A stretch of DNA of 25,190 nt from Fidelibacterota bacterium (GTDB taxonomy: Bacteria > Fidelibacterota > Marinisomatia > Marinisomatales > TCS56): assembly GCA_043822705.1 (NCBI GenBank), contig JBDRBK010000094.1:1-25190 (forward strand). Reading direction: 5' to 3'. Both the position numbers and the translations under genes were made by a program. Below, piece after piece: positions 1-25,190 of this stretch. Each line of letters begins with the position of its first letter. Within the stretch, counting starts at the first letter, position 1. The notes below the pieces were generated by a model that searched no databases, was not told where the DNA came from, and worked only from the letters and a program-made list of their open reading frames with translations.

Positions 1-3000
1 ACTCACTGGTGGCCCCGACGGTGACATTGACCGGGTCTGACAATGCAAAAATCACCGTTTCCGCGGCTTCGTCCAGCAAGTCGTTGGTCACGGCAAAAGT
101 GAAGGTTTTGGATATCTCACCGGCGGCGAAAGTGGCTGTGCCGGCAGTGTAGCTGAAATCAGTGCCGCCGGCTGTGGCCGTCCCCCCGCTCAGATCATAG
201 TCGACCGTAACAGTCCGCCCGGAAACCGGGGACAGGTTGATCGTTACGGTAACCGGTGTTGTGGCCTCACCCCCGCTGGCTGTGGCCGTCGAAAAATTCA
301 CCAGCGGTAAATCGTCGTTATCGGTAATTGTATAAGTATAACTGGTGTTTGTGCCCAGCGCAGCCGCCACCGGGCTGGAGATATCGACAATAATCGTTTC
401 CGCATCCTCATCCAGAGCATCGTCCTCGATATCGATCGTAACGGTGGTAGTGGTGGTCCCGGCAGTGATCGTAGCGGTACCCGATGCCAGGGTATAATCG
501 GTTCCGCTGCCGGCAGCAGTACCCCCGCTAACAGCATAATCGACCGTCACGTTGCGGCCGGAAACGGCGCTGATTTGCAGACCCAGATTAACACTGGCGG
601 TTCCTTCTCCACCGCTGGAACTGGTAGCTGTAAACTGGACTGTCGGTGGATCATCATTATCGGTTATGGTCAGGGTGTGACTGCTGATCGTCCCCAGATC
701 GGCGCTGTCCGGGCTGGACAGACCAATAATTACCGTTTCGCTCGCTTCATCCAGCAAATCATCGTTGATGGTCACATCGATCGTGGTCGAGGTGGCGCCG
801 GCGGCGATGGTGGCTGTTCCCGCGGCCAGGGTATAATCGACACCGGCCGGACTGGCGGTTCCGCCGGTTACGGCATAATCAACCGACACTTCCTTGCCGG
901 ATACAGCGTTGAGCTGAACCGTGATCGATTTGGGGGACACTTCTTCACTGACTGTCGAAGTGGCGTTGGCAAAGGCCACCTTGACCGGATTATCATTATC
1001 GGTAATGGTCAGCGTGTGAACGGTGTTTACTCCGAGGGTGGCGTTGGTTGGCGCTGCCAGGGTCACCACCACTGTTTCGTCGCGCTCATCCAGGGTGTCG
1101 TCAGTAATTGTCACCGGAACCGTGACAGTCGAGAGTCCGGCGGTGATCGTGGCCGTACCGCTGGCCAGGGTATAATCCACCCCGGCGCCGCTGGCGTTCC
1201 CGCCGGTCACGGAATAATTCGTACTGGCATTCAAACCGGAAACGGCCGATAGCCGTACCGTCAGGTTTTTCGTCCCTGCGGCTTCATCAGCAGTTGATGA
1301 CGTCAGACTGAAATCAATGGTCGGTGCCGTCTCATTATCAGTGATCGTATAGGTGTGAACGGTCGTTCCACCTAAGGCCGAGTTGGTCGGATTGGACAGG
1401 GTTAAAATAATCGTCTCACTGTTTTCCAGCAGGGCATCATCGACAATCGTTGCTTGAACTGTAGTCGAGGTGGCGGCGGCGGTGATTGTGGCGGTACCAT
1501 TTGCCAGGGTATAATCGACACCACCGCCGCTGGCGGTTCCGGTCAGGGCGTAATCGACCGTTGCGGCCAGACCGGAAATATCGGAAAGGTTGATCGTAAT
1601 CGTCGCCGGTGTGGAATTTTCGGCGCCGCTGGATGTCGCACTGGAAAAATATATCGTCGGCGTCGGATCGTCGTCGGCAATGGTATAGGTATGGGTGAAA
1701 TTAGCTCCCACGGTGGCGTTGGTGGGACCCGATAATTCCACTTCGATGGTCTCGTCGTCTTCAAAAATGGCGTCATTATTGATGATAATATTGATCAGGG
1801 TCGAGGTTGCTCCGGCGGTAATCGTGGCGGTGCCACTAGCCAGGGTATAATCGGTGCCGCTGCCGCTGGCGGTGCCACCGGTGGCGGCATAGCCGACGGT
1901 GACATTACGGGCCGATGCAGCGCTGAGCTGGACCGTCAGACTGACCGGCGAGGTCGCCTCGGAACCGGTGCTGGTGGTGCTGGAAAAAGCAATCGATGGC
2001 GACGCATCATTGTCGGAAATCGTCAGCGTATATTCATCGGCGGCGCTCAAAGTGGCGTTGGTGGCACCCGACAGGGCCAGAATCACGGTTTCCTCATCCA
2101 CCTCATCGAGCACGTCATTTGTGACGGTCAATGATATGGTCGTACTGCTGGCCCCGGCGACGATGGTGGCTGTGCCTGGTGTATAGGAATAATCGCTGCC
2201 GTCGGTGGCTGTACCACCAGTCAGGGCATGATCGACCGTAATCGTTCTTCCCGATATCGCTGACAGGCTGATCGTCAGTGTAACGGCACCCTGGTCCTCG
2301 GTTACGGTTGAACTGGTGGTTGAAAAACCAACCGTAGGCGCGTTATCATTATCTGTGATCGTGTAGGTGTGGGTCGATTGGGTACCCAGGGTGGCATTAG
2401 TGGGATTTGACAGCGTCAGGATGATCGTTTCGTCGGCCTCGTCCAGCAGATCGTTAACGATCGGTATTGAAATATTTCCGGAGGTGGAACCGGCTGTGAT
2501 CGTCAGTGTTCCGTTGACCAGGGTATAGTCGGTACCGCTGCCGGTAGCCGTACCCGATACGGCGTAGTCGACTGTGGCATTCAATCCCGATAACTGGGAA
2601 GAAACAACGATTCCGGCCGGTGATGCTGCCTCGGAGCCGCTGGATGTTTCGGCGGCGAACTGCAGCGACGGCGGACTGGTGGTATTATTAATGGTGTAGG
2701 TGTACTGGGTCGTCGCTCCCAGGGTGGCGTTGACCGGATTCGATATATCAATGATTATAGTTTCGTTATTCTCATACAGGGCGTCGGTGTTGATCCCTGT
2801 GATACTAATATCCGTGTATTGTTGACCGGCTGTGAAGGAGGCGCTGCCGGCAGCCAGCACATAATCGGTGCCACCACCGGTAGCGGTGCTGGAGCCATTG
2901 ATCGAATAACTGACCGATACCGTTCGTCCTGATACCGCCGAGAGTCCCAGTTGAATATTGGCCGTGCCGACACCCTCATTCCCGCTGCCACTACTGGAAG

Positions 3001-3784
3001 TAAAGGCCACGGTCGGGGAATCGTCGTTATCGATAATACTGAACGTGTGGGTCGAGTCATCCCCGATCGTCACATTGACCGGGGTGCGCAGAGCAAAAAT
3101 TATCGTCTCGTCATCCTCGTCGAGAGCGTCTTCGTTAACATAAGTGGAAATATTCTGGGTAGTACTACCCGGAGAAAAGGTCAACTGCGTCGACATGTAG
3201 GCATCATAATCCACGCCTGAACCGGTGGCGGTGCCCCCGGTGACCTGGAAATTGAGAGTGATGGTCTTGCCCGAGGCCGCTGACAGCGCCACTGCCACCG
3301 ACGACCAGTCCGTGTCTTCCTGGTCGGAGGAACTGGATTGGGTAAAAGTGACCTCGGGTGCGGCATCATCATCGTTGATTGTGAATGTATAAGTAGTGGG
3401 GCTGGCCAGCGAACCCTGGCTGGGATTTGCCAGCGTCAGGATGAAAGTTTCATTGTCCTCGTCGCGAATATCGTCGACTACGGTGAAGGTAATGCTCTTG
3501 ATGGAATCGTTGTTTGCACCAAACACAATGGTTGTGTTAGACCAGCTGACGTCGCCGGTCGAGGCCGTGCTGGAATTACTACGCTGGACTTCGACACTGA
3601 CATTGCCAAGCGCCAGATCGAGGGCGCTGTAGCCGTTGGCGACCAGTTGGACCGTTTGCGTACCTGAGGTATTTTCGGCGCCACTGGTGCTGGTTGACAA
3701 GAACTTGATTGTTTCAGCCGGTGTAAAACCGGTCAACACAAACAACAGTACTGGAATCAATCGATATTTGAAGTGGCTGTTCAT
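1..3784 (-). CDS. Large secreted/surface protein with about 11 tandem Calx-beta domains (3'-partial, runs off the window's left edge)
   Basis: Not in the ORF track. Read by hand from ATG 3784: MNSHFKYRLIPVLLFVLTGFTPAETIKF (signal peptide), then open to position 2 (...VNVTVGATSE). About 114-aa repeats with motifs such as VDYAVTGGTA..G.DYTLASGTATITAG, DDALDEDAETII..LS.P.NA.LG and HTYTITDND. Confidence 0.93.
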   Translation of the reverse strand, partial: MNSHFKYRLIPVLLFVLTGFTPAETIKFLSTSTSGAENTSGTQTVQLVANGYSALDLALGNVSVEVQRSNSSTASTGDVSWSNTTIVFGANNDSIKSITFTVVDDIRDEDNETFILTLANPSQGSLASPTTYTFTINDDDAAPEVTFTQSSSSDQEDTDWSSVAVALSAASGKTITLNFQVTGGTATGSGVDYDAYMSTQLTFSPGSTTQNISTYVNEDALDEDDETIIFALRTPVNVTIGDDSTHTFSIIDNDDSPTVAFTSSSGSGNEGVGTANIQLGLSAVSGRTVSVSYSINGSSTATGGGTDYVLAAGSASFTAGQQYTDISITGINTDALYENNETIIIDISNPVNATLGATTQYTYTINNTTSPPSLQFAAETSSGSEAASPAGIVVSSQLSGLNATVDYAVSGTATGSGTDYTLVNGTLTITAGSTSGNISIPIVNDLLDEADETIILTLSNPTNATLGTQSTHTYTITDNDNAPTVGFSTTSSTVTEDQGAVTLTISLSAISGRTITVDHALTGGTATDGSDYSYTPGTATIVAGASSTTISLTVTNDVLDEVDEETVILALSGATNATLSAADEYTLTISDNDASPSIAFSSTTSTGSEATSPVSLTVQLSAASARNVTVGYAATGGTASGSGTDYTLASGTATITAGATSTLINIIINNDAIFEDDETIEVELSGPTNATVGANFTHTYTIADDDPTPTIYFSSATSSGAENSTPATITINLSDISGLAATVDYALTGTASGGGVDYTLANGTATITAAATSTTVQATIVDDALLENSETIILTLSNPTNSALGGTTVHTYTITDNETAPTIDFSLTSSTADEAAGTKNLTVRLSAVSGLNASTNYSVTGGNASGAGVDYTLASGTATITAGLSTVTVPVTITDDTLDERDETVVVTLAAPTNATLGVNTVHTLTITDNDNPVKVAFANATSTVSEEVSPKSITVQLNAVSGKEVSVDYAVTGGTASPAGVDYTLAAGTATIAAGATSTTIDVTINDDLLDEASETVIIGLSSPDSADLGTISSHTLTITDNDDPPTVQFTATSSSGGEGTASVNLGLQISAVSGRNVTVDYAVSGGTAAGSGTDYTLASGTATITAGTTTTTVTIDIEDDALDEDAETIIVDISSPVAAALGTNTSYTYTITDNDDLPLVNFSTATASGGEATTPVTVTINLSPVSGRTVTVDYDLSGGTATAGGTDFSYTAGTATFAAGEISKTFTFAVTNDLLDEAAETVIFALSDPVNVTVGATSE

Positions 3785-3799
3785 CGATAAATCCAGTAA

Positions 3800-4639
3800 T
3801 TAAAAATTAATTCCGATGGTGAATACTCCGTCCAGCCAACTGGCTGTGCCGATTTCGTTATTGTTAGAGTCGATCACGCCCGCGGCGCTGGTGCCCCGCA
3901 CACCTACCCGTAGATCAAGGATATTTCCCAATGCCAGACCGTAGCTGGTTTCCGCAAAATAGCCATAATAATCGCCGATCTTCCCTCCGCCTAACTTGAC
4001 CTGACCGGGTCCCGCCGGGAAAGACAGCAAGCCAACGATCGTATTACCGTCGTAGGTCCCCCCCGACGGCAGATAGTTTTCAAAGGAAAAAGTGCCGAAT
4101 TCAAATCCAAGGCGGAACTGGAGGCCGAAAAGCCGCATCAACATCGGCAATTCGATGCCAATTCGATAATCGGCGTAAGAATTATAAGTCATCAGCCCAT
4201 GATTAACAAAACCGGGCGAAGCATAGGAAATATTGAGGCTGAAACCCATTCGCTGGGCACGCTCGACTAATTCGGCACTGGATATTACATCAGCGCCGCG
4301 GTCTTCTACATATTCGCCGCTGGTCTCGTCAAATTCATAATACCCCTCCTCTTCCTGATACTCTTCGCCTTCGTCGTAGTACTCTTCGTCGGTGTATTCC
4401 TCATCGTAATATTCTTCTTCCGAGTACCCGGTTGTATCATCTTCGGTATATTCTTCATCGTAATATTCGTCGCCGGTTTCATCGTATTCACCTTCATCCC
4501 AGAAGTAAGTCGAATCATCTTCGGCATAATAATCATCCTGTGCAATTGCCGGTGAATTCAATAATAACAATACCATAGACAAGTACGGCAACAGGCGCAA
4601 CAACGGTGCTCCGCGTCGTAATATTTTTCTCCGCTTCAT
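3800..4639 (-). CDS. Secreted protein with Asp/Glu/Tyr-rich N-terminal tract and probable C-terminal outer-membrane beta-barrel
   Basis: ORF track 3800..4684. ATG 4639 preferred because AAGGGGA lies just upstream. Basic N-terminus plus hydrophobic signal (..SPAIA/QDD), EEYYDE-type repeats, alternating beta-strand pattern ending in GVFTIGINF. Confidence 0.75.
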   Translation of the reverse strand: MKRRKILRRGAPLLRLLPYLSMVLLLLNSPAIAQDDYYAEDDSTYFWDEGEYDETGDEYYDEEYTEDDTTGYSEEEYYDEEYTDEEYYDEGEEYQEEEGYYEFDETSGEYVEDRGADVISSAELVERAQRMGFSLNISYASPGFVNHGLMTYNSYADYRIGIELPMLMRLFGLQFRLGFEFGTFSFENYLPSGGTYDGNTIVGLLSFPAGPGQVKLGGGKIGDYYGYFAETSYGLALGNILDLRVGVRGTSAAGVIDSNNNEIGTASWLDGVFTIGINF

Positions 4640-4865
4640 ATCATCCCCTTGATGAACAGACGTAACATACTGTTCTTTAATCAAATTGGGTTTACCCTTA
4701 CCTCGCCTACTTTACGCAAGTGGGCTTGGAAAATATAAGGTACAGGGGCGCATCAATGCAATCATTTCGATAAGAATGTGAGCCGGCCGACAATCCGGTC
4801 ATAAAATTGTCTCAAAGCGGTAATACTTAACTTATCAATAGTATCCTGGCGGACCACCCACCTGA

Positions 4866-6554
4866 TTATTGTCCACGTTCGATTTTCGCCCAACTATCTC
4901 GCAGCGGAACGGTCCGATTGAATACCAGCTTCTCATCTGTAGCGTCGTCTTTATCGACAAAAAAGTAACCGTGACGGATGAATTGGAAACGCTGGCCCGG
5001 TTCTGCCAGAGCCAGACTTGGTTCAACCAGGGCGGTGAGCACTTCCAGCGAATCGGGATTTAGATTGACGGTGAAATCTTCACCTTCCGCCACCTGGTTG
5101 GGATTGGCTTTATTGAACAAGCGGTCGTAAATCCGGACTTCCGCTGGCAGTGCCTGAGCCGCCGATACCCAATGCAGTGTACCTTTTACTTTACGGTTGG
5201 CCTGATCGCCGCCGCTGCGCGAGTCAGGATCATAGCTGCAATGCAGCTCCCTGATTTCACCGCTGTTTTCATCTTTGAGGACACTATCGCAGCGAATAAT
5301 ATAGGCATGTTTCAGACGAACTTCCTTCCCCGGGGCCAGCCGGAAAAACTTTTTGTGCGGTTCTTCCTGAAAATCATCTTGCTCGATAAACAGCTCGCGA
5401 CTAAATGGCACCGGGCGGATTCCAGCCTCGGGATCTTCGGGATTGTTGACCGCTTCCAGGTATTCCACCTGCCCTGCAGGATAATTATCAATAACCAGTT
5501 TCAGCGGCTGCAGTACTGCCATCACCCGAATAGCTGTGAGATTCAATTCTTCTCGAATATAATGTTCAAGCAGGGCGATATCAGCGATATTGTCTTTTTT
5601 GGCAATCCCGACCCGGTCACAGAAATTCCTGATAGCGGCCGGCGTATAACCGCGACGTCGCAAACCTGAAAGGGTTGGCATCCGGGGATCATCCCAGCCA
5701 GAAACATAACCACCCTGGACCAGCAATAACAACTTGCGCTTGCTTAACAAGGTATAGCTGAGGTTCAGCCGGGCAAATTCGATCTGCTGTGGCTGAAACA
5801 CTCCTAATTGGACCAAAAACCAATCGTACAACGGTCGATGCGACTCAAATTCCAGCGTACACAAGGAATGGGTAATTCGTTCGATCGAGTCCTCGAGTCC
5901 ATGCGCCCAATCATACATTGGATAGATACACCAGGTACTCCCGGTCCGGGGATGACTGGTGTGCAGGATGCGGTAGATCACCGGGTCGCGCAGATTCAGA
6001 TTAGGCGAGGCCATCTCGATTTTGGCCCGCAGGACACGACTGCCGTCCGCGAATTCCCCGGCCCGCATCCGCCGGAACAGACCCAGGTTTTCCGCCACGG
6101 GGCGCTCGCGGTAGGGACTGTCCTGACCGGGTTCGGTCAGCGTTCCCCGATACTCCCGGATTTCATCGCCGGACAGGTCACAGACATAAGCCTTGCCGGC
6201 CAGGATTAACTGTTCGGCCAATTGGTATAACTGTTCAAAATAGTCGGAGGCGAAGAATAACCGATCCTGCCAGTCATAACCTAACCAGCGGACATCCTCG
6301 ATGATCGACCGGATATACTCCTCTTCTTCTTTGATAGGGTTGGTATCGTCGAAGCGTAGATTGCACAGGCCGCCGTATTCATCGGCAATCCCGAAGTTCA
6401 GTACGATCGATTTGGCATGTCCGATATGCAGGTAACCGTTCGGCTCGGGTGGGAAACGGGTGTGTACCCGGCCTTTGTTTTTACCCTGTTCGAGGTCGCG
6501 GTCGATGATTTCCTTGATAAAATTAGCGGCTTTTTTAGGCTGTTCTTCTGTCAT
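4866..6554 (-). CDS. glnS: Glutamine--tRNA ligase
   Basis: [19 protein letters not shown] (HIGH), [14 protein letters not shown] (KMSKS equivalent), [43 protein letters not shown]. Confidence 0.98.
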
Positions 6555-6652
6555 GATTCCATTGTGTGAGTGAAAAGGAAATTAGTATTGTCAGAAATGT
6601 ACGCGGGAATTTACAATTTTCCGCGGTCGAATCCAGCGGACTATCGTCTGTG

Positions 6653-7306
6653 TTACTTCATTTGTTGATGAGTAGATACAGCGATAAACCACTGGGCGGT
6701 AAAATAGGTACTCAGGATGTAAGCCCTGGCAAATTCAAATGGCTCGCGGAACCGATTGAAAGCGTGCAATGTATCCGACAGGATAAATAGTCCGGCGCCA
6801 ACCAGTGCCAGCAAGGCGGCGCGATCCCGATAATATCTCCAGCGCTCCAAAGCCTGCCAGCCCATAATCAGGATCACAGCGATATATACCAGAACCGGTA
6901 TTTTCAGCGCTCCCAGAAAGGCCGCCAGGGACATAAATATAATCAGACCATAAACCGCAAACGGAATCAGCGTGAGCCAGCCAGAACGTACGGACCGGCC
7001 TCGAACGAAAGCAAAAATATAAATAATATGGGCAATCAGAAAGGATATCAAGCCGACTCTAAATAGATCAAACGGCAACATCAGAAATATATCACCTGCC
7101 AGCGAGAACAGGAGTCCGCCGATAATCGCGGACCGGTAGACGGCGCTGACCGGATCTTTAGCCAGCAGTACTATTCCGATGATCAGCAACATTGTCGTCG
7201 GTTTGGCAAGATACAGCAGCAGGTCCAATTCCAGTAATTCCGCACTGATCGTCAGAATTGCCGCTAATGCCGCCAGAAAAGTTATCAGCAGAATCTTTTT
7301 ATCCAC
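6653..7306 (-). CDS. YhhN family membrane protein (lysoplasmalogenase-like)
   Basis: KP motif, GLLFSLAGDIFLM, GLISFLIAHIIY, GAGLFILSD, STYFTAQWFI. GTG 7306 preceded by AAGGGAGG. Confidence 0.88.
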   Translation of the reverse strand: MDKKILLITFLAALAAILTISAELLELDLLLYLAKPTTMLLIIGIVLLAKDPVSAVYRSAIIGGLLFSLAGDIFLMLPFDLFRVGLISFLIAHIIYIFAFVRGRSVRSGWLTLIPFAVYGLIIFMSLAAFLGALKIPVLVYIAVILIMGWQALERWRYYRDRAALLALVGAGLFILSDTLHAFNRFREPFEFARAYILSTYFTAQWFIAVSTHQQMK

Positions 7307-7352
7307 TGTCAGCCTCCCTTGGTAAAATGGATTTGAGTTGTCGGATATTGTC

Positions 7353-7787
7353 TTAAAATTGATCCGCAACTGCCTGGTTTAATATTTTCTGGGCTTCGAT
7401 TAATTTTTTGTACTTGCTCTCTATTTTTTCAATATTTTTAGATAAAATTGCTTTTAATAGATCGCCTTCTATTTCCGCGACATCGATTCTTCGATAGTAG
7501 TCCATAGTCTCTTTAAGGTGGGCGAGGACAATTTTACCTGTCAGAATTGGATGATTGTTGGTTACGTTGGCGTCTTTGAATCTTGTCCCATGTTCAAACT
7601 CGACTTCCAAGCCTTTTCGAAATTCCTCAAGCGGGATCGCCATTTTTTCCGTATTTACAGCATCAAGAATCAGGGCTGCTTCCTCGTCAGAAACAACTGG
7701 ATCCGTTATTTCCGTCCAGTCCCGTAACCCCATCTCCCGGCAGACTCTTTTGACTTCTTCACCTGTAACATATTCCGGTAACTTCAT
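7353..7787 (-). CDS. DUF5661-like protein
   Basis: GLEVEFEHG...NVTN..PILTGKIVLAHLKE..DYY pattern; AAGGAG RBS upstream. Confidence 0.75.
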   Translation of the reverse strand: MKLPEYVTGEEVKRVCREMGLRDWTEITDPVVSDEEAALILDAVNTEKMAIPLEEFRKGLEVEFEHGTRFKDANVTNNHPILTGKIVLAHLKETMDYYRRIDVAEIEGDLLKAILSKNIEKIESKYKKLIEAQKILNQAVADQF

Positions 7788-7909
7788 GATATTCTCCTTT
7801 TTTTCACCGTACCAGGGAGCGGTTGAGCCGCGCTACTCTACCCACAGGATTGTCATGTGGATGATGGGTCAGCCTACCCAGTTTTTCAATATTTATGAAC
7901 ATCTTATCA

Positions 7910-8572
7910 TCAAGATAATTGACCAACCAATTTTATATTATTCAACTGAGCTTCTATTACAGCCGCTTTAAGCTCAAAAAAATTAACGGAACCACCACTT
8001 ATTCTATCAAGACTTTTTAGAGTAATAGAATGTTGACTTCTTTTCCGCTGATTCAGAACTTCAGTGGGTAAAACAAAAAACTCCCATTGCTTCAAATTTA
8101 GTGGATCAATCGTCATTTTGTCTTTGTGGGATAAAAGAGCAAAAACATAAACATCTGCCGGGCGTTTTGCCACGCCTTCACGACGATTTGTATTCGCTTC
8201 CCACACTAACTTCTTTTGTACACGAAAACTGATATGCGAAAGTTTATGTTGATGCCAACTTTGCACATACGCAGCGGATTTCACTTCTATTTTTATTCCA
8301 TCATCAGTTTCAAGATCATATGGCTCCCATTCATTTCTAACTCCACTTGAAATGTTGCCCATTCCTTTTGCAACAATAAATTCGGCTAAAATACCTCTGG
8401 TTGTATTGCTGATAAAATCAGAAGCACTCCATATCCAAAATGAAAGCAAATCAATGTCTACACTTTCGCCATCATAATGAAGTTTTTCATTTCCTGATTT
8501 CGGATGAATTCTTATACGTTCTAAACTTGTTAACATAATTAATCTTATCGATTTATCCGAGTATATCAGCAT
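7910..8572 (-). CDS. Hypothetical protein with PD-(D/E)xK-like nuclease motif
   Basis: TRGILAEFIVA...YDLET.DGIKIEVKSAAY (D...EVK); visibly AT-rich. Alternative start at 8536. Confidence 0.65.
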   Translation of the reverse strand: MLIYSDKSIRLIMLTSLERIRIHPKSGNEKLHYDGESVDIDLLSFWIWSASDFISNTTRGILAEFIVAKGMGNISSGVRNEWEPYDLETDDGIKIEVKSAAYVQSWHQHKLSHISFRVQKKLVWEANTNRREGVAKRPADVYVFALLSHKDKMTIDPLNLKQWEFFVLPTEVLNQRKRSQHSITLKSLDRISGGSVNFFELKAAVIEAQLNNIKLVGQLS

Positions 8573-8611
8573 ACCGGAAGCTGAGCTGCCAGGCGGTCGG
8601 CTTGTGCCGCC

Positions 8612-8998
8612 TCATTGTGGCAGCTTTGTTCGGATTACTTTCACCACAATTCCCGAAGCCGTGGGGTCAATGCAACGGACATACTCGGTGGTAATCCCCG
8701 CGGGGTCAATGACTTTCTCATAAGGCGTGGCTTCATACTGCCACCCCAGGGTTTTTCCGGCACTTAACGCTGCAATGATGCCGCGCAGGCTGTCCTGCAA
8801 CCAGGGACACAGTAATTCAGCTTCGCCGGGATAGGCGAACCGGCGGCCGACATCGTAACTCCGTTGCCCGTCGCCACGATACATCCAGGCACAGATTCCT
8901 TCCTTGATGACATCAGGATAGATGATAGTGTCTCCATCCTTGCGCAACTGCCCGCCTTTGCCCTCGTATATCTCGATCTCGATCTTGTAGTCACTCAT
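8612..8998 (-). CDS. Small Cys-containing hypothetical protein (TIGR04076-like)
   Basis: GAGGGAG RBS; CAW...CPW...CIDP cysteine spacing. The family call is by resemblance only. Confidence 0.55.
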   Translation of the reverse strand: MSDYKIEIEIYEGKGGQLRKDGDTIIYPDVIKEGICAWMYRGDGQRSYDVGRRFAYPGEAELLCPWLQDSLRGIIAALSAGKTLGWQYEATPYEKVIDPAGITTEYVRCIDPTASGIVVKVIRTKLPQ

Positions 8999-9090
8999 AA
9001 TGTGGCTCCCTCAATATGCCAATCTCAAATTATTCGTAAGCATGCTGCCGGTATTATCCAGTCGATTGGATATTATACACATCTATCGGA

Positions 9091-9645
9091 TCACTTCACC
9101 AAAGATTCGAAGTAGTCACGGTTGAAGTAGAGATATAGCAGGAATCCCCACCAGCAGGCGAGCGTCAGCACGACCGCCAGATCCACTGCCAGCCGGACGG
9201 TACTCTGACCTCCCGCGCCCAACAGTGTTCCATATTCGCCCAGCGCGCGCGTGACCGCCTGACCATCAAGCAGGTATAGAATCCTGTCCAGGGTATAGGA
9301 AATGGTCCCCGCGCACATGAACCGAAAGCCCCAAGACTTCGCGGTCCACAGGCTAATGCCCATCCCAAGGAATAGTCCGATGAACAACAGATGGTAAACG
9401 ACCGCCGCAACTCCACTGCGAACATCTCCGAACAACGGAACGGGAGAAGTAATCGACAGGACTTCAACGGCTGCGGAAGCCAGGAAAAAGACTGCTGCCG
9501 TGCGAATGGTGAATCTTGATGTGGACGTTCTGGCGGTTGATGAAGTGACCGGGTGTCTCCACTTACCCTTGTCCTTCACCGCGGCACAGAAACGGCATAG
9601 GACTGCTTCATCCTGGATCTCTTCGGCACAGTAAGGACATTTCAT
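9091..9645 (-). CDS. Zinc-ribbon domain membrane protein
   Basis: N-terminal CPYCAEEIQDEAVLCRFC followed by about 4 hydrophobic segments; GAGGTG RBS. Confidence 0.8.
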   Translation of the reverse strand: MKCPYCAEEIQDEAVLCRFCAAVKDKGKWRHPVTSSTARTSTSRFTIRTAAVFFLASAAVEVLSITSPVPLFGDVRSGVAAVVYHLLFIGLFLGMGISLWTAKSWGFRFMCAGTISYTLDRILYLLDGQAVTRALGEYGTLLGAGGQSTVRLAVDLAVVLTLACWWGFLLYLYFNRDYFESLVK

Positions 9646-9706
9646 CGGTTACACCTCAGTGGTTTGTCAGACTATTATGCACTAAGTACTCAAGCTGAAT
9701 GCCATG

Positions 9707-10552
9707 TTATACAGCATCTTGCCTGGAAAACAACCAGGTTTTGGCAAAAGCTGTAATAAGAATAGCAACAATAACTACTGAGATTACATTCACAATGTAA
9801 GGCACCCAGGTGCCGCCCAACACCGGTTGGGTGAAAGCTGCAATAGTGCTACCACTGGCTGTGAACGATGCGTGCATCACGATCATCATCCATAAACTCT
9901 GATTCATAGCATTATATACCCAGGTGAATATTACGGAAGCAGCCGTTAACAGCAGTACATACAGCACAAATTCAACCAGGAAATACATACCTGTTTGTGA
10001 CGAAACCCAATAGATTATTGGTAAGTGCCACAAGCCCCAGAATACACCGATTATCAGACTTGAGCTGAAGGGGCTTTTTGTCTGCTGTAGTCTGGTCAAA
10101 GCATATCCCCGCCAGCCCAGCTCTTCACCGAAACCGCTGATAAAAATGGCGGGAATGAACATCAGCGCTAAGTTCATGATGCTGAAGCTGGCAATATTTC
10201 CTCCGAGCAGGGCGTAAACAAAAAGTCCGGGCAGCAGAGCGCCGAGCGGCACGAGCAAAACGACAATATACCAGATCAATCCGGCGCGATGAGGGAGTAA
10301 CCGCTTAAGTGCACCGCGGAGTTCACTGCGTTTCCCGGCGAACACCCATAGCAAAACTGCCGCCAGTGTAGGGCCAAAGTTGCCGAGAACCTGCAACAGC
10401 AGCAAGGGTGAGCCCCTCAAATCCGGGTTTGATACGATAGCTGCAGCGGAAGGGCCAAAGATAACGAATGGTATCCAGAATGCCCATGTGATCAGATAGG
10501 CCAGAACAAAAAAGGCGATGGATGAATGTTTCAATTCTGATATTGTTGACAT
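9707..10552 (-). CDS. CPBP family intramembrane glutamic endopeptidase (CAAX/Abi)
   Basis: GEELGWRGY, GVFWGLWHLP, MHAS motifs; multiple TM helices; GGAGGTGGAG RBS. Confidence 0.93.
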   Translation of the reverse strand: MSTISELKHSSIAFFVLAYLITWAFWIPFVIFGPSAAAIVSNPDLRGSPLLLLQVLGNFGPTLAAVLLWVFAGKRSELRGALKRLLPHRAGLIWYIVVLLVPLGALLPGLFVYALLGGNIASFSIMNLALMFIPAIFISGFGEELGWRGYALTRLQQTKSPFSSSLIIGVFWGLWHLPIIYWVSSQTGMYFLVEFVLYVLLLTAASVIFTWVYNAMNQSLWMMIVMHASFTASGSTIAAFTQPVLGGTWVPYIVNVISVVIVAILITAFAKTWLFSRQDAV

Positions 10553-10864
10553 ATTCTGTCTCCACCTCCAACAATCTGGTGAACATGTTTGAGTAAGATT
10601 AGTACCAAATTATCCTATCATGTAAAATCATAATATTTAGTATCTAATGTTATGGGATAGAATTATGTTGTGAGAATCAGTGGCTCTTAGCGGATTGTTG
10701 TTAATTCTGAATGATATGATCATCGGTAATCATTTCTCCCATGCCCCAGCCTGCACTATATGCCATATTCGGATTGGGTATTCGAATATATTACCTTTTA
10801 AGAGCTTATAAAAATGAAAAACCCGCTCCACGGCGGGTTTTAATTGGTAGCCCGTAGGGGATTC

Positions 10865-10898
10865 CCCGCCTGACCGCTGACGCAGTCAGTCGGGCTGG
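10865..10898. repeat. 34-nt palindromic T-loop insert, copy 1 (tRNA-Glu fragment)
   Basis: + strand CCCGCCTGACCGCTGACGCAGTCAGTCGGGCTGG between GGATTC and GAACCCC. Confidence 0.95.
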
Positions 10899-11006
10899 GA
10901 ACCCCTGTTACCTGTAAATTAATCTATTTCTCAGCAATAATCTTTACTTCTGAAATGTTCTGATGAAAACCCCTGTTATAAAAGGAAAACCCGCCACAGG
11001 GCGGGT

Positions 11007-12572
11007 CAGACTGTTGACAAAGTCCTCGCAGAGCTGCGGGGACTTTTTTATAATTGTACATGTTAAAACCCTATTGTGATAAGCAGATACAATTAGAATA
11101 TGTAAGCATCGAGGGATTAGTACCGGACAACCACCTTCTGCGCAAAATAGACCGCGCAATCGACTTTGATTTCATCCGTGAAAAAGTCAGGGATTTATAT
11201 TGTTCTGACAATGGTCGGCCGGCGATTGATCCGGTAATATTATTCAAGATGCTATTCATCGGTTACTTGTTTGGCATCCGCAGTGAGCGGCAACTGATCC
11301 GTGATATTGAAGTAAATGTAGCCTACCGCTGGTTTCTTGGAATGAACCTGACCGACAAGATACCGGATGCTTCGACCCTGAGTCAGAACCGTCGTCGTCG
11401 CTTTACCGGCAGTACGATTTATCAGGAGATATTCGATGAGATCGTATTTCAGTCCATGCGTCGCCAGTTAGTTGACGGTAAAGTGCTTTATACCGACTCA
11501 ACCCATTTAAAGGCCAGCGCGAATAAAATTAAGTTTGAGAAGAAAGCGGTTAAAAAATCCATTTGTTCCTATTTTGATGCTCTGGAACAGGCTATTACAA
11601 AAGACCGTGCAGCTCATGGAAAGCAGCCCTTAACACCCCAGCCACCGGAACCGGAGGTCAAGCAGACCAAGATCAGTACAACCGATCCTGATAGTGGCTA
11701 TATGGTCCGTGAAGGTAAGCCAAAGGGTTTTTTCTATCTTGATCACCGCAGTGTGGATGGCAAACACAACATTATTACCGACTGTCATGTTACCCCGGCC
11801 AATGTACATGACAGTATTCCATATCTTGATCGACTGGATCGTCAGCGTGATCGTTTTGGTTTTGATGTGGATACGGTTGGGTTGGACGCCGGATATTTTA
11901 GCGCTTCAATATGTAAAGGTCTGGAGGACCGTGGTATTTATGGTGTGATCGGTTACCGTCGCCCCAACCACAAACAGGGTTATCTCAGGAAAGCGGAGTT
12001 TGTTTATTGTCAGGAAAAGGATTGTTATTATTGTCCCGGAGGGCAGGAACTTAAATACCGGACAACTACTCGTCAGGGCTACCGTGAATACCAATCAAAT
12101 CCTAAATTGTGTCGGCAGTGTTCTTTTCTGAAGTGCTGTACCAACAGTGCCAACTACACCAAAATAGTTACCCGTCATATCTGGGAGGAGAGTAAAGAGC
12201 GCATCGACAGCCACCGCTTAACTGAACGTGGAAAGAAGCTGTACAAACGGCGTAAAGAAACGGTTGAGCGAAGTTTTGCCGATTCGAAACAGCTCCACGG
12301 TCACCGCTATGCCCGAATGCGCGGGCTGTTAAAAGTTCAAGAGCAATCCTTATTGTGCGCTGCATGCCAGAATATGAAGAAGATAGCCTCGCAGGTGTGG
12401 GAAACTATCTTTTCGTCAAAATGGCGCCAACAGAACCCCGTTTTTGATTATCTGCGTAATCTGGTGAATTATATCCGGATTAATTTCGATAGCCGCCAAA
12501 TACAAGTTATTGAAGGCAATTTGTGTTAAAACAAACCCCGCTTAAGAAAAAACGGGGTTTGTCAGCGATCTG
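11007..12572 (+). mobile_element. IS1182-family insertion sequence
   Basis: Imperfect terminal IRs CAGACTGTTGACAAA and CAGATCGCTGACAAA (reverse complement of right end). 18-bp direct repeat ACCCGCCACAGGGCGGGT at 10989-11006 and 12573-12590. Boundary is uncertain by 1 nt because the target is palindromic. Confidence 0.9.
11060..12529 (+). CDS. IS1182 family DDE transposase
   Basis: LVPDNHLLRKID, GRPAIDPV.LFKML, SERQL, YTDSTHLKASA, STTDPDSG, LDAGY, CPGG, YKRRKETVERSFADSKQLHG. Uninterrupted; start is ATG 11060 or TTG 11054. Confidence 0.95.
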   Translation: MLKPYCDKQIQLEYVSIEGLVPDNHLLRKIDRAIDFDFIREKVRDLYCSDNGRPAIDPVILFKMLFIGYLFGIRSERQLIRDIEVNVAYRWFLGMNLTDKIPDASTLSQNRRRRFTGSTIYQEIFDEIVFQSMRRQLVDGKVLYTDSTHLKASANKIKFEKKAVKKSICSYFDALEQAITKDRAAHGKQPLTPQPPEPEVKQTKISTTDPDSGYMVREGKPKGFFYLDHRSVDGKHNIITDCHVTPANVHDSIPYLDRLDRQRDRFGFDVDTVGLDAGYFSASICKGLEDRGIYGVIGYRRPNHKQGYLRKAEFVYCQEKDCYYCPGGQELKYRTTTRQGYREYQSNPKLCRQCSFLKCCTNSANYTKIVTRHIWEESKERIDSHRLTERGKKLYKRRKETVERSFADSKQLHGHRYARMRGLLKVQEQSLLCAACQNMKKIASQVWETIFSSKWRQQNPVFDYLRNLVNYIRINFDSRQIQVIEGNLC

Positions 12573-12616
12573 ACCCGCCACAGGGCGGGTCTTAATTCGT
12601 AGCCCGTAGGGGATTC

Positions 12617-12650
12617 CCCGCCTGACCGCTGACGCAGTCAGTCGGGCTGG
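12617..12650. repeat. 34-nt palindromic T-loop insert, copy 2 (tRNA-Glu fragment)
   Basis: Identical to copy 1, same flanks. Confidence 0.95.
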
Positions 12651-12784
12651 GAACCCCTGTTACCGGTAAATTAATCTAAGTCTGAGCAATAATCTTCACT
12701 TCTGAAATGCGCTGATGTAAACCCTTGTTATAAAATGAAGACCCGCCACATGGCGGGTTTGAATCTGTAGCCCGTAGGGGATTC

Positions 12785-12817
12785 CCCGCCTGACCGCGAC
12801 GCAGTCAGTCGGGCTGG
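12785..12817. repeat. 33-nt palindromic T-loop insert, copy 3 (tRNA-Glu fragment)
   Basis: Same as copy 1 with one T deleted in the central loop (CCGCGACGCA). Confidence 0.95.
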
Positions 12818-12903
12818 GAACCCCTGTTACTGGTAAATTAATCTAAGTCTGAGCAATAATCTTCACTTCTGAAATGCGCTGATGTAAACCCCGTTATAAA
12901 ATG

Positions 12904-12927
12904 AAAACCCACCACACGGCGGGTTTT
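12904..12927 (-). terminator. Intrinsic terminator after tRNA-Glu (repeated in each array unit)
   Basis: Minus strand AAAA-CCCGCC-GTGT-GGTGGG-TTTTCATTTT. The stem has a G.U wobble only as minus-strand RNA. Variants at about 10817-10841, 10986-11006 and 12740-12760. Confidence 0.75.
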
Positions 12928-12930
12928 AAT

Positions 12931-13005
12931 TGGTAGCCCGTAGGGGATTCGAACCCCTGTTACCGGCGTGAGAGGCCAGCGTCCTAACCCCTAGACGAAC
13001 GGGCC
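12931..13005 (-). tRNA. tRNA-Glu(CTC)
   Basis: GGCCCGTTCGTCTAGGGGTTAGGACGCTGGCCT-CTC-ACGCCGGTAACAGGGGTTCGAATCCCCTACGGGCTACCA; full cloverleaf, CCA encoded. Confidence 0.97.
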
Positions 13006-13010
13006 AGTAG

Positions 13011-13084
13011 TACACCCGGAAGGACTCGAACCCTCAACCTTCTGGTCCGTAGCCAGACGCTCTATCCAATTGAGCTACGGGTGC
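13011..13084 (-). tRNA. tRNA-Arg(ACG)
   Basis: GCACCCGTAGCTCAATTGGATAGAGCGTCTGGCT-ACG-GACCAGAAGGTTGAGGGTTCGAGTCCTTCCGGGTGTA; CCA not encoded. Confidence 0.96.
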
Positions 13085-13091
13085 ATAACTG

Positions 13092-13162
13092 CTGGGGAGC
13101 AGGGATTCGAACCCCGATTGACGGATCCAGAGCCCGCAGTCTTGCCATTAGACGACTCCCCA
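13092..13162 (-). tRNA. tRNA-Gln(CTG)
   Basis: TGGGGAGTCGTCTAATGGCAAGACTGCGGGCT-CTG-GATCCGTCAATCGGGGTTCGAATCCCTGCTCCCCAG; CCA not encoded. Confidence 0.96.
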
Positions 13163-13184
13163 AGTTTGTCGAAAAGCGGTGGCG

Positions 13185-13190
13185 AATTTA
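13185..13190 (-). promoter_or_regulatory. Putative -10 element (TAAATT) of the tRNA operon
   Basis: TAAATTCGCC about 22 nt upstream of tRNA-Gln; the same hexamer recurs upstream of several other genes in the window. Confidence 0.5.
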
Positions 13191-13353
13191 AACTGGATAA
13201 ACCAGCCTTCAAACGGCTTTCCCGCAAATAGCGGACCAAATTGCAAAAAGACCGTATAATCGTCGTCCAACGGATTAACTGCTTATTCTGCGGGGCCACA
13301 TCTGGTTAAGAAAACAAGCAAAAGAATACGGTATTCGATCGTTCCGACAGAGA

Positions 13354-14652
13354 TCAGAGATAACGATTCAGAAATTCATCCAATTCGTTTTCCGGAATGA
13401 ATTTCAAACTTACCCGCGACAACCGACTGACTTCGTCGACATCGAGGTCGAATTGATAATTGACCGGGATTTCAACCGTTTCCATGGCAATCTGGAGCGA
13501 CCAGCCACCGACGGTGAATATGATCAGCGGTGAAAAATAATGGGCCGGCACGAATAATACCCGGTCGGATACCAGGCGCTGCAGTTTCTCCTCCGGGGAA
13601 TCAGTGATGACCACCACGACCTTGCCGTCGGCATCGAAGAACCGGATCACCGGAATCGCCCGGTAATTACCGGTCCGGATTTTTTCCATCGCCACCGGCG
13701 GGAAATTGAATTTATCCTTGTTGAAATAAAATATTGTCAGGCTGCCATCCTGTTTCAAACCGCTGTATGGTAACGATGTCAGCATGTCCTTGATCAGGTG
13801 CTCTTTCAATGAAAATTTTACGGGGAGGACCACGTTCATTAATTCCTGTTGATCCTGATCGTATTCGAACCGCGGTTTGGCGATACTGATATTATACGGT
13901 GATTCGGTCAGGTCGTTGAGCACCTTCAGCAGCATATCGGTGTTGGCGGTCAATTCCGGGTTGGCGCGGGTGTAATCCTTGCCGCTGATATCCAGTACCC
14001 ACTCCCCATCGGTCACCACCGGCTCGTCGGGTGACGCCGTGCCGCGGGCGCCGATTACCAGATCCATCGACTCTTCCAAGCCATCCAGCGCCACATCGAT
14101 CGAAGCCCCCATTTCGCCGACTTGCGCTTTATATTCCGGTCTGATTGCGACCGCGACCGGTTCCGGCATATCGAAAGGTGTTGGTTGGGCTTCCACCGGC
14201 ATAAACGGCATCAGCATGGCGTTGACCGCATCCACTACGCGTTCATTAAATTCCGGGATTTTGGAATAAACACCAGCCGTATTGCGCCGGCCCACTTCTT
14301 CCCAGGTGGCAATATCGATCAACTGGATGCCCACCTTGATCTCATCCAGCGCGCGCTCGAATTTACCCAGCAGCAGATAATTTTTAGTACCCCGAGGCTG
14401 ATGTAAAAGACGATTCCGGTTACTCATCAGTTCTTCCAGATCGTCCTTATTCTGCACCTTGACAGCGCTAACCTGGGCGAACTTCAGGCTGAGCATATCG
14501 CTGAGACCCGGCCGCAGCCAGTCCACGGCGGGATCATTCTGGATGTTCTCAAACGGTAAAATATACAGGTAAATCACCGGGGACGCCCCTCCGATCAGAG
14601 TGGCCGAAAAAGTGACAATTGAGAAAATCAGTGTTCTAAATCGTCGGTACAT
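13354..14652 (-). CDS. Secreted hypothetical protein with N-terminal TolB-N/CsgG/FlgO-like domain
   Basis: Signal-like N-terminus, then ILPFENIQNDPAVDWLRPGLSDML...LLLGKFER....KVGIQLIDIAT. Confidence 0.7.
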   Translation of the reverse strand: MYRRFRTLIFSIVTFSATLIGGASPVIYLYILPFENIQNDPAVDWLRPGLSDMLSLKFAQVSAVKVQNKDDLEELMSNRNRLLHQPRGTKNYLLLGKFERALDEIKVGIQLIDIATWEEVGRRNTAGVYSKIPEFNERVVDAVNAMLMPFMPVEAQPTPFDMPEPVAVAIRPEYKAQVGEMGASIDVALDGLEESMDLVIGARGTASPDEPVVTDGEWVLDISGKDYTRANPELTANTDMLLKVLNDLTESPYNISIAKPRFEYDQDQQELMNVVLPVKFSLKEHLIKDMLTSLPYSGLKQDGSLTIFYFNKDKFNFPPVAMEKIRTGNYRAIPVIRFFDADGKVVVVITDSPEEKLQRLVSDRVLFVPAHYFSPLIIFTVGGWSLQIAMETVEIPVNYQFDLDVDEVSRLSRVSLKFIPENELDEFLNRYL

Positions 14653-14670
14653 GCTTGAGAAATATAGCCC

Positions 14671-16092
14671 TTAGGGTAGTTTTTCCAAAGCCAATTTTAA
14701 TCGACTGAAACAAGTTTCCCGGCCCAGTATCTCCATCAGGATAAACAGCGACGGTCCTTCGCCGATTCCCGTCAGTGCCAAGCGTACCGGATGGATCAAT
14801 TTCCCGGCCGCGACCTTTTCGGCGATGATGGTTTCGCGCAACTGCTCCTCGATATTTTCACTGTTCCAATCGCTAATAATCTGCAGCCGCTCCAGGTACT
14901 TGTGCACCAGTCGATTCACTTCCTGATCGGGCCAGCGCTTGGCACTGGTTTTCTCATCGTAGCCGGCCGGCGGTGCATAAAAATAACCGCTGGAATCCAT
15001 CAATTCCCGCAACGACCGGGCCCGCGGTTTCAACTGTTCGATCACCCGTAAATTGTATTCATCGCTGCGTTCGCGATTCCAATCCGGGGCGATGCTGCGG
15101 ATGCCGTCAAAAATGGCGCGGTCGGACATTGCCAGCAGATGCCGGCTGCAAACCCAATTCAATTTCTTTTCGTCATAAACGGCGCCTTTTTTCTGAACCT
15201 GTTCCAGTTGGAAAAGCTCAATCAACTGGTCCGTACTGAAAATTTCCTGGTCGTTGTCAGGATTCCAGCCCAGCAAAGCCAGGTAATTCAGCAGTGCCGG
15301 TGGTGGATAACCGGCATCCCGGAAGGCCTGGATACCGGGCGCGTTGTGGCGTTTGCTGAGCCGTTTTTTGTCCTCGCCGAGGATCATCGGCAAATGGGCA
15401 AATTCAGGAATAGCGTAATTTAGAGCCTGATAGATCAGAATCTGTTTTGGTGTATTAGAAATATGATCCTCACCGCGGATCACGTGGGTGATATCCATGT
15501 CGTGATCGTCGACCACGACCACCAGGTTGTATACCGGGGAACCATCCGAACGGGCGATAATGAAGTCATCGATTTCGCGGTTGTTCACCCGCACCGTGCC
15601 ATAGATCCGATCGTTGAAAACGGTTTCTCCGGTTGGAATTTTAAGCCTGATCGTAAATGATTGTCCCTGATTCAACCGGGCTTTGATCTCGCCATCGCCA
15701 AGTTCCCGGCAGGTTCCAGGGTACACAAATTCCTGGCCCGGCGGCGCATTTTGGCGGTCCTGCTCAATCTGGTCCTTGGAACAGAAACACCGATAAGCCT
15801 GTCCGGATTTGAGTAATATTTGCAGGGCTTTTTTATAATCGCTCAGTCGCTGCGACTGATGCAATACCGGGCCATCCCAATTCAGGCCCAGCCAGCGCAG
15901 GGATGACAGTATCTGATCGGTATATTCGTCCTTGGAACGGACTTTATCGGTGTCTTCGATACGCAGGTGAAACTGCCCCCGATTGTGGCGGGCAAACAGC
16001 CAGTTAAAAAGTGCCGTCCGGGCGCCGCCAAGATGGAGCTCGCCGGTGGGACTGGGGGCAAATCGCAGGTGAACAGTCGGTTCGGTTTTCAT
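14671..16092 (-). CDS. gltX: Glutamate--tRNA ligase
   Basis: RFAPSPTGELHLGGARTALFN, LRIEDTD, CFC...YPGTCR, DDHDMDITHVIRGEDHISNT, RLSKRH, C-terminal PVRLALTG..EGP anticodon-binding domain. Confidence 0.98.
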   Translation of the reverse strand: MKTEPTVHLRFAPSPTGELHLGGARTALFNWLFARHNRGQFHLRIEDTDKVRSKDEYTDQILSSLRWLGLNWDGPVLHQSQRLSDYKKALQILLKSGQAYRCFCSKDQIEQDRQNAPPGQEFVYPGTCRELGDGEIKARLNQGQSFTIRLKIPTGETVFNDRIYGTVRVNNREIDDFIIARSDGSPVYNLVVVVDDHDMDITHVIRGEDHISNTPKQILIYQALNYAIPEFAHLPMILGEDKKRLSKRHNAPGIQAFRDAGYPPPALLNYLALLGWNPDNDQEIFSTDQLIELFQLEQVQKKGAVYDEKKLNWVCSRHLLAMSDRAIFDGIRSIAPDWNRERSDEYNLRVIEQLKPRARSLRELMDSSGYFYAPPAGYDEKTSAKRWPDQEVNRLVHKYLERLQIISDWNSENIEEQLRETIIAEKVAAGKLIHPVRLALTGIGEGPSLFILMEILGRETCFSRLKLALEKLP

Positions 16093-16272
16093 CAGTAATC
16101 GTAAATATCCGGATGTAATTGATCAAAATTAACAGCGGAAAATACACAGGATAAGATTGAAAAAATACTCCGTGATCGTTAATAGTGTACTTGTGACTGT
16201 TGGTGTGCTGGTCTGGGTGGCACAGCTACAGAAATTCTTCCAGAAAATAGTCCAGCGGAGGCGAGAGGATTC

Positions 16273-16306
16273 CCCGCCTAACCGCTGACGCAGTCAGTCG
16301 GGCAGG
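16273..16306. repeat. 34-nt palindromic T-loop insert, copy 4 (tRNA-Ser fragment)
   Basis: CCCGCCTAACCGCTGACGCAGTCAGTCGGGCAGG between GGATTC and GAACCTC. Confidence 0.95.
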
Positions 16307-16554
16307 GAACCTCCGGAGGCTGTGATCCTGTCAATAAAACGTCTTCCGGCACTGGATTTAAGGTATTTTTCCCTTTCCCGTGCTGACGACCGTGAACCGA
16401 CATATTGTTGATAAATCAACTTGAAAGGTGTATGATGTTTGGTCGATTTGACTTTGCCGGCATTATGCGATTTCAGACGATTTTCCGGCTTCTCAGACAT
16501 GCCGGTATATCTGAATCCATCTGATAAACTTTCAATTACATACACATAATACAT
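16294..16554 (-). CDS. GIY-YIG nuclease family protein (YhbQ/UPF0213-like), distal copy
   Basis: YYVYVI...YTGMS...RLKSHN.G..KSTK...P..LIY......RSSA..REK.LKS; catalytic Tyr/Arg/His/Glu positions present. Confidence 0.92.
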   Translation of the reverse strand: MYYVYVIESLSDGFRYTGMSEKPENRLKSHNAGKVKSTKHHTPFKLIYQQYVGSRSSAREREKYLKSSAGRRFIDRITASGGSLPD

Positions 16555-16574
16555 CCGCGGAGGCGAGAGGATTC

Positions 16575-16608
16575 CCCGACTGACCGCTGACGCAGTCAGT
16601 CGGGCAGG
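16575..16608. repeat. 34-nt palindromic T-loop insert, copy 5 (tRNA-Ser fragment)
   Basis: CCCGACTGAC-CGCTGACGCA-GTCAGTCGGG-CAGG; perfect 10-bp inverted repeat. Confidence 0.95.
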
Positions 16609-16856
16609 GAACTTCTGGAGGCTGTGATCCGGTCAATGAAACGTCTTCCGGCACAGGATTTAAGGTATTTTTCCCTTTCCCGTGCTGACGATCGTGAACC
16701 GACATATTGTTGATAAATCAACCTGAAAGGTGTATGATATTTGGTCGATTTGACTTTGCCGGCATTATGCGATTTCAGACGATTATTTGGCTTCTCAGAC
16801 ATGCCGGTATATCTGAATCCATCTGATAAACTTTCAATTACATACACATAATACAT
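16596..16856 (-). CDS. GIY-YIG nuclease family protein, proximal copy
   Basis: 86 aa from ATG 16856; differs from the distal copy at 6 residues. The track's 114-aa version merely reads through the tRNA. Confidence 0.92.
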   Translation of the reverse strand: MYYVYVIESLSDGFRYTGMSEKPNNRLKSHNAGKVKSTKYHTPFRLIYQQYVGSRSSAREREKYLKSCAGRRFIDRITASRSSLPD

Positions 16857-16859
16857 CCG

Positions 16860-16946
16860 CGGAGGCGAGAGGATTCGAACCTCTGGAGGGCGTAAACCCT
16901 CAACGGTTTTCAAGACCGCCGCATTCAACCGCTCTGCCACGCCTCC
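16860..16946 (-). tRNA. tRNA-Ser(TGA)
   Basis: GGAGGCGTGGCAGAGCGGTTGAATGCGGCGGTCT-TGA-AAACCGTTGAGGGTTTACGCCCTCCAGAGGTTCGAATCCTCTCGCCTCCG; long variable arm, G discriminator, no CCA. Confidence 0.96.
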
Positions 16947-17229
16947 AAACTGAAATTGCGCTGTGGTTTTCAGCGGGAGATTTTAGCGATTTCTGTTCTT
17001 TTGTCATACAAAATTCATCTGCCGGCCGATCGCCTGAAATACCAGTTTTGCCAATAAAACATTCCAGCCTATATTTCAGCGACTTTTGGGGACATATCAC
17101 AGAGCCGATGACGGTCAGTAGCATGAATCCTCCGGTATTCCGGCTGGATATTTTTCCGCGGATTGCGATTTATTCGCGACTGGTAGCTTACACAATCAAA
17201 GATCTCCGTAAAATCTGGAGGATAGGCCG

Positions 17230-18696
17230 ATGAATACAAACCCAGCCAATACACTGAAGTACCCGGAACCGGATCCGGTTCTGATCGCCAAACCTTCATT
17301 AAAAAAATACCTTCGTTACCTGGCCTTTTTCGGTCCCGGAGCGGTATTGGCATCGATGACCATTGGCCAGGGACAGTTAATCCTGGCGCCGCAGCTGGGC
17401 GCCTGGGCCGGCTACGCCTTTCTGTGGATTATTACCCTGAATATCGGGTCGTACATCATCGCTTATACCGGCTGCCGCTTTTCCCTGCTGGCGGGAATCG
17501 GTCCGATGAGCGTTTTCGCCACCAAGACCCGCAGCGGCTGGATGAACTGGATCTTCATCGTGATCATTCTGATTTTTATCCCGATGTTCACGGCCGCGAT
17601 CATCACCACCATGGGACAGTCGCTGACCTGGATATTCGGCCGGGGACATTATCTGGTCTGGGGAATCTCATTTTCGCTGCTGGCGGCTTCACTGGTCCTG
17701 GCGGGCCGCTATAAAATCCTGGAGCTCAGCCAGGCCCTTTTCGTCGCCTTTCTGGGAATTGGCGCCATCGTTTCGGTGATAAAAATCCGGCCGGACCTGA
17801 CGGAAATGCTGCCCAATTTTTTCCGGTTCGGCAACATCCCGGCCTACCCGGAATGGATGGTCACCAATTTCCCGGTGGCAGCCGGAAAACCGGTGGCGCT
17901 GCTGATGCTGGGCATGCTAGGGACACTCTCGGTCACGATCATTCCATTGATCGGATACCTGGGTTGGATCAGGGTCAAAAAATGGGGTATCTATCACAAT
18001 CAGGCCGATCCGGACCGTTTTTCCGAAGAGCTATTCGCACGTTTCCGCAGCACTGGGACAGTGGACTACCTACCGGACAGTAAACCGGAACTCGAAAAAA
18101 GCCGCCTGTTATTAAAACCACTGATAGTGGATTTGGCAGTTGCATTTTTTATCGTCTCGCTGGTGTCGATCTGCTATATGACCGCCGGCAAACATTTGCT
18201 CGGACCCCAGCTCGACGGCAGCTTCAAACTGCCATCGGATATCAACCTGCTGAAGGAACAGGCGGTGATTTTTTCTCACATCGCCCCAATCCTGACGCCG
18301 CTGTACAAAATCAGTATCATTTTCGCCCTGTTTGGGACGGTCTATGCCGGCTTCGAAGCAGTGGCGCGCATGCTGTACGAAACCGCCAAAGACATGCTGA
18401 AACCTGTGCGGGAAACACAATACAATAAATTTATCATTTATCTGCTGGTCTACATCCTCTGCACCGGTGTTCCATTGGCAATTTTGATATTCTCCGGTGT
18501 TTCAGTGCTGATAATGCTCAGCGTAACACTGCTGTTCATCGGCGTTGTAGGTGTTATAATCTACGGAATCGGCGTTGTTGTAATCAGCCAGACCGTCCTG
18601 CCCGCTCCCTATCGTCTGCGGGGGATCAGCCTGTATCTGGCCCTGGGGGGAATCTTTTGCATGTCGTTACCGGTAATTCTGGTCATCTTCAAATGA
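17230..18696 (+). CDS. NRAMP-like (YcsG/MntH-related, APC superfamily) transporter
   Basis: GPGAVLASMTIGQGQLILAPQLGAWAGYAFLW N-terminal signature and about 11 TM segments. The canonical MntH DPGN motif is absent. Confidence 0.72.
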   Translation: MNTNPANTLKYPEPDPVLIAKPSLKKYLRYLAFFGPGAVLASMTIGQGQLILAPQLGAWAGYAFLWIITLNIGSYIIAYTGCRFSLLAGIGPMSVFATKTRSGWMNWIFIVIILIFIPMFTAAIITTMGQSLTWIFGRGHYLVWGISFSLLAASLVLAGRYKILELSQALFVAFLGIGAIVSVIKIRPDLTEMLPNFFRFGNIPAYPEWMVTNFPVAAGKPVALLMLGMLGTLSVTIIPLIGYLGWIRVKKWGIYHNQADPDRFSEELFARFRSTGTVDYLPDSKPELEKSRLLLKPLIVDLAVAFFIVSLVSICYMTAGKHLLGPQLDGSFKLPSDINLLKEQAVIFSHIAPILTPLYKISIIFALFGTVYAGFEAVARMLYETAKDMLKPVRETQYNKFIIYLLVYILCTGVPLAILIFSGVSVLIMLSVTLLFIGVVGVIIYGIGVVVISQTVLPAPYRLRGISLYLALGGIFCMSLPVILVIFK

Positions 18697-18724
18697 TTTT
18701 AAATCAAACCAAGGAGGTCAGCAC

Positions 18725-20140
18725 ATGAATCCCTGGGATTTGGCACTGAATTTCAAAGATGTCGTTCTGGATTTCACCTACCTGAGCGGCTTTTTAGTAT
18801 TGGCTACCCTGCTGCGTCGTTACGTTCCCCTGCTCCAGAAATTTCTGATTCCCAACAATGTCGTGGCCGGTTTTTTCGGTCTGCTGATCGGCAGTCAATT
18901 GTTGGGACTGATCAATCTGGAAAGCGCCCGGCTGGGCCAGTATGTCTATCATCTGCTGGCCCTGACCTTCATCGCTATCGGCCTGCGGCAGCAGAAAACC
19001 CACTGGGGCCGCGGACCGCTGAGCAAGAGTTTTACCGGCCTGTCCTGCTATATTATACAGGCCGTCATTGGTATTCTGGTGGCTTTCGGTTTCATTTATT
19101 CTTTCTGGCCAGACCTGTTCCCCGGGATCGGTTTTCTGCTGCCGCTGGGTTTCGGCATGGGACCGGGCATCGCCTACACCATGGGACACAGTTGGGAAAA
19201 ATTCGGATTCGAAGGCGGCGGTATGGTGGGACTCACCTTCTCGGTCATCGGCTTTCTGATCGCCTATTTCGCCGGGATTATTATCGTCAACCGCGGAATC
19301 AACAACCGCGAGACGACACTGGTCGACGGGCCGGACAAAATAACCAATGACATGCGCACCGGTGTAGTAAGTGAGGACGAGCCCAAAATCGCCGGTCGCC
19401 TGACCCTGTCGACCGAAGCGATCGAGCCGCTGGCGTTCCAGTTGGCCCTGATTGGGTTGCTGTACATGCTGACCTACGGCTTGATCCACTGGCTCACCGC
19501 TCTGATGGCCAAAGCCGGGCTCCAGGATTTCGTCGATACGGTCTGGTCTTTTCATTTTGTAGTCGGACTGTTGATCGCCATCGTGACCCGCGCCCTGATG
19601 GACCGGACCGGCAGCAGCTTCATCATCGACCGCGGATTAATGAACCGGACCTCCGGCGTCTGCATGGATTATCTGGTGACCGCCTCGATCGCGGCTATCA
19701 ATATCGCTATTGTCGGTCGTTACTGGGGTCCGATACTGGTAATGAGCATCCTGGGCGGTATCGGCACCTATGCCGTCGTCAAATACGCTTCGACACGTGC
19801 CTTCGATGACTACCATTTTGAGCGATTTGTGGGAATTTTCGGAGAAATGACCGGCACGATCAATTCCGGGCTGGTCCTGATCCGGGTGACCGATCCCGAA
19901 TTCGACACGCCGGCGGCGGAAGATCTGGCTTATGGCGGTGGTATTTCGCTGTTCCTGGGACTGCCGTTGTTGATCCTGCTGACCGTGCCGATGAGCGTTT
20001 TCGGCAACAGCCTGCGCGGCTACTGGATCACCTTCGGGATCATCCTGATTTATGCAGCCGTGCTCTGGACCGCCTGGCGTCTGATCGGATTTATCCGTTA
20101 CACCCGCCCTGTTTTCAAGCGATCCGAATCCCGGCAATAA
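18725..20140 (+). CDS. Sodium/glutamate symporter (GltS/ESS) family protein, paralog 1
   Basis: LRRYVPLLQKFLIPNNVVAG, PLGFGMGPG, GLTFSVIGF, GEMTGTINSGLVLIRVTDPEF; AAGGAGG RBS. Confidence 0.85.
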   Translation: MNPWDLALNFKDVVLDFTYLSGFLVLATLLRRYVPLLQKFLIPNNVVAGFFGLLIGSQLLGLINLESARLGQYVYHLLALTFIAIGLRQQKTHWGRGPLSKSFTGLSCYIIQAVIGILVAFGFIYSFWPDLFPGIGFLLPLGFGMGPGIAYTMGHSWEKFGFEGGGMVGLTFSVIGFLIAYFAGIIIVNRGINNRETTLVDGPDKITNDMRTGVVSEDEPKIAGRLTLSTEAIEPLAFQLALIGLLYMLTYGLIHWLTALMAKAGLQDFVDTVWSFHFVVGLLIAIVTRALMDRTGSSFIIDRGLMNRTSGVCMDYLVTASIAAINIAIVGRYWGPILVMSILGGIGTYAVVKYASTRAFDDYHFERFVGIFGEMTGTINSGLVLIRVTDPEFDTPAAEDLAYGGGISLFLGLPLLILLTVPMSVFGNSLRGYWITFGIILIYAAVLWTAWRLIGFIRYTRPVFKRSESRQ

Positions 20141-20172
20141 TTACTTGAATCAATTAGACAAAGGAGTATTCT

Positions 20173-21573
20173 ATGAGCCCCTGGGATCTTGATGTCAACT
20201 TTCGTCTGGTCGTTCTGGACCTGCTTTACCTCAGTTCCTTAATCCTGGTCGGCACCCTGCTGCGGCGCTATGTCAAATTCTTCCAGAGATTCCTGATACC
20301 GAATAATCTGATCGGCGGTGCGATCGGACTGCTGATCTGCACCCAGGGCTTCGGCTGGATCGACATGCCGTCGGAACGGCTGGGGATCTATGTCTATCAC
20401 CTGCTGGCCCTGACTTTCATCACGCTGGGCCTGCGTCAGGAAAAGAAACACTGGGGCAAGGGTCCCCTGAGCAAGGCCTTCGCTGCCTTGTCGTCTTATA
20501 TTGTCCAGGCCGCGATCGGTTTACTGGTGGCCTTCGCCCTGATCTATACAGTAAAACCGGATTTATTCGCCGGCATCGGCCTGCTGGTTCCGCTAGGGTT
20601 CGGCATGGGCCCGGGACTGGCCTACGCGATGGGCAACAGTTGGGAGCACTGGGGTTTCGAAGGCGGCGGGCTGGTGGGTCTGACCTTTGCCGCAATCGGC
20701 TACCTGTATGCCTTTTTTGCCGGAATGGCGATCATCCAGTGGGGCATTCGTACCGGGCAGAGCAACTTGATCAAAAGTACTGATCATATCACCGAAAACA
20801 TGCGTACCGGTATTAATCGGTTGGATGACCAGCCGATCGCGGGCCGGTTGCCGATGTCTTCCGAAGCAATCGAATCGATGGCATTTCAGTTCGGTTTGAT
20901 CGGGTTTGTCTACCTGCTGACTTACGGTTTCTGCTACGTTTTTACCGCTTTTCTGGAGAACGTCGGCGCCCATGATTTTGTAGCGACGATTTGGTCTTTC
21001 CACTTTGTTTTCGGCCTGCTGATCGCCCTGCTGGTCAGGAAAATCTTCGATAAAACCAAAACCGCCCATGTCATCGATAAGGGCCTGATGACGCGCTGGA
21101 TGGGTGTTTTCCTGGATTACCTGGTCGTGGGTGCGGTAGCCGCCATCAGCATCACAATCGTCGGTCAGTACTGGCGCTCGATCCTGTTCATGTCACTCCT
21201 GGCCGGTCCCGCCACCTTCGGGATATTGTATTATTTCTGCTATCGCGCCTTCGACGATTACCATTTCGAGCGCTTCGTGGAACTCTGGGGTGAAATGACC
21301 GGCACAATCAATTCCGCCCTGGTGCTGCTGCGGGTGACCGACCCGGAATTCAAAACGCCGGTGGCCGAGGATGCAGTCTATGGAAGTGGAATTACCCTGT
21401 TTCTGGGAATTCCGTTACTGGTTGTACTGAACGTACCGACGGCCTTCTACAAGAATGCCATCGAAGGTTACTGGGTCGCCTTGGGAATTCTGCTGCTGTA
21501 CTGGCTGGTCGCAGTCATTATCTGGCGGGCGATCGGCTTCCTGCAGTTTAAACGGGTGGTGCCGAAACCTTAA
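20173..21573 (+). CDS. Sodium/glutamate symporter (GltS/ESS) family protein, paralog 2
   Basis: Collinear with paralog 1 (LRRYVKFFQRFLIPNN, PLGFGMGPG, AFDDYHFERFV, GEMTGTINS, RVTDPEF); AAGGAG RBS. Confidence 0.85.
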   Translation: MSPWDLDVNFRLVVLDLLYLSSLILVGTLLRRYVKFFQRFLIPNNLIGGAIGLLICTQGFGWIDMPSERLGIYVYHLLALTFITLGLRQEKKHWGKGPLSKAFAALSSYIVQAAIGLLVAFALIYTVKPDLFAGIGLLVPLGFGMGPGLAYAMGNSWEHWGFEGGGLVGLTFAAIGYLYAFFAGMAIIQWGIRTGQSNLIKSTDHITENMRTGINRLDDQPIAGRLPMSSEAIESMAFQFGLIGFVYLLTYGFCYVFTAFLENVGAHDFVATIWSFHFVFGLLIALLVRKIFDKTKTAHVIDKGLMTRWMGVFLDYLVVGAVAAISITIVGQYWRSILFMSLLAGPATFGILYYFCYRAFDDYHFERFVELWGEMTGTINSALVLLRVTDPEFKTPVAEDAVYGSGITLFLGIPLLVVLNVPTAFYKNAIEGYWVALGILLLYWLVAVIIWRAIGFLQFKRVVPKP

Positions 21574-22379
21574 ACTGAATCGGACAACCGGTCCAGTTCT
21601 TCCGGCCGCGCCAGCGACCGGGCCACCGTTCTGGCCATCTTGCCGGCGTGGAGACCGTCCACGATCCGGTGATCGAAGGTGGCACAGAGCGGCAGTATCA
21701 GCCGGATCGCGATTTTACCGGATTTAACCACCGGTTTCAGTTCGCATTTGCCCATATTCACGACGGCGGGAATTTTGGCGGCGGGCATCAGGGCCGGGAA
21801 GCCAGTAGTAAGTCCGATCGTCCCGATATTGGACAGCATGATCGACCCGAACGATGAATCCTCGTAGCCCATAAAGCTCAAATTGATACCCAGATCGTGA
21901 ACGATCCAGCGGATTAATTTATAGATCCAGCCCCTGAACGGCCAGGGAATCCGGGTCAGGGTGTACTTATTCCGCATCGTTTTATTTTCCTGTCCCTGCC
22001 GGGCGCCGAAGGCCATTCCGCGGATTTCAGCCGCGATCTGGGAAGCCGTCTTTTTATCGGCGTCACAGATACGTACCGCAGCCATTTCGGCCCCGCCCTT
22101 GATACCTACAGAAACGGTAATATCGATATAATCACGTGGCACCAGCCGGCCCCGACGGATATGACAATTGACATCCGGGTACTTGGCCATGGCGCGACCG
22201 ATGGCCGCCACCACAAAGGCCGTCATCGTCAGTTTATTGCCGGTCTGGCGCTGTTCCTTGATATAATCATCGATTGCGGTAACGTCGACATCGACGGTGC
22301 CAAAGATTTTTCCGTCACGGGGCGGAGCGTACAGGGTTGCGGCCATCAACCGCCAGGGTGGATTGAAATTGTCTTTCAT
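21570..22379 (-). CDS. 2-oxoacid dehydrogenase E2-type acyltransferase, catalytic domain only
   Basis: LSNIGTIG, PVV..GKI.IR..LPL.ATFDHRIVDG (catalytic HxxxDG). No lipoyl domain. ATG 22379 preferred over 22439. Confidence 0.88.
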   Translation of the reverse strand: MKDNFNPPWRLMAATLYAPPRDGKIFGTVDVDVTAIDDYIKEQRQTGNKLTMTAFVVAAIGRAMAKYPDVNCHIRRGRLVPRDYIDITVSVGIKGGAEMAAVRICDADKKTASQIAAEIRGMAFGARQGQENKTMRNKYTLTRIPWPFRGWIYKLIRWIVHDLGINLSFMGYEDSSFGSIMLSNIGTIGLTTGFPALMPAAKIPAVVNMGKCELKPVVKSGKIAIRLILPLCATFDHRIVDGLHAGKMARTVARSLARPEELDRLSDSV

Positions 22380-22563
22380 GGCGGAGAATTTAGGTTGCCG
22401 GGTATAAAAGAAAAAAGTTGGAACTGTTTTACCGATCAACTGGCTCCGGGATTTATACGGTAACCGGAATTATGAAGCTCAAACCGGACGGTTAGAATAG
22501 ACATATGACCGATATAATAAGAATTGTGAATTGTACTTTTTAAAACATAGAAATAGTACATAG

Positions 22564-22650
22564 CGGAGAGGCGGGGATTCGAACCCCGGAATAGATTTCT
22601 CTATTACATGCTTTCCAAGCAAGCGCCTTCAGCCTCTCGGCCACCTCTCC
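22564..22650 (-). tRNA. tRNA-Ser(GGA)
   Basis: GGAGAGGTGGCCGAGAGGCTGAAGGCGCTTGCTT-GGA-AAGCATGTAATAGAGAAATCTATTCCGGGGTTCGAATCCCCGCCTCTCCG; long variable arm; one U-U mismatch in the anticodon stem. Confidence 0.94.
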
Positions 22651-22697
22651 GGAATTATGTAAAATAGCTGTTTAGTGGTCCGCAGCGATTTCCAGTC

Positions 22698-23048
22698 CTA
22701 TTCGGACTTGTCCGCTTCCGCAACTTCTACTGTCGCCGCGGTAACTTCGGCGGCAACGACTGCCGGTGCTTCGGCAACTTCCGCAGCCGCAACTATCCGG
22801 GGCTCGCCGATCAATTCTTCGGGCTGTATGACCGGTATGGTTTCCGCCATCGGGTGCAATTCGGCCTCAAAGCGTTTTATGGCGGCAGAAATATCCTCGC
22901 CATCCATCACTTTTACGATTTCTTCCTGGAAACGCCACATACCAGTTTTCGTGGAACGCACGCTTCTTACATATTTCGCCAGGGAATAATTGCGCTTTTC
23001 ACGCGCTTTGGCTGACTTTGCAGCAAATCCGCCTACCTTCTTTGCCAT
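22698..23048 (-). CDS. DUF4295-like (bL38-like) small basic protein with acidic Ala/Glu tail
   Basis: MAKK...AKYVRSVRSTKTGMWRFQEEIV resembles the DUF4295 pattern MAKK...K.I.MVKS.KTG.Y.F.E; AAAGGA RBS. Confidence 0.6.
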   Translation of the reverse strand: MAKKVGGFAAKSAKAREKRNYSLAKYVRSVRSTKTGMWRFQEEIVKVMDGEDISAAIKRFEAELHPMAETIPVIQPEELIGEPRIVAAAEVAEAPAVVAAEVTAATVEVAEADKSE

Positions 23049-23149
23049 GATAAATCCTTTTTAATGAAAAATTCTATTCAACTAAAGCCGGAGAATTTAA
23101 TGGCTGTAACATTCATTACAAAAACCCATTTTAGGTCTAATTAAAATAT

Positions 23150-25090
23150 TCAATATTCCGCGGCCGGCTGATATAATATGTTCCGCAGATAAATTACATC
23201 CCCCTGATTGCCAGCCCTATCCCAACCAGTGAAACTGACATTATAGCTGGTTCCGGACACCAGTTTCGGAGCATTGGCCGGTACCTGATGTATCTTTTTC
23301 CCTGGCTCCAGCTCCCCATCAACCAGTGCTACCACTATCACCAATGAATTGTCGCCGCTCGCCGAGACGGGTTCCCAGCGATATTCGGCCCGCACCAACT
23401 GTTCATCGAACACGTAGGAAACCGACAGTTCGCGAATAGTGGCATCGCTGTAGGGAAAGATCGATGTTATCAGCGGCGGCCGGACATCAAAATGCAGTTC
23501 GGTAACACTGGTTGTGTCCGACATGTTACCGGCTAAGTCGCTGCACCAGAATTTCAACCGATAGCCGGCGCTGTCCTGCAATTGAATCCCATTGAATTGG
23601 ACTTCCACTGGGATTTCAGACGGGAGCCATTCTGCGTTGCGGCTGGCTAAATGCACACCAACCGAATCAAGCAACCCTCCGGTCCATTCCCAACGCGCCA
23701 CTACTGTGGAAACAGCCTCGTTGACGGTAAATTTTACGAGCGGCCGGTTGAAATAGGTTCCGGCGACCGGAGCACTCACCGTTACCAGTGGCGGCTGCGG
23801 ATCGATGCGAATGCCGGCGATCACCGGTGATTGACCGCGGTTACCGGCCTGGTCCTGCCCCTGTAGAACAACCTCGTAGGAACAATTTTGCGTGAGTTCG
23901 GGCTGGTGTACCGGAATAAACAATTCACCGTTGGCCAGCAGCAGTTCGTCCGGCTCCAGGGGAACGACCAGGATATTGTCAGATTCGGTGTAACCGGTCA
24001 TGGTGAACAGCAACCGGGCCGCCACCAGCCGTTCCGATGAAACGAATCCGATTTGCGGATAGATACCGTTGGGAGCGATTTCCAATTGCATGACCGGCGA
24101 TGACTGATCAAAAACCAGTCCAGACACTTGTTTTTTGATGACGGGGCGCCCGGCTACCGTCCAGCCGTTGAATGTCATCCGGTAAATGCCGCTGTCAGCC
24201 ATCACCGAACCGGTACCCAGATCGATATCGTGCCGTCCGGCCGTCAGATCGACACCGTACAAGTTGATCGTATGCGTGCCGAGAATATCACTGGCACCAC
24301 CGGTATTTTCCAATAAAATTTCAGCGGATTCAAGCGCGGTGTAGAGGTTGTAGGACACCCGGCTGTTGTTGATCCGACTGGAATCCGTCGGCACGATAAA
24401 TTCGCAGGCGTCCTCGAAACCGTCATCCCGTAATCGGATATCGTAAAAAACCCGGTTGTTTTCATCGGTACCGACGGTCCGTGTGGCAGCGGTGAGCAGA
24501 TCGAGAATATGAATCCAGCGCCGGATAATTCGTGGACCCGGCAACGCTTCCCAGGTTTGGGCGACGGCTTCGCCGTCTGGACCATAGTCGTAGCGAATCC
24601 GTCCGTAAAGCCGGCCGTCGGAATCAAAGAAGCGACAGGAATCGACCAGTCGGGAAGTTCCAAAATTGTAGATGGTATAACGATCGGCCCAATTGGCGAC
24701 AATATTATCACCGTCCACATATTCGGACAAACGGGTCGCCAGCGTGTCATGGCCGAAAATTATCCTTTCTCTGACTTGCCCCGTTTCATCCAGATACTGC
24801 TTAATCGACGGCGACGGACTGTCGCCCTGATATTCCAGTTGCTCGGTCCGTTCGATCTGACCTGCGACGGAATACCAACTCCGGCCGATTACCCGGTTTC
24901 CATCATCGTACTCAATCAGCAAATAGGGCTTGCCACGGATTTCCGATTGCGGCACGGGATTATCGCTCAAAAATTCAAATTCACTTAAAAAATATTTTTT
25001 AACCGCACCGGCCTGTGCGATCAGCATTGCTGTTAAAAGTAAATAAAGTCCGATCCATTTCAAACCGCACCTGCACCAGTACATGGTCAC
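23150..25090 (-). CDS. Secreted protein: N-terminal YD-like beta region plus about 4 Ig-like domains
   Basis: Signal peptide; repeated (Y).....G.D.AGN and D..PP.I/V motifs (GQDQAGN, CSDLAGN, GWDRAGN). Confidence 0.7.
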   Translation of the reverse strand: MTMYWCRCGLKWIGLYLLLTAMLIAQAGAVKKYFLSEFEFLSDNPVPQSEIRGKPYLLIEYDDGNRVIGRSWYSVAGQIERTEQLEYQGDSPSPSIKQYLDETGQVRERIIFGHDTLATRLSEYVDGDNIVANWADRYTIYNFGTSRLVDSCRFFDSDGRLYGRIRYDYGPDGEAVAQTWEALPGPRIIRRWIHILDLLTAATRTVGTDENNRVFYDIRLRDDGFEDACEFIVPTDSSRINNSRVSYNLYTALESAEILLENTGGASDILGTHTINLYGVDLTAGRHDIDLGTGSVMADSGIYRMTFNGWTVAGRPVIKKQVSGLVFDQSSPVMQLEIAPNGIYPQIGFVSSERLVAARLLFTMTGYTESDNILVVPLEPDELLLANGELFIPVHQPELTQNCSYEVVLQGQDQAGNRGQSPVIAGIRIDPQPPLVTVSAPVAGTYFNRPLVKFTVNEAVSTVVARWEWTGGLLDSVGVHLASRNAEWLPSEIPVEVQFNGIQLQDSAGYRLKFWCSDLAGNMSDTTSVTELHFDVRPPLITSIFPYSDATIRELSVSYVFDEQLVRAEYRWEPVSASGDNSLVIVVALVDGELEPGKKIHQVPANAPKLVSGTSYNVSFTGWDRAGNQGDVIYLRNILYQPAAEY

Positions 25091-25106
25091 GACTCAGGAT
25101 TAAAAT

Positions 25107-25190
25107 TCAGGATGCGCTTTTCGCGGCGGCATCCAGTTTCTGTTTGCGCCACTTCTCCCGGGCGAATTTGCGCATGTCGGCCACATCGTC
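25107..25190 (-). CDS. 3' end of an upstream gene (partial)
   Basis: Open frame DDVADMRKFAREKWRKQKLDAAAKSAS* ending 16 nt before the next start. Confidence 0.5.
   Translation of the reverse strand, partial: DDVADMRKFAREKWRKQKLDAAAKSAS

Follow-up and report, generated by a model that had tools for sequence, protein, structure and literature searches.

Palindrome-split spare tRNA 3′ ends and a candidate Ssn-like GIY-YIG nuclease cassette in a Fidelibacterota bacterium

Genes for tRNAs are known landing sites of integrase-borne islands, while the IS200/IS605 and REP/RAYT systems are built around HUH Y1 enzymes that act on single-stranded hairpins. The closest described relative of the locus presented here is the Ssn family, which includes SsnA of Neisseria meningitidis and in which, according to the article describing it, a single-domain GIY-YIG protein of 94 aa binds the hairpin that flanks its gene as ssDNA only and cuts a few nucleotides upstream of it; the authors liken this nuclease/repeat arrangement to an insertion sequence (Chenal 2025, PMC11893778). 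A second point of comparison is provided by the mobile endonuclease ORFs (mORFs) of fungal mitochondria, for which Allomyces atp6 and Glomus atp6, atp9, cox2 and nad3 are among the examples given (PMC3630166). Here we describe a window, that is, the whole analysed stretch of 25,190 nt, from a Fidelibacterota genome of 3.34 Mb (a 218-contig assembly with 6% contamination), in which a short palindrome splits spare copies of tRNA 3′ ends.

A palindrome in the T-loop of spare tRNA ends

A search with the 34-mer, allowing up to three mismatches, found four copies in the window (10865-10898, 12617-12650, 16273-16306 and 16575-16608), compared to none in each of 100 shuffles, and blastn-short added a fifth at 12785-12817, which is 33 nt long due to a 1-nt deletion. 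The five T-loop copies of the first-pass annotation were therefore all recovered, although the length of 34 nt that it gave for all of them applies to only four. Every copy has the plus-strand flanks GGATTC / GAACC, and in tRNA sense the insertion follows the third base of the T-loop (GGTTC^GAATCC); the proposed exact site between GTTC and GAATCC, the single orientation relative to the tRNA and the lack of a target duplication hold for all five. The palindrome resides in spare 3′ ends of tRNA-Glu (three) and tRNA-Ser(UGA) (two), and its flanks, as had been noticed, match the 3′ ends of the local tRNA-Glu(CTC) and tRNA-Ser(TGA). The five intact tRNAs in the window (ARAGORN, Rfam) lack the insert, again as first described, and the claim that the insert is the only sequence common to both loci agrees with a sole significant match of 44-45 nt, comprising the insert and the T-loop halves. 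As DNA, the sense strand folds into a 13-bp stem (-15.3 kcal/mol, z -5.4), and a T·G pair makes this fold more stable than that of the other strand (-12.1 kcal/mol). No T-run directly follows the hairpin in the window sequence.

The Glu locus, behind a Gln-Arg-Glu tRNA cluster, contains the following features:

13091-13162 and 13010-13084: the other tRNA genes of the Gln-Arg-Glu cluster (ARAGORN, Rfam)
12931-13005, minus strand: intact tRNA-Glu(CTC), last of the cluster (ARAGORN, Rfam)
12769-12830, minus strand: Glu unit 1, with the 33-nt copy (12785-12817) interrupting a spare 3′ end
12758-12741, minus strand: terminator-like hairpin after Glu unit 1
12601-12663, minus strand: Glu unit 2, with a hairpin copy (12617-12650) interrupting a spare 3′ end
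11008-12573, plus strand: IS element splitting the Glu array (Pfam DUF772, DDE_Tnp_1_6, DDE_Tnp_1)
11054-12529: transposase ORF of the IS element
10849-10911, minus strand: Glu unit 3, with a hairpin copy (10865-10898) interrupting a spare 3′ end
10841-10818, minus strand: terminator-like hairpin at Glu unit 3

These three units, with spacings of 166 and 168 nt, carry no ORF in the window and differ from each other in sequence. On either side of the IS element lies one copy of a duplicated terminator palindrome of 18 nt (10990-11007 and 12574-12591).

The Ser locus is organised differently, with an ORF in each unit:

17007-16980, minus strand: promoter-like site upstream of tRNA-Ser(TGA)
16859-16946, minus strand: intact tRNA-Ser(TGA) (ARAGORN; Rfam, 59.1 bits)
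16596-16856, minus strand: proximal GIY-YIG ORF, 86 aa (Pfam PF01541, E 2e-14)
16558-16624, minus strand: first split spare tRNA-Ser 3′ end (T-stem-side piece 16609-16624, hairpin 16575-16608, 3′ piece 16558-16574)
16294-16554, minus strand: distal GIY-YIG ORF, 86 aa (Pfam PF01541, E 7.7e-16)
16256-16322, minus strand: second split spare tRNA-Ser 3′ end (16307-16322, hairpin 16273-16306, 16256-16272)
14671-16092, minus strand: gltX (Pfam)

This array begins 3 nt past the 3′ end of tRNA-Ser(TGA) and comprises two units of 302 nt each that are identical at 289/302 positions (13 differences), both with the order tRNA 3′ end, 86-aa GIY-YIG ORF, T-stem copy and hairpin. The hairpin lies 3′ of both ORFs, and the distal ORF additionally has one upstream within the array; the proximal ORF passes through the T-stem copy with its final codons and ends at a TGA stop inside the hairpin. 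The second split end is followed by the resident flank and then by gltX, and no terminator-like site was found inside the Ser array. The mobile thing at this locus is the whole cassette, beyond the hairpin alone, and the suggested coupling to local tandem amplification is supported insofar as the insert goes with tandem units.

Nuclease genes, empty sites and solitary hairpins

PF01541 spans residues 1-68 of the 86-aa proteins, in which Pfam found no other domain, so that both qualify as single-domain GIY-YIG proteins as defined for the Ssn family (about 90-100 aa); both genes are also flanked by a conserved hairpin repeat, as in that family. The nearest solved structures are the UPF0213 proteins 1zg2 (E 9e-6) and 1ywl, and an NCBIfam search with the 86-aa protein returned no family. 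The translation contains YVYVIE, RYTG and AREREKYLK, stretches that would fit the catalytic Tyr, Tyr and Glu motif, given for SsnA as Y6, Y17 and E64 (PMC11893778). Of eight GIY-YIG matches in the source genome, one is a UvrC-sized frame of 630 aa; the other seven are small, and each neighbours a complete or fragmentary tRNA or tmRNA gene. The copy on contig C151 is a pseudogene, and a further relic is present in the window:

22563-22650, minus strand: tRNA-Ser(GGA)
22421-22561, minus strand: decayed GIY-YIG remnant with a single in-frame TGA, beginning 2 nt past tRNA-Ser(GGA) (PF01541 below cut-off at 19.5 bits, E 0.0034)

The source genome harbours six hairpin copies, three of which end a GIY-YIG ORF. 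The sixth, which adds to the five already noted, is on another contig (C211:3063-3090), is diverged and lies outside a T-loop, after a third small GIY-YIG gene that is itself located behind tRNA-Asn. None of the 23 window ORFs encodes a Y1 (HUH) transposase (PF01797) or an integrase domain (Pfam), and the five Y1_Tnp matches in the genome are on contigs that hold no hairpin copy (C115, C162, C176, C106 and C149), consistent with the initial remark that neither a RAYT nor an integrase was visible. The GIY-YIG protein had been put forward as the candidate enzyme instead; this is supported insofar as the hairpin tracks with small GIY-YIG genes and not with RAYT or integrase genes.

Beyond the source genome, the hairpin is present in a relative from another genus (G004) and in eleven public MAGs, and it occupies the T-loop position in 8 of these 12 genomes. 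The flank context, which the first-pass annotation had proposed as a check, is TTC^GA for 5/6 copies in the source genome and 6/6 copies in G004, the latter in units at Ser(TGA), Ser(CGA) and Lys(CTT) (two each). A scan of the genome collection yielded 55 matches, 14 of them at T-loops in 8 genomes (13 by flank classification plus one with N-masked flanks), and a metagenome scan yielded 98 matches, including five T-loop cases. Altogether, spare copies of eight tRNA species hold the hairpin in G004, public MAGs and metagenome contigs. A GIY-YIG ORF usually lies just 5′ of the hairpin. Such ORFs are directly upstream at 6 genome-collection loci (matching the window protein at E 1e-21 to 1e-41) and occur in 3 of 80 fetched metagenome loci, each time at a T-loop copy (Leu(CAA), Gln(TTG)); loci with hairpin-flanked GIY-YIG ORFs include L020, L031, L034, L040, L055, L094 and L098. 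The ORF stop codon falls within the hairpin at every ORF-bearing copy read (10 loci), and 11 of 12 hairpin-ended proteins group in a single FastTree clade (by topology, support values not inspected).

As to empty sites, for which a comparison of orthologous tRNA-Ser loci had been suggested, tRNA-Ser(TGA) adjoins gltX without a cassette in seven relatives (G020, G019, G003, G007, G015, G009 and G016). The Ser units of the window and of G004 are about 74% identical (hairpin 32-33/34; adjacent gltX piece 76%), and the G004 units are identical to each other (303/303). The Lys unit of G004 has its own terminator, which differs from the resident one; it is therefore an insert, and local duplication is excluded. 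Units measure 91-303 nt and contain nothing but a GIY-YIG ORF or a terminator, with ORF-less derivatives at Glu in the window and at Lys, Asn and Leu elsewhere. In L030 an internal deletion has reduced the ORF to its first codons, L034 and L040 retain the terminator after the rebuilt tRNA ahead of the ORF, and in the related hairpin of L060 both arms have changed while the palindrome is kept. In G017, the split end within the cassette behind tRNA-Ser(GGA) belongs to another Ser tRNA, which means that arms can travel with the cassette. Many separate projects yielded assemblies with this one architecture; copy numbers derive from short-read MAG assemblies.

Solo copies, far from tRNA or nuclease genes, make up the majority of hairpin copies in public data, and we counted this against the reading that we favour below. 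Four Bacteroidales MAGs contribute 34/55 of the genome-scan matches in (GTCTTCN)n or (GGTACTG)n arrays without a tRNA, and 7-nt repeat arrays hold 85/98 of the metagenome matches. No nuclease gene was found within 700 nt of solo copies in the fetched metagenome loci. The solo 34-nt unit has the same ends as the T-loop-embedded one; in one MAG, the flanks of 7/38 copies were unreadable because a contig end lay too close. The original idea of a T-loop-targeting element is supported for the TTC^GA site at eight tRNA species, but does not cover the tRNA-free arrays in which most public copies reside.

Possible origins of the tRNA-embedded cassettes

We lean towards a family of Ssn-like nuclease/hairpin cassettes that targets tRNA ends, generates ORF-less derivatives and undergoes tandem amplification. 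In this view, single-domain GIY-YIG nucleases of minimal size (about 80-90 aa) would form a clade whose cognate hairpin is the 34-nt palindrome, and gene and hairpin together would constitute a selfish-looking cassette of ~300 bp that lodges at tRNA genes. In tRNA sense, the full unit consists of the 3′ piece (T-loop base 57 to the end), the GIY-YIG ORF, a duplicate 5′ T-stem strand whose last bases are GGTTC, and the hairpin; a cassette placed at TTC^GA therefore rebuilds the tRNA, and a hairpin-split spare 3′ end remains downstream. By analogy with SsnA, the nuclease might bind the sense-strand hairpin as ssDNA and cut a few bases upstream of it, at the TTC|hairpin joint. The freed 3′ end (…T-stem-TTC) could then re-invade an intact tRNA copy out of register, which would add units and lead to tandem arrays and to the likeness of units within a genome. 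Empty alleles would be gained via break repair or recombination through the tRNA-derived arms, and ORF-less units may be mobilised or maintained in trans. GIY-YIG enzymes act by DNA hydrolysis and are unable to join strands, so we assume that every pasting step needs host repair. Given that the intact tRNA has an unbroken T-loop, a simple rule whereby empty sites are cut and filled sites are immune fails; likewise, cut-and-paste of one fixed element is insufficient, since the T-stem-side and 3′ pieces match each local tRNA.

A bolder version, which we regard as tentative and rather doubtful, is a new class of bacterial mobile DNA whose sole enzyme is a hydrolytic single-strand nuclease of roughly 85 aa. 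Its smallest mobile unit would be the 34-nt hairpin, placed after TTC in ssDNA through nuclease cuts and host repair; the T-arm of tRNA genes, universally conserved and a hairpin when unwound, would offer a natural landing pad, and persistence would follow from the full cassette bringing or regenerating the tRNA 3′ end. If true, tRNA genes would be the habitat of a hairpin-guided parasite without transposase, recombinase or reverse transcriptase.

Classical homing, as known from fungal mitochondrial mORFs and phage Seg enzymes, seems unlikely. Here, a double-strand cut in the T-arm would be repaired by copying the cassette, with the replacement 3′ end copied from the filled allele and the hairpin merely wrecking the displaced target copy. 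The exact insertion point fits, as does the mORF-like succession of inserted gene end, endonuclease ORF and native gene end (as laid out in the mORF article, PMC3630166), and a carried end, a displaced native end and orthologous sites both empty and filled among relatives are all present. However, the rebuilt T-loop is intact and the terminator kept in L034 and L040, so that filled alleles would remain cleavable; a presumed recognition site in the T-arm would survive insertion, which weighs against the simple form of homing only. Moreover, the 86-aa protein is a bare catalytic domain without a DNA-binding domain, the hairpin is conserved far beyond the ORF, which is unexpected for a mere site-breaker, and the 34-nt unit spreads alone too.

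We consider it quite improbable that the module serves the host and is no parasite, be it in SsnA-like ssDNA restriction or recombination control or as an RNA processing or stability signal, with the T-loop site as a side effect. SsnA and its NTS modulate transformation in Neisseria, as reported in the Ssn article (PMC11893778), the Ser cassette seems to date back to roughly the divergence of the two genera, and a Ser array without an internal terminator-like site could be co-transcribed with the tRNA; yet relatives carry the module patchily (seven sites are empty), ORF-less units occur alongside pseudogenes and remnants, several cassette and hairpin types compete for the same tRNA ends, and no T-run follows the hairpin.

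Attachment-site leftovers of integrase islands in tRNA 3′ ends, later hit by a RAYT-moved REP, are barely credible: integrases do duplicate tRNA 3′ ends, REPs are short palindromes and the genome has five Y1_Tnp matches, but integrase and Y1 transposase genes are absent from the window and from beside every copy, the 91-303-nt units hold only a GIY-YIG ORF or terminator, and the ORF stop codon lies in the hairpin at all 10 loci read. Both components were also rejected individually, an integrase-borne island because the 23 window ORFs lack an integrase domain, the units of 166-302 nt fall short of kilobase-scale cargo and the repeat is interrupted by the hairpin, and REP/RAYT because the Y1 (HUH) gene is unlinked to the palindromes. 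Tandem repeats created by short-read MAG assembly are very hard to reconcile with two Ser units differing at 13/302 positions, three mutually different Glu units in an IS-split array and the same architecture in many independent projects' assemblies, despite the 218 contigs, the 6% contamination, the 303/303 identity in G004 and the lack of read cover over the array in public runs.

For the favoured cassette reading, the guest of the tRNA genes seen here is far smaller than an island and differs from it in mechanism: one conserved hairpin and a minimal nuclease gene, seated in the T-loop of a spare 3′ end. Should the nuclease act in an Ssn-like manner, this would provide a natural role and target, beyond Neisseria, for a newly discovered enzyme family, offer a new recognition sequence for single-strand DNA tools, and account for the odd 'pseudo-tRNA' fragments and the tandem repeats that follow tRNA genes in Bacteroidota and related phyla. 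Hairpin arrays also break assemblies and may mislead tRNA and gene callers.

Comparison with described systems

Phage T4 SegB is likewise a GIY-YIG gene among or behind tRNA genes and was probably spread by break repair. Seg enzymes, however, are larger, possess a DNA-binding part and cut double-stranded DNA, and to our knowledge neither a hairpin nor a split tRNA copy is described for them. IS200/IS605 and REP/RAYT elements share hairpin-defined ends, hairpin-only non-autonomous copies and insertion after a fixed short word (here TTC) without target duplication, but the window hairpin has no linked Y1/HUH gene, and because GIY-YIG hydrolysis forms no covalent intermediate, a GIY-YIG enzyme alone cannot transfer strands.

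The mORFs, as far as their article describes them, have in common empty and filled alleles among relatives and a topology of host 5′ part, replacement 3′ end, endonuclease ORF and displaced native 3′ end, but they are mitochondrial, encode LAGLIDADG-type enzymes that make double-strand breaks, and carry an inserted end that has diverged from the native one (PMC3630166). In the window, by contrast, the host gene is a tRNA, the inserted and native ends do not differ, and a conserved hairpin interrupts the displaced one.

With the Ssn family, as its article presents it, the shared traits are a ~90-aa GIY-YIG gene bordered by a conserved 20-50-nt hairpin repeat and a hairpin that multiplies alone in some genomes (PMC11893778). 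The outer TTCCC…GGGGAATC stem of the T-loop-placed window hairpin resembles the NTS core ATTCCCGCG…GCGGGAATC, which we treat as a lead only, and the SRM search motif HGTCWYN(0-2)YYVSBRHN(0-5)WNVSBRGN(0-2)RNCYNB has no match on either strand of the window. The term tRNA does not occur in the main text of Chenal 2025 and, in 12 of its 14 supplementary files, occurs in gene descriptions only (PMC11893778); our search found no published description of a tRNA-embedded nuclease/hairpin layout. The first-pass annotation, which did not recognise a described system, therefore needs amending, as the pairing of a GIY-YIG nuclease with a hairpin is already published as the Ssn family (PMC11893778). What sets the window apart from Ssn is that its hairpin sits inside the T-loop of a spare tRNA end and that its cassette rebuilds the tRNA, and it is only this tRNA-embedded layout that appears undescribed.

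The hairpin and its tRNA-derived surroundings

The 34-mer CCCGCCTGACCGCTGACGCAGTCAGTCGGGCTGG was found on the plus strand of the window at four positions with at most two mismatches (shuffled sequence contained no match, 0 of 100 shuffles), and blastn-short revealed a fifth copy that carries a 1-nt deletion. Thus, of the five 34-nt copies proposed in the first-pass annotation, four have the full length, while all five indeed occupy the exact T-loop position described there, between GGTTC and GAATCC. In tRNA sense, the insertion point of every copy is …GGTTC^GAATCC…, past the third T-loop base. Reading the copies also bore out that their orientation relative to the tRNA is constant and that no target duplication is seen at any copy in the window. 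The flanks match the local tRNA, as had been claimed: they correspond to the last ~35 nt of tRNA-Glu(CTC) at 10.8-12.8 kb and to the 3' end of tRNA-Ser(TGA) at 16.3-16.6 kb. The insert had further been taken as the only sequence common to the two loci; their sole significant similarity does contain it, but spans 44-45 nt and includes the T-loop halves. At the Rfam gathering level, the window contained nothing beyond the five tRNAs.

Features of the Glu and Ser loci in the window
10865, plus strand: hairpin copy, Glu locus
10990-11007 and 12574-12591: 18-nt palindrome duplication flanking an insertion sequence (IS)
11008-12573: IS splitting the Glu array; transposase ORF 11054-12529 (DUF772/DDE_Tnp_1_6)
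12617, plus strand: hairpin copy, Glu locus
12785-12817: fifth hairpin copy, Glu locus
12931-13005, minus strand: intact tRNA-Glu(CTC)
16273 and 16575, plus strand: hairpin copies, Ser locus
16859-16946, minus strand: intact tRNA-Ser(TGA)

Read in tRNA sense, the Ser locus consists of the intact tRNA-Ser, 3 nt, an 86-aa ORF, a variable-arm/T-stem-side copy (16 nt, GTTC at its end), the hairpin and a 17-nt tRNA 3' piece. This 302-nt unit is repeated once (289/302 identical), and the resident flank and gltX lie beyond the second unit. Both ORFs encode a GIY-YIG domain alone (PF01541, E 7.7e-16 and 2e-14), for which an NCBIfam search assigned no family, and continue through the tRNA-derived piece to a TGA stop within the hairpin's first arm, directly after …GSLPD. 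The Glu locus carries three ORF-less units of 166-168 nt behind the intact tRNA-Glu. Each starts with a 3' piece and a terminator-like hairpin, continues with ~100 nt of spacer and ends with 13 nt copied from the T-stem side and the hairpin; the IS landed in the terminator palindrome of one of them. One frame of the spacer (NGVYISAFQK) recalls the start of the ORF, a resemblance that we dropped as too weak to call a remnant.

Two other readings of the split copies were rejected. A tRNA intron or split tRNA does not fit hairpin-bearing copies that lack the entire tRNA 5' half, and target duplication by a staggered cut does not fit a 5'-side duplicated stretch that varies from 8 to 22 nt and, at one further locus (L034), a 3'-side stretch reaching beyond the terminator. 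Besides these loci, two class-I Glu/Gln-type tRNA synthetase genes (4866-6554 and 14671-16092) lie beside the tRNA Gln-Arg-Glu cluster, one with GlnRS-type C-terminal domains and the other of the GltX type with Anticodon_2.

Small GIY-YIG genes and filled or empty tRNA ends

In the whole 3.34-Mb genome of the window, blastn-short located only six hairpin copies, the sixth of which is diverged and lies immediately 3' of a third small GIY-YIG gene, on contig C211. PF01541 had eight matches in this genome, one being a 630-aa frame of UvrC size and seven being small, and all seven small matches adjoin a tRNA or tmRNA gene or fragment.

Small GIY-YIG genes and pseudogenes in the window's genome, by contig
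C94 (the window): two intact ORFs; neighbour tRNA-Ser(TGA)
C94, 22421-22650 region: decayed start MYYFYVLKS…, 2 nt past tRNA-Ser(GGA), one in-frame TGA, 19.5 bits
C211: one ORF; neighbour tRNA-Asn
C151: pseudogene; neighbour tRNA-Ser(CGA)
C7 (19900-20200): one ORF directly downstream of tmRNA
C5 (31339-31691): tandem copies with tmRNA 3' fragments

The spare tRNA and tmRNA ends on C211 and C5 are split in the T-loop too, but there the hairpins are different ones and the split comes two or three bases later. On C211 (2600-3100), a tRNA-Asn 3' copy is split after TTCGAG by a different hairpin of ~31 nt, with the GIY-YIG ORF directly downstream, and the tmRNA 3' fragments at the tmRNA-linked copies are split by yet another hairpin.

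The ancestral order at the Ser locus is tRNA-Ser(TGA) followed by gltX. Comparison of orthologous loci yielded both empty and filled sites: seven relatives (G020, G019, G003, G007, G015, G016 and G009) have no cassette between the two genes, a tRNA-Ser(GGA) gene standing there in G009, and the site is filled in G004, a member of the same family but of another genus. Two further relatives (G005 and G017) carry other GIY-YIG and hairpin types at the tRNA-Ser(TGA) end, and a third (G002) a lone 3'-end hairpin. Of the sixty relatives searched for the hairpin, one, G004, has six copies, all six at TTC^GA. Two 303-nt units with a diverged yet intact GIY-YIG ORF lie behind its tRNA-Ser(TGA). Its tRNA-Ser(CGA) is followed by two units whose ORF has decayed, and its tRNA-Lys(CTT) by two of 91 nt that lack an ORF. 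Because their terminator is unlike the resident one, the Lys units are inserted DNA rather than a local duplication.

For 15 small-GIY-YIG loci from five further genomes, the stretch fetched contained a tRNA or tmRNA in nine cases and none in six, two of the latter running into contig ends. At three of these loci (L060, L063 and L064), other hairpins split spare tRNA copies at TTC^GA. Behind tRNA-Ser(GGA) of G017, the cassette (L089) is intact and its split tRNA end is that of another Ser tRNA, which indicates that a cassette can take its arms along.

Locus L060, from contig C46 of a Rikenellaceae MAG (G061), presents two full-length tRNA-Arg(CCT) pseudo-copies upstream of the intact gene (reverse-complement orientation, 1-560). 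Hairpins interrupt each pseudo-copy three times: at the D-loop, shortly after the D-loop and at TTC^GA of the T-loop. Downstream is a GIY-YIG cassette. A second conserved hairpin, CCAACCTGCG(Y)CCCGAT(G/A)AA(Y)CGGG…TTCGGTTGG, is present at loci L076, L077, L088 and L002 and on C151 of the window's genome. In several relatives it begins exactly at the tRNA-Ser 3' end (…CTCCGCCA), with or without a GIY-YIG gene behind.

Spread and conservation of the hairpin

An exact-pattern scan of public genomes, one per species, returned 55 hairpin matches in 12 MAGs, of which 7 lie near contig ends with unreadable flanks. Fourteen matches in 8 MAGs are in T-loops; the taxa include G004, Cyclobacteriaceae (3 MAGs), Sphingobacteriales, Roseivirgaceae and Fidelibacterota, and the tRNAs hit are Lys, Ser (2 species), Leu(CAA), Leu(CAG), Glu and Asn. 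At six T-loop loci a GIY-YIG ORF ends in the hairpin (E 1e-21 to 1e-41 against the window protein); at L030 the ORF is reduced to its first few codons, and L057 has none. Another 34 matches, from four Bacteroidales MAGs, lie within (GTCTTCN)n or (GGTACTG)n arrays. Metagenomes gave 98 matches (80 loci fetched), 85 of them in heptamer arrays and 5 at T-loops, plus a few T-loop-like ones; GIY-YIG ORFs were present at 3 loci only, every one at T-loop copies (Leu-CAA, Gln-TTG). The proposed preference for T-loops holds for the 14 matches in 8 MAGs, G004 among them, but not for the 34 of 55 public and 85 of 98 metagenomic matches in heptamer arrays. The hairpin ends (CCTG…CGGG, 34 nt) are identical in both surroundings, with the common junction (T)TC^G or CTG^G; the same 34-nt hairpin therefore has two habitats. 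In G061 (L013-L056) and in metagenome loci L092-L171, the hairpin often recurs within an array, at spacings such as 48, 55 and 62 nt, and many array copies lie at contig ends. A pattern of four GTCTTCN units matches G061 at 222 overlapping positions, so that arrays occur with and without the hairpin.

When the sense strand is folded as single-stranded DNA, a 13-bp stem closes a GTCA loop at -15.3 kcal/mol (z -5.4), a value matched by none of 200 shuffles. The antisense fold is weaker (-12.1 kcal/mol), because one T·G pair turns into A·C there; this suggests that it is the sense strand, as DNA or RNA, that is under selection. If the T-stem and the TTC/GAA halves are included in the fold, the Glu copy gives a single long hairpin. 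No spare copy lacks the 5' T-stem strand, and the T-stem-side piece is shortest in Lys, at 8 nt. Identity between the window and G004 is ~74% for the unit and 76% for the adjacent gltX piece, and the hairpin matches at 32-33 of 34 positions. The hairpin is likewise the same, or differs at 1-2 positions, in cassettes with diverged ORFs from different phyla, and in the related hairpin of L060 both arms have changed with the palindrome retained. Judged from sequence, such conservation would be expected if a protein reads the hairpin.

Possible mechanism and comparison with known systems

Classical double-strand homing fits the topology of the cassette, but is weakened by filled alleles that keep an intact T-loop, by the absence of a DNA-binding domain from the nuclease and by how extremely the hairpin is conserved. 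A role of the cassette in serving the host is likewise weakened, by its patchy presence and its decay products. For integrase att sites combined with REP/RAYT elements, no linked enzyme was found; in agreement with the first-pass annotation, the Pfam search found neither integrase nor Y1/HUH genes in the window, and all five Y1_Tnp matches of the genome are on other contigs. An assembly artefact is unlikely for the architecture, because the units differ from one another and the layout recurs across many projects; unit counts are given as assembled, six public DNA runs, and no RNA run, being listed with matches, at most 0.08 of the sampled window words, and reads from four of the six covering the intact tRNA-Ser and gltX parts only, with nothing over the cassettes.

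Direct observations are the layout with its exact site and orientation, the empty sites, the derivatives, the solo spread and the conservation; a mechanism based on the small nuclease can be proposed for them. SsnA, a 94-aa single-domain GIY-YIG protein, was reported to bind its own flanking hairpin only as single-stranded DNA and to cut a few nt upstream of it, tolerating loop extensions (PMC11893778). By analogy, the window nuclease may bind the sense-strand hairpin and cut near the TTC|CCTG joint. The 3' end thus released (…T-stem-TTC) would share homology with the site it came from as well as with the intact upstream tRNA, and out-of-register invasion of the latter, followed by copying, could add one unit. 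Such unit addition would account for the frequent arrays of at least two units (Ser, Ser, Ser, Lys, Glu, Leu) and for the likeness of units inside one genome, and the tRNA-derived arms could serve repair or recombination during spread to empty alleles. The nuclease scheme leaves unexplained the colonisation of new tRNA species, the arms usually matching the local tRNA, and the pasting of the 34-nt unit, as the enzyme only hydrolyses DNA.

No description of GIY-YIG cassettes lodged in tRNA genes was found in the largely open-access literature searched, and the published SRM motif of the Ssn paper has no match in the window. The pairing of a nuclease with a hairpin is itself already published as the Ssn family, and the carried-gene-end topology is that of fungal mitochondrial mobile endonuclease ORFs (mORFs; PMC3630166). 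tRNA is absent from the main text of the Ssn paper and, in the 12 of 14 supplement files searched, occurs only within descriptions of genes (PMC11893778), whereas here the hairpin sits in a spare tRNA T-loop. What the window contributes beyond these systems is a single hairpin that occupies one exact T-loop position in eight tRNA species, together with units lacking an ORF, the expansion of solo hairpins in other genomes and a hairpin conservation that far exceeds that of the nuclease gene.

Follow-up and report, generated by a model that had tools for sequence, protein, structure and literature searches.

Tandem units of a small GIY-YIG nuclease gene and a hairpin-split tRNA-Ser fragment probably belong to a selfish tRNA-lodging element in bacteria

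tRNA loci are where mobile elements usually integrate, and a genomic island inserted there is bounded on one side by the intact tRNA gene and on the other by a duplicate of its 3′ fragment. Lone GIY-YIG nucleases associated with hairpins are a kind already known from the Ssn system. The binding site of SsnA, a lone GIY-YIG protein of 94 aa, is an oriented hairpin of single-stranded DNA; the protein cuts a few nucleotides upstream of this hairpin, on one strand only, and in Neisseria it lowers transformation by NTS-containing DNA about fivefold; its authors propose that the system originated as a mobile element, and their paper makes no mention of tRNA (Chenal et al. 2025, PMC11893778). SegB of phages T4 and T6 is a phage-borne GIY-YIG enzyme of 221 aa with a C-terminal DNA-binding part and no hairpin partner; it cuts double-stranded DNA, is encoded among tRNA genes, recognises the T-arm motif GGTTCRANTCC (PMC2330249), also given as RAWTSGAAC (PMC13096335), and its cuts lead through recombination to tandem amplification of tRNA-gene units (PMC13096335). 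The prokaryotic Slx1-like/UPF0213 proteins (among them YhbQ and BH0048) consist of a minimal GIY-YIG domain that ends before the C-terminal Asn region, and the accessible part of the review that covers them describes no linkage to tRNA genes (PMC1564403). Finally, REP/REPIN sequences and their RAYT partners, which are Y1 HUH enzymes, comprise short oriented hairpins in nested or tandem copies with autonomous and non-autonomous partners, and the accessible part of a REP survey contains no mention of GIY (PMC3733652).

The locus studied here lies in a 25,190-nt stretch of DNA from a Fidelibacterota bacterium (contig JBDRBK010000094.1 of assembly GCA_043822705.1), which was analysed whole and is called the window below. 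On its minus strand, an intact tRNA-Ser(TGA) gene is followed by an 86-codon ORF, whose ATG lies only 3 nt past the discriminator base of the tRNA, and then by a split copy of the T-arm and 3′ end of that tRNA, and the unit is present twice. The features of this array are as follows:

16980–17007, minus strand: sigma-70-like site (10/12), 34 nt upstream of tRNA-Ser(TGA); a consensus match only
16860–16946, minus strand: intact tRNA-Ser(TGA), the array anchor, with no encoded CCA (ARAGORN; Rfam RF00005, 59 bits)
16575–16876, minus strand: repeat unit 1 (302 nt), comprising the tRNA 3′ end from G57, the nuclease gene, the 5′ side of the T-arm and the hairpin
16596–16856, minus strand: proximal GIY-YIG gene, 86 aa, with Y5, Y16, G18, R26, H30 and E62 present
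16609–16621, minus strand: proximal 13-nt tRNA-derived stretch, equal to codons 79–83
16575–16608, minus strand: proximal 34-nt GC-rich hairpin insert at TTC^GAA, containing the stop codon
16273–16574, minus strand: repeat unit 2 (302 nt)
16558–16574, minus strand: tRNA-Ser 3′ fragment G57–G73, directly before the distal ATG
16294–16554, minus strand: distal GIY-YIG gene, 86 aa, intact
16307–16319, minus strand: distal 13-nt tRNA-derived stretch
16273–16306, minus strand: distal 34-nt hairpin insert, with 2 changes
16256–16272, minus strand: last tRNA-Ser 3′ fragment, the array end

The two 302-nt units, each combining an 86-aa GIY-YIG ORF with a tRNA-Ser 3′ fragment as the original prediction had proposed, are identical at 289 of 302 positions, leaving 13 differing sites, and their natural limits are G57 of the T-loop and the last base of the hairpin. 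The 34-nt insert separates C56 from G57 in the T-loop without loss or duplication of any target base, and the 13 nt that precede it correspond to the end of the variable arm, the 5′ strand of the T-stem and the TTC of tRNA-Ser(TGA), with one mismatch per copy. The last codons of the nuclease are indeed built from these two parts, as had been foreseen: codons 79–83 derive from the tRNA, and the first 13 nt of the insert supply the remaining codons and end in the TGA that stops the gene, so that the protein tails read TASRSSLPD and TASGGSLPD. Both copies are also intact, as claimed, and differ at 6 of 86 residues with 4 additional synonymous codon changes. The suggestion that the gene needs the insert to terminate stands for the position of this stop, but without the insert the frame would still end, 10 codons later, as a protein of 96 aa. 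Among 11 close homologues the stop lies within the hairpin in 10, at the same TGA in nine of them and in another frame in one (L303), and at L307 the gene stops before the hairpin; together with L318, where the tRNA fragment is unsplit, these loci contradict the idea that an SLPD tail is required for termination.

The unit is no artefact of this one assembly, since its copies differ at 13 sites and a related unit occurs in a separate public assembly, on a 332-nt contig spanning 16255–16574 with 33 differences. The public sequencing runs listed with the sequence are five DNA runs, in which it has small shares, and no RNA runs; their contigs show no junction that would indicate excision, which says nothing against it. 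A tRNA intron or a functional split tRNA was rejected because the split fragment lacks a 5′ half. No terminator-like site was found on the minus strand between 16000 and 17250, so transcription from the putative tRNA-Ser promoter likely reads through into the array. Promoter-like sites (10/12) also lie antisense to each nuclease gene (16408–16436 and 16710–16738, plus strand) and may be a by-product of coding. Separately, we note that the tRNA-Ser(TGA) gene is open in register with the nuclease, which yields a 114-aa call (16596–16940, minus strand); many database homologues carry N-terminal extensions like that of this call, and their starts are probably mis-called.

Both ORFs match the Pfam GIY-YIG family (PF01541) above its cut-off (E 2e-14 and 7.7e-16). 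The predicted structure (mean pLDDT 92.7) comprises one GIY-YIG domain, residues 1–82, and is least confident at the tail (residues 81–86, pLDDT 61). Five residues (Y5, G18, R26, H30 and K66) show no variation across 89 homologues, and two more (Y16 and E62) almost none. One close homologue falls in a cluster with a member named from Candidatus Marinimicrobia, and the host is probably of this phylum. The top fold matches of the model are UPF0213, HIGLE and Slx1, which are also the best matches by sequence (1zg2, E 1.4e-5); a search of NCBIfam gave no family for the nuclease, and one of the ESM Atlas returned generic GIY-YIG clusters only. As judged from its codon substitutions, the nuclease gene evolves under purifying selection: dN between genomes is 0.24–0.40 with dS saturated, and dN/dS between the two copies in the window is ~0.3–0.5, from few changes. 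Functional importance of the SLPD tail was rejected in view of the low confidence of the model there and the absence of the tail at L307, and on the reading favoured below the tRNA- and hairpin-derived C-terminus of the modelled protein would be a by-product of compaction rather than a functional domain.

How, then, does the cassette compare with the systems outlined above? Like the Slx1-like/UPF0213 proteins, the window protein is a stand-alone minimal GIY-YIG domain without the C-terminal Asn extension of UvrC and I-TevI; identity to that group, however, is ~28–30% (28% to E. coli YhbQ, which sits on a long branch that the trees do not place), and the window type is multi-copy, tRNA-linked, often decayed and partnered by a hairpin. 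Like Ssn, the locus pairs a small single-domain GIY-YIG gene with an oriented hairpin (20–50 nt in Ssn), and at 86 aa, with Y5, Y16 and E62 as the equivalent catalytic residues, the protein has the Tyr/Tyr/Glu set and approximately the ~95-aa single-domain size of the Ssn family (cd10448). Here, unlike in Ssn, the hairpin is enclosed by a tRNA fragment and includes the stop codon, and the units form tandem arrays; moreover, the window protein is 29% identical to an NTS-flanked homologue. Close homologues form a clade apart from Ssn-like proteins. Indeed, an AU test rejected a single clade of the 11 core rows and four NTS-flanked homologues (p-AU 0.016, 78 columns), the latter being homologues on NTS-bearing viral contigs that stood in for Ssn rather than SsnA itself, and relative to these stand-ins the window nuclease appears to fall outside the Ssn clade. 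The NTS motif has no match in the genome that carries the window, and a loose SRM-like pattern of our own making, drawn up independently of the paper's degenerate SRM string, occurs 40 times versus 28 in a Markov control.

The likeness to SegB lies in a GIY-YIG gene among tRNA genes and in the T-loop motif that SegB recognises, which is the one split here, with the insertion point at its exact centre. Nonetheless, the window protein lacks the C-terminal DNA-binding domain of SegB (86 aa versus 221 aa) and gave no significant BLASTP match to it (E 0.9); on sequence it is not a SegB-type enzyme, and it resembles both SegB and Ssn. The array also shares with tRNA-integrating genomic islands an intact tRNA gene and a direct repeat of its 3′ end, but its units are 302 bp long, the far fragment is split by a hairpin, and no integrase lies between the tRNA and the duplicated 3′ end, each unit holding only the 86-aa GIY-YIG gene. 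Compared with REP/RAYT, the partner is a GIY-YIG rather than an HUH protein, the copies are few and the insertion is in a tRNA loop; hairpins of the family were found within 800 nt of none of the five Y1 transposase genes of the genome (0/5), and the system is not REP/RAYT.

The proximal junction folds far better than its shuffled versions (z −3.6, 0/200 shuffles as good) and the distal junction more weakly so (z −2.4, 5/200). The hairpin at the gene end is conserved across ~40% DNA divergence with its orientation fixed relative to the strand, and in 20 of 21 pairs its arms are identical at 22–24 of 24 positions where the core of the gene is only 57–69% identical. An Rfam search returned tRNAs only, with no match to the hairpin at gathering score, and the exact hairpin pattern has no match in viral contigs. 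Genome-wide counts of short generic palindromes (10, 23, 19 and 27, versus 8, 15, 13 and 24 in the Markov control) are near the control, which argues that the hairpins are not an abundant REP family in this genome; the CCCGCC class (22 versus 9) is the sole one clearly above it.

The hairpin of the array has six copies in the genome, each at the T-loop position of a tRNA fragment: two in the tRNA-Ser array, three in nuclease-free tRNA-Glu(CTC) units of the window and one in a degenerate copy of tRNA-Asn. The additional features of the window are as follows:

12931–13005, minus strand: intact tRNA-Glu(CTC), anchor of the nuclease-free array
12785–12817, minus strand: hairpin (33 nt) in the T-loop of a tRNA-Glu(CTC) 3′ fragment, in a unit without a nuclease gene
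12617–12650, minus strand: hairpin in the second tRNA-Glu fragment
10865–10898, minus strand: hairpin in the third tRNA-Glu fragment, parted from the others by IS1182
22463–22561, minus strand: truncated GIY-YIG-like remnant, 1 nt past tRNA-Ser(GGA) (22563–22650), starting MYYFYVLKS; a weak match (E 2.6)

The spacers of the tRNA-Glu units, translated and inspected by eye, contain no recognisable GIY-YIG remnant. An IS1182 transposase gene (NF033551, 11054–12529) sits between these units, and an 18-nt palindromic terminator-like sequence on both of its sides (near 10985–11005 and 12570–12592) resembles a long target duplication. Seven PF01541 matches were found in the genome, namely one 630-aa frame, probably UvrC, and six small genes, all six of which follow tRNA-Ser(TGA), tmRNA or its fragments, tRNA-Asn or tRNA-Ser(CGA), and several of which are frameshifted or decayed. 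As a side observation, a second GIY-YIG lineage lies behind tmRNA, where tmRNA 3′ fragments are split by a different hairpin (contigs C7, 19577–20200, and C5, 31255–31691) and the array breaks at a contig end. Fragments of the 3′ end of tRNA-Met (C41, 58600–61859, and C104, 380–460) include an unsplit one that follows the gene at a distance of ~440 nt and two whose variable-loop position holds a hairpin; no nuclease was found beside these fragments.

Homologues of the nuclease are present in 32 of 41 related genomes. A tRNA or tmRNA gene lies within 400 nt at 70 of 87 loci in these relatives and at 39 of 52 loci from a genome and metagenome collection, versus 43 of 2405 control ORFs, and the nuclease gene and the tRNA or tmRNA gene are co-oriented at all 109 linked loci. 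Seventeen of the 30 loci without such a neighbour are near contig ends, and several of those have tRNA fragments. Linkage recurs at 22 of 27 further loci in the phylum, three of which overlap earlier loci. The counts exclude the duplicates L031, L068 and L072, and other near-duplicates were kept in the collection set of 52; two relative loci out of 89 are without a profile match, one weak match (G017:C2) falls outside the set, and the tree leaves out seven further near-duplicates and partial matches. In the tRNA fragments beside the genes, a GC-rich hairpin sits within the D-loop, the anticodon arm or the T-loop, or takes its place. Nuclease clades largely track the type of tRNA and of hairpin, as linkage alone would bring about, and both trees, built on 78–82 columns, resolve few of their deep branches. 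The window proteins belong to a group of 8 rows (99/94), or of 11 rows (87/90) once the tRNA-derived tail is trimmed, and 10 members of the latter are at tRNA-Ser genes of four anticodons and one is at tRNA-Glu. Close homologues thus sit at tRNA genes with the same hairpin, as the original prediction expected, and the contrary outcome, close homologues free of both, did not occur.

tRNA-Ser(TGA) arrays of the same layout occur in two genera of the family. Many copies are frameshifted or truncated, presence is patchy and the tRNA isoacceptor switches between loci. At L318 and L108 the cassette has an unsplit, hairpin-less tRNA fragment, and at L003 and L283 the split T-arm comes from a tRNA other than the resident one, with only the last 6–8 nt common to both, which points to movement of the cassette between loci via short homology at tRNA 3′ ends. 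We also note that L289 (genome G130) and L100 (G010) have two or three hairpins head-to-tail within one T-loop, and pseudo-tRNA-Gly copies with hairpins in the D, anticodon and T loops.

A search that started from the exact hairpin pattern gave 21 matches in 12 of 201 genomes of the phylum, and none with a reversed control. Sixteen of the matches are at the T-loop of tRNA fragments (Ser, Glu, Asn, Arg, Lys, Val, Met and one Phe-like), 10 of these without an adjacent nuclease, and the other five lie outside tRNAs, all in one other family. Among 63 genomes of the same order, all six with the exact pattern hold a close nuclease, two more have a close nuclease and variant hairpins, and 55 have neither, at a threshold (E ≤ 2e-19) that was picked after seeing the data; this co-occurrence is in part a trivial consequence of the physical linkage of hairpin and gene, and relatives do not count as independent cases. 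In the genome that carries the window, 13 of 28 matches to the hairpin family have the TC^GAA junction, and eight of these 13 lie in a stem-loop repeat that is not a tRNA. Here a sister hairpin with the same ends splits the loop of a REP-like stem-loop eight times (contigs C13, C40, C65, C115, C146 and C149), and at one site an intact copy is followed by two tandem split units of 43 nt, an architecture like that of the tRNA array. The REP-like repeat adjoins Y1 transposase genes on contigs C162 and C176. Genomes G150 and G005 have related hairpins in the REP-like repeat and no close homologue at E ≤ 1e-13. From these junctions the insertion target looks like a folded loop that ends in TCGAA, as T-loops provide, rather than a tRNA as such, and the nuclease-free hairpin units would fit a non-autonomous partner.

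By analogy with SsnA, the reading we favour, with a probability of roughly 45%, is that an Ssn-like, hairpin-directed nickase of single strands drives the duplication of the unit and its spread via short tRNA homology. We favour it because the protein lacks a DNA-binding domain, the hairpin is conserved, strand-oriented and inserted into loops, and 3 nt separate the gene from an intact T-loop. The units would be copies of a minimal selfish cassette of ~300 bp, made of an Slx1/UPF0213-type GIY-YIG gene and a tRNA repeat with a hairpin in its T-loop. The nuclease gene would be co-transcribed with the tRNA, and 3′ processing of the tRNA would release a nearly leaderless mRNA. The SsnA-like protein would bind the hairpin in single-stranded DNA and place its nick immediately on the 5′ side, at the GGTTC end that derives from the tRNA. 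The 3′ end so freed would be homologous to the intact T-arm that lies one unit further upstream, and re-priming out of register or recombination by the host would add a unit there; this could account for both the unit boundaries and the growth in tandem. A unit once released might use short homology to integrate at the 3′ end of a different tRNA gene and leave that tRNA intact; acting in trans, the same activity could produce nuclease-free arrays, as at tRNA-Glu, and put hairpins into other stem-loops with a TCGAA end. GIY-YIG nucleases are not known to have a joining activity, so host repair would have to do the joining. Counting against the Ssn-like reading are the unsplit cassettes at L318 and L108, the 5 of 21 hairpins outside tRNAs and the hairpins without a close homologue in G150 and G005; nor does it give a route by which a constant hairpin would reach a new site. 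Among the contigs analysed we saw neither a circle nor an empty-site pair nor a recent jump. We consider it rather doubtful that the 86-aa protein, as a hairpin-guided nickase, is the sole mobiliser of an autonomous ~300-bp element that has no integrase or transposase, places hairpins in folded DNA loops at TC^GAA, multiplies behind tRNA genes, moves between tRNA loci and lineages, and has clades specialised on particular tRNA loops and hairpins.

That the insert splits the SegB motif exactly, at its centre, also fits homing of the SegB kind. In this explanation the target of the nuclease in DNA is the T-loop motif in its intact form, and the hairpin serves as a mark of immunity, since it destroys that site in the tRNA copies of the cassette itself; occasional cuts in the resident tRNA gene, repaired by recombination, would yield tandem units and spread to cassette-free alleles. 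SegB activity does yield tandem repeats of tRNA plus gene, and TC^GAA is common to the non-tRNA insertion sites as well. We nevertheless think this explanation unlikely, given the missing DNA-binding domain and the lack of a significant BLASTP match, an intact target only 3 nt from the gene, hairpins of other clades that occupy or replace D-loops and anticodon arms, and the absence of phage relatives: tblastn of the nuclease against 50,697 phage records (1e-5) gave no match, and the hairpin has none in viral contigs.

The hairpins found without a gene, outside tRNAs, nested and head-to-tail, the hairpin-less cassettes at L318 and L108, and the five Y1 transposase matches in the genome would suit a further explanation, in which the hairpin is an independent REP- or MITE-like element, moved by an enzyme other than this one (from the Y1 transposases or from a different GIY-YIG lineage) into any dispensable stem-loop ending in TCGAA. 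The cassette itself would then be a tRNA duplication of the att type, invaded by the hairpin a single time in the ancestor of the clade. This explanation seems distinctly unlikely in the face of the retention of the hairpin at the gene end over ~40% DNA divergence, the lack of family hairpins near Y1 genes (0/5), the close nuclease in all six same-order genomes with the exact hairpin (at the post hoc threshold) and the occurrence of other hairpin types with other nuclease clades. Improbable, lastly, is a domesticated gatekeeper, a host-kept array that would limit recombination or integration through SsnA-like cutting of incoming single-stranded DNA at hairpin-marked tRNA loci, the usual integration sites, for although SsnA lowers transformation, the gene is under purifying selection, two genera share the tRNA-Ser(TGA) layout and the nuclease was not found in phage or plasmid collections (no tblastn match in the latter either), the patchiness, decayed copies, isoacceptor switching and the count of only six copies of the hairpin in the genome fit the birth and death of a selfish element better than genome-wide control.

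The cassette is a member of an element that is widespread and probably selfish, seems not to have been described before and lodges at tRNA genes in bacteria. Our literature search, which covered main texts largely from outside the subscription journals, found no description of this tRNA-linked hairpin cassette, and the supplementary family tables of PMC11893778 may cover such proteins. This locus contributes the two intact copies, the nuclease-free units with an identical hairpin in the same window and the TC^GAA junction shared with a non-tRNA repeat. Small GIY-YIG proteins form 4358 clusters at 50% identity (E ≤ 0.001) that are named only 'GIY-YIG nuclease family protein'; should the proteins described here be hairpin-directed single-strand nucleases, they would constitute a second large family beside Ssn, with enzyme–site pairs that can be read from the genome, useful for single-stranded DNA tools, and the untried idea of the Ssn authors that a hairpin and a lone GIY-YIG gene make a mobile element could be tested with a 302-bp construct. 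In these genomes the system also accounts for pseudo-tRNAs that are split, for breaks in the assembly where tRNA genes lie and for N-terminal extensions that have been mis-called.

Elsewhere in the window, positions 1–3500 (minus strand) hold a long gene with 339-nt repeats, probably for a surface protein with repeated domains, and positions 18725–21573 (plus strand) hold genes for two tandem paralogous membrane proteins (77% over 196 nt), one of which has a weak match to a sodium/glutamate symporter.
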